From NCBI GenBank assembly GCA_001791305.1, contig MGEI01000005.1, positions 210,698 to 274,697 on the forward strand: a DNA stretch of 64,000 nucleotides. Reading direction: 5' to 3'. Below, piece by piece: positions 1 to 64,000 of the stretch. Both the position numbers and the translations under genes were made by a program. The notes below the pieces were generated by a model that was given only the letters and a program-made list of their open reading frames with translations, had not been told where the DNA came from and did no database searches. Position 1 is the first letter of the stretch, and the number at the start of each line of letters is the position of its first letter. This DNA comes from Candidatus Uhrbacteria bacterium RIFCSPLOWO2_01_FULL_47_17 (GTDB lineage Bacteria; Patescibacteriota; Patescibacteriia; UBA9934; GWF2-40-263).

Positions 1-2
1 AG

Positions 3-587
3 CTTGCAAAGATTGCATTTGTTCGTCAGACCAAACCGCTCGGTGACGGTCACGCAATTCTCTCCGCACTCCCATTTGTGGAAAAACACGAACCAGTCGC
101 CATTCTCTTTGGAGATGACATCATCGACGGGAAGGTTCCTGCCCTCAAACAGTTGATCGATGTGTACAATGAATACGAATCACCCGTCATCGCCCTTCAA
201 AAAGTTCCAAAGAAAGATGTCTCGAGCTATGGCGTTATTGGTGGAAAAAAAATGAAAGGTGGCTCCTGGCAAATCGATCGCTTTGTCGAAAAACCCACCG
301 TTGCGGAAGCGCCATCAGATTTGATCGTGATCGGCCGATACATCATCACCCCAGAAGTCATGGAAATGTTGCCGAAAGTTGCTGCGGGAAAAGATGGCGA
401 GATTCGCTTGGCGGACGCATTCGCCAAACATCTCGCAAACGGAAAAGTCCTTTATGGTTGTCAGTTCGATGGCACACGCTATGACTGCGGATCCAAACTC
501 GGATTTGTAAAAGCGCAAATCGAACTTGGACTGAAGCATAAAGACATTGGTTCTGAATTGAAAAAGTATTTGAAAACACTGAAGTGA
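3..587 (+). CDS. galU: UTP-glucose-1-phosphate uridylyltransferase (5' truncated by window edge)
   Basis: Frame open from nt 3: VRQTKPLGDGHAI, GDDII, YGVI, VEKP, GEIRLADA, DCGSKLG motifs of GalU. Confidence 0.9.
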   Translation, partial: LAKIAFVRQTKPLGDGHAILSALPFVEKHEPVAILFGDDIIDGKVPALKQLIDVYNEYESPVIALQKVPKKDVSSYGVIGGKKMKGGSWQIDRFVEKPTVAEAPSDLIVIGRYIITPEVMEMLPKVAAGKDGEIRLADAFAKHLANGKVLYGCQFDGTRYDCGSKLGFVKAQIELGLKHKDIGSELKKYLKTLK

Positions 588-1975
588 ACTATATGACCAC
601 ACGGAGGAATCTTTCAAAATTGATTGCCGCTTTGTCCCTTGTGACCTTGCTTGGCGCAGGTTGCGGTGGACCGTCTGCTGCACAAATTGCGGCATCAAAA
701 CCCGTCAGTCTTGTTGTCTGGCGCGTGTTTGATTCAGATGACGTCATACAACCCGTGATGGCTGCGTATCAAAAAATTCATCCGAATGTTTCGTTTGAGT
801 ATCGTGAATTGCGTTCAGACGAATTTAAAAACGAACTCTTACGCGCCCTTGCCGAAGGAAACGGTCCGGATATTTTTTCTGTGAATAACGCATGGATTGG
901 GGAATATCAGTCCCTCATGACGCCCCTTCCTTCTTCCCTTAAAATTCCGTATTCAGAAGTGCGTGGAACGATTAAAAAAGAAACCATTTATACCGTAAAA
1001 GAACAGCCAACCATTTCTCTCCGATCCTTAAAAACAGATTTTATTGATGTTGTGGCAACAGACGTGCTCAGACCTTTTCAAGAAAACACCAAAGCCCCTG
1101 TCACAGACCGCATCTTTGGACTTCCGCTTGCGGTTGATAACCTCGCCCTTTACTACAACAAAGATTTGCTGAACGCCGCTGGATTTCCTGAGCCACCAAA
1201 AACCTGGACACAATTTCAAGAACAAACAACCAAATTAACGCGCATTGGAACCGGAGGTGAAATCCTCCAGTCCGGTGCAGCACTTGGAACAAGTAAAAAC
1301 GTGGAACGCGCATCAGACATTCTTTCGCTCCTCATGATGCAAAACGGAACACAAATGACCGATGAACGCGGCGTTGCTACGTTTGCAAACGCAAACCAAG
1401 AAAGACAAATTGTTGGATTAGATGCAGTCAATTTCTACACAGATTTTGCAAACCCAACCAAACAGGTCTACAGCTGGAATGCAAAACAACCAAATTCCTT
1501 TGACGCATTCACCGCTGGAAAAACTGCCTTCTTCTTTGGATATTCCTACCACGCACCGCTCATTCGCGCGGGCGCACCAAAACTTCCGTTTGCGATTGCA
1601 ACGGTGCCACAAATTGAAGGCGGAAAAAATGTTAACTACGCAAACTACTGGATTGAAACCGTTTCAAAAGCCTCTGAAAATCCAGATTTTGCCTGGGACT
1701 TTATCCAATTTGCCGCAAGCGCAGAACAAGTTCCGGCTTACCTCACGGCCGCACGCAAACCGCCTGCTCGTCGTGCCCTCATCAATTCGCAAATGCAGGA
1801 CGAAGATCTTTCCATTTTTGCCTCACAACTTCTCACAGCCAAAAGTTGGTACAAAGGAAAAAATGCATCCGTTGCGGAAGGGGCGCTCCTTGATTTGATC
1901 AACGCGGTTCTTCTTGCGGAAGACGGAAATAAGGCCATGCAGGAAGCACAAAATAAAGTGAATCAGACGCTTTAA
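584..1975 (+). CDS. Extracellular solute-binding lipoprotein (sugar ABC SBP family 1)
   Basis: Lipobox LLGAGC; GPDIF, LYYNKDLL, PKTW motifs. Confidence 0.85.
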   Translation: MNYMTTRRNLSKLIAALSLVTLLGAGCGGPSAAQIAASKPVSLVVWRVFDSDDVIQPVMAAYQKIHPNVSFEYRELRSDEFKNELLRALAEGNGPDIFSVNNAWIGEYQSLMTPLPSSLKIPYSEVRGTIKKETIYTVKEQPTISLRSLKTDFIDVVATDVLRPFQENTKAPVTDRIFGLPLAVDNLALYYNKDLLNAAGFPEPPKTWTQFQEQTTKLTRIGTGGEILQSGAALGTSKNVERASDILSLLMMQNGTQMTDERGVATFANANQERQIVGLDAVNFYTDFANPTKQVYSWNAKQPNSFDAFTAGKTAFFFGYSYHAPLIRAGAPKLPFAIATVPQIEGGKNVNYANYWIETVSKASENPDFAWDFIQFAASAEQVPAYLTAARKPPARRALINSQMQDEDLSIFASQLLTAKSWYKGKNASVAEGALLDLINAVLLAEDGNKAMQEAQNKVNQTL

Positions 1976-1980
1976 GACAT

Positions 1981-2640
1981 ATGAAAAAACTTGCTACCAT
2001 TTTCCTTACGCTTGTTCTCCTTATCGCCCCGTCGATGAGTTTTGCGGCGTATGTGAGTGAAAACTGTCCGGGTGATCCCCTTTCCACAACCGTGCTCTGT
2101 CCAAAAGAAAGTGTGGGATGGTTTATGCAAGGCATTACAAACGCCTGCGGTAATGCAGGCAACTGCACGCTCAATGATCTCATGACTGTGGTCGCAAACG
2201 TTGGAAATTTTGTGCTCAGAATCATTGGAGCGGTCGTGCTTTTCATGTATGTTCTTGGAGGATTCTGGTATCTTGTGTCTCATGGAGATCCCAAGCTTGT
2301 TGAAAAAGGAAAAACCGCACTGAAAGTTTCAACAACAGGTCTCGTGATTGTGATGTTCGCTTATCTTGGTGTCACAACGCTCAAAAAATACATTACCAAT
2401 CAAGCGTCCACTGGCCTAGGAGGAGTAACCTATGTTGCCTCGTGCAGCGCAAGCACAGAAGGACAGGCGTGTGCGCTCAATAAAAAATGTGCAGGGGGTA
2501 CATGTATTGAACTGTGTACAGTAGATTACAGCGGAACCTATAGTTGTGTGGAAAAAAATGTGGTTGATGCAAGCAAACTCAGTTCCTGTGTTCCAAATAA
2601 GTGCTCTTCCTCTGTTGATACCTTGTGTTGCCCTCCTTAA
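1981..2640 (+). CDS. TrbC/VirB2-like pilin with Cys-rich N- and C-terminal extensions
   Basis: Signal peptide; pilin core GGFWYLVSHGDPKLVEKGK..GLVIV; many Cys in C-terminal tail. Confidence 0.75.
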   Translation: MKKLATIFLTLVLLIAPSMSFAAYVSENCPGDPLSTTVLCPKESVGWFMQGITNACGNAGNCTLNDLMTVVANVGNFVLRIIGAVVLFMYVLGGFWYLVSHGDPKLVEKGKTALKVSTTGLVIVMFAYLGVTTLKKYITNQASTGLGGVTYVASCSASTEGQACALNKKCAGGTCIELCTVDYSGTYSCVEKNVVDASKLSSCVPNKCSSSVDTLCCPP

Positions 2641-2650
2641 ACGTCCCCTT

Positions 2651-2989
2651 ATGAATATCTCCTCGAAAAAAATAGCCATTGCAACATATCTTATCTTTTT
2701 ATTGCCTCTTGTGACGCATGCAGAACTCATTAACCCACTTGGAACCACAAGCATTGAAGGCTTCATTGGCCGCCTCATTAAAGCGATTCTCGGCCTTTCC
2801 GGATCTGTTGCGCTTCTCATGTTTGTTTGGGGAGGGTTTCAATATCTCTGGTCTGGAGGAGATCCAAAGAAAGTCGAGAAAGGAAAAGAGACGCTCAAAA
2901 ATGCCGTGCTTGGAATCGTGATCATCTTCTTTTCCTACACTCTCGTGAACACTCTCATCAAAATTCTCGCAACCGGAGCTGTGACGTAG
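2651..2989 (+). CDS. TrbC/VirB2-like pilin
   Basis: NPLG, GGFQYLWSGGDPKKVEKGK..A..G.VII pilin signature; ATG at 2651. Confidence 0.8.
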   Translation: MNISSKKIAIATYLIFLLPLVTHAELINPLGTTSIEGFIGRLIKAILGLSGSVALLMFVWGGFQYLWSGGDPKKVEKGKETLKNAVLGIVIIFFSYTLVNTLIKILATGAVT

Positions 2990-3121
2990 TTTTCGTCTCA
3001 CTGTGGATATCTTCCATATCAAAAATTCCAAAAAAACGATAAAATAGCTTTATCGTTTTTTCTATTCAAAAAATTTTTAATCTGTTTGTTCGGGAGTAGA
3101 CCCCTCCCCTACCTCATTTCT

Positions 3122-3568
3122 ATGAAGAAGATCTCACAAAAAATCAGTCACAGCGTCCTTCGTGCTTCTGTCGCTGCGTCTCTTGCTGTTCCAGCCATGC
3201 TCGGATTCGCCGGAAAGGCGTTCGCGGCGGATGGTGCATTAACAGCAGATGAACTGTTTGGAGGTGCTGACCAAGGAGACGGAGCAGATTTTGCTGGAGC
3301 TTCAGGTCTGAGCTCAGGAAACCTTATTGACACTATTTCTTCCATCATTCGTGTCGCTCTCGGATTCCTGGGTGTTATTGCCGTGGTTATCATTCTTCTC
3401 GGAGGATTTAAGTGGATGACTTCTGGCGGAAATGATGAAAAAGTAAAGAAAGCAAAACAACTCATCTTCCAAGGAATTATCGGACTCGTCATTGTCCTTT
3501 CTTCCTACGCCATCGCTTCGTTCGTTATTACATCCATTACAACCGCTACAGCTGGAAGCGCAACGTAA
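3122..3568 (+). CDS. TrbC/VirB2-like pilin
   Basis: Signal peptide AFA; GGFKWMTSGGNDEKVKKAK..GIIGLVIV. Confidence 0.85.
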   Translation: MKKISQKISHSVLRASVAASLAVPAMLGFAGKAFAADGALTADELFGGADQGDGADFAGASGLSSGNLIDTISSIIRVALGFLGVIAVVIILLGGFKWMTSGGNDEKVKKAKQLIFQGIIGLVIVLSSYAIASFVITSITTATAGSAT

Positions 3569-3691
3569 AAATTTCATTTTTCATTTCCCCATTCTTAAAT
3601 GGGGATTTGCATGAGTGGATCAGCTTGATCCTTTCATGCGAATGCAAATTTTTCGAAGCGGGGTCGGGGACCCCACCCATAACACACGTCT

Positions 3692-4078
3692 ATGAAAAGA
3701 TTCCCGATTTTCCTTAGTGTTCTCTTTCAGGTCTTTGTCCTTTCAAAGTTACCGGCGTTTGCCGGAGCGGCAGATCCTGCCAGCATTTTAACCGGAGGGT
3801 TAAATGACGCGGCAAAAGATTCTGGGTTTAATCAAACCTTGAGTCTACCCGCGCTCATTGGACGCTTCATTGGTGTCATGCTTGGGCTCATGGGAATCAT
3901 TTTTATTGTGTATCTTGTCTGGGCCGGCATCATGTACATGACCGCAGCCGGAGATGACACAAAGGTCAAAAAAGCAAAGCAAATGATCAATCAATCCATC
4001 ATCGGAATCATCATCATGGTTTCTGCCTACGCCATCTCAAGCTTCATCATTTCTCAACTTACAACCGCCGTTAAATAA
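3692..4078 (+). CDS. TrbC/VirB2-like pilin
   Basis: AGIMYMTAAGDDTKVKKAK..SIIGIII. Confidence 0.85.
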   Translation: MKRFPIFLSVLFQVFVLSKLPAFAGAADPASILTGGLNDAAKDSGFNQTLSLPALIGRFIGVMLGLMGIIFIVYLVWAGIMYMTAAGDDTKVKKAKQMINQSIIGIIIMVSAYAISSFIISQLTTAVK

Positions 4079-4111
4079 TCCTTTACACACTGAACCCTAA
4101 TCAACATCTGT

Positions 4112-4522
4112 ATGTTAAAAAATAGTTATCTCAAATTCGGCGCAATGATCGGTTCACTTCCAGCTCTCATTCTTCCCCTTTCTGTTTCTGCTGGTGCAAC
4201 CGCAGCGCCAGGTCAAGGTCTTAATGCTTCTCAAGGCTCTCTCACAACTATTAAAGAAGGGGCGGGTATCACTGCAGGCGCATCGGACCTTCCAACCTTA
4301 ATCGGAAGAATCATTGGTGTTCTTCTTGGAGTCATGGGTATTATCTTGGTTATTTACATTGTTCTTGCGGGTATCACGTACATGACGGCAGGAGGAGATG
4401 ACGCAAAGGTCAAGAAAGCAAAGGCGATGATTCAAACCTCTGTTGTTGGTATCATCATCATCGTTGCGGCGTACTCCATTTCCAGTTTCGTTATTTCACA
4501 GATTATTACAGCAACCGCATAA
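4112..4522 (+). CDS. TrbC/VirB2-like pilin (close paralog of 3692..4078)
   Basis: AGITYMTAGGDDAKVKKAK..SVVGIII. Confidence 0.85.
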   Translation: MLKNSYLKFGAMIGSLPALILPLSVSAGATAAPGQGLNASQGSLTTIKEGAGITAGASDLPTLIGRIIGVLLGVMGIILVIYIVLAGITYMTAGGDDAKVKKAKAMIQTSVVGIIIIVAAYSISSFVISQIITATA

Positions 4523-4632
4523 ATACTACGGGGAAAACGGGGCGCAAAAACGTCCTGTTTTTTTGTTCCAATGAAAAAGCCCCGACACCCTTACAGCGAT
4601 TTGCTGTTTTGGATGCCGAGGCAAGGTTGAGA

Positions 4633-5490
4633 TCAGTACTGAGGATCACCCGTTCGAGCGCTGATCGACAGGCGCCCCGAATGGTTGCTGACCGAGTTGT
4701 CGTGGAAGATGGTCCGCCTTGGATTCCCCCAGACGATCTGGAGCGGAAACCCGGGAACCACGATGGTGGAAACTGGAGTCAGGTAGACAAGTTCGATCAC
4801 GTCTCCTTGCTGGTAGCCAAGGAAGATCGTGTCGACTTCAGACGGGTCAATTCCCTTTGCAGGATCTTGGTCCGCCTTCTTGTCGCCGTTCAGGTCCGTA
4901 TAGAAATCCACGAACCGAACTCCTGCGGGTCCTGGGCCTTTGTGTGCGATGGCAAGCAACTGGCCGTTCTTGCGAACAACCACACGCTGCATTCCCGCAC
5001 GAGCAAACCACTTGAGCCCACCCGAGTTGATCGAGTGAAGTTCCGCATGAAACGGAGTCCCACCAAACATGTTCCAGGTTGCGGCTGCGTAGTTGCCGAC
5101 AGGCTCGATGACCTGGGAAGGAGCGTCCATCATGTACAGAGGCATTGCGGCCGCCGGCATGATTGGCGTAACTTCACCCGGAGGCAGAACCGCTTTGGGG
5201 GCGGATTCGAGCGCCTTCAGGGACTTCGACACCCGAGCGAGTTCGGCTTCGAACTTGTCGCTCTTTTTCGCCTTGGCCTTGAGGACGAGGACGTCCACTT
5301 CGAGGAAGCACCTCTCTTGCGCAAGTGCGACCACGAGTTTGTCGGTCGTGGGAACGATCGCTGGATTGTACTTCGTCACGCAGACCGACTTGTCGGCTGC
5401 GATCTCGGCGTCCGTCGGAATCGCTGCCACTTCGGCGAGCGCGATCGAAGACACGAGGGACAGGACGAGGGAAACGATGATCTTGAACAT
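4633..5490 (-). CDS. Hypothetical secreted protein (GC-rich block)
   Basis: 285-aa ORF, signal peptide ending ALA, GGGAG SD. Confidence 0.65.
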   Translation of the reverse strand: MFKIIVSLVLSLVSSIALAEVAAIPTDAEIAADKSVCVTKYNPAIVPTTDKLVVALAQERCFLEVDVLVLKAKAKKSDKFEAELARVSKSLKALESAPKAVLPPGEVTPIMPAAAMPLYMMDAPSQVIEPVGNYAAATWNMFGGTPFHAELHSINSGGLKWFARAGMQRVVVRKNGQLLAIAHKGPGPAGVRFVDFYTDLNGDKKADQDPAKGIDPSEVDTIFLGYQQGDVIELVYLTPVSTIVVPGFPLQIVWGNPRRTIFHDNSVSNHSGRLSISARTGDPQY

Positions 5491-5559
5491 GGGAACTCCC
5501 GTGGTCCGAGTCGGACCGATTGTCTGTTTCAGACCGACTCGGAACCGTTCCTTGTCGAT

Positions 5560-6123
5560 CTATTTTCCGTACACCTTCTTGCGCACCTCTTTGAGGTTTT
5601 GCGCAGCGCATGCAGCGACTTCACCGTCTGTGCCAGGCGGACGTCCGCTCGGACACGCTGTCAGACCTCCGCCTGCCACTTGCGCGGCTTGCGGTTGGCT
5701 TAGCAAGGAAACCGGTACCTCACCGAGTCGCGGAAGTTGTCCCGGCACGTAGCCAAGGCTTGCCGCTTCTGCTGCGAGGATCGCAGGCGAGACGCCGTAT
5801 GGATTGGCGCCGTACGTTCCGTACGCGCCGTAGCCGTAGGTGTACCCAGCCTGGACATCAGAACGAACCGCGTCCTGGCCGAGCGTCGCCGGCATGCCTT
5901 TCGCGATCGCCGCTTGCGCGACGTCGCCAGACTGCAAGGTCTGCACACGCCGCGTTTCCGCATCGAGCAGGTTCCGAGCTCCGCCCGAGGTGCCACTGAA
6001 GTTCACCTCGAGCTTGGTCGTCCGAGCCGGCTTTCCCGCTTGCGCAGGCTCCGTCTCAACGATCGAGGTTTTCATCTGGGCGCAACTTGCGCACAGGAGC
6101 AAACTGAGTGCCAAGAATTTCAT
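5560..6123 (-). CDS. Hypothetical lipoprotein with Tyr/Gly-rich segment
   Basis: MKFLALSLLLCASC lipobox-like; GYTYGYGAYGTYG; AAGGA SD. Confidence 0.65.
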   Translation of the reverse strand: MKFLALSLLLCASCAQMKTSIVETEPAQAGKPARTTKLEVNFSGTSGGARNLLDAETRRVQTLQSGDVAQAAIAKGMPATLGQDAVRSDVQAGYTYGYGAYGTYGANPYGVSPAILAAEAASLGYVPGQLPRLGEVPVSLLSQPQAAQVAGGGLTACPSGRPPGTDGEVAACAAQNLKEVRKKVYGK

Positions 6124-6379
6124 GGCCGTCCTTGTGCCGACTCGTCACACGACTGTCGGTTCTGAGAATGTGTTTTCCGATCCTTTCGGAAAAACAGAGA
6201 TTCGTTAAAGGCACGAAGAAGCTTTGAACCGTTGATTTCAAGCCTTTTTCGCATCTTCAACCATTCTTTGTAACGGCTTACTATACCATAAAAATGCCAT
6301 TTTGTCAAGGTATTATGGCCTTTTTCTTGACTTTTTGGCTGTTTTTTCGTGTAATGACAAAGCCATTTGGAGGCATTTC

Positions 6380-6772
6380 ATGAATGACGAGCCGTTTGGG
6401 CATCTCACGCACCTCAAGCAATTTCGTGACGAAGAAAAATCCTATCAGGAGCTTTTGCGAACCGCCCGTCGTATTGTTCGCGAGCGACAATTCTCTGGCA
6501 CGTTCCTTGCAGAAGATCTTTTGGCACGCGACCGTATATTTGGGTTGCTCAAAAAGCAAAACTTTAAAAACATGGATGAAACGCCCGTGAAATGGGAACG
6601 TCTCAAAGCCTTGTACGAAAAGCCGCAGACAGACGATCAAAAAAATTTAGAAACACTGTTGCTCATTCGATCCTTTTTGTTTTATGCCGTGGAACGTCAT
6701 GATGTCTATCGAACACCACTTGTTGGATCTCCACATGCGGTTCAGGGCTTTGCCTTCAGTAAAACCGGTTAA
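6380..6772 (+). CDS. Hypothetical protein
   Basis: GGAGG SD before ATG 6380; TTGACT..TAAT promoter-like sequence upstream. Confidence 0.55.
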   Translation: MNDEPFGHLTHLKQFRDEEKSYQELLRTARRIVRERQFSGTFLAEDLLARDRIFGLLKKQNFKNMDETPVKWERLKALYEKPQTDDQKNLETLLLIRSFLFYAVERHDVYRTPLVGSPHAVQGFAFSKTG

Positions 6773-6794
6773 ACAAATAGCACATCGTCTTCCT

Positions 6795-6822
6795 GCCACC
6801 CTTCGCTGAAGCTTCGGGTGGC
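6795..6822. repeat. REP-like palindrome GCCACCCTTCGCTGAAGCTTCGGGTGGC (probably also a terminator)
   Basis: Hairpin followed by T-run; near-identical inverted copy at 30357-30386. Confidence 0.6.
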
Positions 6823-6877
6823 TTTTCTTTTTCCAGAAAATAAAAAATCGAAGGGGGTTAGCCTTCGACAGAGAATC

Positions 6878-9313
6878 TCACTCACACTCAAGGTCTCTTC
6901 GCCACTCATACGAGTAGCCCGCGCATTCAGATGCACTGATTTTTTGACTCCTTCGACGCGGCTGTGTCGCACGCGTTCCAGAAACCGGAACTGGCGCAAT
7001 CACTTGTGCGCTCACGGGAGCAGACGGAGCGGGAGGCTGTACGGTTGGCTGAGGAGCCGGGGCCGTCATCTGGTTGATGAGCTTCGCAGGCAGACTCGCC
7101 GGAGCTTCCGCCGCATAATGTGCGTTGATGTCGGACTCAATCCACGGCCATGAGGCGAGCCCAAGGACGAGGATAAGGGCGACACTGCGCAACCACCAGT
7201 TACGTCGATAATCAATGCTTTTCGGCATTCCGGTTTCGACACTGGTTTCTCGACTCACTTCTTCCATTCGTCGGACAGCCTTCCAAAGAAGGAACCCGGC
7301 CCCCGAAAAGATGAGGATCGATTGCACAATGCGTGATCCCATAATCCATCCGACCACATCACTGAAGGACTTGCCCAACCAGTGAGCTGCCAACGCTCCA
7401 ATTATGGCTACAAAAACAATGGTCGAAAGAGCACCGAATAGACGCGTAGTCTTGCGCGCGCGCTGACGAGCTTCCTCACCGAACTCATACCCAGACAATC
7501 CCATCTGGGATGCAAGGGCGAAGAACGTGGGGACGCAAATCAGCAAGCGAAAGATGAGCGGTGTTTTCAACGAAAGGAGAACGCTGAAAATACCCACATG
7601 AATGAAAAGAAACATGATCAGGATGCGTCCCTTATTGACCAGCCAGTCTTTGTGAACGTTCGGAAAGAACCGTGTCACAATCGACAGCAGGCCTTGAATA
7701 GCCGTGAAGGAAAACAGTTCGATGCACGCGAGAATTCCGCCACCTGCGACAAGCGCAACGGCGAATTCATGCGGCAGGAGTCGTTCCATGACGTCGGCCG
7801 TGATAAGGATGGCTGCGGGAATTCCCGTTGTGATTCCGAAAACCACGAACAGAAACCGAGTCCATCCGGAGAAATTCCACGCAAGCGCAAGGCAAAGCAG
7901 TGGAAGCCCACCGTAGGCGATATCGATGTTCGAGAACGTGAGGGGGTGATGCAAGCTCACCGCAAACGCGCCGAAAAGCACAAGTCCGAGGAACATGGCG
8001 AACAACGCCGTGAATCCAATGAAGCTCGCAAGAGCGTATTTGCCAATGGTTTGCGCAAACACCCCGACAGCTTTTTCGACTCGCACACCAGTGGCGAGCG
8101 CGGTACCAGTTACAGGATCCTGTGCGTTATCGAATGCATTCTTTGCGTGTTCAAACGCAAGACGCATCCTGTTCTCGATGGTGAGCGTAGAACCGAGCCA
8201 CATCTGAAGATGTGTTTGGATCGCCGCGTACTCATCGTCACTCAGGCCATTCGCCTGATTCGCGTCTGTAACGAACATGTCCCCAAGATGATTGATTTTC
8301 TCAGGGCTCTGAGCGATGTCGTTTGCGAGATCGATGATGAGCTTTTGTTCAAGCGGCGTCCGTGTCGCAACTTTCTGCGTCAGGAGCTTCATGAGCAAAA
8401 GGCCCTTCTCACTCACTTCGACTTTCTTTGGCGCCAACGGATCCTTCAGCACAAGCGCTGCTTTCGCGAGCGCGAGCAATTCGGGATCCATCGGATAGAC
8501 GGACGCGATGCGCGTCACGGCAATGGCAAGCGGAACGAGGGTTCCTTTGTGAATCTTTCTCGGAACGAGCACCCGCCGCGTGCGCGGCTGGTTGTTGTTC
8601 TGATTCTGATTCCTGCCACGACCGCCCTGTTGGTCGTTTGGTAGCGGTTCAACGGGAACCTCTTCCCAATGTTCATCGTGTGCAGCTCGCCAATCGTGAG
8701 TAAACTTCCGACCATTGACGCCAGCCAAAATGACGGCGCCGTCTGTGTCGTACTGCAGTTTGCCGTCCTCACCCCATTCCGGAAAAAGCAGACCGTACTT
8801 TACCCAGTAATCGACTCCATTCGTGGATTCGACGTCATAGGCAGAGTCGATCGCACCTGGCTTGTGTACGACCGTCGTAGGTGTCTCTGCAGGATCCGTA
8901 ATCACACTATTCACCGTCTCATGCACCTTCTGTTCCCAAGTATCCGCCGCACCTTCCGCAGCACCAACGATGAGGGCGGGCGCAGCGTGTTTCAACACGT
9001 AACGCACCTGTTTCATGATGTTGCCTTGATCATCGGGGAGAAGACCGTCAAAGTCGATATGTTGGAGGAGCTTTGCGAGAAGCGTTCCACAGCCGACCAG
9101 TGTGAGCCCAAGGGCACGCGGTCCAAGCAGCGCATGAACCTTCAAAAGGTATTCATTGCTGCGCAGCCGAATGATGGCCCTTGCCACAATATTCTTTGTA
9201 CTATTGCCTTTGGCAATTTCTTCGCGAAGAAGCCTGGAGAGCTCCTGGTGAACATAGCGCTCACCAACCTCTGCCCCCATTTCTCCCAAGATACCCTGAA
9301 CATCGAAAGCCAT
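6878..9313 (-). CDS. Large hypothetical multi-pass membrane protein
   Basis: 811-aa ORF, GAGGAG SD, soluble N-half, about 10 hydrophobic segments, Pro-rich C-tail. Confidence 0.7.
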   Translation of the reverse strand: MAFDVQGILGEMGAEVGERYVHQELSRLLREEIAKGNSTKNIVARAIIRLRSNEYLLKVHALLGPRALGLTLVGCGTLLAKLLQHIDFDGLLPDDQGNIMKQVRYVLKHAAPALIVGAAEGAADTWEQKVHETVNSVITDPAETPTTVVHKPGAIDSAYDVESTNGVDYWVKYGLLFPEWGEDGKLQYDTDGAVILAGVNGRKFTHDWRAAHDEHWEEVPVEPLPNDQQGGRGRNQNQNNNQPRTRRVLVPRKIHKGTLVPLAIAVTRIASVYPMDPELLALAKAALVLKDPLAPKKVEVSEKGLLLMKLLTQKVATRTPLEQKLIIDLANDIAQSPEKINHLGDMFVTDANQANGLSDDEYAAIQTHLQMWLGSTLTIENRMRLAFEHAKNAFDNAQDPVTGTALATGVRVEKAVGVFAQTIGKYALASFIGFTALFAMFLGLVLFGAFAVSLHHPLTFSNIDIAYGGLPLLCLALAWNFSGWTRFLFVVFGITTGIPAAILITADVMERLLPHEFAVALVAGGGILACIELFSFTAIQGLLSIVTRFFPNVHKDWLVNKGRILIMFLFIHVGIFSVLLSLKTPLIFRLLICVPTFFALASQMGLSGYEFGEEARQRARKTTRLFGALSTIVFVAIIGALAAHWLGKSFSDVVGWIMGSRIVQSILIFSGAGFLLWKAVRRMEEVSRETSVETGMPKSIDYRRNWWLRSVALILVLGLASWPWIESDINAHYAAEAPASLPAKLINQMTAPAPQPTVQPPAPSAPVSAQVIAPVPVSGTRATQPRRRSQKISASECAGYSYEWRRDLECE

Positions 9314-9583
9314 GATAGGTCTCCTCTGTGCGGCTTTTGCCGTGTGGTTGACTGAACAAAACGCCGCACACGATTTTATGTGTTCTACGGAACTTCCGCA
9401 GAAAAAAATCGTCTACGCTACGTTTGGTATTCCTCGTTAGGTACGATTTTGCACCGTGAAGAATACGCTTGTTATACCTGATTTATTCTATTTTGTCAAT
9501 CGTTATTGGCAAAATTTGTTGATAAAGTAAAACAAAAATCGATCAAGTGATCGATTTGTTATGAAACACTGACGTTTATAGAT

Positions 9584-9616
9584 CCCCTCCCCCTTCGAGG
9601 GGGAGGGTTAGGGAGG
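9584..9616. repeat. REP-like palindrome CCCCTCCCCCTTCGAGGGGGAGGGTTAGGGAGG
   Basis: GC-rich hairpin plus GGGTTAGGG tail at the 3' end of the oxidoreductase gene. Confidence 0.5.
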
Positions 9617-9619
9617 TGG

Positions 9620-10807
9620 TTAGGATGACAAAATCACGGACGTATCTGTTAATTCAGTCTGTTCTTGAATCAATTTCGTGAGCACGGCTCGATCAGAATT
9701 GCGCCCCACAAGAATCGCGCCAACAAGTCTGTTGTTTCTGACAAACAGCTCGGAGATTCCCCCGGCCTCAATACTTCCGATGAGTCTCGACTCGGCCGCA
9801 TGAGCTCTCGACGTATCTCCAATAAAAATGATTTCAAGTCCAAGCGCGTTCGTTGCGTAAGACGATACAAGATTGAACACCGTGCGCTCGCCGAACATGT
9901 TTCTTGCTACACAACGTCCTTGCATCTGAGCATTCATCCAGTTCCCCGCGAGGAGATGGCGACCGTAACGCTCGTCGAGAAACTCGGCGACATCGCCCAC
10001 CGTATAAATATTCGGCATGTTTGTTTCCAAAAATTGGTTACAGAGAATTCCATCTTGCACATCGATGGTTGCCTCACGCATCAAAGAAAAATCTGGTTCG
10101 ATGCCGACACCGATTCCTAAAATATGACACGAAATTTTTTTATCACCGACCGAGAATGCTTCGATTATTTTTTCTCCGTGTATCTCGACAACAGCCGCAT
10201 TTGGAATCACCTCGACTCCGTTCGTGATCAAATGGTTTGTGATGAGTTCACCCGCTTCACTCGAGAGCGCACGCGACCACATGTGTGCGCCGCGAAAGGC
10301 GATCGTTGTTGCGATGTTGAAGTGCTTAAAAATATTCAGATACTCGCACGCAATAAACCCCCCGCCGTAAATTCCCGCACGTGCCTCGAGAGGCAGTGCG
10401 CGCAAAAGCTCAAGCATGTGGTCTGCATCATCTAACGTTCGAAAATAGGAAACGCCTGGAACATCTTGTTCGATCAGTTTTACTTCCCCACCCGTTGCGA
10501 TCAACAACTTGTCGTACGCAACTTCCGTTTGATCGGATAACGCGACATGTTGGTTCACCGGATCGATTTTCGTCACAGATTCGCCAACGATCCATTCGAT
10601 CTTTTGTTCCGCATACCATGTTTCTTTTTTCAGAAAAACACGCTCGCGCGGAACTTTTGCCTTCACATAATGCGGCAACAAAACACGCGAATACACCGCG
10701 TGAAACTCGAGAGAAATAAGAGTGATTTCGGATTCAGGATCCAGCTTGCGAAGCTCTTCCGCAGCCGTTGTCCCGGCGATTCCGCCGCCGATAATAACGT
10801 ACTTCAC
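9620..10807 (-). CDS. FAD-dependent NAD(P)H oxidoreductase (ferredoxin/rubredoxin reductase-like)
   Basis: GGGIAG, YDKLLIATG, GGGFIACE, YTVGDVA motifs. Confidence 0.85.
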   Translation of the reverse strand: MKYVIIGGGIAGTTAAEELRKLDPESEITLISLEFHAVYSRVLLPHYVKAKVPRERVFLKKETWYAEQKIEWIVGESVTKIDPVNQHVALSDQTEVAYDKLLIATGGEVKLIEQDVPGVSYFRTLDDADHMLELLRALPLEARAGIYGGGFIACEYLNIFKHFNIATTIAFRGAHMWSRALSSEAGELITNHLITNGVEVIPNAAVVEIHGEKIIEAFSVGDKKISCHILGIGVGIEPDFSLMREATIDVQDGILCNQFLETNMPNIYTVGDVAEFLDERYGRHLLAGNWMNAQMQGRCVARNMFGERTVFNLVSSYATNALGLEIIFIGDTSRAHAAESRLIGSIEAGGISELFVRNNRLVGAILVGRNSDRAVLTKLIQEQTELTDTSVILSS

Positions 10808-11073
10808 ATGTCTGGAAATAATTGTTTCCCTGCTTCATTGAAAATAAAAATCGCCAACGTTGGACACGATTGTGCACCAAGCAAAATGTTTTCCATTTGG
10901 TCATCTGTGACTTCCATCCAGCGTTCATACTTCGAACCTTCCGGCTCTGTTCCGTGATCGAGGACGAATGCTTTGTTTTCTGCGTTCATTTGAAATGTTT
11001 CTGGTGCGATCGTCACGCAGGACGCTGCGCCGATACACAAATCTTCATCTACTTTTACTCGGATGCGTGGCAT
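10804..11073 (-). CDS. Ferredoxin (single cluster, probably 3Fe-4S)
   Basis: CIGAASC...CP motif. Confidence 0.85.
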   Translation of the reverse strand: MPRIRVKVDEDLCIGAASCVTIAPETFQMNAENKAFVLDHGTEPEGSKYERWMEVTDDQMENILLGAQSCPTLAIFIFNEAGKQLFPDM

Positions 11074-11074
11074 A

Positions 11075-11299
11075 TTAAATTTCTTCGAAATTTATTTCTG
11101 TGATTTCTGGGCAGGTTTCTTTTACCAAATCCATAATACCTTCTCTGTACGAAGTGGAACATGCACATCCTCCGCAGAATCCAGAAAGACGAAACGTTGC
11201 GCTCGGAACTTCGACAGATAAAACTTCAATCGAGCGACCAGCGGACGCAAGAATCGGTTTCAGGTGTTCGAGGCGTTTTTCTAAAAGTTCTTTTTGCAT
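11075..11299 (-). CDS. NifU/Nfu C-terminal domain protein
   Basis: LSGFCGGCAC motif, 74 aa, in Fe-S operon. Confidence 0.75.
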   Translation of the reverse strand: MQKELLEKRLEHLKPILASAGRSIEVLSVEVPSATFRLSGFCGGCACSTSYREGIMDLVKETCPEITEINFEEI

Positions 11300-11304
11300 A
11301 TCGT

Positions 11305-11982
11305 TTACGCCGCGCCGAAATATTTTTCTTTATAGAAGCGAATGAGTTCCTCGACAGCTGGTAAACAGTTTGGATTTCCAATGCCGACTTTCGTTTTTTG
11401 TTGAACGAGTTCGAGGGTATGTGCACCTTCGAGCACTGCTTCTTCGATATCATGATCTGTCACTTTCGATACGGGATCGATAATGCGAGACGACTCGACC
11501 ACAATCTTATCAAACTTTTCTACACGACGATAGAAATCGTTAATCGCATCACGAAGCGCTTTGTCGCAGAGCACGGAACAGTGGAACTTTCTTTGTGGAA
11601 GGCCGCCGAGGCGCTCCATGATGTCTTGAGGTTTGAGCTTGCGCGCTTCGTTGAGGGTCATTCCGTCATTTTCTGTGACGATCACGGATGCCATCGATGT
11701 CGAAGCAATCGCACTTCCGCAACCGAATGTTTTCCATTTAAATTCTTCGATCTTTTCCGTCTCCGGATTTACTTTCATCCAAACACGAAGTTCATCGCCA
11801 CACGCGGGTGAACCAACTTTTCCAATCGCGTTGTAGTGCGTTTCATCCGCATCATTCTCCATGAAATTTTTTGGATGAAAAAAATGTTCCTTCACAATAT
11901 CTGTGTAGAACCAAGATTTGGTTTGATCATGCGAAGCGACATCACCCTTTGTGCCCGCAATGGGTTCTTGTTTGTGTGTCAT
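11305..11982 (-). CDS. iscU: Fe-S scaffold NifU/IscU N-domain plus degenerate BFD-like domain
   Basis: GSPACGD, TFGCGSAIAS, KFHCSVL. Confidence 0.85.
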   Translation of the reverse strand: MTHKQEPIAGTKGDVASHDQTKSWFYTDIVKEHFFHPKNFMENDADETHYNAIGKVGSPACGDELRVWMKVNPETEKIEEFKWKTFGCGSAIASTSMASVIVTENDGMTLNEARKLKPQDIMERLGGLPQRKFHCSVLCDKALRDAINDFYRRVEKFDKIVVESSRIIDPVSKVTDHDIEEAVLEGAHTLELVQQKTKVGIGNPNCLPAVEELIRFYKEKYFGAA

Positions 11983-11990
11983 ATGCAAGG

Positions 11991-12052
11991 AGTAGTCAAG
12001 AAGTCGAGGGGTCGAGTTTTATAAAACTTGACTTCTTGACTCCTCGACTACT
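11991..12052. repeat. Long imperfect palindrome built of 8-nt repeats (AGTCRAGR)
   Basis: AGTAGTCAAGAAGTCGAGGGGTCGAGTTTT-A-TAAAACTTGACTTCTTGACTCCTCGACTACT. Confidence 0.75.
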
Positions 12053-12058
12053 TTTTTA

Positions 12059-13258
12059 TTACTGCCAATATTTTTCATCCACACTCACAGGACTAATGGA
12101 TCTGAGTGTTTGTACGAGTGGTGGAAGGGTTTTTAAAACGTAGTCGATATCCTCCTCAGTCGTAGAATGACCGAGCGAGAAGCGCATGGAGCCGTGGGCA
12201 ACTTCGTAAGGAAAACCGAGGGCGAGGATGACATGGGAAGGGTCGAGTGAGGCCGAAGTACAGGCCGATCCTGTAGACGCGTAAATTCCGGCAGCGTCTA
12301 GATACAAGAGGAGTGCTTCGCCTTCGATGTCGATAAACGATGCATTCACATTATTTGGCAAACGATTCACACGATCACCATTGATGCGTGTGCGCGGAAC
12401 GATCGAGAGAATTCCGTTGATGAGCTTATCGCGAAGTGGCATAAGTCGCGCCGTCTCCTCGACACGTTCCGCTTGCACAAGCTCAAATGCTTTTGCAAAT
12501 CCGATAATGCCCGCGACGTCTTCCGTTCCCGGACGAATCCCGCGTTCTTGTGCGCCGCCAAACATGAGAGGCTCGAGTTTAATTCCGCGCTTCACGTACA
12601 AGAGCCCTGTTCCCTTTGGTCCATAAATTTTCGGACCGTTCATCGTGAGCATGTCGACGTGTAACTTTTCGACATTCATGTCGAGATACGCCGCAGCTTG
12701 GCATGCATCCGTGTGGAACATGAGGTGCGGAAGCTTTTTCTCTTCGCGATATTTCTGAATAATGTTTCCAATTTCCACAATCGGTTGAATCGTTCCAACT
12801 TCATTATTTGCGTACATGACAGAAACGAGAATGGTATCTTCCGTGAGCACTTCTTCGATCTGCTTCGGATCAATCATTCCCTCTTTGCTTGGTTTGAGAT
12901 AGGTCACGCGGAAACCTTCTTTTTTCTCGAGACGAATACAGGCCTCGAGCACAGCGTGGTGCTCGAACGAAGTGGTGATGATGTGCATGCCGAACTGTTT
13001 GTTCATGCGTGCGTAGCCGAGAATCGCGAGGTTGTCCGATTCGGTTCCACCAGATGTAAACAAAATCTCGTCCGGACGAACGTGCAAAAGATTTGCCATC
13101 GAGGAACGAGCTTCTCGCAGCGCATCCGTCGCAACTTTCCCTCGAGAATGAAAACTCGAAGGATTGCCATATTTATCTTCCAGGTACGGCAACATCACCT
13201 CAAGAACACGAGGATCAAGCGGAGTTGTTGCGGCGTGATCAAGATAGATATCGAGCAT
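12059..13258 (-). CDS. iscS: Cysteine desulfurase IscS/NifS
   Basis: YLDHAATT, GNPSS, NNEVG, KIYGPKG, GSACTS. Confidence 0.92.
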   Translation of the reverse strand: MLDIYLDHAATTPLDPRVLEVMLPYLEDKYGNPSSFHSRGKVATDALREARSSMANLLHVRPDEILFTSGGTESDNLAILGYARMNKQFGMHIITTSFEHHAVLEACIRLEKKEGFRVTYLKPSKEGMIDPKQIEEVLTEDTILVSVMYANNEVGTIQPIVEIGNIIQKYREEKKLPHLMFHTDACQAAAYLDMNVEKLHVDMLTMNGPKIYGPKGTGLLYVKRGIKLEPLMFGGAQERGIRPGTEDVAGIIGFAKAFELVQAERVEETARLMPLRDKLINGILSIVPRTRINGDRVNRLPNNVNASFIDIEGEALLLYLDAAGIYASTGSACTSASLDPSHVILALGFPYEVAHGSMRFSLGHSTTEEDIDYVLKTLPPLVQTLRSISPVSVDEKYWQ

Positions 13259-13294
13259 AAGATTCAAGGACTGTAACAAAAAAGCCGTTGAAAA

Positions 13295-13846
13295 TCAACG
13301 GCTAGGGGTGAGAAGCTTCGCAAGGTCTTTTGCATCAATTTGCCGGCCATATTTCCGCAGAATGATCTGCGTTTTTTTGGACCCGTAATCACACATGACC
13401 AGTCGACCGCAAAGAAGGCCGAAGTTGTGCGAGGATCCCCAGTGATGCGCGTCCTTCACAAGCTCATCCATTGGAACGATTTCAAGAAAGCGGGTTCGAG
13501 CATTATTCTGAAACGTCTTCATGTCCACGAATTCGACCTGCTTCATCACGGAAAACAATCCGCATGAAAAATACGTTGGTGCGATGAATGTGCTTCCGTA
13601 TCGGATGGTGAAATACCACTCCAAAAGGTTTGAAACAAATCCAGCGATCGTTGAGTTACTGTAGACGTGAAACGCGCGTTCATGTCGCAACATGTGCGCA
13701 AACGTTTTTTGTGTGTCTTTCGACCACGCAAGGTCTTGCTTAAACGTATTCCAAAAAAGCTTGGGTCGCACACGCGCAATCTTGATCACAATTCCAAGCC
13801 ACAGAATCGGAATCACGATGCGTGTTGTTCCTTTATGAATTTGCAT
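13295..13846 (-). CDS. Hypothetical protein, divergent protein-kinase-like fold
   Basis: GTTRIV, VIK, N..E, HNFG, DYG order; GGAGG SD. Confidence 0.5.
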   Translation of the reverse strand: MQIHKGTTRIVIPILWLGIVIKIARVRPKLFWNTFKQDLAWSKDTQKTFAHMLRHERAFHVYSNSTIAGFVSNLLEWYFTIRYGSTFIAPTYFSCGLFSVMKQVEFVDMKTFQNNARTRFLEIVPMDELVKDAHHWGSSHNFGLLCGRLVMCDYGSKKTQIILRKYGRQIDAKDLAKLLTPSR

Positions 13847-13924
13847 CCAGACCTCCAAGGAAGAAAAGAATGTATCAAAAAAAGCCGTCTTTGTCAACGG
13901 CTTCTCTTTTTATCTTCCGTTTTC

Positions 13925-14476
13925 TTATGCGGATACATTCACACCAAAGTAAACATTCACGAGTCGCCCAATCACATAACCAATAAGCGCGGCGGATAAA
14001 GAAACAAAAACCATTTCAAGACCGCTTCGCAAGAGTGATCGTTTGGTAAAGGTTGCTGACCATGCGCCGACAAGAAATAATGAAACGACCGTGAGAAAAA
14101 TGGATGGAAGAATCGCTTGCGATGTTGAGAGGAATAAATACGGGGCAAGGGGAATGATTCCGCCGAGCAGGTAGGAAACCCACATAACGCCTGCGCCACG
14201 AATCGGATGTCCGCGAAGATGATGATGTTTTTTCCGTTGTTCTTTGTCTTGTTCTTCATCCGCATCACTTGCGGACACCGAGGAAAGATAGCTCCCCGCC
14301 GCCATAGACGTGCTCTCCGCGGCGATTAAAACAAATCCGGAGAGAATCACAATGTACGTGCTTTGTGTTCCGACCGCAATTCCGGTAATCGTTCCGAGTG
14401 TTGAAACAAGAGAATCCTCAAGGCCGAAAATCAATTCTCTCATGGATGAGAGAATGAAATGACGAAACGATTTCAT
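13925..14476 (-). CDS. VIT1/CCC1 family Fe/Mn transporter
   Basis: IFGLEDSLV, SMAAGSYLS, GGIIPLAPY. Confidence 0.85.
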   Translation of the reverse strand: MKSFRHFILSSMRELIFGLEDSLVSTLGTITGIAVGTQSTYIVILSGFVLIAAESTSMAAGSYLSSVSASDADEEQDKEQRKKHHHLRGHPIRGAGVMWVSYLLGGIIPLAPYLFLSTSQAILPSIFLTVVSLFLVGAWSATFTKRSLLRSGLEMVFVSLSAALIGYVIGRLVNVYFGVNVSA

Positions 14477-14518
14477 AAGGGTATACTAGAAATATCTTAA
14501 CTGTACTCTGATTATTTT

Positions 14519-14947
14519 ATGCTTATTCCTGAACAATATCCAGCGTTCCACAAAAAGACTCTTGTTGTTGTTTCTGATCACGTTCACGCAAAACTTTTTT
14601 TAGGCAATGATCGCGAATTCACATTCATCACCGAATTCAAAACAGATTATCCATCACACGAAGGAGGCGATCGTACATCCATGGTAACTCCGGGCGGCCA
14701 ACATAGTGCCGAAAAAAATGAAAAAGAATTCATGCTCGGCGAAGATCATCTTTTTCACAGACTCGCAAAGAACCTCTACGAACGTCTTGAAAAGAATGAA
14801 TTTGAGGATCTCATCATTGCAGCCGGCCAAGAAGTCCATCAACTCGAAAAAATGCTCCATCACGATGTTCAGGCGCGCATCACAAAGCTCATTCCAAAAC
14901 TTCTCACAAAGATGAATGACGACCAACTCCTCGAACATCTTTTCTAG
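14519..14947 (+). CDS. Host attachment protein / baeRF-like family
   Basis: LVVVSDHVHAKLF N-terminus, LIIAA, KLLTK C-terminus pattern. Confidence 0.6.
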   Translation: MLIPEQYPAFHKKTLVVVSDHVHAKLFLGNDREFTFITEFKTDYPSHEGGDRTSMVTPGGQHSAEKNEKEFMLGEDHLFHRLAKNLYERLEKNEFEDLIIAAGQEVHQLEKMLHHDVQARITKLIPKLLTKMNDDQLLEHLF

Positions 14948-15021
14948 AGCCAACTCGTCTTTCGTGAACGACGGTCTTGATCTCCAGACGTAAACTTGGT
15001 ACATTTCCCTCGCTTCCAATC

Positions 15022-15097
15022 GGCCACGTGGCGAAGTGGTTAACGCGGGGGTCTGCAAAACCTCTATGCATCGGTTCAACTCCGATCGTGGCCTCCA
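15022..15097 (+). tRNA. tRNA-Cys(GCA)
   Basis: GGCCACG/CGTGGCC acceptor, U discriminator, CCA, anticodon loop CT GCA AA, GTTCAACTC. Confidence 0.95.
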
Positions 15098-15112
15098 AAA
15101 AAACAATCAAAC

Positions 15113-15143
15113 AAAAAACCCGAGCATAAGCTCGAGTTTTTTG
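15113..15143. terminator. Bidirectional intrinsic terminator
   Basis: AAAAAACCCGAGC-ATAA-GCTCGAGTTTTTT between convergent genes. Confidence 0.7.
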
Positions 15144-15145
15144 TT

Positions 15146-15805
15146 TTAAAATACCTCAACGGTTGCGTACTTAAGTCCAAATTTTTTGGCTTGTTTAATA
15201 TCTTTCATCCAAAAGTCCATACGTTTCGTATAACGAGCGTTCATACGGTCTTGCACTGTAAAGATACGATCGCCATACAATTCTGGAATACGCACACGTG
15301 TTCCAAGTGGCAAAAAGTTTGCCGCAACAACGTCTTCCTGGTTACGTTCACAAACGTCCATACCGGACGCGGTGATACACGGCGTATCATCTGTTTGTGC
15401 AGGATCCGATGTATAAGCCGTCATTGGAACCGTAAACGTTTTACGTGGACGGGCATCTTCAGAAACCGGAAGGTTTCCAAAGGATTTTGTTTCGTTTTCC
15501 ATGGCGTCAATCATGAGTGCCACGGTTTTATGATCAATAGGCTTTTGGTCCGTAAGCATGTCTGCGTTCGCCATGGCTGGGAACAAAACATAGGTACCTA
15601 CCGTTGCCACAAAGGCAATAACAGAGAGATCAAGCGAATATTTGCGAACATGAACCATTTTTTGAATCAAAGTAAGGGAAATTTTGGATGTGAAAAAAGT
15701 AACGGTGCGTACAAACCCAAAATCGTTATCCCAAATGTAGGCAAACGCCGATTTGGTTTTCTTCTGAATTGTATTCAAACCCAATGTTTTGCGTTTATTT
15801 GTCAT
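15146..15805 (-). CDS. 3D-domain cell-wall protein
   Basis: TAYTS..QTDDTPCITASG, VAANFLPLGT, VQDRMN, DFW. Confidence 0.85.
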   Translation of the reverse strand: MTNKRKTLGLNTIQKKTKSAFAYIWDNDFGFVRTVTFFTSKISLTLIQKMVHVRKYSLDLSVIAFVATVGTYVLFPAMANADMLTDQKPIDHKTVALMIDAMENETKSFGNLPVSEDARPRKTFTVPMTAYTSDPAQTDDTPCITASGMDVCERNQEDVVAANFLPLGTRVRIPELYGDRIFTVQDRMNARYTKRMDFWMKDIKQAKKFGLKYATVEVF

Positions 15806-16035
15806 ACCCGGCGTGTCCTTCCTCCTACAGAAGAGACGCTGGGCAGGGCAAATATGTTTCCATCAAAAAACCCTGTTTCCAGAGTGGCAATAGAATACCA
15901 CAAAAATGGGTTTTTGTCAATGGTTTCAGACCGATTTTTTCTTATTTTTTAGCTCAACAAAGCTAAATCACCCCTGTGGATGTTTTGTGGATTCTTTTGT
16001 CGAAAATCAAGAAATCAGGTATTCTATCCTCACTT

Positions 16036-19002
16036 ATGTCCAAACACATTTATAACAAGCAAAGCTGGAAAAAAACTGGCAATTCCTCCTCATTTCTCGC
16101 CAAAACATGGAGGGCTTTTCGACGAACTCCTGTTGGAAAAAATCTTTGGTTGATCCTTCTCTTTTTTATCATCCTTGGCACCCTTTTTGTCTTGGCTCTC
16201 ATTGCGGTCGCAAGCCGAGATCTTCCAAGCCCAAGCAGTCTCACGGAACGAAAAATTTCGCAGACGACCAAAATCTATGATCGCACAGGTGAACACCTAT
16301 TGTATGAAATTGCTGGAAACCAGAACCGGACGTTGAAGAACTTTCAGTCTGGTTTTTGTGATCCACAAGATCCAAAACTGAGCTTAGATCCAAAAGGCAT
16401 TCCGCTTTACGCTGTTCACGCAACCATTTCCGCAGAGGATCGAAATTTTTGTGAGCACATTGGATTTGATTTTAAAGGATTTTCACGAGCGGTCGTTTCA
16501 AATCTTTTTGGGAAGCGGGTTGGTGGATCAACACTCACGCAACAGCTTGTTAAAAATGCCATTCTCTCCAACGAGAAAACACTGACGCGTAAAATAAAAG
16601 AGTTGATCCTGTCTCTTGGACTTGAACAAAAGTATTCAAAAGATGAAATCCTTCAAATTTATTTCAACGAAATTCCGTATGGATCGAGTTACTATGGTAT
16701 CGAAGCCGCGTCACAAAATTATTTTGAGAAATCAGTAAATGAGTTAACGGTCGCACAAGCCGCCACGCTTGCCGCTTTACCAAAAGCTCCAACAACCTAC
16801 TTAAATAATCCAGACAAACTGCAAGCACGTCGTGATTACATTTTGAGTGAAATGTTAAAGTTGGGATTTATTGATAAAACATCATTCGAAAATGCAAAAT
16901 CGGAAAAAACGCCTGTAACGGTTCAGGTGACAAACATTACGGCACCACATTTTGTCATGGACGTAAAAGCAGCTCTTGAAGATACGTATGGTCGTCGTAC
17001 GGTTGAAGAAGGTGGAATGAAGGTCATCACAACACTTGATTTTGATTTACAAAAAATTGCGGAGGAAGAGGTAAAAAGCGGAGTAGAAGCAAGATCCGAA
17101 CAATACGGTTTCTCAAACGCCTCCCTTGTTGCAGAAGATCCAAAAACCGGACAGATTTTGGCCATGGTCGGTTCAAAAGATTTTTTTGATAAAAAAATTG
17201 ATGGACAGGTCAACGTCTCAACACGTCACAGACAACCCGGTTCCAGCTTTAAACCAATCGTCTACACAAAAGCGTTTGAAATGGGTTATACCCCGAACAC
17301 TGTTTTATGGGATGTCACAACCAGCTTCCCAACAGATGTTGGAGAAGCTTACACCCCAAATAACTACGATCTAAAAGTACGCGGACCAATCAAACTGCGC
17401 GACGCTCTCCAATTTTCTTTAAATATTCCTGCGGTGAAAACGGTTTATCTTGTCGGTGTTGAAAATGCCCTCGATTTCGCCACACTGCTTGGATATGATT
17501 CGTTTGCAAACCACGCAAACTTTGGATTATCCATCGTCCTTGGTGGTGGTGAAGTTCGCTTAATAGACCATGTTCATGCATACGCTACGTTCGCAAACAA
17601 CGGTAAGGCGAACGAGCAAGTTTCCATTTTACGTGTGGAAGATTCAAATGGAAGTGTTCTTGAAGAGTGGAAACAAAAAGACGCGAAGGAGGTTGTGAAG
17701 GAAAATGCCACACACATGATTTCACATGTGTTGTCAGATAATAATGCGCGTATTCCAGTATTTGGAGCAAAAAGTTCTTTGCAGTTAGGCGACAGACCCG
17801 TTGCCGCAAAATCCGGAACAACAAATGATTATCATGATGCGTGGCTTATGGGATACACTCCTTCTCTTGCCGCAGGTGTTTGGGTTGGAAATAACAACAA
17901 TACTTCCATGAAAAGTAAGGCGGACGGTTCTATTGTTGCTGGCCCAATTTGGAACGCGTTTATGAAACGCGCTCTTGAAGGAAAACCAATCGAACCCTTC
18001 CCAACTCCCGACATTCGTCCAACCGGAAAAATGGTTCTTGATGGTTCCCTCGGCGCTCAGACTCTTTTGATTGACCGAGCGAGCGGAAAACTCGCGACAG
18101 AATTTACCCCAGATTCGTTTAAAGAAACACGTGTCTATGGTGGCTATCACGAAATTCTTCACTTTGTGATTCCATCAGATCCACAAGGTCCAATTCCATC
18201 TGAACCAGAAAAAGATCCTCACTACGCAGCATGGGAAACAGGGGTTCAAACATGGCTCACAAAACGTCAGCAGGAAACAGGTGTTCAACTCCTGACAACA
18301 AATCCACCAACAGAACAGGACGATCTTCACATTCCATCCAATAAGCCAACCGTTCAAATTCAGTTTCCTTCAAATAACTCTGTTTTGGATGGAAGGACTC
18401 TTCCAATTTCTGTTTCTGCTTCTGCTCCTCGTGGTGTTGTGAGAATCGAATATTTTTTGGACGACTTATTTATTGGTGCATCAAGTAGTTCCCCTTTTGA
18501 CACAACACTCACCATCCCATCGACAACCCCGAAAGGGATTCACTCTCTGAAAGCCGTCGCCTATGACAATATCGACAACAGTTCCTCAGACACAGTCAGT
18601 ATTCAAACAACCACGGAAGGTCAGGAAAATATTCTCAGCTTAATCGACCCGAAAAACGGACAAGTGATAGATAAAACAGCTGGAACATATACGGTTGTCG
18701 CTTCCATAAAAAATCCACAAAGTATAAGTACCGTAACCATCTTTGCCGAACAAATTGGCACGCAAGCGAAATCGATTATTGGTCAATTCTCAAACCCAAC
18801 ATCACCGTTTGCAACGGTTGATTGGAAAATTCCAGACTCTGGAAAATGGGTTTTATCAGCAAATGCAAAATTAAAAAATGCGTTTGATCTTGTCACAACA
18901 GGTGGAACGGTTGTCGAGATTCGAAGTTCAATGACGGGAACGTCCTCAGAGACAACAAGTAACTTTAAACCACAAAATTCGCTTGATCCATTCGCAAGAT
19001 AA
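16036..19002 (+). CDS. Class A penicillin-binding protein (PBP1A family) with C-terminal Ig-like domains
   Basis: EDRNF, GGSTLTQQLVKN, SSFK, SLN, KSGTT; Big-domain-like tail. Confidence 0.92.
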   Translation: MSKHIYNKQSWKKTGNSSSFLAKTWRAFRRTPVGKNLWLILLFFIILGTLFVLALIAVASRDLPSPSSLTERKISQTTKIYDRTGEHLLYEIAGNQNRTLKNFQSGFCDPQDPKLSLDPKGIPLYAVHATISAEDRNFCEHIGFDFKGFSRAVVSNLFGKRVGGSTLTQQLVKNAILSNEKTLTRKIKELILSLGLEQKYSKDEILQIYFNEIPYGSSYYGIEAASQNYFEKSVNELTVAQAATLAALPKAPTTYLNNPDKLQARRDYILSEMLKLGFIDKTSFENAKSEKTPVTVQVTNITAPHFVMDVKAALEDTYGRRTVEEGGMKVITTLDFDLQKIAEEEVKSGVEARSEQYGFSNASLVAEDPKTGQILAMVGSKDFFDKKIDGQVNVSTRHRQPGSSFKPIVYTKAFEMGYTPNTVLWDVTTSFPTDVGEAYTPNNYDLKVRGPIKLRDALQFSLNIPAVKTVYLVGVENALDFATLLGYDSFANHANFGLSIVLGGGEVRLIDHVHAYATFANNGKANEQVSILRVEDSNGSVLEEWKQKDAKEVVKENATHMISHVLSDNNARIPVFGAKSSLQLGDRPVAAKSGTTNDYHDAWLMGYTPSLAAGVWVGNNNNTSMKSKADGSIVAGPIWNAFMKRALEGKPIEPFPTPDIRPTGKMVLDGSLGAQTLLIDRASGKLATEFTPDSFKETRVYGGYHEILHFVIPSDPQGPIPSEPEKDPHYAAWETGVQTWLTKRQQETGVQLLTTNPPTEQDDLHIPSNKPTVQIQFPSNNSVLDGRTLPISVSASAPRGVVRIEYFLDDLFIGASSSSPFDTTLTIPSTTPKGIHSLKAVAYDNIDNSSSDTVSIQTTTEGQENILSLIDPKNGQVIDKTAGTYTVVASIKNPQSISTVTIFAEQIGTQAKSIIGQFSNPTSPFATVDWKIPDSGKWVLSANAKLKNAFDLVTTGGTVVEIRSSMTGTSSETTSNFKPQNSLDPFAR

Positions 19003-19004
19003 AC

Positions 19005-19032
19005 AAAAAAACGCTCACATGAGCGTTTTTTT
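19005..19032. terminator. Bidirectional intrinsic terminator
   Basis: AAAAAAACGCTCA-CA-TGAGCGTTTTTTT. Confidence 0.75.
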
Positions 19033-19034
19033 GT

Positions 19035-20171
19035 TTATTGTTTGATAGGCATCACAATGTAGCGATGTTCTTTTGGTTTATCTTTGGTCGTGAGCAAACA
19101 GGGGTTTGAGGCATCGATCAACTGAAACATTACTTGATCCCCGGACATTGACTGGAGACCATCAAGAAGATAACGGAAGTTTACGGTTACCGTGTTTTGA
19201 ACTCCTGTGATATCCGCATCGCACGTCGTTGTATTTTCTCCGCGTGTTGCATCAAGCGCTTGAACACTCACGCGTTTCTCCGTTGGAGAGAATGAAAGCG
19301 TCACATCAAAGAGACCATTCTTTGAGAAAAGGGCAGCCGTCTTTACGGCTTTAATGAAGTCCTCACGATCAACAAGTGCTTGAGTTTGAAATTGTTTTGG
19401 AATGATCTGTTCGTAATCTGGATAATTTTCCTCAATCGTTCGAGATACGAGTTCGACAGGTCCATACATAAACACCACCTGATTCTGTTTCACTTGCATG
19501 GTGATGTACGAAGGCAAATCAACTTCATCTCTAAACACGGATAAAACGCGATTTACTTCGGAAAGTGTTTTTGCTGGAATAACCACAAGGAAATCCTGCA
19601 TCGGCCCGCTTGTAACGGGAATTGTCTTTTCAGACAATCGATACGAATCTGTTGATGCAAGTGTGAGTCTCATTTCCTGTTGGAAGGGGTAAAAATGCAT
19701 CAGGACGCCGGTGAGCTCTGGACGCGACTCGTTTGTGGCAACCGAGAACAGAACCTGCGAGAGGGCTGCTTTAAGGTCATCAATCGGGATCTGAAAACTT
19801 GTATCCCCTTCTACTTTTGGAACAAGAGGAAAATCTGAAGCATTCATTCCATGAATTTTTGTTTTATGTCCTCCGCACTCGACAAGTACCTGATCTCCAT
19901 TCGTCTCGAGATGTATGACTTCATTTGGAAGAAGAGAAACATAGTCGAAAAATAGTTTTGAAGGGATCGTAAATTCACCTTGTTCATCAATTTTTCCACG
20001 GACAGAACAGTTGATGGCAATTTCAAGATTTGTTGCCGTGAACTTTACGATTCCCCCATCAGCTTTGACGAGAACATTTTGGAGAATGGGAAGATTTACG
20101 TTTTTTGTCACTAAGTGACTTGTGATACTGAGTCCTTGATGGAGGTTTTCTTGTGTGCAGGAAATCTTCAT
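19035..20171 (-). CDS. dnaN: DNA polymerase III beta clamp
   Basis: LPILQN, ATNLE, RPELTG, TDSYRL, YPDY, IVMPI; next to dnaA. Confidence 0.96.
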   Translation of the reverse strand: MKISCTQENLHQGLSITSHLVTKNVNLPILQNVLVKADGGIVKFTATNLEIAINCSVRGKIDEQGEFTIPSKLFFDYVSLLPNEVIHLETNGDQVLVECGGHKTKIHGMNASDFPLVPKVEGDTSFQIPIDDLKAALSQVLFSVATNESRPELTGVLMHFYPFQQEMRLTLASTDSYRLSEKTIPVTSGPMQDFLVVIPAKTLSEVNRVLSVFRDEVDLPSYITMQVKQNQVVFMYGPVELVSRTIEENYPDYEQIIPKQFQTQALVDREDFIKAVKTAALFSKNGLFDVTLSFSPTEKRVSVQALDATRGENTTTCDADITGVQNTVTVNFRYLLDGLQSMSGDQVMFQLIDASNPCLLTTKDKPKEHRYIVMPIKQ

Positions 20172-20214
20172 AAGTTTTAGTTCTGATTTTTTGAATAATA
20201 GAACTAAAGATAAT

Positions 20215-20423
20215 GATAAGGCTGTGGATGATCTGTATAACTACTTCCCTGCGGCTGAACTTAGCAAAATTTTAGGGAGATTGCCTGTGGATGTTGCCTG
20301 TGGAAACGTGTGTGTGGAAATGTGGATATAAATTCCGTTTGAAGAACCCTGTTTCTACCCGCACGTTTTACACAGGTTTATCAAGTGGGTTATCGAGAGG
20401 ATATTCACAAGGATAACTTGTGA
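20215..20423. promoter_or_regulatory. dnaA-dnaN intergenic cluster of degenerate DnaA boxes (oriC part)
   Basis: Several TGTGGAT/TGTGGAAA, TTTACACAG and ATTCACAA 9-mer variants. Confidence 0.65.
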
Positions 20424-21839
20424 CTACGCTGTGTATAAACGTTGTTTGATGAGTTCAAGGTCGTGTTGCAACTTTTCATCTTCTGTTAAACACTCCGAAA
20501 TTTTCTCATACGCATGCATAGCAGTTGTGTGATCACGCCCACCGAGTTCGTTTCCGATAGACGGATAACTCGATTTCATTTCTTCACGCATGAGGTACAT
20601 GATGATTTGGCGTGGAAACGCGAGTTTTTTCTCACGACTTTTGCCAAGTAAGTCTTCAATACGGATATCAAAGTAGATAGATACCGTATGAATAAGTTGT
20701 TTTGGAGTAACATTTTTTTTGAGGGATGAGGGCTGGAAGCTTGTGAGGATTGGCTTGACGGTGTCGAGTGTTGGTCGAACGTTTTTGAATTGATGAAAGG
20801 CAATAACCTTGTTTAGAGCTCCTTCGAGTTCTCGCACGTTTGTTTGAACAACGGATGCGATGTGATTCAAGATGTCATGTTCAATTTGATAAACTTTTTC
20901 ACGACATTTTGATTCAAGAATGGCAACGCGCGTTTCAAAGTCTGGGGATCCAACATCAGCCATCATTCCTTGTTCCAGACGAGAGGAGAGTCGAGCTTCG
21001 AGGGAAGGAATAGCTTTTGGAGGGCGATCTGAAGAGAAAACAAGTTGTTTGTTATTTTGGAAGAGTTGGTTAAACGTATGAAAAAATTCTTCCTGTGTGC
21101 TTTCTTTCCCGCCCAAAAACTGAATATCGTCGATAAGGAGCGTATCAACCATGCGGTAGCGATTTTTAAAATCGTTCATTTTTCCTGTGCGAAGCGCAGA
21201 AACATAGTCGTTTGTGAATCTTTCACACGTGATGTAGAGAATGCGAAGGTTTGGATTTTTTCGAAGTAACTCATTTCCGATTGCCTGCAACAAATGGGTT
21301 TTTCCGAGTCCCACACCACCATAAATATAGAGTGGGTTATAAACGCCTCCTGGTTGGCTCGCGACCGCTTGAGCTGCTGCATGTGCAAGCTCATTTTGTT
21401 TTCCAACGATAAACGTTTCAAAACAGTATTTTCCGTTTAAAGAAAACTCCCCCGTTCTATTTTCTTGAACGTCTGAAGTATGTTGCTCAACAAAAAAGTC
21501 TTTCGGTGTTTGTACAGGCTGTTCTTGTTGGTGAAAAACAGGTTGTGGTTCCGGTTTTCCTGCAACAGGAACCATTTGTGCAGGAGCTTGGCGTGTTTCA
21601 ACACGAAACGTGATGTGCTTGATGTTTCCACCCGTGTGTTCCAAGACAGATTTTACGATTTCACGCGCGTGTTTTTTTTCAAGCCAGTTCTGCGTGAACA
21701 TGTTTGGGACACCAACAATAAGAGAGTGTTCTGAAATTTCAGAAATGAATGTACTTTTGAACCAAGTTGTAAAATTGGCTTTGCTGAGCGATAACTCAAG
21801 TTCCCCAAGAACAGCTTGCCAAAGTTCGATCGTGTTCAT
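20424..21839 (-). CDS. dnaA: Chromosomal replication initiator DnaA
   Basis: YNPLYIYGGVGLGKTHL, LIDDIQF, EEFFHTFN, GGRDHTT. Confidence 0.98.
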   Translation of the reverse strand: MNTIELWQAVLGELELSLSKANFTTWFKSTFISEISEHSLIVGVPNMFTQNWLEKKHAREIVKSVLEHTGGNIKHITFRVETRQAPAQMVPVAGKPEPQPVFHQQEQPVQTPKDFFVEQHTSDVQENRTGEFSLNGKYCFETFIVGKQNELAHAAAQAVASQPGGVYNPLYIYGGVGLGKTHLLQAIGNELLRKNPNLRILYITCERFTNDYVSALRTGKMNDFKNRYRMVDTLLIDDIQFLGGKESTQEEFFHTFNQLFQNNKQLVFSSDRPPKAIPSLEARLSSRLEQGMMADVGSPDFETRVAILESKCREKVYQIEHDILNHIASVVQTNVRELEGALNKVIAFHQFKNVRPTLDTVKPILTSFQPSSLKKNVTPKQLIHTVSIYFDIRIEDLLGKSREKKLAFPRQIIMYLMREEMKSSYPSIGNELGGRDHTTAMHAYEKISECLTEDEKLQHDLELIKQRLYTA

Positions 21840-21889
21840 AACGACAATTTATGAGAAAAAACGATTCAAATACACGAGGTTGAATATAG

Positions 21890-21972
21890 GATGTGGGTAA
21901 GTGTAACCATTTATCCACAAGTGGGCAAGTGTGAGAATTGTTCATAAAGCTCTTGATAAGTTGTGGATAGCA
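21890..21972. promoter_or_regulatory. DnaA boxes upstream of dnaA (oriC/autoregulation)
   Basis: Perfect TTATCCACA at 21911-21919; TGTGGGTAA at 21892; TGTGGATAG at 21962. Confidence 0.75.
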
Positions 21973-21992
21973 TGTTAGTATCTGGGGGCATG

Positions 21993-22113
21993 AGTAGAAA
22001 GTAGAGAGCAGAAAGTAGAAAGGGTAGAAAACAGAAAAAAACTGTTCCAAATCCATCTTCTTGTCTTTTTTTCTCTTCCCCCCTTTCTACTTTCTACTTT
22101 ACTACTTTCTACT
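21993..22113. repeat. Inverted pair of heptamer tandem arrays (AGTAGAA)n / (TTCTACT)n
   Basis: Purine-rich left arm and complementary pyrimidine-rich right arm. Confidence 0.7.
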
Positions 22114-22125
22114 ACCCCAACCCCT

Positions 22126-22278
22126 ATGCCAAAGCGCACCCATCAACCAAAGAAGCTTAAACGCGTCAAAACCCATGGTTTCCTTAAGCGAATGAGCACA
22201 AAAAACGGCCGAGAAGTGATTGCTCGTCGTCGCGCAAAAGGCCGCAAACGCCTTGCTCCAAAAGCTACCAGTAAATAA
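22126..22278 (+). CDS. rpmH: 50S ribosomal protein L34 (missing from ORF track)
   Basis: [43 protein letters not shown]. Confidence 0.96.
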
Positions 22279-22284
22279 ACCTCT

Positions 22285-22623
22285 GTGTTTCCTTCCGTAA
22301 ATCGATTACGAAATGAAAAAGATATCAAAACACTCTTCGCAAAAGGCAGGAGTGTTTTTGATGTGACGCTCGGAATCCGATTCGCCCCAAATAACCTCCC
22401 AGTTACTCGATTCACGGTCGTTGTTGGAACAAAGATCTCAAAACGCGCGGTCGTTCGAAACAAGATTAAGCGAAGAATCCGAGGAATTGTCGAAAAACGT
22501 CTTCTCGAGATAAAACCCGGGTTTGATGTGCTGTTTCTCGTAAAGAAAGAAACGATTGATCAAACGCACAAACAACTTGTTGAGCAGATTGAGCGTATGT
22601 TTAAACGTGCAAAACTCGTATGA
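22285..22623 (+). CDS. rnpA: RNase P protein component
   Basis: [20 protein letters not shown]; follows rpmH. Confidence 0.93.
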
Positions 22624-22880
22624 AGCTCCGATTTTGGATTGTTCCAAGCCTCGCTGTCCTTTTATTGATCCGTGTCTATCAAAAGACCTTGTCTTTTGAT
22701 CACGGATACATGAAATTCTTTTACCCAGACGGATATTGCCGTTTTTACCCAACCTGCTCGGAGTACGGATACAGGGCGATCGAGAAACATGGGCTTATAA
22801 AAGGAGGTTGGCTCACCGTTCGCCGCATTCTCCGATGTAATCCGTTTAATAAGGGAGGGATCGATGAGGTTCCTAAATAA
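22620..22880 (+). CDS. yidD: Membrane protein insertion efficiency factor YidD
   Basis: [18 protein letters not shown]. Confidence 0.93.
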
Positions 22881-22955
22881 AACATCGCTCAATTGAGCGA
22901 TGTTTTTAGTTATCCCCATTCGAAATACATATGGGGATAACGTGTTGATACTGGG

Positions 22956-23189
22956 CTACTTCTCGAAAAGCTTTTTAATTTCCACCTGTTTAATACGCGT
23001 CGTTTTTCCTCTCACAATCTCCATACAAGATTTCGCAATGCCGAGATCCTCGGCCAGAACCTCGACAACAGCCTCATTCGCCTTCCCTTTCTCTGCAATC
23101 GCCGTAACTGAAATCTTTGCCGTCTCATCATCGATCCATTCAATCGCGTTTTTTCTCGACCGTGGTTTTACATGAACCGTTATAATCAT
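22956..23189 (-). CDS. DUF167 (YggU-like) protein
   Basis: VHVKPRSR, GKAN, GKTTRIK. Confidence 0.85.
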   Translation of the reverse strand: MIITVHVKPRSRKNAIEWIDDETAKISVTAIAEKGKANEAVVEVLAEDLGIAKSCMEIVRGKTTRIKQVEIKKLFEK

Positions 23190-24022
23190 ACATTTCTCCA
23201 CTTCTTCAACAACTTCACTTCTCCAGCCTGTTCCTCATCGAGCGGCGTCTCGAGAAGTAAATCGAGATGATGTAGCTTTGGGTGTTGAACGAAGAGTTTG
23301 ATTGCATCCTTTCCAATCAATCCTTTTCCAATGTGTTCATGGCGATCTTTGTGAGAACCAAGCTCCACTTTCGAATCGTTCAAGTGTGACGCGACCAATT
23401 TCTTTAATCCAACGATTTTATCGAACTTTTTTATCATGGCGTCGAGAAGTTCTGGTGTTCGAAAATCATATCCACTTCCGAATGCATGTTGCGTGTCGAA
23501 ACAAACTCCAATTTCTTTCCCGCGTTCTGCCCTATCGAGAAACGCCGCTATCTCCTCGAACGAAGCTCCCATAACAGCCCCTGCACCCGCCGAGATTTCA
23601 ACAAGTAGTTGACATGAGCCTTTATAGTCATCCATGATTTTATTGAGTCCCTCGATCACAAACTTTGTTCCTGCTTCCTCACCTACTTCCTTCGCCGAAC
23701 CCGGATGGAACATCATACCGCTCACGCCGAGGAGACTTCCACGTTCGAGTTCCTCGCGTAGGAGCCGAACCGAGTTTGCTCGAGTTGATGCCTTTTCGGA
23801 CGCAAGGTTGATCACATACGGCCCGTGAATATAGCAGCTTTTGATTTTGTATTCCTTCATAGCATCTCGAAAAAGCTTTTGGTCCTCTTCCGAGATCGCC
23901 TTCACGTTTCCGCCCTGTGGCGGGCGTGAAAAAAACTGGAAGGTTTCACATCCAATCTTGCCCGCATTTTTGGGCCCATTCCAGAGTCCTCCCGCGGCTG
24001 ATACGTGTGCTCCAACACTCAT
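23186..24022 (-). CDS. nfo: Endonuclease IV
   Basis: GAHVSAAGG, HGPYVINLAS, HPGS, DTQH, HLNDSK, DRHEHIG, ETP. Confidence 0.95.
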   Translation of the reverse strand: MSVGAHVSAAGGLWNGPKNAGKIGCETFQFFSRPPQGGNVKAISEEDQKLFRDAMKEYKIKSCYIHGPYVINLASEKASTRANSVRLLREELERGSLLGVSGMMFHPGSAKEVGEEAGTKFVIEGLNKIMDDYKGSCQLLVEISAGAGAVMGASFEEIAAFLDRAERGKEIGVCFDTQHAFGSGYDFRTPELLDAMIKKFDKIVGLKKLVASHLNDSKVELGSHKDRHEHIGKGLIGKDAIKLFVQHPKLHHLDLLLETPLDEEQAGEVKLLKKWRNV

Positions 24023-24067
24023 AAAACAAAAGTAATGGCTTTAATGCCATTACTTTATCACAGAGTC

Positions 24068-25360
24068 TTACATCTTCACCATCACGTTCTTCACAAGTTC
24101 AATCACCTTTCTGTTCAAGACAACTTGTTCGAAGTACTGTCGATATTCCGGAGTGTAAATACGTTTTTTGTCTTCCGCGTCTTCATAACGCGCCGCGACG
24201 TCGTCGAGTTCTTTGTCGAGCTCTTCGTCGCTTACAGTAAGGTTCTCGCGTTTTGCAATTTCACGCATCGCAATCGCGACCTTGATGCGCATAAGGGCTT
24301 GTGGAGTGAAGTCGAGTTTCACTTGCACTAGCGTCTTTTCCAAACTTTGAATGTATTTTTCAAAGTCCATACCCTGTTCTTCTACACGGCCCTTCAATTC
24401 ACGAAGCATCTTTTCGATTTCTTCATTCAAGAGAAGATCAGGAATGTTTTCAAACTGTGTTTTGTTTGCAATCAGCTCAAGAGCTTCTTTTTCTTGGCGC
24501 ATTTGTTCTTCGCGAATTTTCTCATCGAGAAGATTTTTGTGAATGAGTTCTTTCATCATCGCAAAATCTTTAAGTCCGAGTGATTGTGCGAACGAGTCGT
24601 CCATTTGTGGTGGCTCGAGATGAAATAATTCTTTTAAGACAACTTCGAAGTCGATATCTTGTCCTGCCAAAAATGCTTGCGCGTGATCTGCCGGAAACGC
24701 AAGAGTAAAAGTTTTTGCATCACCCTCTTTTAATCCAATCAACTGTTCTTTGAATCCAGGAATATAATATTCTTCTGCGAGATATACGGCGTGATTTGGT
24801 GATTGTCCACCTTCGATCGGAACTCCGTCTTTTTTCATGTCCATCGAAACAACCGCTTTATCTGTTGCACTCACGATCGAACCAGATGCGGCACGAACTT
24901 CTTTTGTTTGCATGCGCGTGAGATCTTTGAGCGCGAGTTCAACATCATGGTCAGCAACTTCTGGAACTTTTCCTTGGACAGACAAACTTTTAAAATCTGC
25001 GAGTTCTTTGACAGCCGGCATGCGTGTTACTTCTGCGGTAAACACCAGTTCATTTCCTGGCGCCATTTTTTCAACATCAATTTTTGGAGAGCCGACGGTG
25101 TCGATTTCGTTATCTAAAAGTGCTTTCACAAAAAGACTTCGCACGATTTTTTCAAGCGCCTCTTCCATGATTTTTGTTTCCCCAACGCGTTGTTTCACAA
25201 TCTCATAACCAGCCTTTCCTGGGCGGAAACCTGGAATGGTTGAGTGTTCAGAAATGTGTTCAGCGGCAGCCTCAAGAAACGGAGTTTGTTCTTCAACAGA
25301 AACGGTAAAGGTGATTTTCACGAGTCCTTTTTCTTGTTCTTCGACAGTAATATTTGGCAT
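24068..25360 (-). CDS. tig: Trigger factor
   Basis: IPGFRPGKA, IPGFKEQLIG, FKBP domain. Confidence 0.93.
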   Translation of the reverse strand: MPNITVEEQEKGLVKITFTVSVEEQTPFLEAAAEHISEHSTIPGFRPGKAGYEIVKQRVGETKIMEEALEKIVRSLFVKALLDNEIDTVGSPKIDVEKMAPGNELVFTAEVTRMPAVKELADFKSLSVQGKVPEVADHDVELALKDLTRMQTKEVRAASGSIVSATDKAVVSMDMKKDGVPIEGGQSPNHAVYLAEEYYIPGFKEQLIGLKEGDAKTFTLAFPADHAQAFLAGQDIDFEVVLKELFHLEPPQMDDSFAQSLGLKDFAMMKELIHKNLLDEKIREEQMRQEKEALELIANKTQFENIPDLLLNEEIEKMLRELKGRVEEQGMDFEKYIQSLEKTLVQVKLDFTPQALMRIKVAIAMREIAKRENLTVSDEELDKELDDVAARYEDAEDKKRIYTPEYRQYFEQVVLNRKVIELVKNVMVKM

Positions 25361-25463
25361 AAAGATGGTTTGAATTTCTGCGAAAGTGTAGCGAATAAAC
25401 AAAATTGCGTCAATGTTGTGGAGTGGTGTTCGTTTCAATAAAAAAATCGCCAGGATTTGGCGA

Positions 25464-27464
25464 TTAAGACTTTTTGACCATGAGCACGGTGCTCACCTGA
25501 GCGGCTTTCTTAAACATATCATCCGGCGTGCTCGGCCCCTGGGTTTCATCCAAGAGGACGTGTGCGACACGCTGTGAGATTTCACGCAAGGCAGCATGGC
25601 GGCGAACCGCATCTGTGTATCCGTCAAAGAGTGTGTGACCCAAGTTGAGCGTGATGATGGTGTAGCCGTCTCCGCGCTCAATCCAGCTCGTTTTGGCATT
25701 TGCGTCCGGCGTGCCACGCATCGTCGTTGAGGAGAGTTCGAACAAGTGATCTTCAACAATGAATTGCCGATCTGTGGTCTCCCCGGTTTTCGGTGATTCA
25801 CCTTCATCCTGTTCTCGAATGCGAATGGTACAGTTTGCCGTGTCACTCGGATTGTTTTTGTTTACAACCGTGATGTCGAAGTCTCCCGCTTTGTCGCTCG
25901 AGAGAATTTCAGCTTCAGTTACATCTTTCGAAATCTTGATTTCCCCTCCCCATTTCTGGTAGGTCCATACAAGATCCGCTCCGGCGGGCACTTCATTAAG
26001 TCGGACAAATCGACGGTCATGGAATCCCATCCGAACGGTTGGTTTCCCAAACCGCATCGGAATCGTTGCGAAGATGTTGATCGTGATGATGGCGCTTGGC
26101 GCATCCTTCACGTCCCCCATCATACTCACACGCAGCGTGTGCCCTTCACCAATATCACGGGCTGTGTAGGTCACGCGTGTTCCGGTGTTGGTATCCAAAC
26201 TGCCGCCACTTGCCTTTGCATCCCAATGGTATGGACGCCCCGGTCGCGGATCCTTGATTTCGAACACGTAGCTACGTCCAGGAACCAGGTCCACGCAATG
26301 GCGATTCAGAGCGATTTCGATCACCTTTTGCTTGATCGGTGCTTCGCCCGTTGCTTCGTGAATATTTCGACACACATCTGCAAGCAGAGTTGCGTCATCG
26401 GTCGTCACGATTTCTTCTGAGCGCATCCCGAGTTCGTTCTCGACGAGCGGAACGATTTCAAGACGCAGGAACTTGAGGAGCGCTTCACAGAAGTGCTCAT
26501 CTTCAAGCATGTTCGCGTTGAATTCCTTGCGGCTATTCACAGCGAACTTATTTGCCTTCGGAATGTCGATGCTGCCCACAACGTACGGGTGACGCAACAC
26601 GATGTCAATTTCTCGCGCAAGTGTGCGATACCGCGGGTCGTGTGTGAACGCACGCGCAAACGTGGTCCAAGAACACACGGGGCCCATCGCACCCATCATC
26701 ACGAAATCTGCGCTGCGGTCACTTTGCTGAACCACATACAGATTCCACTCAACGTCTCCAAGATGTTTCACGGGCGTTGTGGTACGTCCCTCAATCGGCT
26801 TGCCTTTCAGCTCGCGCGGCTTGAGTTCGAATGTCTGTACTCCGCCCGTCTCATCCACGGTTTCCACACGAATCTTTCGTGCAATGTGTGGGGAGAGTTT
26901 TTCGGCGAGGCCTTCAATCAATCGTTCCGCTGTCCGTTGTGCCTGCTGCGACTTGGTGCCAACCGTGAGGTCGCGCCAGGTCACAATCGTTCCACTCGTT
27001 TTCAGCAGATGATCGAATGAGAGCTTCTTTGCGGTCCACGCGAGCGTTGTATTTCGTTCAAACCACGCGTCATGCATGCGTTCTTTTGTGAGAACGATTT
27101 CAAACGCTGTCTGATCTGCAGCTTTTGTGATCGTGTGACACTCAACCGCGTGGTTGATGAAGCCGATGCGTCCGGTACCGTTGCGGCCCTTTTTCGAATC
27201 GTCTTCACGTGCAGCGCTGTCACACAAATTGGTATAGGCTTCCCGACCGCGCTCATCCATGCCCTGTCCGTTGTCGCGGAATTGAACACAGCTGATTTCA
27301 CGTTTCGGATCCGTGTAGAAACGAATAGTGAATTCCGTCGCTCCCCAGTCGAAGGCGTTTTCGGCGATTTGCACCACCGCATCCGCAAATCCTGTGAACC
27401 CATCGGTCAACTTGTCGAGAATCGATTTGTCAACGCGATTTCGCCTTACATGTGGTACTGCCAT
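25464..27464 (-). CDS. MORC-like GHKL ATPase (HATPase_c_3) with Ig-like insertions
   Basis: QIAENAFD, DNGQGM, GRNGTG, GTIV; beta-rich W...GGSL...VTYTA segments; C-terminal ITLNLGHTLF. Confidence 0.75.
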   Translation of the reverse strand: MAVPHVRRNRVDKSILDKLTDGFTGFADAVVQIAENAFDWGATEFTIRFYTDPKREISCVQFRDNGQGMDERGREAYTNLCDSAAREDDSKKGRNGTGRIGFINHAVECHTITKAADQTAFEIVLTKERMHDAWFERNTTLAWTAKKLSFDHLLKTSGTIVTWRDLTVGTKSQQAQRTAERLIEGLAEKLSPHIARKIRVETVDETGGVQTFELKPRELKGKPIEGRTTTPVKHLGDVEWNLYVVQQSDRSADFVMMGAMGPVCSWTTFARAFTHDPRYRTLAREIDIVLRHPYVVGSIDIPKANKFAVNSRKEFNANMLEDEHFCEALLKFLRLEIVPLVENELGMRSEEIVTTDDATLLADVCRNIHEATGEAPIKQKVIEIALNRHCVDLVPGRSYVFEIKDPRPGRPYHWDAKASGGSLDTNTGTRVTYTARDIGEGHTLRVSMMGDVKDAPSAIITINIFATIPMRFGKPTVRMGFHDRRFVRLNEVPAGADLVWTYQKWGGEIKISKDVTEAEILSSDKAGDFDITVVNKNNPSDTANCTIRIREQDEGESPKTGETTDRQFIVEDHLFELSSTTMRGTPDANAKTSWIERGDGYTIITLNLGHTLFDGYTDAVRRHAALREISQRVAHVLLDETQGPSTPDDMFKKAAQVSTVLMVKKS

Positions 27465-28916
27465 TTACTTTCCTCCATTGGATTTGTTGAATTCTGACGC
27501 GACTCCGACCATGGAGCGTGTCCCCTGAACAATCTCCCACGCCGCTTTTGAGCCCATCAAGTGATGGAGCCCTTCATGTGCAACGAAGAGTTCTGCAAGT
27601 TCTGGACCAAGAATCGGCGTGATCGTTTTCCGAATGAGATCCGGATTCAGCTCACTGAGCGCAACCAGCACTTTCCGCAGATGGACGATCGCGGTTCGAA
27701 CGTCTTCAATCTGTTCCATTGTGACACGTTCATCTTTTCGAAGGTGCCACGTTTTCGGATCAAGACAGTGCTCCACGCCACCAATCACGGAACCAATCGG
27801 TTCATAGATCGGAGTTACGGATGGTGTCGCAACCGTTTCTGTTCGTGCCTTGAGTCGTGCGACCAAAGCTTCGAGTCCATCGATCACAACATCTTCGAAC
27901 GAATCTTTGGATGGCGTGATTGGTTTTGGTTCAGAAACGACGGGGGTCGCAACCGGAGTCGCAACAGGTTCCACTTTCTTTTGGACAGAAGGCTTCGCTT
28001 TTGATTGTTTTGCGACAGGCTTCACATCCATGAGGTCTTTGAGAGGGACTTCCACTTCCCAAATTCCCGCATCTTCCTTTTTGCGATACGTCTTGCGGTG
28101 CTCGTCAAACGTTTCCAAGAGCGCGGGATACGATCGCTCGACAAGCGCGCGCAGAATTCCTTCGACGGTTTCCGGATAACAACTTGTCTTTTCTTTTTCA
28201 GGCTTCCATTCAAGGAGTCGAGAAATGGTGTTCTCTTTGATTCCCGTAAGGCTTTCAATTTTGACAGCCGTGTGACCGGGATACCGATGAAGAAATTCTT
28301 GGAGCGCGGATGCAAAATCCGTGACTCCAGGAAAAAATTCTTGCGAGTCTCCGCCAAGGATGGCTCGACACATCAAGATGAACTGTGCATCTTCAAGACA
28401 CGAGATCTTGAGAAAGCCTCGCATGAGATTGCTCAAGAGGATTTTCAACATCTCCACACCGGGTTTGTTGATTCCTCTGTTCCAACCACTCAACGTCCCT
28501 GACGGAACACCCATCTGAAGCGCGAGGTAGAAATTTCCTCCGTACTCTTTGATGATTTTGCGCAAGCGATTCACGACGTCTTCACGGTGAATATCACGAT
28601 CGAAATCAATGTGTTCACGCAGATCAGGACACTCGTTCCACAACTGACGTTTTGCTTCACAAACCATCCAGGCGTCGATATCAACACCGGTTGTTTCGAG
28701 AATGGATTGAAGACCGGTTGTGACAAGATCAATCGTTGGTGTGTTTGCAAGCCAGGCAGGAAGACTCTTTCTGCCTCGAATGCCGTGTTTTTTGAACACA
28801 GCCTGCGCTTCTTCAACGGTTTTGAGTCCGTTGTGCTGCATCCACATTTCCCAAAGCACGGCGAGGGTGATGTCTTTTCCCCAAACGGCTGTTGGAAGTT
28901 TCTTGAGCTTTTCCAT
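27465..28916 (-). CDS. Hypothetical protein with XRE-type HTH domains
   Basis: LALQMGVPSGTLSGWNRGINKP and second HTH-like IESLTGIKENTISRLL; stop abuts GHKL start (TAAATG). Confidence 0.65.
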   Translation of the reverse strand: MEKLKKLPTAVWGKDITLAVLWEMWMQHNGLKTVEEAQAVFKKHGIRGRKSLPAWLANTPTIDLVTTGLQSILETTGVDIDAWMVCEAKRQLWNECPDLREHIDFDRDIHREDVVNRLRKIIKEYGGNFYLALQMGVPSGTLSGWNRGINKPGVEMLKILLSNLMRGFLKISCLEDAQFILMCRAILGGDSQEFFPGVTDFASALQEFLHRYPGHTAVKIESLTGIKENTISRLLEWKPEKEKTSCYPETVEGILRALVERSYPALLETFDEHRKTYRKKEDAGIWEVEVPLKDLMDVKPVAKQSKAKPSVQKKVEPVATPVATPVVSEPKPITPSKDSFEDVVIDGLEALVARLKARTETVATPSVTPIYEPIGSVIGGVEHCLDPKTWHLRKDERVTMEQIEDVRTAIVHLRKVLVALSELNPDLIRKTITPILGPELAELFVAHEGLHHLMGSKAAWEIVQGTRSMVGVASEFNKSNGGK

Positions 28917-29002
28917 GGATCCTCCGGCTGAAAAGAACCGTTCTGAAATACGGCCATTCCGTACATTTCAGAAGGGGTCAACCTATCAATTTAAGCCTGT
29001 TA

Positions 29003-29021
29003 TGTCAAGGTTCTATTGACA
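29003..29021. promoter_or_regulatory. Back-to-back -35 palindrome TGTCAA-N7-TTGACA (divergent promoters/operator)
   Basis: Between divergent genes; same geometry at 31982-32000. Confidence 0.65.
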
Positions 29022-29104
29022 GATCCGGCTCGCGTGGTACATTTTTACATCCTTTTTTCGAATGACGAAGAAAGGTGTTTGTTCAGACAACCAAGGAGTG
29101 TCTC

Positions 29105-30298
29105 ATGGGAGATGCAGCGACGGTACGTGCAGCTTTATCGGGCTCAGATCAAAAAGACCCGAAAATCATCTATCTTTCACCCGTTCTTGCCAACGTCTGG
29201 CTTGCGCTTCAGGTGGAATACAGCAAGCGGAATGCTCCGATTCCGGCAGATGTTGCTGCGGAGATCGTGCGAAAAAATTCGAAGAACACGAAAAATCCGT
29301 TCTCAACGCTCAACAACCTCGACAAGCGAGGGGTGTTGCAAATAGCGTCAGGCAGCTCAAGTCGTCGTACACGCATTCCTCTCACAATCGGGATTGTCAT
29401 CACAACCGGAAAAGCTCCGAATGTGAAACAGATCTGGCCTGTGGAAGAAGCGGTGACTAAATTGCCGAAGCTGCCTACCGAGCCGAAGACGGAAGCCAAA
29501 GTGAAGAAACCTCCAGCCCCGAAGCCTCCTGCTCTCACAGATCTTCTCGGAGAGCCTGTGTGGGTGTATCCAAAAACACATAAGCCTGTGATGGTACAGG
29601 TGACAACACTCGAACTCTACAAAGCCCTTCTTGAAGGGGCTCGAAAAGACGAGTTTGCCCCAAAGACGACGAGTGAAATAGTTGTATATATCGCACACAT
29701 GAATGAGAAAAAAGACAGCTTGATTCATGCGATCAGTCGCATGGAAAAACAAGGATTGTTTCTTCATGTGAGCGGAAAGAAGACCAGGGTGGATCCGGCA
29801 AAGCGCGTGCTTGTCTGCCGACCTGTTCAGGTGTTCCGACATGCGAGTTGGACTTCGGGAGAAACAGTAACGTTCATTCCTCAAGAATGTGAAGCGTGTG
29901 TTGATACACGCATGCTCGCACAAGCGCAAGAAACGGTTCAAGAGCCGGTTACAAAGGTTGAAGCGCAATTGGAACACGCTCCCTCGAGCGCCCTGCCTAC
30001 AAAGGCTGAACTTGCAGTGAGGCTTACAGATAAGCAGCAGGAAGCGGAACAGCTCGCGCAGACCTGGCGTGCAGAAGAAGAAACTCTCGTGCAAGAGTTC
30101 GCGACAATCCAGGAAGAGATCGCGGATCTCGACCGGCGCCGTCATGCGCGCATGCAGCGGTTTCAAGAAGTACAAGTTGCTCTTGCCGCAAATCAGATTG
30201 GAAAACCGGAAGGCTTGGATGCACTGCGTCATGAGATCGAAGATCTTGGCATGCTCGTTTTGAACTACGATCGGCTCGTCCCGCATTTGCAGCGGTGA
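29105..30298 (+). CDS. Hypothetical protein, winged-helix-like regions plus C-terminal coiled coil
   Basis: AAGGAG SD; TLNNLDKRGVLQI and AISRMEKQGLF wHTH-like helices; E/Q/A/L-rich tail. Confidence 0.6.
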   Translation: MGDAATVRAALSGSDQKDPKIIYLSPVLANVWLALQVEYSKRNAPIPADVAAEIVRKNSKNTKNPFSTLNNLDKRGVLQIASGSSSRRTRIPLTIGIVITTGKAPNVKQIWPVEEAVTKLPKLPTEPKTEAKVKKPPAPKPPALTDLLGEPVWVYPKTHKPVMVQVTTLELYKALLEGARKDEFAPKTTSEIVVYIAHMNEKKDSLIHAISRMEKQGLFLHVSGKKTRVDPAKRVLVCRPVQVFRHASWTSGETVTFIPQECEACVDTRMLAQAQETVQEPVTKVEAQLEHAPSSALPTKAELAVRLTDKQQEAEQLAQTWRAEEETLVQEFATIQEEIADLDRRRHARMQRFQEVQVALAANQIGKPEGLDALRHEIEDLGMLVLNYDRLVPHLQR

Positions 30299-30356
30299 GA
30301 AATACTTACATCGGAATGAACCCCGGTGTTTTTTTATTGAAATTTTTGTATGAAAA

Positions 30357-30386
30357 AACCACCCGTAGCTTTAGCGAAGGGTGGTT
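30357..30386. repeat. REP-like palindrome, inverted copy of 6795-6822; terminator of the - strand gene
   Basis: AACCACCCGTAGCTTTAGCGAAGGGTGGTT preceded by A-run. Confidence 0.6.
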
Positions 30387-31923
30387 AGAGATCTTCGTCG
30401 TCATTTGCGGCTTTTTCTTTGCGTTCGGCAGCAGCAGTCTCTTTGTAGATGGCTTGTCCATCCAGAATGGCCGCGCGAATGGCGTCCGCAAACGGACTGT
30501 CCTGAAGAAACTGCCGCGCAAGAGCAAGACATTCTGGCTTTGGCTTCCAAAGCCAGCTGAACTTGAAGCGTTCCATGTCGTACAGGTTCTTGAGCTGATC
30601 AGGAACGAGCGCGAATGCGTCCGCATCCCGGGGCGAGATGAGCCCGCTTGCAAGGACGCTTCCCACAAGGGTTTTTTTCCCTTTGTATCCACGAAACATG
30701 TTGGATTCCGGTTTGTTACACACGTCAGAGGCAATCATGAACAGTCGCGCATGAGCATCCTTTCGCGAACATTTGTCCTGAAACAAATCTTCTGGATTCA
30801 GTTTACGCACTTTGAGAAGCAGGGCTTCTGCAAGTGGCAAGGCTGTCGCGAGAAAATCTTTCAGAGCCTTCGGACGTTCCGGGAAGGTTGTTTGGTACAA
30901 GTTCATGTTGCCAATCCGTGCGCTTTCTTCGCTGCGCGGATTCACAAAGCTCAATTCCCTTTTCGCATGGTCGACTTGACGATCCACCTCTGCAGGGATT
31001 GGAAGGGCAAACAAGGAACAGTATCCCTTGATGCTTGCCGCGCGATCCCAAAGTCCAGAGGCTTCTTCGTTTGTCAGGCGGTAATCCGCTTTGTGCTGCT
31101 CGATGCGTGCACCGATTGTTGTCGCTTGTTCATCGAGTTCGTTGAGTCGAACAAGAGACGAACGCGCGAGACGAATCAGTGATTCGAGTTCGCTCACATC
31201 TTCCGGCTGGTTGAGAGGAAGACATTTTTGCATGCCATCGCGCAAGATGCTGAACTTCGCATCTAGGCGATGTTTTTGCATGAGGTCATCCGTCAGGCTT
31301 TTGCGTGCATGGAGCACGTCTTGAAACTCGGAACGATCGCGACTGAACGCTGTGTAGATTTGACGAATACGATGCGGAAGTCCGATCGCTTGTTCGTACA
31401 GTTCTCGCACAAGAGTTCGCACGCGATCTTCAAGCTCGGCGTCCACACGCTGCTTGATCATCTGTTCTGTGATGATGGGAGTTGCCAATGCTGGCGCTGA
31501 GATCCTCGAGACAACCTCGGGCTGCTTCGCGCGTTCAAGATCTGTCATCTTGCACGAAAGATCGGTGACACGCGTTCGGTATCCCTCGATTGCTTTCCAC
31601 GCTTCAACAGAATCTCCAGAGATGACCGATTGAATGAGGGCTGCAAGAGAGAATGTTGGACCGCATACACCAAGCTCGGCGGCGAAATCACGATCACGTT
31701 CGATCGTTGAGAGATCGAGCAGAAACTGATCAACACGCACAAAGCGTTCTCGTTTCTTTTCGAGAAGTTCAAGCTGAACCTGTAGATTGGTGATTTGACG
31801 CTCAAGGTTTTTGCGCGCAACGCGTTCTTGCTGACCTTCTTGGTCATAGATCGCGATCATCTCATTCAGTGTTCGAATCTCAGCGGTGAGTTTCTGAATG
31901 CGAATTGTTTCTGGCGAACTCAT
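30385..31923 (-). CDS. Hypothetical coiled-coil protein
   Basis: 512-aa ORF, heptad-like E/L/Q/R-rich segments. Confidence 0.65.
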   Translation of the reverse strand: MSSPETIRIQKLTAEIRTLNEMIAIYDQEGQQERVARKNLERQITNLQVQLELLEKKRERFVRVDQFLLDLSTIERDRDFAAELGVCGPTFSLAALIQSVISGDSVEAWKAIEGYRTRVTDLSCKMTDLERAKQPEVVSRISAPALATPIITEQMIKQRVDAELEDRVRTLVRELYEQAIGLPHRIRQIYTAFSRDRSEFQDVLHARKSLTDDLMQKHRLDAKFSILRDGMQKCLPLNQPEDVSELESLIRLARSSLVRLNELDEQATTIGARIEQHKADYRLTNEEASGLWDRAASIKGYCSLFALPIPAEVDRQVDHAKRELSFVNPRSEESARIGNMNLYQTTFPERPKALKDFLATALPLAEALLLKVRKLNPEDLFQDKCSRKDAHARLFMIASDVCNKPESNMFRGYKGKKTLVGSVLASGLISPRDADAFALVPDQLKNLYDMERFKFSWLWKPKPECLALARQFLQDSPFADAIRAAILDGQAIYKETAAAERKEKAANDDEDL

Positions 31924-31981
31924 GTTAAAGCCCCATTTCCGACACTTGCCGGAGCAACGAGCATATCAGATAAAGGCGTTT

Positions 31982-32000
31982 TGTCAAGAATTCGTTGACA
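31982..32000. promoter_or_regulatory. Back-to-back -35 palindrome TGTCAA-N7-TTGACA
   Basis: TGTCAAGAATTCGTTGACA between divergent genes. Confidence 0.65.
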
Positions 32001-32055
32001 AAGTTCCCCTATTTTGTTAGTTTTCTTTCTCCGCTTCTGTGGAGAAAGGACACAC

Positions 32056-33054
32056 ATGCGTGATTACGATTATCCTGCAAAGAATACGGTTAGGGACGCA
32101 TGGATGCGTTTTTTACCGGAGTTCTTTCAAGATACGCAGGCCCACGGGCTTTATCTTCCAGGACACCAAAATCTGGAATTTCCTTGTTATGAACAGAAGC
32201 GATTGTCAAAAGATCGACTGATAGGGATCGAACATGATCCGAGTCGGTTTGCTGCGGTGAAACGTAAAGCAAATGGCATTCGCTTGATTCATGGAAATGT
32301 GAGGGATGCTGTTTGTGAAATAGAACAACAGCATATTCCGCGTCTGCGTTTTGCCAATCTGGACTTTGAAGGGTTGTACAGCCGTTTGATCAGTGAGATT
32401 CTTTCTCTTTTCCGCGTTTTTCCTTCAACGTCTGGTGGATATTTGTGTGTGACGAGTTTTAGTTCACGCGACGAAGAAACACTCCTGCAAGGAATGATTC
32501 ATACGTCCAAGTTTTATTCCGGACGTGCCGAGCGTACCGAATTCATGAGCGACTACGGTCGCATGGTGAATCGATATGTCGCATTAAAGCATATCCTGAA
32601 AGATCCTCGTGCATCTGACCATAGTCACCTTACTCGCGAACTTGGATTTCTTTGGTGGATGACGCTTGTGATGGGAGTTATGCAATTCCCTGGCGACACA
32701 TACGGAATCATTGATGAGGCGTATCTTACAGAGCTTGATGCAATTTTAGAACGGATTGACGAACGATCGCGTGCGCGCAGCGAAGGCACGCTTGATTTTC
32801 ACTTGGTCTATGATACTGAACTTGCAACACGGATGTGCGCTCATACTTCGTGTCTGTGGCCATCTGGTTTTCAGCATTTTATTTACTACACAGCACCGGG
32901 TCTCCCGATGCATGTGTGGATGTTGAAAATCGATTTCATCAATACGAAAAAGAAGCCGAGCCATCAAGACGTTCTTGAACAGGTTTGGCAGTTTGCAACG
33001 CGCACCCCGCTTATCTACGTTGATAAGATGGGTACGGCGCATAGCCTGGTGTGA
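32056..33054 (+). CDS. Putative class I SAM-dependent methyltransferase-like protein
   Basis: LYLPG, LIGIEHD (acidic beta2 end), IHGNV, ANLDFEG; GGAG/AGGA SD. Confidence 0.55.
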   Translation: MRDYDYPAKNTVRDAWMRFLPEFFQDTQAHGLYLPGHQNLEFPCYEQKRLSKDRLIGIEHDPSRFAAVKRKANGIRLIHGNVRDAVCEIEQQHIPRLRFANLDFEGLYSRLISEILSLFRVFPSTSGGYLCVTSFSSRDEETLLQGMIHTSKFYSGRAERTEFMSDYGRMVNRYVALKHILKDPRASDHSHLTRELGFLWWMTLVMGVMQFPGDTYGIIDEAYLTELDAILERIDERSRARSEGTLDFHLVYDTELATRMCAHTSCLWPSGFQHFIYYTAPGLPMHVWMLKIDFINTKKKPSHQDVLEQVWQFATRTPLIYVDKMGTAHSLV

Positions 33055-33064
33055 GGAGATTTAA

Positions 33065-33739
33065 ATGAGCGTCTCAAAATTCCTGATCGAACTCGGAAAA
33101 GCAGCGATTGAACTTGGAACACGGCTCGACATGCAAGACGCGCGACTCGATTCGCTCGGGGCACGTCGTGAGCCGCCGAAGGAAGGGGGCGAAATTACGG
33201 ATGTGATTCGCGATGCGATCATCAGGTCTCGCGCGGAATGTTCAGAAGAAGATTGGTTGCGACTGAACGGTCGGCGCGATCAAGAGTGTGTTCGTTACGG
33301 AATCACGACCGAGTCGGCCGCCGCAATTCTCGCCGGCGCGACGAAGCGTGAAAAGAAGAACGGAAACGGAAATGGCCACGCGGCTATTGTCCCCACTTCG
33401 GAGACGGTGGCTGAGACGCTGTCGTCGCCCGTTCCAAAGAGCGGCGCAAAAAAAGTTCGCAACATGTTTGATCCAAACGAGTGGGGCGAGGTCTCGCTCG
33501 AGAAGGGTGGTTCACGGAGTACGGCTCCTGCAGAACCGTTTCGCAAAGCAAATCAGCAAGACACCGACATCGTCATTCTCGTGCATCAGCTTGCTCTCGA
33601 GCATGGGAAAGATTGGAGTGAAGTGCGTCAGCAACTCTGTTGCACACGTCGTCTGACACGTCAGCAAGTTGCGGCGATCCTTGCGGAACATACGAAAGAA
33701 AAACAGAATAAGTTCACCGCGAACGCCGCACACGCTTAA
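33065..33739 (+). CDS. Hypothetical protein with two homologous HTH-like repeats
   Basis: RYGITTESAAAILAGATK vs TRRLTRQQVAAILAEHTK; GAGGAG SD. Confidence 0.6.
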   Translation: MSVSKFLIELGKAAIELGTRLDMQDARLDSLGARREPPKEGGEITDVIRDAIIRSRAECSEEDWLRLNGRRDQECVRYGITTESAAAILAGATKREKKNGNGNGHAAIVPTSETVAETLSSPVPKSGAKKVRNMFDPNEWGEVSLEKGGSRSTAPAEPFRKANQQDTDIVILVHQLALEHGKDWSEVRQQLCCTRRLTRQQVAAILAEHTKEKQNKFTANAAHA

Positions 33740-33828
33740 GACCCTTATCGCTTTCGAGACTCTCGAAGCGATTTTTTATTTACTCATAAAAAAATCGACC
33801 CGCGTGCTGCGAATCGATTTTATTTTTC

Positions 33829-35820
33829 CTACACAAGGAAGCCAACAATGAGTAACGCGACAATGTTCAAAATTTTGATCATTGGGTTAATTGCTGGTCC
33901 TGCTGTGTCTTTGTATGGATCACCGACGGTATCTCCTGTCACCGCTGCTTTGTGGGCATTGGATCCTTTTCCGCCGTAGTTTCCAGACTCAATATATTTT
34001 TTTGCATTGTCCCAAGCTCCTCCGCCTGTTGTCATCGAAATCGCCATGAAGAGTCCTGTGACGATGGAACCGATCAAGAGTCCTCCGAGCGCCTTTGGTC
34101 CAAAGGCGAATCCAACAACGATTGGGGCAAACACAGCAAGCAATGACGGAGCGATCATGAAATTGATCGCAGCTTTTGTCACAATGTCTACAGCCTTTGC
34201 GTAGTCTGGCTTTCCGGTTCCATCCATAATTCCCGGGATCTCACGGAATTGGCGGCGAACTTCTTCGACAACGGATCCAGCAGCTTTTCCAACGGCTTCC
34301 ATCGCGAGTGCGGCAAATAAGTACGTAACGATTCCTCCAAGAAACAAACCGGAGAGCACATAAGGATCGCTAACCTCGAACACAATATGAGAACCTTTTG
34401 CGGCGAGCGCATGCACATAGTCTCCGAAGAGCACGACCGTTGCGAGCCCAGCTGACCCAATCGCGTATGCTTTGGTCACAGCTTTTGTGGTGTTTCCAAC
34501 AGCGTCGAGTGGATCTGTCACGTTGCGAACGTCTTCTCCAAGATCTGCCATTTCCGCAATTCCACCTGCGTTATCTGTGATTGGACCAAAGGCGTCAATC
34601 GCAACGACAATTCCTGTAAGAGACAACATCGCCATTGCGGCAACGGCTACGCCGTAAAGTCCAGCGAGGGAGTTCGCGATCAAGATTCCAAAGACAATCG
34701 TGAGAACAGGATACGCCGTTGATTTCATGGAGAGCGCGAGCCCCGCAATGATGTTTGTACCGTGTCCGGATTCAGATGCGGCTGCAAGATCTTTTACAGG
34801 TTGATGATTTGTTCCTGTGTAATATTCTGTGATGAGAATCATGGCTGCAGTAATCACGAGTCCAAGAAGGGCTGAGTAGTACACGTTCATGACGTTTAAT
34901 CCTGCAACACCTGTGAGCATGTACTTTGTGACAGGATAAAAACCGATTGCGGCGAGTGCGCCTGCGACAAATAATCCTTTATAAAGTGCGTTCATGATGT
35001 TTCCATCTTTTCCGATTTTGATGAACAACGTTCCAACAATCGAACAAACGATGGCAATCGCTCCAAGGGCGATTGGATACAAAATAACTTGTGGGTTGTT
35101 TGCAAATAAAAGTGCTCCGAGCAACATAGCTGCAACAGATGTAACAGCATAGGTCTCGAAAAGATCCGCGGCCATTCCTGCACAGTCTCCAACGTTGTCT
35201 CCAACGTTGTCTGCAATAACCGCTGGATTGCGTGGGTCATCTTCTGGAATTCCCGCTTCTGTTTTTCCAACCAAGTCCGCACCAACGTCAGCGGCTTTGG
35301 TAAAAATTCCTCCACCCAAACGAGCGAAGACAGAAATAAGAGATCCTCCAAATCCGAGTCCGATAAGGGCTTGGACATCTTGTGTCACCATGTAAAAGAG
35401 CGTGACACCAAGGAGGGCGAGTCCAACTACAAAGAATCCGGTGACAACTCCGCCACGTACAGCAACGTCCATGGCCGCAGATAATCCACTTTTTGCGGCT
35501 TCTGTTGTACGAACGTTTGCGCGTACAGAAACGGACATTCCAATGTAGCCAGCAACTCCAGAGAGAACAGCACCGATTAAAAATCCGATCGCGAGGGTCC
35601 ATCCTAAAGCAAAGCCAAGGATCACAAAAACGACAGCACCGATCATACCGATCATTTTATACTGGCGCGCCATGTATGCGTTTGCCCCTTCTTGAATCGC
35701 AAGAGCGATTCCCTTCATTTTTCCTTCACCTGCCGGGAGCTTTAAAATCCATTGAGTAAGATAGGCTCCATAAATGAGGGCAAGCAAGCTCGCCCCGATC
35801 GCGTACATCGAAATATTCAT
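33829..35820 (-). CDS. hppA: Membrane-bound H+-translocating pyrophosphatase (K+-independent signature)
   Basis: [40 protein letters not shown]. Confidence 0.95.
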
Positions 35821-36064
35821 AATGTATGGGTCGAAAAGAATATGACTAAAAACTTGAGGGTATCGTAATGAGATATGCGCATTTTGTCAACGATTTTTAC
35901 ACAGAGGAAACACAGATTTTAACCTTAAATGAGCAGAAAAATACAAAAAAACGTTTGACGAAACAGAGAAAAAAGGCTATCATTTCCGCCATGGAAAAGA
36001 TTTAAGGAAATTTTCTATCAAACTTCACATTAAACATTTTTTTGTCCGGTCAGCCCTTTCCGTC

Positions 36065-37309
36065 TTGCGAGGATTGATTGTTGTCAAACGTGTTGCCAAA
36101 CCGTTTTTTTTGGCTACCTACCAACCGTTTAAGGCGGTTGGTTTTGTTTTTGTGAAGCTCGTCGGCGTTCCGGCGTATCGTGGAATCTTTTTTGTTCGTC
36201 GATTTGTCCATACGATTCTTTTGCCAGCCAAACACAGATTTTTTTATTTGCTTTCAAATCGGTATACCGTGCACGCCCTCATGATTATTCTTGTGGGAAT
36301 CATCGGCGTGACAAATTTTCAGACGCGCAACGTCCGTGCGGAAACATTCGGGCAAAAAAGTATTCTTTATTCCCTTGTGTCTGTTGATGATTCACAAACG
36401 GTTGAGGTCGTTGAGGCGGGAAAGTCTGTTTTGATTCCTGGAGGACAATCGAGTTATTTTGCGGACGCAACACTTGATACGCGCACACAGTTTCACCAAA
36501 CAGAATTGGATCAGACGGGGGCAACAACACAACCACAAGGCGTGCCAACACGTTCAAGTGTTGAAACATATGTTGTTCAAGAAGGCGACACACTTGGACG
36601 CATTTCTGTCCGCTTTCACTTGAGCATCAGCACCATTCTTTCTGCAAACGGACTTACGCTCCGTAGCACCATTCGTCCTGGCGACACCCTGAAGATTCTT
36701 CCAAGAGATGGAATTATTTATACCGTGAAGCGTGGCGACACGCTTTCAAGAATCGCGAATACATACAACGTTCAAATACAAGACATTGCATCGGCAAACC
36801 AGCTTGAAAGCAATGCAACGCTTAAAGTTGGGGCAGAGATTTTGTTACCAGGCGCAACACAAGTTGCAGCACCTGCCGCGCTTGCTCGTAAACCAGTGAG
36901 TGTGAAGGATATTATTTCAAACACACCTATTCCAAAAGCGTCTGTATCAACCGCTGGATGGGTTTGGCCTACAAACTGGCACGTGATTACCCAATACTAT
37001 GGTTGGAAACACACGGGAATTGACGTTGATGGCGATTACTCTACATCGAGTATTGCGGCGCATGATGGTGTGGTGAGCTACACAGGTTGGCGCACGGGAT
37101 ATGGATTAACCGTTGAGATTGATCATGGAAACGGATTAAAAACACGTTACGCACACAACTCAAAAATCTATGTTAATAGAGGGGATGTTGTTTCCGCTGG
37201 CGAACGATTAGCTCAAACGGGAACAACAGGACGTTCAACAGGAACCCACTTACACTTTGAGGTAATTTTAAATGGCAAGTTTCAAAACCCATTGTCTTAC
37301 GTGCGTTAA
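36065..37309 (+). CDS. LysM-domain M23 peptidase (start uncertain)
   Basis: Two LysM (YVVQEGDTL, YTVKRGDTL); HTGID, YAH, STGTHLHFE. Confidence 0.9.
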   Translation: MRGLIVVKRVAKPFFLATYQPFKAVGFVFVKLVGVPAYRGIFFVRRFVHTILLPAKHRFFYLLSNRYTVHALMIILVGIIGVTNFQTRNVRAETFGQKSILYSLVSVDDSQTVEVVEAGKSVLIPGGQSSYFADATLDTRTQFHQTELDQTGATTQPQGVPTRSSVETYVVQEGDTLGRISVRFHLSISTILSANGLTLRSTIRPGDTLKILPRDGIIYTVKRGDTLSRIANTYNVQIQDIASANQLESNATLKVGAEILLPGATQVAAPAALARKPVSVKDIISNTPIPKASVSTAGWVWPTNWHVITQYYGWKHTGIDVDGDYSTSSIAAHDGVVSYTGWRTGYGLTVEIDHGNGLKTRYAHNSKIYVNRGDVVSAGERLAQTGTTGRSTGTHLHFEVILNGKFQNPLSYVR

Positions 37310-38827
37310 TTAATCGTGCTGCATCTTTTGTCCGCGAAACTGCAGCGCTTCGGCAAGATGTTGTTCTTCAATGATGTTTGACTCCGCAAGGTCGGCAATG
37401 GTGCGTGCGACTTTGCGGATACGTGTTGTGGCGCGAGGAGAAAGTGATTGTGATCCGATCGCAAGACCTAACAGGGTTTTTGCTTCACTCGACATCACGC
37501 AGGTTTTTTCAAGGAGTGAAGGCGAAATTTCAGCGTTCACATGACAAGCGGAATCGAAAAATCGATCCGCTTGTTTTATTCTTGCGGCAACAACGCGTGC
37601 GCGAATGATTGCTGATGGCTCTGATTGAGTGTCCGATAACAATTTTTCCTGCGGCAGATTAGAGACTTCAATGCGCAAATCAAATCGATCAAGGAGCGGC
37701 CCGGAAATGCGTTTTTGATACGTTTGCATTTGAAATATAGTGCAAATACATTTTCGTTTGGGGTCACTCGCGTATCCGCACGGGCATGGATTCATCGCGG
37801 CAACCAAAATAAATCGTGCAGGAAATTTCACCGTCGCCTGTGCGCGAGAAATGGTCACGACACCGTCTTCAAGTGGACCGCGCAAATGTTCCAGAACATG
37901 ACGAGGAAATTCTGGGAGTTCATCCAGAAATAAAACACCACGATGCGCAAGAGATATTTCGCCTGGTGTTGGCCACGTTCCCCCACCCACAAGCGAGACG
38001 ACAGAAGCAGAATGATGGGGAGAACGAAACGGACGCGTTTCAATGAGACCAGATGAGGATGTCAGTTCACCCGCAACAGACGCGATGCTTGTGACTTCCA
38101 TAGATTCTTCTTCGGTGAGATCTGGAAGAATAGAGGGAAAGGAACGGGCAAGAAGCGTCTTCCCCGTTCCTGGTGGACCCGAAAGCAAAATATTGTGCCC
38201 ACCCGCAGCAGCGATTTCCAGTCCGCGTTTCGCAAAGTCTTGTCCTTTTATAAAGGAGAAACACTGATGATCTTCTCTCGCTCGTATTTTTCGGGCGTAC
38301 ACCGTTTTCGTCATGAGTGTGCGTCCAAGCAAATGATCAACAAGTCCACGCAATGATGTTGCACCGAACACTTCGAGATCTTTTATCACAGCGGCCTCTT
38401 GTTCATTTTCTTTTGGAACGAACATGGACGTTTTTTGAATGCGTCGAGCCATCAGTGCGGTTGTAAGAACTCCACGAACCGGTCGAATGACTCCATCGAG
38501 CGCAAGTTCACCGAGCACAACAGCATGTTCAAGCGTGTGGGCTGGAATTTCGCCGCGCGCAATTAAAATTGAAAGGGCAATTGGTAGATCATAGAGCGGG
38601 CCTTGTTTGCGTAAATCTGCCGGAGCAAGATTGATGGTTAATCGTCCGCGAGGAAATTGAAAACCACTATTTTTAATGGCAGCGCGAATGCGATCCCGAG
38701 ATTCTTTTACGGAAGTATCAGGCAATCCCACAATCGTAAAATTATTCATGCCGTTTGAAACGTCTGTTTCAACAATAACAGGAATAGCATCGATTCCCGT
38801 TGTTGTGCTTGAAATGATAGAAAACAT
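37310..38827 (-). CDS. comM: ComM / YifB Mg-chelatase-like AAA+ ATPase
   Basis: IVGLPD, INLAPADLRK, GPPGTGKT, PFRSPHH, MNPCPCG. Confidence 0.93.
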   Translation of the reverse strand: MFSIISSTTTGIDAIPVIVETDVSNGMNNFTIVGLPDTSVKESRDRIRAAIKNSGFQFPRGRLTINLAPADLRKQGPLYDLPIALSILIARGEIPAHTLEHAVVLGELALDGVIRPVRGVLTTALMARRIQKTSMFVPKENEQEAAVIKDLEVFGATSLRGLVDHLLGRTLMTKTVYARKIRAREDHQCFSFIKGQDFAKRGLEIAAAGGHNILLSGPPGTGKTLLARSFPSILPDLTEEESMEVTSIASVAGELTSSSGLIETRPFRSPHHSASVVSLVGGGTWPTPGEISLAHRGVLFLDELPEFPRHVLEHLRGPLEDGVVTISRAQATVKFPARFILVAAMNPCPCGYASDPKRKCICTIFQMQTYQKRISGPLLDRFDLRIEVSNLPQEKLLSDTQSEPSAIIRARVVAARIKQADRFFDSACHVNAEISPSLLEKTCVMSSEAKTLLGLAIGSQSLSPRATTRIRKVARTIADLAESNIIEEQHLAEALQFRGQKMQHD

Positions 38828-38838
38828 AAATTGATGAT

Positions 38839-38917
38839 AAAAAAAGAACTCCCAAGAAATTAATCTAAGGAGTTCATTTATAGAAAAGAGTTTATCGAAC
38901 TTTTTTGTGTTTGTCAA
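38839..38917 (-). promoter_or_regulatory. Promoter plus leader terminator (attenuator-like) directly before comM
   Basis: TTGACA-17-TAAACT, then GAACTCC..GGGAGTTC-T7 ending 11 nt before ATG. Confidence 0.65.
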
Positions 38918-39390
38918 ACATCTTTTTCCGTTTTGTGCGTTGTGGTCGATTGACGCGATGAAATAAGAAGGAAGATGACACCGAGAATGATGAGCAAATC
39001 TGAAAGGTTGAGTGCGGATCTTCCAAAGAAGATCAAATAATCTACTGTGAATCCGTAATAGACTCGATCAAAGACGTTTCCAATGGCACCGATGAGAATC
39101 ATCAGACTGGAGAAAGCGATTTTTGGATGTGATTTGAAATTTTTTACGATCATTTCCACAAGGAAATAACCAATCACAATGGAGATGAGGAGAATAAATT
39201 CTCGGCGAAACGGAATATCAAAGGCGAGCCCCCAATTTTTATGGATAGCGAGATTGAGAAATCCAGGATCCACAAGTGTGCTTTCATCTGGAAAATGGGT
39301 TAAGGCAAATGCTTTAATCCACTCATCGAGTAAAACCAAAAGGACGGCTGGGAGAAGGAACCAATAAAGATGTTTTTGAAGGTTTTTCAC
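38914..39390 (-). CDS. lspA: Lipoprotein signal peptidase II
   Basis: DEWIK, NWGLAF, GAIGNVFDR, VDY, NLSD. Confidence 0.9.
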   Translation of the reverse strand: MKNLQKHLYWFLLPAVLLVLLDEWIKAFALTHFPDESTLVDPGFLNLAIHKNWGLAFDIPFRREFILLISIVIGYFLVEMIVKNFKSHPKIAFSSLMILIGAIGNVFDRVYYGFTVDYLIFFGRSALNLSDLLIILGVIFLLISSRQSTTTHKTEKDV

Positions 39391-39761
39391 ACTTCTTGAG
39401 TCAGGGTTTTTTTACATTGAATGCATGAGCTTGAGGTTGGGCGCGCAAGAAGTCGGCGCTCATCAATGGGTTGATGACAATACTTACATGTTCCGTAATT
39501 CCCTTTATCGATTTGTTTCAGCGTGGACTCGACATCACGTAACGCCTTTTCGAGTTCGTCTTCCAAAGAAAGATTATCAGAAAATTGGGCAACTTCAGAA
39601 GCGTTTTCATCCTCACTATCCCCATTATTTGGAAAGTTTGCTTGAAAGCTTTCTTCGGTTGCTTTTGGGTTTCTGTGTGAAAACTTGGAGAGTTCCGTTT
39701 CAAGGCGCATTTTTTCTTCTTCCAAGAGAGTTTTTGCTTTTGAAACAAGATCCTTTGTCAT
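39387..39761 (-). CDS. TraR/DksA C4 zinc-finger protein
   Basis: YGTCKYC..IDERRLLARP...CIQC. Confidence 0.88.
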   Translation of the reverse strand: MTKDLVSKAKTLLEEEKMRLETELSKFSHRNPKATEESFQANFPNNGDSEDENASEVAQFSDNLSLEDELEKALRDVESTLKQIDKGNYGTCKYCHQPIDERRLLARPTSSSCIQCKKTLTQEV

Positions 39762-39831
39762 ATGAGGGTGATGGAAAAACATCCATTCAAATCTTTAATG
39801 AAGCCAGCATAGCATAAAGAAGCGAGAAAAG

Positions 39832-40197
39832 AAAAAAGCCCCCGAAGGGGCTAGGAAACGAATTAGCGACCGGTTTAGATATCGGGTTTTGGGTTCAATC
39901 CTTTATTGACGTTCAAAACTCGACATCCATACCGGTACAACTACTTCATTTAAGAAGAAGCTCTTGTCATCTACCATTCAATGGTTTTACCCAGGCGAAG
40001 ACCAGAAGGTCGTCATAATTTGGGCGAACCTAGATGTTGTTCGATTTTGTTTTTGTTTTTAATCAGAACAGTAGATGTGCGTGAGATCATGGTTCCTGAA
40101 TCATAATTCAAGCGTGGGGAGCTTGCCGACAGCTGTGGTCGGGATAAAGGAGGATCTCAGAGATGGAAAAGGTACGAAGCAGTGTTTCACGACTGCA
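39832..40197 (-). ncRNA. Candidate large structured non-coding RNA (unknown family)
   Basis: TTGACC-17-TATTAT promoter (40231-40203), many stems, GCCCC-TTCG-GGGGC-T6 terminator, no ORF of 60 aa or more. Confidence 0.6.
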
Positions 40198-40297
40198 CAT
40201 ATATAATACCAAAAAAAGACCCAAAGGTCAATCTATACTTTTGTGCTTTGTTGAGAATTAAAATCGTACTATGAGAAAAAAATGTGTGCACAGCATA

Positions 40298-40355
40298 TGT
40301 GGAAGATAAAAAGTTATCCACAATTTATACCACTTATCCCACAGTTATCCACAGC
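40298..40355. promoter_or_regulatory. DnaA-box cluster distant from oriC
   Basis: Perfect TTATCCACA at 40314-40322 and 40345-40353 plus variants TTATACCAC, TATCCCACA. Confidence 0.7.
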
Positions 40356-41648
40356 CTATTTACAGAAGCGAATCGTTGTTGAAACTATTCCACTTTTAAC
40401 GCCAATACTTGAGAAATTTTGGGCAAATAACAAAATAGCACTGTTGTTTGGAACATTTGCGTATTGGTTTTGCATTGTTACAAGCGGCTGCAAGGCAATG
40501 CCGGCCATATTACCTGAGCAAATCTTGTTTGCCGATTTTGCTGATTCTTTTGTATAGCGAAAAAGCGATTCGCGATTTGTGAGGAAAATCTTATGATTTT
40601 GTGCGCGGCTTGCCAGTAAATCAACGTTATTTACATGAATGCGATTGATCTGTGTTCCAAGGAGAGTGATCTGTTCTACAGAAACGGAGTTCGGGTTCGC
40701 GATAATTTCTTTGATAGATGAGCCATCGTCAAGAAGTGTTTCTTGGATTTTTGGGGTATTCAGGGCGGCAATGGAACGTAAAGCTTGTTCGATATCGATG
40801 TCTTTTTTAAGTTCTGACGGAGTTATTGTAAGGAAAAAACCGACCCCATTTGCATCTTTGGTGAGAAGAAGCTGACTTTTATTGTTTGCCAGATCATTCA
40901 AGTGTGCCAAAAATTGTGGATCCACAACGGATTGCATGAGCGGAAGAAAAGGATCCAAGAATTCGTTTGATGTGTTTGGCAAGAATGGAGTAGACAAATA
41001 TGCGAATGTGTCATTTGGAATTTGTTTGAATGCCTGTCCATCTGTGTGTACAACAGGAAGAGTCATCTCTACATGATTTTTTGTGGCAAACAGAAAAGAT
41101 CTTTTCGTGTTTGTCTGATCAACAAGTTCGCCAATCCAACGTTTTCCTGGGAGGGAAATTCCAGGAAGCAGTTTTGGTTTGATTTGAAATGGTTTTATGA
41201 TGACTTGTTTCTCTGAAAGTAAGACAATGTTGTGCCCAATCGGCTGTACGGCAACTGTTTGAGAATCGAGAAGAGATTGTGGAAGGGCTGTTTTCCCTTT
41301 TCGTATTGCAATGGATCTTGATCCATCTTTATTAACGAAGAGGACAAACTCTCCGGAAATATAAGGGGACAGATCCGTAAGGGTGAGAGATCTATTCGAA
41401 ATAAGCGGAATGTTTTTTGTTATTGATTCGACAATTTCACCCTTTTTTCCGCTTATAAAGAACCGAACCGCGATCGTAGTGTTTTCAGGAGCGGCTTTGT
41501 AAATAGTATCTCGTGTAAACCAAAGGGTGCTTATCCATGCGGTTGCGAGCATGATTGAGAAGATTCCGGCCGCTAGAATCCAAACAACCCACCGAGTTCG
41601 GCGGGTTGTTTTGGAATTTCTAGACAGTGGAATATTAAGGTGTTGCAT
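40356..41648 (-). CDS. Hypothetical membrane-anchored protein
   Basis: 430-aa ORF with N-terminal TM helix, overlaps pnp stop. Confidence 0.7.
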   Translation of the reverse strand: MQHLNIPLSRNSKTTRRTRWVVWILAAGIFSIMLATAWISTLWFTRDTIYKAAPENTTIAVRFFISGKKGEIVESITKNIPLISNRSLTLTDLSPYISGEFVLFVNKDGSRSIAIRKGKTALPQSLLDSQTVAVQPIGHNIVLLSEKQVIIKPFQIKPKLLPGISLPGKRWIGELVDQTNTKRSFLFATKNHVEMTLPVVHTDGQAFKQIPNDTFAYLSTPFLPNTSNEFLDPFLPLMQSVVDPQFLAHLNDLANNKSQLLLTKDANGVGFFLTITPSELKKDIDIEQALRSIAALNTPKIQETLLDDGSSIKEIIANPNSVSVEQITLLGTQINRIHVNNVDLLASRAQNHKIFLTNRESLFRYTKESAKSANKICSGNMAGIALQPLVTMQNQYANVPNNSAILLFAQNFSSIGVKSGIVSTTIRFCK

Positions 41649-43881
41649 TTTTCTTGAAGAATGGACGCTTTGGGCGGTCGCCAGATCCTCCAGCTGCTGG
41701 AGGTCGTGGCGTTCCGCTCGCGCTTGGGGCTGGACGTTCTGGATAAACGTTTCCAGGGGCTTCCTTCATGGAAAGACTGATCTTTCCGTCTGGATTGATT
41801 TCCATGACTTTCACAAAAACCACCTGACCCATCTTCACAATATCAGTTACGTTTTCAACGCGCCATGGGGCCATGTTGCTCACGTGAACCATTCCATCCT
41901 TCTTTGGTAAGAATTCGACAATCGCGCCGAAGTCCATGACACGGACGACTTTTCCTTGATAAATCTCGCCAACTTTGGCTTCTCGCGTCAGAGATTCGAT
42001 CCAAGCCTTTGCTTGGTCAGCTCCGTTTGAGTCTTTTGACGTAATCATGACGAGTCCGTCTTCTTCAATGTCGATCGCTTGAACGCCTGTTGTCGCAATA
42101 ATCTCGTTGATCATTTTTCCACCTGGGCCAATGACCGCACCAATAGATTCTGGGTTGATGCGAAGAGTGATGATGCGAGGTGCGTATGGGGAAAGATCTG
42201 GGCGAGGTGCCGCAATTGTTTTTGCCATCACATCGAGGATTTGCATGCGAGCGACTTTCGCTTGGTTCACCGCTTGTGTAACCATTTCACGGGAAAGCCC
42301 TTTTGTTTTTGTGTCCATTTGAATGGCTGTAATACCGTCTCGAGAGCCAGCGATTTTAAAGTCCATTCCACCTTCTCCATCTTCAAGATCCTGAAGGTCG
42401 GTTAAAACTTTGAAACGTCCCTTGTCGTCAGAAGCAAGTCCCATCGCGATTCCTGCAACCGCTGCTTTGATTGGGACTCCAGCGTCCATGAGAGCGAGGG
42501 TTGATCCACAGGTGGATGCCATCGAACTTGATCCGTTTGATCCGAAGACTTCGGATACAGCGCGGACGGTGTATGGAAACGCTTCTTTGTCCGGCATCAT
42601 TCCGCGAAGTGCTTTTTCCGCGAGTCCACCGTGTCCAATGTCGCGACGAGATGGTCCGCGAAGTGGTTTTACTTCTCCAACAGAGAAAGGAGGGAAGTTG
42701 TAGTGATGAAAGTAACGCTTTTTTCCAACCGTTTCCATTCCGTCCAATGTTTGCTCGTCGCCAGGCGCGCCGAGGGTGATGGTTGTGAGAACTTGTGTTT
42801 CTCCGCGCATGAAGTGTCCGGTTCCATGAATGCGTGGGAGGAGTTGAACTTCGGCAAGAAGCGCGCGAATCTCATCGAGTCCGCGACCATCAACACGTCT
42901 ACTGTCTTCGATCACCGCACGAGTCAACTCGCTCTCGAGAACTTCGATCACGATGTCTGTTCCGTATTTGATTTGATCTTTTTCAACACCTTTGTCGATC
43001 AAGAATTGTTTCGTGCGTGCTTTCAATTCTGTTTTCTGCGCCGCACGCTCACCTTTTGTTGCCTGCGGTGCTTTGAAGAACAATTCTTTTACCTGTTCGA
43101 GGATGTAAGGACGTACGAGTGTTTCGACGTGCTCGCGAGCGACCAAGATCGCTTTTTCCTCTTCTGTTTTTGGAGAAAGAATATCAACTTTTGTTTTTCC
43201 CGCAGCCTTCACAACTTGATTGATGAGTTCCATCGGTTCTTTCAAATGTTTTTGTCCAAACCAGAATGCTTCAAGCACAACATCTTCTGGCGCTTCGTTT
43301 GCTCCCGCTTCCACCATGATGATGGATTCAGTTGTTCCTGCGAACGCGAGATCGAGAAGAGACTTCTCACGCGCTTCGTAGCTTGGGTTGATCACCCATT
43401 CGCCTTCAATTTGGCCGATACGGATACAACCGAGTGGGCCGTCCCATGGAATGTCTGACATCGCGAGGGCACAGCTTCCGCCAATGAGGCCGAGAACATC
43501 TGGATCATTTTCGCCGTCGAAGGCGAGACAAGTCACAATAACTTGAATGTCATTGCGAATGCGATCATCAAAGAGTGGGCGTAAAGCGCGATCGATAAAT
43601 CGGGCTGTGAGAATCGCTTCATCGGTTGGGCGACCTTCGGTTTTCATGAAGCGAGAACCTTTGATACGTCCTGCAGCGTAGAGTTTTTCTTCGTAATCAA
43701 CCATGAGTGGAAGATAGTCGATTCCGTCGCGCTTGTTTGAACTAAGCGTTGCGGTTGCAAGGATCACGGTGTCTCCGTATTGCACCATACAAGCGCCGTT
43801 CGCTTGTGCTGCATACTTTCCGACTTCGATCGACAATGTTTTTCCACCCCATTGCGTTTCGAATTTCTGAATCTTGTTCAT
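41635..43881 (-). CDS. pnp: Polyribonucleotide nucleotidyltransferase
   Basis: RFIDRALRPLF, HHYNFPPFSVGE, SNGSSSMAS, GMDFK, KH and S1 domains. Confidence 0.97.
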   Translation of the reverse strand: MNKIQKFETQWGGKTLSIEVGKYAAQANGACMVQYGDTVILATATLSSNKRDGIDYLPLMVDYEEKLYAAGRIKGSRFMKTEGRPTDEAILTARFIDRALRPLFDDRIRNDIQVIVTCLAFDGENDPDVLGLIGGSCALAMSDIPWDGPLGCIRIGQIEGEWVINPSYEAREKSLLDLAFAGTTESIIMVEAGANEAPEDVVLEAFWFGQKHLKEPMELINQVVKAAGKTKVDILSPKTEEEKAILVAREHVETLVRPYILEQVKELFFKAPQATKGERAAQKTELKARTKQFLIDKGVEKDQIKYGTDIVIEVLESELTRAVIEDSRRVDGRGLDEIRALLAEVQLLPRIHGTGHFMRGETQVLTTITLGAPGDEQTLDGMETVGKKRYFHHYNFPPFSVGEVKPLRGPSRRDIGHGGLAEKALRGMMPDKEAFPYTVRAVSEVFGSNGSSSMASTCGSTLALMDAGVPIKAAVAGIAMGLASDDKGRFKVLTDLQDLEDGEGGMDFKIAGSRDGITAIQMDTKTKGLSREMVTQAVNQAKVARMQILDVMAKTIAAPRPDLSPYAPRIITLRINPESIGAVIGPGGKMINEIIATTGVQAIDIEEDGLVMITSKDSNGADQAKAWIESLTREAKVGEIYQGKVVRVMDFGAIVEFLPKKDGMVHVSNMAPWRVENVTDIVKMGQVVFVKVMEINPDGKISLSMKEAPGNVYPERPAPSASGTPRPPAAGGSGDRPKRPFFKKNATP

Positions 43882-43888
43882 AATTTGT

Positions 43889-43949
43889 GATTCTGCAGAA
43901 GCGTAAGATGTCGAGCAACTTCTCGAGATCTCGTTGTCTCTGCAGAATC
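43889..43949 (-). promoter_or_regulatory. Long hairpin in pnp 5' leader
   Basis: GATTCTGCAGA (43889) pairs with TCTGCAGAATC (43939); inner TCGAG/CTCGA stem. Confidence 0.6.
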
Positions 43950-44011
43950 GGGTTAATGATTAATCCGTGTAAGGCTTGCGAGTTTCGCAAGCCTCTCACC
44001 GCGTAATCATT

Positions 44012-44707
44012 TTAAAACTCCAATCTTCGTTCGCGTGAATCTTCTTGGTCGTTGTTTGGTTTTGATTCCATGAAGAATCCTTGCGTGACTTGATCATCTT
44101 CGTGTTCTTCGCCAATGTCATCTGTATTTGTTGGCTCAAGATACTCTGGCTCGTCGTTGTAATTCGGTTTTTCATCGCGTGACTGTTTTTTTTCGTACGC
44201 AGGTTTCAATGCAGGTCCAATTAAATAGCGTCGTTTGTTTTGCGACATGTCGATGTGCGCATCAACAACGCCGGTCAGGATCGACGAAGTTGTTTCGCCG
44301 AAACTAATCAATTCTACGATGCGTCCGCGTGCTTGGCAATATTGTACGAGCGGTGCGTAATCGCCATCGCCCGAGACAAGGACGACGACGTCGAGCATGT
44401 CGAGCATGCGCACGACGTCGATGGTCAGGCCAACATCCCAATCACCTTTTTTGTGGCCGGATGCATATTCGATCAAATCTTTTTCGCGAAGTTCAATCCC
44501 TGCTTTCTCAAGAGCATCGAAGAACGGACGCCCTTCTTCTCCTTTCGTTGTAATGACGTACGCCATCGCACGAATGAGTTTGCGTCCGCCTGTTGCGTCT
44601 TCAAGAATGTGTTTGAAATCCACTTTGCGTTTAAAAAGATAACGCGCCGAGTAATACATGTTCTGTGTGTCGATAAAAATGCCGACACGTTGGTCTGGGT
44701 GTTGCAT
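44012..44707 (-). CDS. NYN (LabA/DUF88) domain protein
   Basis: IFIDTQN, KGDWDVG, VSGDGDY. Confidence 0.9.
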   Translation of the reverse strand: MQHPDQRVGIFIDTQNMYYSARYLFKRKVDFKHILEDATGGRKLIRAMAYVITTKGEEGRPFFDALEKAGIELREKDLIEYASGHKKGDWDVGLTIDVVRMLDMLDVVVLVSGDGDYAPLVQYCQARGRIVELISFGETTSSILTGVVDAHIDMSQNKRRYLIGPALKPAYEKKQSRDEKPNYNDEPEYLEPTNTDDIGEEHEDDQVTQGFFMESKPNNDQEDSRERRLEF

Positions 44708-44715
44708 AGAAAAAT

Positions 44716-44740
44716 GTAGGGGAGGGTCGCGACCCTCCCG
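44716..44740. repeat. GTAG-type REP palindrome
   Basis: GTAG-GGGAGGGTCGCGACCCTCCC-G. Confidence 0.6.
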
Positions 44741-44818
44741 TGCGAATTAGGTTGCACACGAAAAAAAAGTGCGTGCGAGAAAAAGGCAAAACCTCGCCGA
44801 AGGGGCGAGGCTTTTATA

Positions 44819-45082
44819 TTACTTCAATTCGAGTTCTTTTTTGAGTTTCAAAAACGCTTTTGCGTCTTCGCGCTCAAGGTATTTGAGCAAGCGGCGGCGT
44901 TCGTTGACTTTTTTGATGAGTCCACGGCGAGATGAAAAGTCTTTTTTGTGGTCTTTCAAGTGATCCGTAAGCTCAGAGATTTCTGAGGTTAAAATCGCGA
45001 TCTGGACTTGCGGTGACCCTGTGTCAGAAGCGTGTGTGCGGAATTTCTCAATAATCTTGAGTTTTTTCTTAACATCGAGCAT
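44819..45082 (-). CDS. rpsO: 30S ribosomal protein S15
   Basis: DTGSPQVQIA, HKKDFSSRRGL, RRRLLKYL. Confidence 0.97.
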   Translation of the reverse strand: MLDVKKKLKIIEKFRTHASDTGSPQVQIAILTSEISELTDHLKDHKKDFSSRRGLIKKVNERRRLLKYLEREDAKAFLKLKKELELK

Positions 45083-45096
45083 AGATTTGTGATTTC

Positions 45097-45152
45097 ATGC
45101 CTGTCAACCGAGAATCGGGGGCTCGAGTCCACGAAACCGAGTCAGAGGCCTG
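45097..45152 (-). promoter_or_regulatory. Putative S15 autoregulatory leader RNA
   Basis: GC-rich stem (GCCT..AGGC, TGACTCGG/TCGGTTG, GGAC-TCGA-GCCC) between promoter TTGACA..TATATT and rpsO. Confidence 0.55.
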
Positions 45153-45203
45153 TGAGTTATGCGGCTAATATAAGGATATAAGGCTTCTTTGTCAAATATT
45201 TAG

Positions 45204-45536
45204 CTATCCATAGAGTAAAATCCCCACGACAACCCCAATGTCCACGAGAACCATCAGGCTGTTTGGAAACCAAATGGGGGCTTCTTTGTGGAGCCAGCCG
45301 TAGGTAGTCCAATAGACCGCACTCACAAGATATGTTCCCCAGGTGATGAGGGAAAGGTTGGAGGCATTGTGGTGGGCAAAGATGGTGATGAACTGCGGAA
45401 TCGTCATGAGTGGAACAATCACAGATAAATACGCGAGATGATCAACCGTGCGTACGAGTTTTGTGTTTCCCGGAATAGGTTCAAGGGTTTTTGTTCCGCG
45501 TTTGCGTTTTTGAAAATGGTGAAGACCGGAGATCAT
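45204..45536 (-). CDS. SemiSWEET/PQ-loop family small transporter
   Basis: TIPQ, NLSLITW, WTTYG, three TM helices. Confidence 0.75.
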   Translation of the reverse strand: MISGLHHFQKRKRGTKTLEPIPGNTKLVRTVDHLAYLSVIVPLMTIPQFITIFAHHNASNLSLITWGTYLVSAVYWTTYGWLHKEAPIWFPNSLMVLVDIGVVVGILLYG

Positions 45537-45575
45537 AAAAAAATGTATTACGAACTTCTGCTATAATAGCATTCT

Positions 45576-46787
45576 ATGCTATCGATTGATAATCGTCCTT
45601 CGTTTTCTCATACGCACAGATTTTCTTTTGGACACGCGGCTGCGCTTCCAACACTCGCCCTCAATCGGCTCCTTGCGTACGCTGCCTCAAGCATTATCGG
45701 ATTGTTCCTTCCGATTTTTTTGTTCGATTTTTTTCATCGATCATTTCAAGCTGTTCTCTTATTTTATCTTGTTGATCAACTCTTAAAGTTGCCGTTCTAT
45801 GTTCCTGGTGCAAAGATTTTTTCAAAGATTGGTTTGAAAAAAAGTATGATGATTGGTGTGCTTGGATTGTCTGTTTTTTATTTCATGTTTTTTCTTCTGG
45901 GACAAAACACTCCGGTTTCTCCTTTTATCTTGATGGGTATTGGGCTTGTGGCGCTTATGTTTACAAGCACGCTTTACTGGTCCCCATTTCACATTGATTT
46001 TGCGGAATTCTCCTCAAAAGAAAAACGCGGGCGTCAGATTAGTGCTCTTTTTGTGCTTCAACACATTATTGGAGTGATCGGTCCGATTGTCTCTGGAGCG
46101 TTGATTGTTTTGTATGGTTATTCCGCAACGTTCGCCCTCGGGTTTTTTCTGGTTCTGTGTTCCCTTCTCCCGCTTTATTTTCTTCCCGCCAAATCTGTGC
46201 AATATGAATTCGGGTATTGGCAAAGTTTTCGCGAATTATTCTCCAAACGGTTTCGGCCCATGTCGATTTCTATGATGGCATTTGGAGCAGAAAATACCAT
46301 TGGAATTCTTGTATGGCCCATTTTTCTCTACATGCTTTTTGAGGGTGATTATTTGAACATTGGATTTTTCTCCGCGTTTATCATTATCACAACACTTCTC
46401 TTTCAGATTTTTATTGGAAAAGAAACAGACAAGGTTTCCGCAAAACGGATGCTTCATATCGGAACAGGATTGTATGCGCTTGGATGGGTTTGGAAAGGGC
46501 TTGTGCAAACCGTGACGGGAGTATTCGCCGCCTCAACATTTCACAGCTTTGGCTCCATTTTTCTGCAGACCCCCATGGACGCACTGACGTATGAGCAGGC
46601 AGCGGATGCAGGACATTACATTGATGAATACACCGTATTGCGTGAGATGTCATTAAATATTGGTCGCATTTTTATTATAATTTTCCTCTTGGTTTTAAAC
46701 ATTTATCTCCCAATCACCGTTTCATTCTTTGTTGCAGCAGCAATCTCTCTCGTGATTAATCGCCTCGCGGATACGGTTCGAACTTAG
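45576..46787 (+). CDS. MFS transporter
   Basis: About 12 TM helices, KRGRQ, GPIVSG, LREMSLNIGR. Confidence 0.85.
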   Translation: MLSIDNRPSFSHTHRFSFGHAAALPTLALNRLLAYAASSIIGLFLPIFLFDFFHRSFQAVLLFYLVDQLLKLPFYVPGAKIFSKIGLKKSMMIGVLGLSVFYFMFFLLGQNTPVSPFILMGIGLVALMFTSTLYWSPFHIDFAEFSSKEKRGRQISALFVLQHIIGVIGPIVSGALIVLYGYSATFALGFFLVLCSLLPLYFLPAKSVQYEFGYWQSFRELFSKRFRPMSISMMAFGAENTIGILVWPIFLYMLFEGDYLNIGFFSAFIIITTLLFQIFIGKETDKVSAKRMLHIGTGLYALGWVWKGLVQTVTGVFAASTFHSFGSIFLQTPMDALTYEQAADAGHYIDEYTVLREMSLNIGRIFIIIFLLVLNIYLPITVSFFVAAAISLVINRLADTVRT

Positions 46788-46796
46788 CGATGGCAA

Positions 46797-46830
46797 TAAA
46801 AAAATATCCCTGGGTCAGGGATATTTTTTT
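46797..46830. terminator. Bidirectional intrinsic terminator
   Basis: AAAAAAATATCCCTG-GGT-CAGGGATATTTTTTT. Confidence 0.75.
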
Positions 46831-46839
46831 ATTGTCGCG

Positions 46840-47592
46840 TTACTTGCCGAGTGCCTTATCAATAGCTGCGGAAAGTGTTGCTTCTGGGACAGCTCCCGTA
46901 ATTGGCGTTGCACTTCCATCTTTTCCAATCACGAATGTTCCAGGGGTTCCATTTACTCCTGCTGCACCACCTGCTGCCGCTTGGTCTTGAACTTTGTTCA
47001 AGTATTTTTGTGTGCTGACACAATCGTTAAACTTGTTGAGGTTGAGTTTGTTGTCGGCCGCGAGTTTTTTGAAGTAGTCTGCCGTCAAAGCGTCTTGATT
47101 TTTAAACATGGCGCCATGAAACTCCCAGAACTTTCCTTGTTCAGCCGCACACTCAGACGCAAGAGCGGCCGGGAGAGCGTTTGGATGAAAAGATAATGGG
47201 AAGTGGCGGTAAACAATACGTACCTGGTCTTTATATTTTGCCATGACCGCGTCTAAGGTTGGTTCAAATGCGCCGCAGTATGGGCATTGAAAATCTGAGT
47301 ATTCAATGAGAGTGACCGGAGCGTTTTTGTTTCCTTTAATCTGGTCCTCGTTTGAGACGGCAGGAACGGTTCCAGTTGGAGCCGGTGCGGCGTCATCGCC
47401 AGCTGGTGCGTTATTTACCGCAATGGCTTTTCCACTGCCGAGCGACAAATCGCTCACAGAGCAACTTCCGCGGAACATGCAGGTTGAAAGCAAGATAAAA
47501 CCGAGTGTTCCAATTCCAAGGATGGCTGCTCCAATTCCCAGGTAAAACGCGGTTTTAGATGGGATGACGTCAAAAAGATTTTGTTTTTCCAT
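46840..47592 (-). CDS. DsbA-family thiol-disulfide oxidoreductase
   Basis: EYSDFQCPYC, RHFPLSFH, GVNGTP. Confidence 0.9.
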   Translation of the reverse strand: MEKQNLFDVIPSKTAFYLGIGAAILGIGTLGFILLSTCMFRGSCSVSDLSLGSGKAIAVNNAPAGDDAAPAPTGTVPAVSNEDQIKGNKNAPVTLIEYSDFQCPYCGAFEPTLDAVMAKYKDQVRIVYRHFPLSFHPNALPAALASECAAEQGKFWEFHGAMFKNQDALTADYFKKLAADNKLNLNKFNDCVSTQKYLNKVQDQAAAGGAAGVNGTPGTFVIGKDGSATPITGAVPEATLSAAIDKALGK

Positions 47593-47601
47593 AAGGTGTT
47601 T

Positions 47602-47626
47602 GTAGGGGTGCCCCTTGTGGGTACCC
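47602..47626. repeat. GTAG-type REP palindrome
   Basis: GTAG-GGGTGCCC-CTTGT-GGGTACCC. Confidence 0.55.
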
Positions 47627-47752
47627 ATGCGTTTGATTAATAGATCAAATGTTCCACAAGTTTAGCATGTGAAAGACGAATCGAATAGAGATTCGTCAAG
47701 AGAAGCGTTGCATGTCGACGATCGATGTGGATGTGTCGTATAATTTCGGTAC

Positions 47753-48676
47753 ATGAAAAAACTTGATCAACTGATTACTGACTTTCTTGAGTACCTCGAG
47801 ATCGAACGTGGACGCTCGAATCGCACCATTCGTAATTATGATTTTTATTTGCGACGATTTTCAGATTTTGCGAAGAATCCTTCACCAAAAGATGTGACGC
47901 GCGACAAAATTCACGAGTACCGTTTGTGGTTGAATCGCATGGAGGGTGGGAGGCAGCGTGAGCAGCTTTCGAAGAGTACGCAGAACTATCATTTGATCGC
48001 GCTTCGATCTTTTCTCAAGTACCTCGCGCGCCAAGCGGTCGAGTCTCTTCCGTCCGAGCAGATCGAACTTGCAAAGACACCCATGAGACAGGTTGAGTTT
48101 CTCGAGGTTGATGAGTTAGATCGATTATTGAAAGCTCCCGATCGAACCGCAGCCGGCATGATTGCGTTGCGAGACAAAGCGATTCTCGAATTGCTGTTCT
48201 CGACCGGCCTCCGTGTGTCCGAGCTTTCGAACTTAAAGATCGAGCATGTGAATTTGAAGCGTGATGAATTTACGATTCGTGGAAAAGGTGGAAAAACACG
48301 GCTCGTGTTTCTCTCATCGACGGCGAAGGACGCGATCAAATCGTATTTCGATAAACGCCGTGACGCGTCTCCATTTATTTTCGTCTCGCATGATCGCGCG
48401 AAGCATGGTCGCGAAGAATCCGGGCCGCTCACTCCTCGATCTATTCAAAGAATGGTTGAGCGATATGCAACCGCGGTTGGCATTACAAAACACATCACTC
48501 CGCACACGCTTCGTCACACCTTCGCAACAGATTTACTTCTCTCCGGTGCAGACATTCGATCCGTGCAATCCATGCTCGGTCACTCAAGCATCACAACCAC
48601 ACAGATTTATACACACATTACCAACAACCAGATGAAAGATGTGTATAAGAAGTTTCATGGGAAGCATCATGCGTAA
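47753..48676 (+). CDS. XerC/XerD-like tyrosine recombinase
   Basis: LRDKAILELLFSTGLRVSEL, GKGGKTR, HTLRHTFAT, LGH...TTQIY. Confidence 0.92.
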   Translation: MKKLDQLITDFLEYLEIERGRSNRTIRNYDFYLRRFSDFAKNPSPKDVTRDKIHEYRLWLNRMEGGRQREQLSKSTQNYHLIALRSFLKYLARQAVESLPSEQIELAKTPMRQVEFLEVDELDRLLKAPDRTAAGMIALRDKAILELLFSTGLRVSELSNLKIEHVNLKRDEFTIRGKGGKTRLVFLSSTAKDAIKSYFDKRRDASPFIFVSHDRAKHGREESGPLTPRSIQRMVERYATAVGITKHITPHTLRHTFATDLLLSGADIRSVQSMLGHSSITTTQIYTHITNNQMKDVYKKFHGKHHA

Positions 48677-48748
48677 ACGATTGACAAATACATGCTTTGC
48701 GTGTATTTTTGTGCGACAATAAAAAAAAACGCCAAAGAGGCGATGAGG

Positions 48749-48982
48749 TTACATTTGCAAGGAGAACCGTTGGATTTGCGTCGGAGAAACACGCAGCGAG
48801 ATGGTGCGATTGCCAGAGACGAGGCGCGGATTCATTTGAACTGGTCCGAACATTTCCCTTACTGTCCGATACTTGATCTTTGCTTCTTTCATGGCTGCCT
48901 GGAGTTCTGTGGCATCGAGCGGAATGCACATAGGTGTCTTCTCACCTTGAGAGAATACATCAAACACAAGCAAACACGGCAT
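48749..48982 (-). CDS. Small hypothetical protein
   Basis: GGAGG SD, upstream TTGACA..GATAAT promoter. Confidence 0.45.
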   Translation of the reverse strand: MPCLLVFDVFSQGEKTPMCIPLDATELQAAMKEAKIKYRTVREMFGPVQMNPRLVSGNRTISLRVSPTQIQRFSLQM

Positions 48983-49106
48983 GTTTTTTCCTCCCTCTAT
49001 CTGCATAGACAGATGCACAGATAGACGATTATCATGAGCCTTTTTTTGGTTTTTGTCAAGATACTGAGCAATAAAAAATCCTTCGAGATCATCGAAAGAT
49101 TCTTTA

Positions 49107-49183
49107 TGGTGGCCCGAGCTGGATTCGAACCAGCGACCTTGAGCTTAGAAGTCTCCTGCTCTATCCAACTGAGCTATCGGGCC
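49107..49183 (-). tRNA. tRNA-Arg(TCT)
   Basis: GGCCCGA/TCGGGCC acceptor, CCA, D-loop GGATA, anticodon CT TCT AA, GTTCGAATC. Confidence 0.88.
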
Positions 49184-49258
49184 AAAAACCTCCGCAAATA
49201 TATCTGATTTTGACGTTTTTGTAAAGAGACGATAGCGTGCGTGTTATGGGAGGTACAC

Positions 49259-49846
49259 ATGCGAATCATGGCCGTGCTTCTTTGCGTTGGGTGTGCGATG
49301 GCGTGTGGAGCAACACCGATCGCAAAATCGCGCGTGCAGGAACCGTCACGACAGGCAAAACTGACATCTGCCGTTGACGCACTTGTACGATTTGAAACAG
49401 AGAGGTTGTGCCCAACGGACATTCGTATTGCAGCCGAGCTTGTGGATATGACCGTCCGTATACAAAACGAAACGCCGACCGTGTCCACACTTACAGATTG
49501 TCTGTTGCGATCCATGGTCTTGCTTGATGAACTCTTTCGCATGCAAGAAGAATCTCTTTCATATTTTTCTTCTGTGAGCCTGATCGTTCGATCCATGATG
49601 TTCACGCCAAAACAGGCGGAGGAAGTTTTTCTCAAAGCAGAAGTGAAACGTGTCCTTGTTGCCTACGGCGTGAAATCAGTCCCCGATTCACTTGAAGATA
49701 TGGTGCGCCTTACGCATCTGAATGCACGTATGCGACAAGCGCATGTTGATGTATGGGCAAAAGATCGCATCGAACTTCAGCGCTCCATTGAGAATTTGCA
49801 TGACGTCATGCGCAGACAGAGCCCGCATCCAAAATACGTTTACTAG
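49259..49846 (+). CDS. Hypothetical secreted/lipoprotein
   Basis: GGAGG SD; hydrophobic N-terminus with AMAC. Confidence 0.55.
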   Translation: MRIMAVLLCVGCAMACGATPIAKSRVQEPSRQAKLTSAVDALVRFETERLCPTDIRIAAELVDMTVRIQNETPTVSTLTDCLLRSMVLLDELFRMQEESLSYFSSVSLIVRSMMFTPKQAEEVFLKAEVKRVLVAYGVKSVPDSLEDMVRLTHLNARMRQAHVDVWAKDRIELQRSIENLHDVMRRQSPHPKYVY

Positions 49847-49860
49847 GTCTCGCTCAGCCT

Positions 49861-50634
49861 TCACGGCTGAGTTTTTTCATACGTTTCCGCCGCGCCCCAC
49901 AACCCTTCAAACCACGCCATCATCGTGTCGTGGTGCTCCTTCGATGTGATGAGCACACAGTACGCGTTTGCTCTCGAGGAAACATAAAGTGTTTTGTCAT
50001 CGTACAAAAAAATCGTTGTGAGAAATTTTTTGTGCATGACATCTGGCAAAATGCGCACATCGGATTTTCCTTTGTAGTAGTCGCGGTAGATAACTGGGTC
50101 GATTCGCTGTTCCCACAAGTTACGTGTCTCAATCTTGCGATCGATACGACTTCCAACGTATCGCTCGACGAAGGCACTCCCGACTTGCCAGGCGAAATTT
50201 TCTTTTGGCACAACCGAACAAATTTTTTTCGATTTACAATACAACGAATCCATCATCGCGTTCTTCACCGCTTCAAATCCCTCGAAGAACGAGACAGTCG
50301 GCCTGTCGCTCGAGGGGGCAGCCGTCTCGAGTGCCGTCTTCAGAATCTGGATGTCTGCCGTGAGTGCCTCGAGCTCATGCTTCTTTTCTTCGACGAGATG
50401 CTCGAGTTTGTGCAGGGGTTCGAGCACGATCTTTTGATCGCTCTCTTTGCCGGACTTGCTTACGAGCCCTCGACGCTCAAGCGAAGTTAGGGCATAGTAC
50501 ACGGTCGGTCTTTTCTCACCCGTATCCTTAATAATGTCGCGGGGGCTTCTGCGCCCAGCGGCAAGAGAGAGGTAAACGGTGATCTCGGATTCCGACAACC
50601 CAAGTTTTTTAAGTATTTTGCGAGGATCGTGCAT
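49861..50634 (-). CDS. TrmB-family transcriptional regulator
   Basis: LGLSESEITVYLSL, RPTVYYAL..LE.RGLV, FFEGFEAVK. Confidence 0.85.
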   Translation of the reverse strand: MHDPRKILKKLGLSESEITVYLSLAAGRRSPRDIIKDTGEKRPTVYYALTSLERRGLVSKSGKESDQKIVLEPLHKLEHLVEEKKHELEALTADIQILKTALETAAPSSDRPTVSFFEGFEAVKNAMMDSLYCKSKKICSVVPKENFAWQVGSAFVERYVGSRIDRKIETRNLWEQRIDPVIYRDYYKGKSDVRILPDVMHKKFLTTIFLYDDKTLYVSSRANAYCVLITSKEHHDTMMAWFEGLWGAAETYEKTQP

Positions 50635-50639
50635 ATATC

Positions 50640-50657
50640 GTCTAATGAGTATTAGAC
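50640..50657. promoter_or_regulatory. Palindromic operator candidate GTCTAAT-N4-ATTAGAC
   Basis: Perfect 7-bp inverted repeat 5 nt upstream of TrmB start, in divergent intergenic region. Confidence 0.5.
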
Positions 50658-50721
50658 AGAATTGTACACTTTTGCGCAAAAAGATACAGTCTAGGCAGGA
50701 CGTACATTAAAAGGAGACACA

Positions 50722-51345
50722 ATGAAGCCTCGTATGATTGGTTTGACGGGCAACATGGGCTGCGGGAAAAGTACTGTGGCGAAATTGCTTTCGGCATTTC
50801 CGGATGTATTTGTGTACAACACGGACCTCATTTGGAGAGAGATGATGCGTGAACAATTCGCGCGCGACTATATCCAATTTTTGATCAGTGAACACGCATA
50901 CGTCGGTAAGGAGCCGCAGATTGGCATCATCGCAGCTGCGATCTTCTCGGACGATCAGAAGCGTGTTGCGCTTGAAGCATTCGCAGGATTGCATATCATG
51001 ACGGGAATCGCGCATCGCGCGGGAAAGCGTCCTGAGAAAATACACATTATCGAGAACGCAATTTTGTTCGAAGCCGACGTGGCGAAATATTTTTCCAAAC
51101 CGCGGGAGATCATTGTTGTGACGTGTGACGAAGAAGAACAACTTCGTCGCGTCCTCGCGAGAGAAATTCCGGGACGCCCGAATCTCACGCACGCACAGTT
51201 TGATGCGCGTATGGCCAAGCAATGGCCGCAAGCAAAGAAAGTCGCACTCGCAACATACGTGATCGATACGTTCTGTTCCCTTCCCGAGCTCGAAGGACGA
51301 GTGAAGGATCTGTACAATCAGATCACAGGAGGAAATCATGAGTAA
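50722..51345 (+). CDS. coaE: Dephospho-CoA kinase
   Basis: IGLTGNMGCGKSTVA, AILFE, RMAKQWP. Confidence 0.88.
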   Translation: MKPRMIGLTGNMGCGKSTVAKLLSAFPDVFVYNTDLIWREMMREQFARDYIQFLISEHAYVGKEPQIGIIAAAIFSDDQKRVALEAFAGLHIMTGIAHRAGKRPEKIHIIENAILFEADVAKYFSKPREIIVVTCDEEEQLRRVLAREIPGRPNLTHAQFDARMAKQWPQAKKVALATYVIDTFCSLPELEGRVKDLYNQITGGNHE

Positions 51346-51877
51346 TCGCGTTGCGGTTTATGCAGGTTCGTTTGATCTGTTTACGATCGGACACTTGTGG
51401 GTCGCGGAGCAAGGCTCCAAAATGTTCGACACACTTGTGATCGCGGTTGGTGTGAATCCGGCGAAGGCAAACAAAACCATGTTCACTGTTGAAGAACGCC
51501 TCGCACAAATTCGTGCATGTACGTCTCATCTTCCAAATGTGGAAGTTACATCTTGCGGAAAAATGTTTTTGCATGATTACGTAATGAGCATTGATGCGAA
51601 TTGGGTGCTGCGCGGAGTCCGTGGTCCGAAAGACTATGAAGACGAAGCCAACACACAAGACATGGTTCGCGAAGCACTCGACAAGATGAAATGCACGTAT
51701 GATATTCAAACCGCGTTCATCCGTCCGCCACATGATGTGGCAGTGGTGAGCTCAAGTTCCGTCAAAGCGTTGATGGGATTTGATAAGTGGGAAGAAATGG
51801 TCGCGTTTTTCGTCTCACCGGCGATTGTGAATTCCGTGATCGCCAAATTCAAGGAGGTTCTGAATGCAAACGCCTAA
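51338..51877 (+). CDS. coaD: Phosphopantetheine adenylyltransferase
   Basis: AVYAGSFDLFTIGH, NPAK, LRGVR, VSSSSVK. Confidence 0.88.
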   Translation: MSNRVAVYAGSFDLFTIGHLWVAEQGSKMFDTLVIAVGVNPAKANKTMFTVEERLAQIRACTSHLPNVEVTSCGKMFLHDYVMSIDANWVLRGVRGPKDYEDEANTQDMVREALDKMKCTYDIQTAFIRPPHDVAVVSSSSVKALMGFDKWEEMVAFFVSPAIVNSVIAKFKEVLNANA

Positions 51878-52505
51878 GATTGAACCGTGGCTTGCATGGA
51901 GACGGTTGTGCGAGGATCTGAATCTCGACGTTGCAGCGATGCAGATCGGGTTTCAAGAACTCGCGCGACGGTACGGAGAGTCACACAGAAAATATCATAC
52001 ACTCGCACACATTGCGGCGTGCCTGCAGGAATTCGAAGCAGTGAAAGCTCAGTGTGATGATCTGCTCGGTGTTGAACTCGCCATCTGGTTTCATGATCTC
52101 TATTATGAAACGAATCGCAAAGACAACGAAGATCGCAGTGCGGACCGTATGTACGTACTCGTCGAACCTCGAGAGTGGACAAGAAACCACACCCTCACCG
52201 CAGACGTCTGTATTCGCGCCACCAAACACGCGGCCGCGCCCGAAGAACACGACGCGCAAATCATGGTCGACATCGATCTCTCGATTCTCGGACAGCCTTG
52301 GAATGTGTACGAAGAATACACGCGTCAGATTCGTGCAGAGTACAAACGCGTTCCACGCCTTCTGTATGTCCCTGGCCGCCGCAAGATTATGCAATCTTTC
52401 CTCGACCGCCCACACATTTTCTCGACCGAGTTTTTTCACGCGCGCTATGAAACGCAAGCCCGCGCAAACATCACGCGCGAACTCAACACCCTCAAGCTGT
52501 TCTAA
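51864..52505 (+). CDS. HD-superfamily metal-dependent phosphohydrolase
   Basis: RKYHTLAH, WFHD, NEDRSA, DIDLSILG, IRAEY, ARANI. Confidence 0.85.
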   Translation: MQTPKIEPWLAWRRLCEDLNLDVAAMQIGFQELARRYGESHRKYHTLAHIAACLQEFEAVKAQCDDLLGVELAIWFHDLYYETNRKDNEDRSADRMYVLVEPREWTRNHTLTADVCIRATKHAAAPEEHDAQIMVDIDLSILGQPWNVYEEYTRQIRAEYKRVPRLLYVPGRRKIMQSFLDRPHIFSTEFFHARYETQARANITRELNTLKLF

Positions 52506-52573
52506 CCTGTTCAAACGAACAGGTTTTTTGTCGGCAAAGAAAAAACACATCCGAGGGATGTGTTGAGAGTGTC

Positions 52574-53578
52574 TTAGAACACCATGCCTTGAACGGCAAA
52601 CGTCGTCTGGATATGAGAATGACGTTCGATGGTGCGAGCGATTTCCTGAACCGTGTCATAGTCCGCGTCCGGATCATGGTGTGTGGTGATGATGCGCTTC
52701 GGCTTGGCTTCGATCGCGTGTTGTGCCGCGGCTTCCGCGGTGATGTGACCGTAGCCTTGCCGTTTGTCTTCATACATCTTTTTCGTGTATTGCACTTCCG
52801 TCACAACCACATCTGCACCTTCCCAAAGGCGTACGATGTTTTTGTCGAACTCATCCTTTCCGTGCTCATGGTCGAGTGTCACGGCAATGACATGACCACA
52901 CCACTCAAAGCGATATCCGTACGAACCGTTTGGGTGATTCATCGGGAGAACCCAAACCTTGATCGGCTGCAAATCGTTTTCGATTTCGAAATGCTCATTG
53001 GGTTCAATCACACGGAGATCCCGTTTGGAACCAAGGTATTCCCACGGAACCGGGAAAACAGGAGGACGAAAGTTGAACTGTTGCATCACCTCAAAGAGGT
53101 TCATGCCGCAGTGAAGACCGCCGATCATGTGAATTTTGGTTTTCGGCGAGAAGATTGGCTTGAAGGCCTGTGCCCCAAAGAGATGGTCTCCGTGTACATG
53201 CGAACTCATGAACGTGAGATCCAGTTCTTCTTCTTGGTTCAGATGCCCGCTTTCGAGCAATGCTTGCCCAAGGTTTTTGATGTCACTGCCTTGGGCGACA
53301 TACTGGTTCAAAAACACATCAACATCTTTGATGGTTTTGCCCGGCATGAGATAACGCTTCATGAGCTCATTGCCAATGTCAATCATGCCTGAGCCGAAGT
53401 CAAAGATGATGAGCTTGCGTCCGAATTGGAGAGTATGACAGGTAGTGTGTCCACCAATCTTTGTGTCACCAATTACGAACGAACCGCGCACGCCATAGAA
53501 TTTGCCTTTTGGCTTCATCATGTCGAGCATTGTTTCTTGCGAAAATCCATTTCCCTGAAGTGCGGGAATTCGAGCCAT
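52574..53578 (-). CDS. Metallo-beta-lactamase-fold hydrolase
   Basis: FYGVRGS, DFGSG, HVHGDH, HPNGS, DHE, GH, THHDP. Confidence 0.85.
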   Translation of the reverse strand: MARIPALQGNGFSQETMLDMMKPKGKFYGVRGSFVIGDTKIGGHTTCHTLQFGRKLIIFDFGSGMIDIGNELMKRYLMPGKTIKDVDVFLNQYVAQGSDIKNLGQALLESGHLNQEEELDLTFMSSHVHGDHLFGAQAFKPIFSPKTKIHMIGGLHCGMNLFEVMQQFNFRPPVFPVPWEYLGSKRDLRVIEPNEHFEIENDLQPIKVWVLPMNHPNGSYGYRFEWCGHVIAVTLDHEHGKDEFDKNIVRLWEGADVVVTEVQYTKKMYEDKRQGYGHITAEAAAQHAIEAKPKRIITTHHDPDADYDTVQEIARTIERHSHIQTTFAVQGMVF

Positions 53579-53771
53579 GTCTTCCTCCTGAAATTTGGAA
53601 GGTACTTCCGATGAGGTAGATTCCTCATTTCAGCAGGCAACACCGTGTTCCCAGCTGAAGAAAGGATCAAGGACCTTAAGGCTTTTTGTGGTTTTTGTCA
53701 AGGGATTCGACGTGTCTGTCGATATATCAAACTCTTGTTACAGAAACAGCATAAATCATTTGAGAATATTT

Positions 53772-53802
53772 GAAATATGCCTTGTCGAAGAGTTCGACAA
53801 CA
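53772..53802. promoter_or_regulatory. Operator-like element copy 1 (TTGTCGA-N5-TCGACAA)
   Basis: GAAATATGCC-TTGTCGA-AGAGT-TCGACAA-CA; matches 55858-55888. Confidence 0.6.
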
Positions 53803-53932
53803 CAAAAACAAAACCTCCAAAATTGGATGAGATGCGCCGCGCTGGAGGAAATAAATGTTTGAGTCGTAGACTATCTACGGCGAAAACATTTATTTCCGAA
53901 GCGCAAGCAGATCGCCAATTTTGGAGGTTTTG

Positions 53933-54008
53933 TGGGGCGGTCAACGGGAATTGAACCCGTAATAGAGGTACCACAAACCCCTGTGATAACCTTTTCACCA
54001 TGACCGCC
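53933..54008 (-). tRNA. tRNA-His(GTG)
   Basis: G-1 plus GCGGTCA/TGACCGC, C discriminator, CCA, anticodon TT GTG GT. Confidence 0.93.
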
Positions 54009-54117
54009 ATATAGGTTAGCGAGCAGAGTATAACGTTCAGAAAGAAAAAGATCAATAGTTCGGAGTATTTGATATCAATGAAAAAAACCTCGCAAGCGTA
54101 TTGCGAGGCAAGCGTCT

Positions 54118-54567
54118 CTAGCCAGTTTTGCGTTTTGCAAGCGTGGCATTTGTCTTTTTGCCGCAGGAAACGCAGGCATTCGCTTCGACCTGGATGACAG
54201 CACCACAGGTGCAAGCCTTCGTCTGTTCCCAAGTTTTGTCGACGGCCGTTTGGCAGCCGGGACAGAACTTGTATTCCTTTTTGAGCGTACGTTCGCACGC
54301 GCACTTTACGGGAATAAGATCGGTTACGAGCTGGACTTTGCCGACACTAGTTCCACATTCGTGGCAGAAACGCGCGTCGTGTTCCAGTTTTTCGCCACAG
54401 GCCGAGCAGAAGGTCCAAGGAGCTCCGCTGTGTGGTGTTGCGTGATTCACGGAGCGTAGATGCGATGCACGCGTGCTTGGGTAACTCGGTTGCGGTGCAA
54501 CGTACGGCGCTTGATTGCGCGAATTGTCGCTCCAGGAACCGCCGTATGAGGATGACTTATACGCCAT
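54118..54567 (-). CDS. Multi zinc-ribbon protein
   Basis: CSAC, CHEC, CAC, CPGC, CTC, CVSC; GGAGG SD. Confidence 0.75.
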   Translation of the reverse strand: MAYKSSSYGGSWSDNSRNQAPYVAPQPSYPSTRASHLRSVNHATPHSGAPWTFCSACGEKLEHDARFCHECGTSVGKVQLVTDLIPVKCACERTLKKEYKFCPGCQTAVDKTWEQTKACTCGAVIQVEANACVSCGKKTNATLAKRKTG

Positions 54568-55279
54568 GACAAACCTCCATGAAGACGTTGTTGCGATTCG
54601 TTCCACATCGATAACAGAATCGACGCGGTTTCTCAAATGTCGAAAGGCCACATTTGGGGCAATGAGTTCCCTCTTCACAGAAGAGACTCGAGCCTTTTGT
54701 ACTCCAGTCGTGCACCGTGAGAAGTCTGGTGTGTTGTTTCCATTCCGTCAGATACGCAGGTTCGCACATCGTTGGATTCATAAGTGCAACACGAGCGTTT
54801 CCTGGAATTCCGTGCGCATGCGCGCGAGCAATGATCACTTGCGCGATCAACATGGATGTTGCGATTCCACTCGACAATTTGTGAATGAGACTCCAGTCGA
54901 GTCCGAACACACCCTGGTCTGTATGTGGGTCATTCGGATCCGAGAAGTAAATCCATCGCACAAAACCGCCGAAGCCGAGTTTGTGATCATCAAGGTAGCA
55001 ACGATCAATTGGGTCCACACCTTTGAATCCTTGCACCATCTCGCCGTGCAATCCACTTTTCATTTCGTTTGGAATCATGAAAACGGAAATGTCTTTTTGA
55101 TGATGTGTTACACCCTTCCCCATTCCGTAACCGATCCACGGACACGTGCGAGCGTCTTCTTGTGTCATAAGAGACGCATCCATGAGAAAGTTTTTTTCAA
55201 ACGGTGTTCGAAGGAATGGCTGAAGCGATTTTACGGGCATACGTTCTGTGCCCGGATGCACATAGATGCGCGGTCGCAT
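54557..55279 (-). CDS. Hypothetical protein with C-terminal zinc ribbon
   Basis: CPKC..CYRC; GAGGAGG SD. Confidence 0.6.
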   Translation of the reverse strand: MRPRIYVHPGTERMPVKSLQPFLRTPFEKNFLMDASLMTQEDARTCPWIGYGMGKGVTHHQKDISVFMIPNEMKSGLHGEMVQGFKGVDPIDRCYLDDHKLGFGGFVRWIYFSDPNDPHTDQGVFGLDWSLIHKLSSGIATSMLIAQVIIARAHAHGIPGNARVALMNPTMCEPAYLTEWKQHTRLLTVHDWSTKGSSLFCEEGTHCPKCGLSTFEKPRRFCYRCGTNRNNVFMEVCHGV

Positions 55280-55317
55280 GAGACCTCCTCGTGTTGGAAG
55301 AAAAAACTCTGTGAAGA

Positions 55318-55788
55318 TCACAGAGTCAGACGAGGATCTTGGAGCGGCAGGAATTCGATTCCGCCGGCTTCTTCGACCACGGTACCCGGGTTTGCACCGC
55401 AATCCGGGCAGTGCAAAACGGGGTAGGAGAATGACTTCGTTCCGCACTGCGGGCAAAAGTCCGAGCCATGGGCGAAGATGTTGAAGAGGCTGTCCGCCCA
55501 ATCACCAACCGTGACGAGGCGATGCGTGAGACGCATGTGTGCGAGTTCGCGATCGAACTGACCCGTCAGGTTCACGATCGTCGCATCCATGTCGGGCGAC
55601 ATTCCATCAAGAATCGCTTGACGACACTTGCGCGCGATGCCGATCATCGACTTCACGGCGTTTTGGTCCGTCGAGCCTGGGTTGAAACGAATCATGAACA
55701 TGGGCGTGAGCTCCCGATAGCGATTGGCCGGCATGCTGGACTTTCCAAACACGTGACCGTGAACCTTCGCGAAATCGTCTGTAAACAT
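55318..55788 (-). CDS. Hypothetical protein with zinc ribbon
   Basis: CPQC..CPDC; GGAGG SD. Confidence 0.6.
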   Translation of the reverse strand: MFTDDFAKVHGHVFGKSSMPANRYRELTPMFMIRFNPGSTDQNAVKSMIGIARKCRQAILDGMSPDMDATIVNLTGQFDRELAHMRLTHRLVTVGDWADSLFNIFAHGSDFCPQCGTKSFSYPVLHCPDCGANPGTVVEEAGGIEFLPLQDPRLTL

Positions 55789-55857
55789 GATGTGCCTCCG
55801 TGTTGGTGTTGGAAAGGACAATCTCTATGATCAAGATAATGCATTCCCGGTAAAGTC

Positions 55858-55888
55858 GAAATAGGCATTGTCGACCTTTTCGACAACA
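55858..55888. promoter_or_regulatory. Operator-like element copy 2 (TTGTCGA-N5-TCGACAA)
   Basis: GAAATAGGCA-TTGTCGA-CCTTT-TCGACAA-CA between zinc-ribbon operon and TrmB. Confidence 0.6.
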
Positions 55889-55932
55889 TTTTGACTATCA
55901 CGGGTTCGCATGAGATCATAGAATATATGCAT

Positions 55933-56694
55933 ATGAACTACACATCTGACATTCTCAAAGGCCTTGAAGCTTTTGGTCTTGACGAAAAAGAAGTCAAAGT
56001 CTACCTCGCAGGGCTAGAAATCGGCACGGCAACGGTTCTCGAACTATCAAGAAGAACCGAATTACCGCGCACGACTCTCTACCCGATTCTCGAACGTCTC
56101 GAACACCACGGAGTGTTCAAGGTCGGAAAGCAGAAAAACACAACGGTGTATATCGCGGAACTTCCAGATGTCCTCAATCGTAATCTTGAAGATCGCGCGG
56201 CATTATTCTCAAAAACTCTCCCAGCACTCCAGACGATTCACGGATCAGTTCACGAAGGACCGGGTGTGACGTTTTACGAAGGATCGGATGGATTCAAAAG
56301 AGTTTGGAAAGCGATTATCGGATCAGGCGTGAAGGAATACAGATTGATCACAAGCGGAACCGGACTCCTTGACTACGTGAAGGAACCGTATCTTGTGAAG
56401 CGTGTGATTGCGGAGCGCATGCAAAAGAAAATTTTGAGCAAACAACTCATTCCAGACAATCGCGATACGCGAAAGATTGTGGAAAAAGATTCGGAAGAAT
56501 TGCGCGAGTCACGTTTTTTGCCGACCGGTACCGTGCTCCCGTCGACAGTGATTATTTTTGCGGATCACGTTGCATTTATTACGACACGAAAAGAAAACAC
56601 GATGATTTTGCTTGCGAGTGGTGACGTGGCGCTGACGTACAAGACGTTGTTTGATTTGATTTGGGAAAAGGCGGAGAAGGCTGATACACTGTAG
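55933..56694 (+). CDS. TrmB-family transcriptional regulator
   Basis: FGLDEKEVKVYLAGLEIG, PRTTLY, FYEGSDG, LFDLIW. Confidence 0.88.
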   Translation: MNYTSDILKGLEAFGLDEKEVKVYLAGLEIGTATVLELSRRTELPRTTLYPILERLEHHGVFKVGKQKNTTVYIAELPDVLNRNLEDRAALFSKTLPALQTIHGSVHEGPGVTFYEGSDGFKRVWKAIIGSGVKEYRLITSGTGLLDYVKEPYLVKRVIAERMQKKILSKQLIPDNRDTRKIVEKDSEELRESRFLPTGTVLPSTVIIFADHVAFITTRKENTMILLASGDVALTYKTLFDLIWEKAEKADTL

Positions 56695-56698
56695 GCAC

Positions 56699-59431
56699 AT
56701 GAAAACTTCTCGCAAAACCCTTTATATTCTCGATGGTAACGCGCTTTTGCATCGCGCTTGGCATGCGGTTCCACCGCTCGCCACAAAAGATGGACTTATC
56801 GTGAATGCGGTTTACGGTTTCACGAACGTTGTTGAAAAAATCCGTTATAGCTTTAAACCGGATTATTTTTGTGTTGCATGGGATCTTCCTGGCAAGACGT
56901 TTCGACATTATGCGGTTGAAAGTTACAAAGCAACGCGCGTAAAAAAAGAACCGGAGTTGTATGCGCAAATTCCCATGATTCAAGAATTGTTGCTCGCATA
57001 TCACGTTCCGTCATACAGCGCTCCCGGATATGAAGCGGATGATGTGATTGGAACCATCGCCGAAGTTGTAAAAAAACAAAACGTCGATGTGGTGATTGTA
57101 ACCGGTGATATGGATGCGCTTCAGCTCGTTGGCGATCACGTTCGAGTTTTATCGTTCGTAAAAGGCGTTTCCGAAACGAAGACGTACGACGAATCGGCGG
57201 TGTTCGAGAGGTTCGAACTTCGACCCGATCAGCTCATTGACTATAAAGCGCTTCGAGGAGATACGTCCGACAACATTGCGGGAATTGCTGGAATTGGTGA
57301 GAAGGGTGCGCTCGAGTTGATTCAGAAGTTTGGAACCGTTGATGGAATTTTTGAAGCATTAAAAAAAGGTGAAGTGCCGTCGAAGTTTGCAAAGAAGTTG
57401 GATGGAAAAGAGAAGGTCGCAGAAGAATCCAAAATGCTCGTGACGATTATTCGTGATGTTCCGTTTAAGTTTCATCTCGACGAAACCGTTTATCAATCAC
57501 CGAACCTTGATTCCCTTCTCGAGCTTTTCCGCAAATATGAGTTTCGTTCGTTGCTCAGAAAGTATTCGACGGCGATGAGTGATTCAGAAATACCACCACC
57601 CCCAATCGATGATATGAATGGAAATGTTTCTTCTGTGTCATCCCGAGCGAAGCGCAGCGAAGCCGAGGGATCTCTCCGTTCGTCGTCGAACTCCTCAGTC
57701 GAGATGACAAAGAAAATAGAACTCATTCGCGACCTTCCCTCTCTCGAACCCGCGCTCAAAAAAATCAAAGACACAACCATCGGCATTCTCCTCGGAACAC
57801 AAACGCCAGATCTCTTCGGAACGATTCACGCGGCGTTTGCGATTTCAGATGGTATGCATACGGTATGCGTGATGAGCCCAACAAAAGCACTGCTCGAAGC
57901 GCTTCATAAAAAAATTTCTCGCGCGGAAAAAGTGATTATACACGATGAAAAGTTTTTGATGCATACACTCGGTTGGAAGTTTACGAATGAAGTATTTGAT
58001 GTGATGATCGCATCGTACCTATTGAATGCCGGATCGAGATCATACGATATCGGCACCGTTCTCGAGGAGGAACTTGGGGTGAGAAACACGGAACTGCCCG
58101 TTTCGTACTCGAGCGATAAAGATTACAAGAAACTCGCAGATCTCGCGCAGCATTTGCCTGCGCTCGAAAAAATCCTTCGCAAGAAATTGCATGAGACGGA
58201 ACAAGAACATGTGTATGATCAGATTGAAATGCCTCTGATTCCAGTGTTGTATCGCATGGAAGAAAAAGGAATCGAGGTTGATGTGAAGGCGCTCGGCGTC
58301 TTCTCGAAAGAACTCGCAAAGAATATTACGAGTCTCGAGAAAAAGATTCGTGACATTGCGGGTGAGGAAGTGAACGTCAATTCTCCATCGCAACTTGCAC
58401 ATGTGTTGTTCGAGACGCTGCAGCTTTCGACGAAACACATCAAGAAAACAAAAACGGGATACTCGACAGCGGCGTCAGAACTCGAAAAGTTGATGGATGA
58501 ACATGAGATCGTTCCGATGATCTCGGAGTATCGTGAACTCGCGAAATTGCAATCAACATACGTCGAGGCGCTTCCGCGACAAGTCGCGAAAGATGGCCGT
58601 ATCCATACGACGTACAATCAAACGATTGCGGCGACTGGACGATTGTCGTCGATCGATCCGAACTTGCAAAACATTCCGATTCGCACCGAACTCGGTCGCG
58701 AAATTCGCAAAGCATTCGTTACGGCAAAAGATTGTTTACTCGTTTCCGCCGACTATTCACAGATCGAGCTTCGCCTTGTCGCGATTCTCGCGCACGACAA
58801 ACCATTTATCGATGCATTTAATAACGGCGCGGATATTCACACACGAACCGCTGCGGAAGTTTGGGAGATCGACGAGAGTGCCGTCACGAAGGACCAGCGT
58901 CGCGCGGCAAAGGCCATCAACTTCGGCATCATGTACGGAATGGGACCGCGTTCCCTTTCGAGATCAACGGGGCTCACCATGACCGAAGCAAAAACATTCA
59001 TTGAAAAATATTTCAACATTCACGCTGCGGTGCGTGAATATCTCGACTCACTCAAAAAGAAAGCGCACGAAGATGGATTCGTGCAAACATATTTCGGACG
59101 TCGAAGATATTTTCCTGAGATTGAATCCGGCATGCAAATGCTTGTCGCGCAAGCGGAGCGCATGGCACAAAACATGCCGATTCAAGGAACGCAGGCGGAT
59201 ATTGTGAAAATGGCGATGCTCTCCGTCGACGGCTGGCTGAAACAAAGTCAGCTACGCGCGAGTATTTTGCTCCAAGTTCACGATGAACTTGTCCTCGAGG
59301 TACACAAAGATGATGTAGATAACGTAAGCAAAGGATTGAAAGAAATGATGGAAAGTGTGGCAAAGTTTGATGTGCCACTCGAGGTCGAGGTAAAGAAGGG
59401 AAAGAATTGGGGGGAGATGGAGAAGATATAA
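56699..59431 (+). CDS. polA: DNA polymerase I
   Basis: LDGNA, EADD, GDTSDNI, TGRLSS, ADYSQIELR, KAINFG, QVHDEL. Confidence 0.97.
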   Translation: MKTSRKTLYILDGNALLHRAWHAVPPLATKDGLIVNAVYGFTNVVEKIRYSFKPDYFCVAWDLPGKTFRHYAVESYKATRVKKEPELYAQIPMIQELLLAYHVPSYSAPGYEADDVIGTIAEVVKKQNVDVVIVTGDMDALQLVGDHVRVLSFVKGVSETKTYDESAVFERFELRPDQLIDYKALRGDTSDNIAGIAGIGEKGALELIQKFGTVDGIFEALKKGEVPSKFAKKLDGKEKVAEESKMLVTIIRDVPFKFHLDETVYQSPNLDSLLELFRKYEFRSLLRKYSTAMSDSEIPPPPIDDMNGNVSSVSSRAKRSEAEGSLRSSSNSSVEMTKKIELIRDLPSLEPALKKIKDTTIGILLGTQTPDLFGTIHAAFAISDGMHTVCVMSPTKALLEALHKKISRAEKVIIHDEKFLMHTLGWKFTNEVFDVMIASYLLNAGSRSYDIGTVLEEELGVRNTELPVSYSSDKDYKKLADLAQHLPALEKILRKKLHETEQEHVYDQIEMPLIPVLYRMEEKGIEVDVKALGVFSKELAKNITSLEKKIRDIAGEEVNVNSPSQLAHVLFETLQLSTKHIKKTKTGYSTAASELEKLMDEHEIVPMISEYRELAKLQSTYVEALPRQVAKDGRIHTTYNQTIAATGRLSSIDPNLQNIPIRTELGREIRKAFVTAKDCLLVSADYSQIELRLVAILAHDKPFIDAFNNGADIHTRTAAEVWEIDESAVTKDQRRAAKAINFGIMYGMGPRSLSRSTGLTMTEAKTFIEKYFNIHAAVREYLDSLKKKAHEDGFVQTYFGRRRYFPEIESGMQMLVAQAERMAQNMPIQGTQADIVKMAMLSVDGWLKQSQLRASILLQVHDELVLEVHKDDVDNVSKGLKEMMESVAKFDVPLEVEVKKGKNWGEMEKI
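57631..57714. repeat. REP-like palindromic element embedded in frame in polA
   Basis: TTCTGTGTCATCCCGAGCGAAGCG...GAGGGATCT...TCGAGATGACAAAGAA with imperfect terminal inverted repeats. Confidence 0.7.
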
Positions 59432-59506
59432 AGTGAAAATCACCGTTAATGCGGTGATTTTTGATTGCTTGCGACCCCGATCGATCAACGATACAATCCA
59501 CTCACT

Positions 59507-60478
59507 ATGCTTTTATTCGTCTACGGCGATGACTCGTTCCGCGCGCAGGAAAAAGTCTCGCAGCTTAAATATGCGTTTCGTGAGAAACATGATCCATCCG
59601 GTTTGAACACCGTTGTTTTTCCGTCTGTAGATGGAAAGCTGATCGCGGGTGATGTTATTCAAGCTGTGACGACCATGCCGTTTCTCTCGAAGCATCGCAT
59701 GGTCATTATTCGCGATCTGATAGACTCCGTAAAAAAAGACGACCTCCCGCTTTGGGAGACGGGACTCTCGAGAACCCCAGACTCGACGATTGTTATTTTG
59801 TGGGAGTCGAAGGCGGTGGATGCAATTGAGAAGAAGTCGCTTTTTAAAACACTGAAAGAACAAGCTCAAGTTCACACATATCCATTCCCTGCTCTCGCTG
59901 GCTCCTCGCTCACAACTTGGATCGCGGATCGATGTAAGTCAAAAGGTTCTTCGATCGAGTCGGGCGCACTGCGAGCATTGATCGAACGCGTCGGTGCGGA
60001 CTTGTGGCAGATGAGTCATGAGATCGATAAGCTGGTTGCATTTGCAAACGGATCGACCATCACCGAGACAATGGTTACACAACTTGTGCAAGCGAATTTT
60101 GAAGGAAAAATTTTCGACCTTGTTGATGCGCTCTCTCGAAAAGATGTTCGTGCAACTGTCCGCATGCTCGAGGAAGAACGTTTCGCTGGTTCCGACGATT
60201 ACTATTTGATGAGCATGTTCACGCGACAGATTCGTTTACTTCTCGGCGCACGTTCGGTTCTCGATTCAAATCCTCGAGCGGATAAGAATACGATTGCAAC
60301 AGAGCTCGATGTGCATCCGTTCGTCGCATCCAAGCTCGTCACTCAAGCAAAAAATTTCTCCTTGCAACAACTTCTCGACGCACACGCCCAACTCTTCGAA
60401 TTTGATCGCGCCATGAAAAATGGCGTAATTAGTGTGGATTTGGCGGTGGATTTGATCGCCACACGATTAATTGTTTGA
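59507..60478 (+). CDS. holA: DNA polymerase III delta subunit
   Basis: YGDDSF, MPFLSKHRMV, EIDKL, IFDLVDA, VHPFV. Confidence 0.9.
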   Translation: MLLFVYGDDSFRAQEKVSQLKYAFREKHDPSGLNTVVFPSVDGKLIAGDVIQAVTTMPFLSKHRMVIIRDLIDSVKKDDLPLWETGLSRTPDSTIVILWESKAVDAIEKKSLFKTLKEQAQVHTYPFPALAGSSLTTWIADRCKSKGSSIESGALRALIERVGADLWQMSHEIDKLVAFANGSTITETMVTQLVQANFEGKIFDLVDALSRKDVRATVRMLEEERFAGSDDYYLMSMFTRQIRLLLGARSVLDSNPRADKNTIATELDVHPFVASKLVTQAKNFSLQQLLDAHAQLFEFDRAMKNGVISVDLAVDLIATRLIV

Positions 60479-60542
60479 CCATCAGGCGGTTTTTTGTTAA
60501 GGTTTTCGCTCGATCAATAGTTGATCGAGCGCGGAGGAACAC

Positions 60543-60755
60543 ATGAGAACAGCTGTGATCATTGTCGCTCTTTGGATCTTATCTTTTTGTGGAATGTGGG
60601 CATCAAGTTTGATCTCACCCTCCGCGATGGTCATTGCTGTGATGGTCTTATCAACCATTCTTGGTTTCCTCGGATGTGCTCTCGGAGCTGTATGTGGAAC
60701 ACGTGCCGTACTTCGGTGGTACGAACGTGATTTGAAACCAGGCAATCATGAATAG
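60543..60755 (+). CDS. Small two-TM membrane protein
   Basis: GGAGG SD, two hydrophobic helices. Confidence 0.55.
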   Translation: MRTAVIIVALWILSFCGMWASSLISPSAMVIAVMVLSTILGFLGCALGAVCGTRAVLRWYERDLKPGNHE

Positions 60756-60764
60756 GAGGAACAC

Positions 60765-61139
60765 ATGAGTCGATTGTTCATTTCACTTGGAGCTATCATC
60801 GTGCTTGCCGCATGCGGTACCGATGCGGCAAAAATGGCTACAGAAAATCCATCGAATATTCTTCAGGCGTTTGCCTTGCTTGTTGGAACACTCACATTTC
60901 TGCTTTGTCTCATAGGTGAACAGGATTTGTGGCCCAATGCTATTTTGAATGCGACCAAGTATTCGGGGTTCATTTGTGTCGTGGTTGGTCCACTTTTTTA
61001 CATCTCGACACAGAAAATCGAACTCGCGCTCGCGATTTCTCTCTCAGGAGGTCTCATTCTCAGTGGTCTGCACCTCTTCTTCAAAAAAGAATTCCAACAG
61101 ATGACGAGGGTTGAGACTCAACGAGAAGAAGAGGAATAA
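60765..61139 (+). CDS. Hypothetical membrane protein
   Basis: GGAGG SD, LAAC, several TM helices. Confidence 0.55.
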   Translation: MSRLFISLGAIIVLAACGTDAAKMATENPSNILQAFALLVGTLTFLLCLIGEQDLWPNAILNATKYSGFICVVVGPLFYISTQKIELALAISLSGGLILSGLHLFFKKEFQQMTRVETQREEEE

Positions 61140-61167
61140 GCTTATCATCCCCAAAAAGGATGATTTT

Positions 61168-61713
61168 TTATTTTGATGGACACGCTCCCCACAATCCACG
61201 TTTATTTTTCTTTGCTATTTTTTGCACCGCTCGAAATTCTTTCTGATATTGGTACGGAATTTTGTAGGTGTATTCACGCGCAAAACCGTTTTGAATGAGG
61301 GTTTTATTTATATTCATCTCTTCGAGAAATACAAAACGCAACAGACGATCATATCTGTCTCGATTATCTTGAGATGGATCCGACTCAAGTTTCACAATGC
61401 GATCGATCATGAGATTTTTTGCATATGCAGACGCTTCCGGACCAAAACATTGTACGGGTCGATTCGGTGCGACTGTCTCGGGAGTGTTAACGCCGAGTAA
61501 TCGAACCGTTTCTGGTTTATGATTAAGCGCGACGATGATGGTGTCACCATCAACAACACGAATCACCTGAGACTCGATTGCTATTTTGGCCTTCTGTTTG
61601 TCGAGTGTGTGCTGATCTGTAGAGTTATGATAAAACCACAGTGAAGCGATGCTGATGATGATCGAAATGGAGTAAAAAAATAGTTTTGTGAAGTATTTTG
61701 ATTTGACAGACAT
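61168..61713 (-). CDS. Thermonuclease (SNase) family, membrane-anchored
   Basis: RVVDGDTI, VRLLGVNTPE, DRYDRLLR, GLWG. Confidence 0.9.
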   Translation of the reverse strand: MSVKSKYFTKLFFYSISIIISIASLWFYHNSTDQHTLDKQKAKIAIESQVIRVVDGDTIIVALNHKPETVRLLGVNTPETVAPNRPVQCFGPEASAYAKNLMIDRIVKLESDPSQDNRDRYDRLLRFVFLEEMNINKTLIQNGFAREYTYKIPYQYQKEFRAVQKIAKKNKRGLWGACPSK

Positions 61714-61737
61714 AGGATTTGATGTTAGAGTTTATTT

Positions 61738-61876
61738 ACATTTGATCATGTAGTCGAAGTGATCCCCGAGGAATCGCCCTAAAAATGATTCCGTTTTGAT
61801 ACGAAAGTGGGTTTTGTGTCATTTATTTGGCCGTTTGGCTCCCGAGGAACTCTCAATGTGAGAGTTCCGTTTTTTT
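61738..61876 (+). ncRNA. Candidate small RNA convergent with PemK-like gene
   Basis: TTGACA(61703)-17-TAGAGT promoter; repeated CCCGAGGAA..TTCCGTTTT units; terminator GGAACTCTCA-ATG-TGAGAGTTCC-G-T7. Confidence 0.55.
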
Positions 61877-62256
61877 ATCAAGGCGATAATTTTTTCTTCA
61901 ATCTGTTTAAATTCCTCCTCAGAAATTTTCCGTATCAATCGCTGGAGACGTTTTGAACTTATGAGGCGCAATTGTAATAGGAGGATAGAAAAAATTTTCC
62001 CTTGTTGAACATAGGGATGATACCAGTTTCCTGTTCTATTTTTTGAGGTCATTGGCAGGATCCAGGCAGTGTGGCGATTAAATTTTCTGAGAATGAGCAC
62101 GGGTCGTTCGAAGAGTGCGTTTTTTCCATCTTGTTCATACCCAATATTAAGACCAATCGAACACCACCAAACTTCGCGTTCATGAAAAAATGGAATTTGC
62201 ATGTTTAACAATTCAATTTTCTCTTTCAGAAGATTCCATTCATCAAAATTTTTCAT
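61819..62256 (-). CDS. PemK/MazF-family toxin-like protein, no adjacent protein antitoxin
   Basis: FDEWN, EREVWWCSIGLNIGYEQDGK, RPVLILRKFN, LPMTS, QLRLISSKRL. Confidence 0.8.
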   Translation of the reverse strand: MKNFDEWNLLKEKIELLNMQIPFFHEREVWWCSIGLNIGYEQDGKNALFERPVLILRKFNRHTAWILPMTSKNRTGNWYHPYVQQGKIFSILLLQLRLISSKRLQRLIRKISEEEFKQIEEKIIALIKKRNSHIESSSGAKRPNK

Positions 62257-62273
62257 ACGCAGAATGTTAAAAC

Positions 62274-62360
62274 AAAAAAAGAACTCCCAGATGAATTTGA
62301 TCATGTAGGAGTTCTAATTTCTTGTATCTCTATTTCATCAAAAAATTTTGTGATTGTCAA
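62274..62360 (-). promoter_or_regulatory. Promoter plus leader terminator before PemK-like gene
   Basis: TTGACA (62360-62355)-17-TGAAAT, hairpin GAACTCC..GGGAGTTC (62314-62281) then T7. Confidence 0.65.
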
Positions 62361-62408
62361 TGGTGGGTTGTGGAAAAATAAATCCGAGCTATGAGGCTCG
62401 GATTTTAT

Positions 62409-62678
62409 TTACTTCGTTTTGAGCGCGTTCACTTTTTTCATGAGACGTGACTTCAAACGAGCGGCGGTGTTTTTTTTGACGATGTTTTTTGAAACGGCTT
62501 TGTCGAATTTCTTGCTGACAAGTTTTGCAACTTCCGCAGCCTCTGTAAGTTTCTTTGCATCAATCATTTTGCGCAATTTCACGCGAAGTGATTTGATTTC
62601 TGCATTGATAACTTTCACGTGTTGGGTGCGCTTTTCTGCTTTGCGCATCGCTTTTTTGGCGTTCTCTTTGTTTGGCAT
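62409..62678 (-). CDS. rpsT: 30S ribosomal protein S20
   Basis: MPNKENAKKAMR, DKAVSKNIVKKNTAARLKSRL. Confidence 0.95.
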   Translation of the reverse strand: MPNKENAKKAMRKAEKRTQHVKVINAEIKSLRVKLRKMIDAKKLTEAAEVAKLVSKKFDKAVSKNIVKKNTAARLKSRLMKKVNALKTK

Positions 62679-62786
62679 AGTGTAGTAAATAATTTTTGGG
62701 CAAGATGGAAAGGTTATATCCTCCTTTGCATCTATCACATTCCGTGAGAGCGATACGGATTGAGTCGAAGTTTATGGGAAAAGACC

Positions 62787-63899
62787 TTAATCGTCAAGCA
62801 TCTGACTTCCCTGCTCGATTTCAATCGGTTCAAGGAGCTTTCCGGCTGCGCCTTGCGTGATGCGAAACACGTCTTTATCGACCTTTTTTAACTCCCCAGA
62901 TGAGGCATTAAAGGCGCGGACGGTCGTTTCAAGGTTCTTTCCGAGCTTATTGTGATAGTCCTCATACGCTTTCATGTGTTTCACGAGTGCCTCGGCCTGG
63001 AGCTGTATATCCTTCACAGAATCTTCGATTTGCAAGGCCTTTAGTCCAAGGATCACTGTTTGTAGGTAGGCAAAGAACGAAGTTGGTGCAACGATCATGA
63101 CGCCTTTTTCGAAGGCGTACTCGATGAGATTGCGCGCGTTTACCTTTACAGCGCCCACACTTGAATTGATCAAGTTGTGATAAACCCCTTCGGCCGGAAT
63201 AAACATGAAGGCAAAATTCGTTGTCCCCTTATCAGGGCGAATGTACTTTGAGGTTTCGTCGATGCGTTTTTTTACATCGGATTTAAATTCCTTTTCGAGC
63301 TGCTCGCGAAGTTCAACATCCTGCTCGTTCGAGATTTTGTTGTAATTTTCCAAAGAAAACTTCGAATCTATTGGAATCAGCATTTCTTTAATGTGGATCA
63401 CAGCGTCAGGAATCAGCTTTTGTCCGGATGTTTCATCTATACCGAGATCATATTGCATTTCGTATTGGCCAGGCGCGAGAACTTGTCCAAGAAGCGATTC
63501 CAACCAGTATTCCCCAAGAATTCCACGGTGTTTTGGATTTTTAAGAATATTCTCGAGACTCTGAAGTTGTGTTGAGAAGCCAAGAACTTGTTTATTTGTT
63601 TCATCGAGTTTCGTGAGTTTTTCTGTGACGTCTCGAATGATTCCTGATGTATTTTGAAAGTTTTTTTGCAGTGTGGATGAGGATTCTGTTAGGTTTTTCA
63701 TCATGCGATCAGACATTTGGTCGAGTCGATCGGCAACTTCGCGACGCTGATTATTGGTGGTTTCTTGAAGTTCTTTGCGTAATTCCGAAAGAGTTTGTTG
63801 AAAAGAAGAGTGATCAAATGAAGCCGATGGTTTTTTTGCGACAAGAAAAACAACAATCGCAAGAAGTAAAACAAGAATGATGATTTCAACAGGTGACAT
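62787..63899 (-). CDS. rmuC: DNA recombination protein RmuC
   Basis: N-terminal TM, RGILGE, PDAVI, IDSKF, KYIRP, FAFMFIPAE. Confidence 0.92.
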   Translation of the reverse strand: MSPVEIIILVLLLAIVVFLVAKKPSASFDHSSFQQTLSELRKELQETTNNQRREVADRLDQMSDRMMKNLTESSSTLQKNFQNTSGIIRDVTEKLTKLDETNKQVLGFSTQLQSLENILKNPKHRGILGEYWLESLLGQVLAPGQYEMQYDLGIDETSGQKLIPDAVIHIKEMLIPIDSKFSLENYNKISNEQDVELREQLEKEFKSDVKKRIDETSKYIRPDKGTTNFAFMFIPAEGVYHNLINSSVGAVKVNARNLIEYAFEKGVMIVAPTSFFAYLQTVILGLKALQIEDSVKDIQLQAEALVKHMKAYEDYHNKLGKNLETTVRAFNASSGELKKVDKDVFRITQGAAGKLLEPIEIEQGSQMLDD

Positions 63900-64000
63900 A
63901 ATGCTTTACGATGAATGTTAAAGAAACGTATAATGTTCGAGCTCCATTATAGCATGCGGCGTTTAACGAATCTTGTATTTTACGACGCATATGTAATGAA

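Follow-up and report, generated by a model that had tools for sequence, protein, structure and literature searches.

A PemK/MazF-fold gene family of Patescibacteria faced by a conserved convergent two-hairpin RNA unit, a candidate RNA antitoxin

A widespread CPR/Patescibacteria family of MazF-type genes is faced by a conserved two-hairpin unit with its own promoter, and one such locus lies in the window, the whole 64,000-nucleotide stretch of Candidatus Uhrbacteria DNA analysed here. The gene, the fold, the strict association between gene and unit, the fixed geometry and the compensatory changes in hairpin 1 of the unit were directly observed. Judging from these sequence features, we propose that a small RNA from the convergent unit may bind the protein and so neutralise the predicted RNase, a reading to which we assign a probability of roughly 0.45, and it is probable that the RNA is an antitoxin of one kind or the other, acting by binding or as an antisense. 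The original prediction for the solo MazF-fold gene and its convergent small RNA was a possible RNA antitoxin or RNA-guided antitermination; the first part was supported and extended to the whole family, whereas the second was not, no relative having the complementarity.

The pemK/mazF-fold gene is located at 61819..62256 on the − strand (145 aa, ATG at 62256). An alternative 161-aa frame from 62304 crosses the leader hairpin described below, and the starts of the relatives fall at the MKNF/MKDF position. The product matched PemK in Pfam (PF02452; E 9e-11, 42.4 bits vs a cut-off of 23.1) as its sole family above cut-off, and PF02452 was matched nowhere else in the genome. An AlphaFold model built from a 120-row alignment (pLDDT 78.6) was similar to B. 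subtilis MazF (4mdx; Z 14.6, rmsd 2.5, 105 residues aligned) and, in Foldseek, to S. aureus MazF (4mzp; E 1.7e-6). Among the matches listed, the structural neighbours of the model were MazF/Kid, and ToxN was absent from the 50 structural matches listed. A PDB sequence search returned MazF matches only, all weak, and neither the PADLOC models nor NCBIfam gave a match. R51 was kept in 120/120 sequences of the alignment, position 70 was S in 74 and T in 46 (S/T in 120/120), and the E-Q/D-G..R-P motif aligned with YdcE. We take R51 and S/T70 to be catalytic, in line with MazF chemistry and as placed by the YdcE alignment. The window gene is a MazF-fold PemK with the predicted catalytic Arg invariant, and the family protein would presumably be an active ssRNA endonuclease. 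Residues 1–18, including an extra N-terminal helix, fall outside the MazF-aligned core; K2, F4, W7 and K11, all beyond that core, are near-invariant in the family, in which the basic residues R97, K102, R103, R106, R109 and K110 are also conserved.

The observation that no protein antitoxin stands beside pemK was borne out, the adjoining genes being rpsT, whose terminator hairpin (62380..62405, − strand) forms the upstream boundary of the locus, and a staphylococcal-nuclease-like (SNase) gene (61168..61713, − strand; PF00565, E 5e-24), which in the relatives compared occupies the site both with and without pemK. The genome has two MazE/AbrB-type matches, each ahead of another ORF that by eye is a PIN or RelE toxin; C5:521405-522042 and C5:403070-403558 look like ordinary type II pairs, AbrB-type with PIN and AbrB-type with RelE-like (by eye). 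Upstream of the 115 family genes with enough upstream DNA, there was no adjoining same-strand ORF in 47 cases, a long ORF in 32 and a small ORF in 36, and antitoxin Pfam families were found in 0/36 of the small upstream ORFs, the set that the domain scan covered. A protein antitoxin may be encoded in trans. Elsewhere in the window, the same 15-nt ribosome-binding/start stretch occurs at 60533-60547 and 60755-60769, in each case ahead of a small membrane-type ORF; both ORFs lie in the interval from holA to SNase. At the pemK site of genome G002, 3' of rpsT (locus L088), there is an unrelated 183-aa ORF, four-helix-bundle-like by eye, which opens with MKNFD like pemK, suggesting a gene replacement that kept the start. 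Runs X1 and X3, possibly the source of this DNA itself, each have the locus of the window assembled identically in a single contig.

The protein search yielded 941 relatives among 971 candidates, and the genome scan yielded 131 loci, of which the best 80 of 131, mostly from Patescibacteria, were kept. The family profile matched in 51 of the 401 sampled genomes of the phylum, with up to six matches per genome, and in 27 of the 162 genomes of the order. TAnnnT ending 5–9 nt before the ATG was present in 57/130 family genes vs 5–24 in eight other intervals, an SD-like motif in 7/130 and a leader terminator in 11/130. The family genes appear from these signals to be mostly leaderless, and TAACAT at 62264..62269 (− strand), 7 nt before the ATG, is a candidate −10 for a leaderless pemK mRNA in the window. 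Direct repeats of 28–123 nt, 82–98% identical, bracket the whole gene–RNA cassette in seven loci (L009, L011, L020, L027, L068, L069 and L077), suggesting cassette insertion with duplication of host sequence, and on this ground the cassette is considered to move.

Nearly everywhere, the unit lies on the strand opposite pemK at the gene's 3' flank and opens with a TTGACA-type/TATAAT-type promoter and a gap of approximately 6 nt. The part that follows, roughly 45–90 nt long, comprises an A-rich lead with the consensus AYAAAY, hairpin 1, whose commonest form is GGC-UUCG-GCC, a short linker, the GC-rich hairpin 2 and finally a U tract. A convergent promoter was found in 64/75 loci, compared to 15/75 on the same strand and 8/71 in an interval shifted further downstream, the 75 loci being the 80 plus the window minus six with a missing stop, odd length or short flank. 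Among 41 held-out genes, taken from 40 regions that we chose among 93 listed places (20 from five multi-copy genomes and 20 from different genomes), the convergent promoter was present in 38 vs 5, and in the order set in 21/28 vs 6; over two sets, the −35/−10 pair stood at a fixed distance in 102 of 116 genes. When metagenomes were searched in reverse, with promoter and motif, at least 119 loci were obtained, of which five were too short and 114 usable. A PemK ORF is faced in 99 of these 114, and a six-frame search added 10 more (109/114); by eye, the other five comprise three without pemK, one with an internally deleted gene and one with a C-terminal piece. The promoter is intact in the units without a nearby pemK (L153, L158 and L182) and in the unit beside the internally deleted pemK (L175).

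Hairpin 1 was paired in 98.7% of 232 cells, with double changes in two of its four pairs, and its pairing exceeded all shuffles, a test inflated by related sequences, as well as all slid controls. In the held-out RNAs, it occurred at the fixed offset in 33/38, in 30 different sequences, vs 16 expected. Among the 92 RNAs with two hairpins (of 124 folded, nested structures only), GNRA/UUCG loops capped the second hairpin in 53 when the antisense strand was read, compared with 3 when its reverse complement was, and the antisense strand is therefore favoured as the RNA. An antisense terminator was called in 47/64 loci, with predicted RNA lengths of 43–60 nt (24), 66–90 nt (22) and 148 nt (1); the predicted RNA extends at least 14 nt into the ORF in 33 of these 47 loci and at most 5 nt in 14, and a sense-strand terminator was found in 22/64. 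A subclass (L015, L019, L023, L037, L051, L054 and similar loci) has a third hairpin over the pemK stop codon, which would end the longer 66–90-nt RNA. On the protein tree, a quick tree with 33/71 forks open, RNA subtype clustered across host phyla (16 changes vs 43 shuffled); this clustering shows gene and unit travelling together, not co-evolution, and is expected from linkage alone. In genome G327, paralogues carry different hairpin 1.

Searches of Rfam with the window region and 20 motif loci gave chance-level matches only, far below gathering scores. Our covariance model, R1, was weak, with a variable hairpin 2 and a poor alignment; it scored one window unit (unit 2, below) at 16 bits and missed the other (unit 1). 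Its match at 46242-46305 (+ strand; 18.5 bits), with a UUCG hairpin, is probably due to chance, and chance was also taken to explain 24 matches in viral contigs to a promoterless short pattern, none of which faced a pemK ORF. No description of the module was found in the literature searched, mainly non-subscription papers, and the cassette of MazF and convergent small RNA is apparently undescribed.

In the window, the promoter and terminator claimed for the + strand are both present, with TTGACA at 61703, a 17-nt spacer and TAGAGT at 61731, and the terminator at 61846-61876. This sigma-70-type promoter of the predicted convergent RNA (61703..61731, + strand) has its −35 within SNase codons 2–4 and is orthologous in G007; the −35 is missing here, by eye, in G002 and G005, which lack pemK. 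The repeat was likewise as described, with CCCGAGGAA at 61765 and 61841 and TTCCGTTTT at 61789 and 61865, spaced 76 nt each. RNA unit 1 (61738..61797, + strand) comprises a 6-nt lead, a long hairpin 1 (61744-61764) at the family's usual offset, CCCGA, hairpin 2 (61770-61792) and a weak U4, and its fold by itself gave a z of only −1.3; it is a long-hairpin-1 variant of the family unit, similar to L280, L345, L348 and L354, and is absent from G007. The following spacer hairpin (61798..61820, + strand; −9.3 kcal/mol on the + and −0.3 on the − strand) is possibly the decayed promoter of unit 2, the spacer carrying TTGATA at 61796 without a properly spaced −10. RNA unit 2 (61823..61876, + strand), inside the last pemK codons, is a canonical family unit with hairpin 1 at 61829-61840, CCCGA, the terminator hairpin at 61846-61868 and U7 (z −4.7); it aligns with the family, and its orthologue is the only unit present in G007, the stems of the two differing by compensatory changes. 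In the window, this cognate-type unit is without a promoter of its own. The 138-nt stretch folds equally significantly on both strands (z −3.0 and −3.4).

The rpsT–leader–pemK–SNase order is orthologous in G007, which is of the same genus (identities 89%, 59% and 66%), and the window has approximately 84 bases more, consisting of unit 1 and the spacer hairpin. Stacked units of different subtypes, each with its own promoter, were seen at L007, L012, L043, L205 and L281, and stacked units under apparently one promoter at L326 and L347; these loci were picked by eye rather than by a systematic count. Unit duplication is occasional stacking and not the family design, and the repeat in the window is not a family trait because most loci have one unit.

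We propose the following course of events for control by binding. The convergent unit would be transcribed as a 45–90-nt RNA, of which the A-rich 5' lead and hairpin 1 may dock on PemK, perhaps at the extra N-terminal helix and the basic patch. The bound RNA would hold the predicted RNase, and a loss of RNA synthesis through stress, phage or cassette loss would free it. In this genome, a second unit of a different subtype is stacked ahead of the cognate-type unit under one promoter, so that a 60-nt RNA and a 139-nt read-through RNA are predicted. Binding is favoured over antisense control because the conservation of sequence and geometry across phyla is not needed for cis pairing, because the RNA is without complementarity to the mostly leaderless 5' end, because the overlap with the ORF is at most 5 nt in 14/47 loci, because the protein has a family-specific conserved surface, and because hairpin 1 differs between the G327 paralogues and RNA subtype clusters on the protein tree. 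Furthermore, ToxN provides a precedent of a MazF/Kid-like protein inhibited by RNA, as described in PMC3401426. However, the linkage noted above can account for the subtype clustering, the antisense terminator was called in only 47/64 loci, and the window's cognate-type unit is promoterless; in addition, the convergent geometry matches antisense systems and not type III loci.

The same geometry favours a type I-like mechanism, in which the RNA would pair with the 3' end or 3' UTR of the pemK mRNA and lead to its cleavage by RNase III, or convergent transcription would lower the mRNA. Long duplexes are possible, since the ORF overlap reaches at least 14 nt in 33/47 loci and a sense terminator is found in only 22/64, and an RNase III gene is present in the genome. 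We nevertheless consider antisense control rather unlikely, since the conserved lead, the UUCG/GNRA-capped hairpins and the fixed geometry are superfluous for cis pairing, these features leave about 6 free nucleotides for it, the ORF overlap is so short in the 14 loci mentioned, and distal stacked units have promoters of their own (L007, L012, L043, L205 and L281).

The RNA could also be a cofactor, trigger or preferred substrate of an RNP, such as an RNase set off by phage or a regulator of domesticated origin, which the strict one-to-one association, the fixed structure, the family-specific N-terminal helix and the occurrence of up to six family matches per genome would fit; solo MazF can be domesticated, as PMC4803016 describes for M. 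xanthus. We hold such a role to be improbable, since units persist without pemK (L153, L158 and L182) or by the deleted gene (L175), which is antitoxin-like behaviour, no variable guide segment matches anything nearby and the PADLOC models gave no match. A bolder form of control by binding, which we regard as equally speculative, is that hairpin 1 would be an exchangeable specificity module of new RNA-inhibited MazF RNPs, non-cognate units stacked in small arrays would confer immunity to other pemK alleles, and one stacked unit of the window would have captured leader sequence, its transcript serving both to silence the protein and to pair with the nascent leader.

This leader had been described as a promoter followed by an intrinsic terminator before the ATG, and both were confirmed: TTGACA at 62360-62355, 17 nt, TGAAAT at 62337-62332, and a hairpin at 62315-62280 followed by a U tract (hairpin fold z −7.0). 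It is a dispersed promoter–hairpin–U-tract element (62273..62360, − strand) that is not specific to pemK. Its −10 is without the consensus A at position 2, and a simple scan called neither the leader promoter nor the terminator; the promoter spacing is common to the copies of the element, and their consensus comprises a promoter with a non-consensus −10, a hairpin of AACTCC, a variable loop and GGAGTT, and a U tract. There are six copies in this genome, and the element occurs in 5/5 genomes searched in the genus and in 18/61 of the family; the reversed pattern gave 0 matches. It precedes comM, small coiled-coil-like ORFs, one long ORF, SNase and pemK, and stands directly before SNase in G005 and G006, both without pemK here. 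A paralogous copy (38847..38917, − strand) lies before a comM-like gene (37310-38827, named by eye), and other copies lie at C5:176658, C5:40076, C3:100239 and C3:112479 of this genome (G000). All four pemK genes found in the genus stand behind the element, which could be an attenuator or a 35–55-nt RNA family.

According to the original prediction, the first 14 nt of the small RNA recur at the leader terminator. The 14-nt stretch at 61740..61753 (+ strand) is indeed identical to 62295-62308 and occurs nowhere else in the genome; it starts at nt 3 of the predicted RNA, whose +1 is at approximately 61738, and 5 of its 14 nt belong to the usual lead, which unit 2 has as well. An exact repeat of at least 14 nt was obtained in 27/2000 Markov simulations of the region and in 40/1624 equal-sized genome tiles; the repeat is uncommon but not extraordinary, and its position is what stands out. 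Among the loci tested, the match is private to this genome. Covariation of the RNA 5' end with the leader loop was not detected in 121 loci (genome loci plus motif-selected metagenome loci, biased to the canonical 5' end; first 22 nt used), in which the longest match was 9 nt and the duplex energies were equal, at −13.6 kcal/mol for own and −13.9 kcal/mol for foreign leaders. Matches were at most 7 nt in the held-out set and at most 6 nt in the order set, and no match was visible by eye at six further pemK genes that follow a leader hairpin (two in G007, the orthologue among them, and one each in G006, G086, G087 and G088). The suggested extension to comM was likewise unsupported, as no partner longer than 8 nt was found within 2.5 kb downstream of the comM leader copy; for the other five leader copies, the best partners genome-wide were 11–13 nt, judged to be at chance level without a formal control.

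The original prediction had itself raised a target-site duplication as the source of the 14-mer, but this origin is contradicted because the empty sites in G005 and G006 retain the whole leader hairpin, followed by SNase. The right copy of the 14-mer, moreover, lies inside the RNA gene. At another site in G006, a leader copy has a loop almost identical to that of the window's leader, so that the latter is within the range of its own family, and unit 1 is therefore the likely recipient of any copying. The likeliest explanations of the 14-nt match are a scar of local copying and coincidence, not a mechanism of the family. A circuit in which pairing of the RNA 5' end to the nascent leader would alter the termination of pemK, perhaps also of comM, would draw on the exactness of the complementarity, on a computed net pairing of −11 to −14 kcal/mol on the nascent leader before the 3' arm emerges, and on hairpin 1 of unit 1, which has re-formed around the bases that match, possibly under selection. 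On the complete leader, however, the net value is −1.9 kcal/mol, a 7-bp basal stem survives pairing and cofolding retains both hairpins; furthermore, no other locus has the match, leader terminators precede only 11/130 family genes, the leader is present without pemK and the comM copy has no partner. We therefore judge this circuit very improbable, and antitermination could be no more than an additional layer confined to this genome.

Least probable of all is that the stretch serves only to structure the 3' end of the mRNA or to mark, as DNA, the end of a mobile cassette, the promoter being incidental, since the movement of the cassette (28–123-nt direct repeats, seven loci), a hairpin 2 that could terminate transcription both ways and the similar folding of the window's 138 nt on both strands are countered by the −35/−10 pair at its fixed distance (102/116) and by the orientation of the tetraloops (53 vs 3).

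If the RNA is an antitoxin, the module works like type III or type I systems, and it belongs neither to ToxIN/CptIN/TenpIN nor to type II MazEF. The window PemK shares its fold with the toxins of type II MazEF/PemIK (4mdx, 4mzp, E. coli MazF and Kid) but has approximately 20% identity to them and an extra N-terminal helix, and it is assigned outside type II MazEF because, instead of an adjacent protein antitoxin, of which none was found, it has a convergent RNA unit. In type III ToxIN/CptIN/TenpIN loci, as PMC3401426 describes them, the toxin gene is preceded on its own strand by tandem repeats and then a terminator, and the module is placed outside them because such upstream same-strand repeats are required there. 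In common with type III, the module has a MazF/Kid-like predicted RNase that a small structured RNA may keep in check, and the RNA unit is repeated in some loci; in contrast, the RNA unit here lies downstream on the other strand, has a promoter of its own and is usually single, it has two hairpins by nested folding, and the best structural matches listed for the protein are MazF. In AbiF/AbiFr, according to PMC12737573, one cis-encoded structured ncRNA inhibits an RNase by binding. AbiF, however, has the HEPN fold and not that of MazF, and binding is shown there but proposed here.

The convergent small RNA may, as in type I systems, be complementary to the 3' region of the toxin mRNA, and in B. 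subtilis txpA/RatA the toxin gene and the RNA likewise overlap convergently at the 3' end. Type I is defined by an antisense RNA against the toxin mRNA (PMC5367252, in its definition of the type). The type I toxin is a small hydrophobic peptide, whereas a MazF-fold protein is encoded here, and the sequence and geometry of the RNA are conserved across phyla. The pemK RNA motif of Rfam, which occurs in Firmicutes upstream of pemK, is likewise a structured RNA tied to pemK, but the module described here is on the other side and strand and has no Rfam match. The main text of PMC5737381 is without the term 'pemK'; its supplement may describe the Rfam motif and may bear on novelty.

Small-RNA antitoxins are among the explanations suggested for solo toxins in PMC2701414. 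Solo toxins are abundant, and the module represents a concrete, large and testable case of the suggested RNA antitoxin, with a MazF-type protein and a predicted RNA of roughly 50 nt in approximately one-eighth of the sampled Patescibacteria genomes. Should the RNA act by binding the protein, RNA inhibition would have arisen independently on the MazF scaffold, and the module would serve as a model of how type II systems pass into type III; should it act as an antisense, a toxin classically found in type II would here be part of a type I system. In both cases, the unit constitutes a predicted new ncRNA family, whose many natural cognate pairs lend themselves to tests of specificity.
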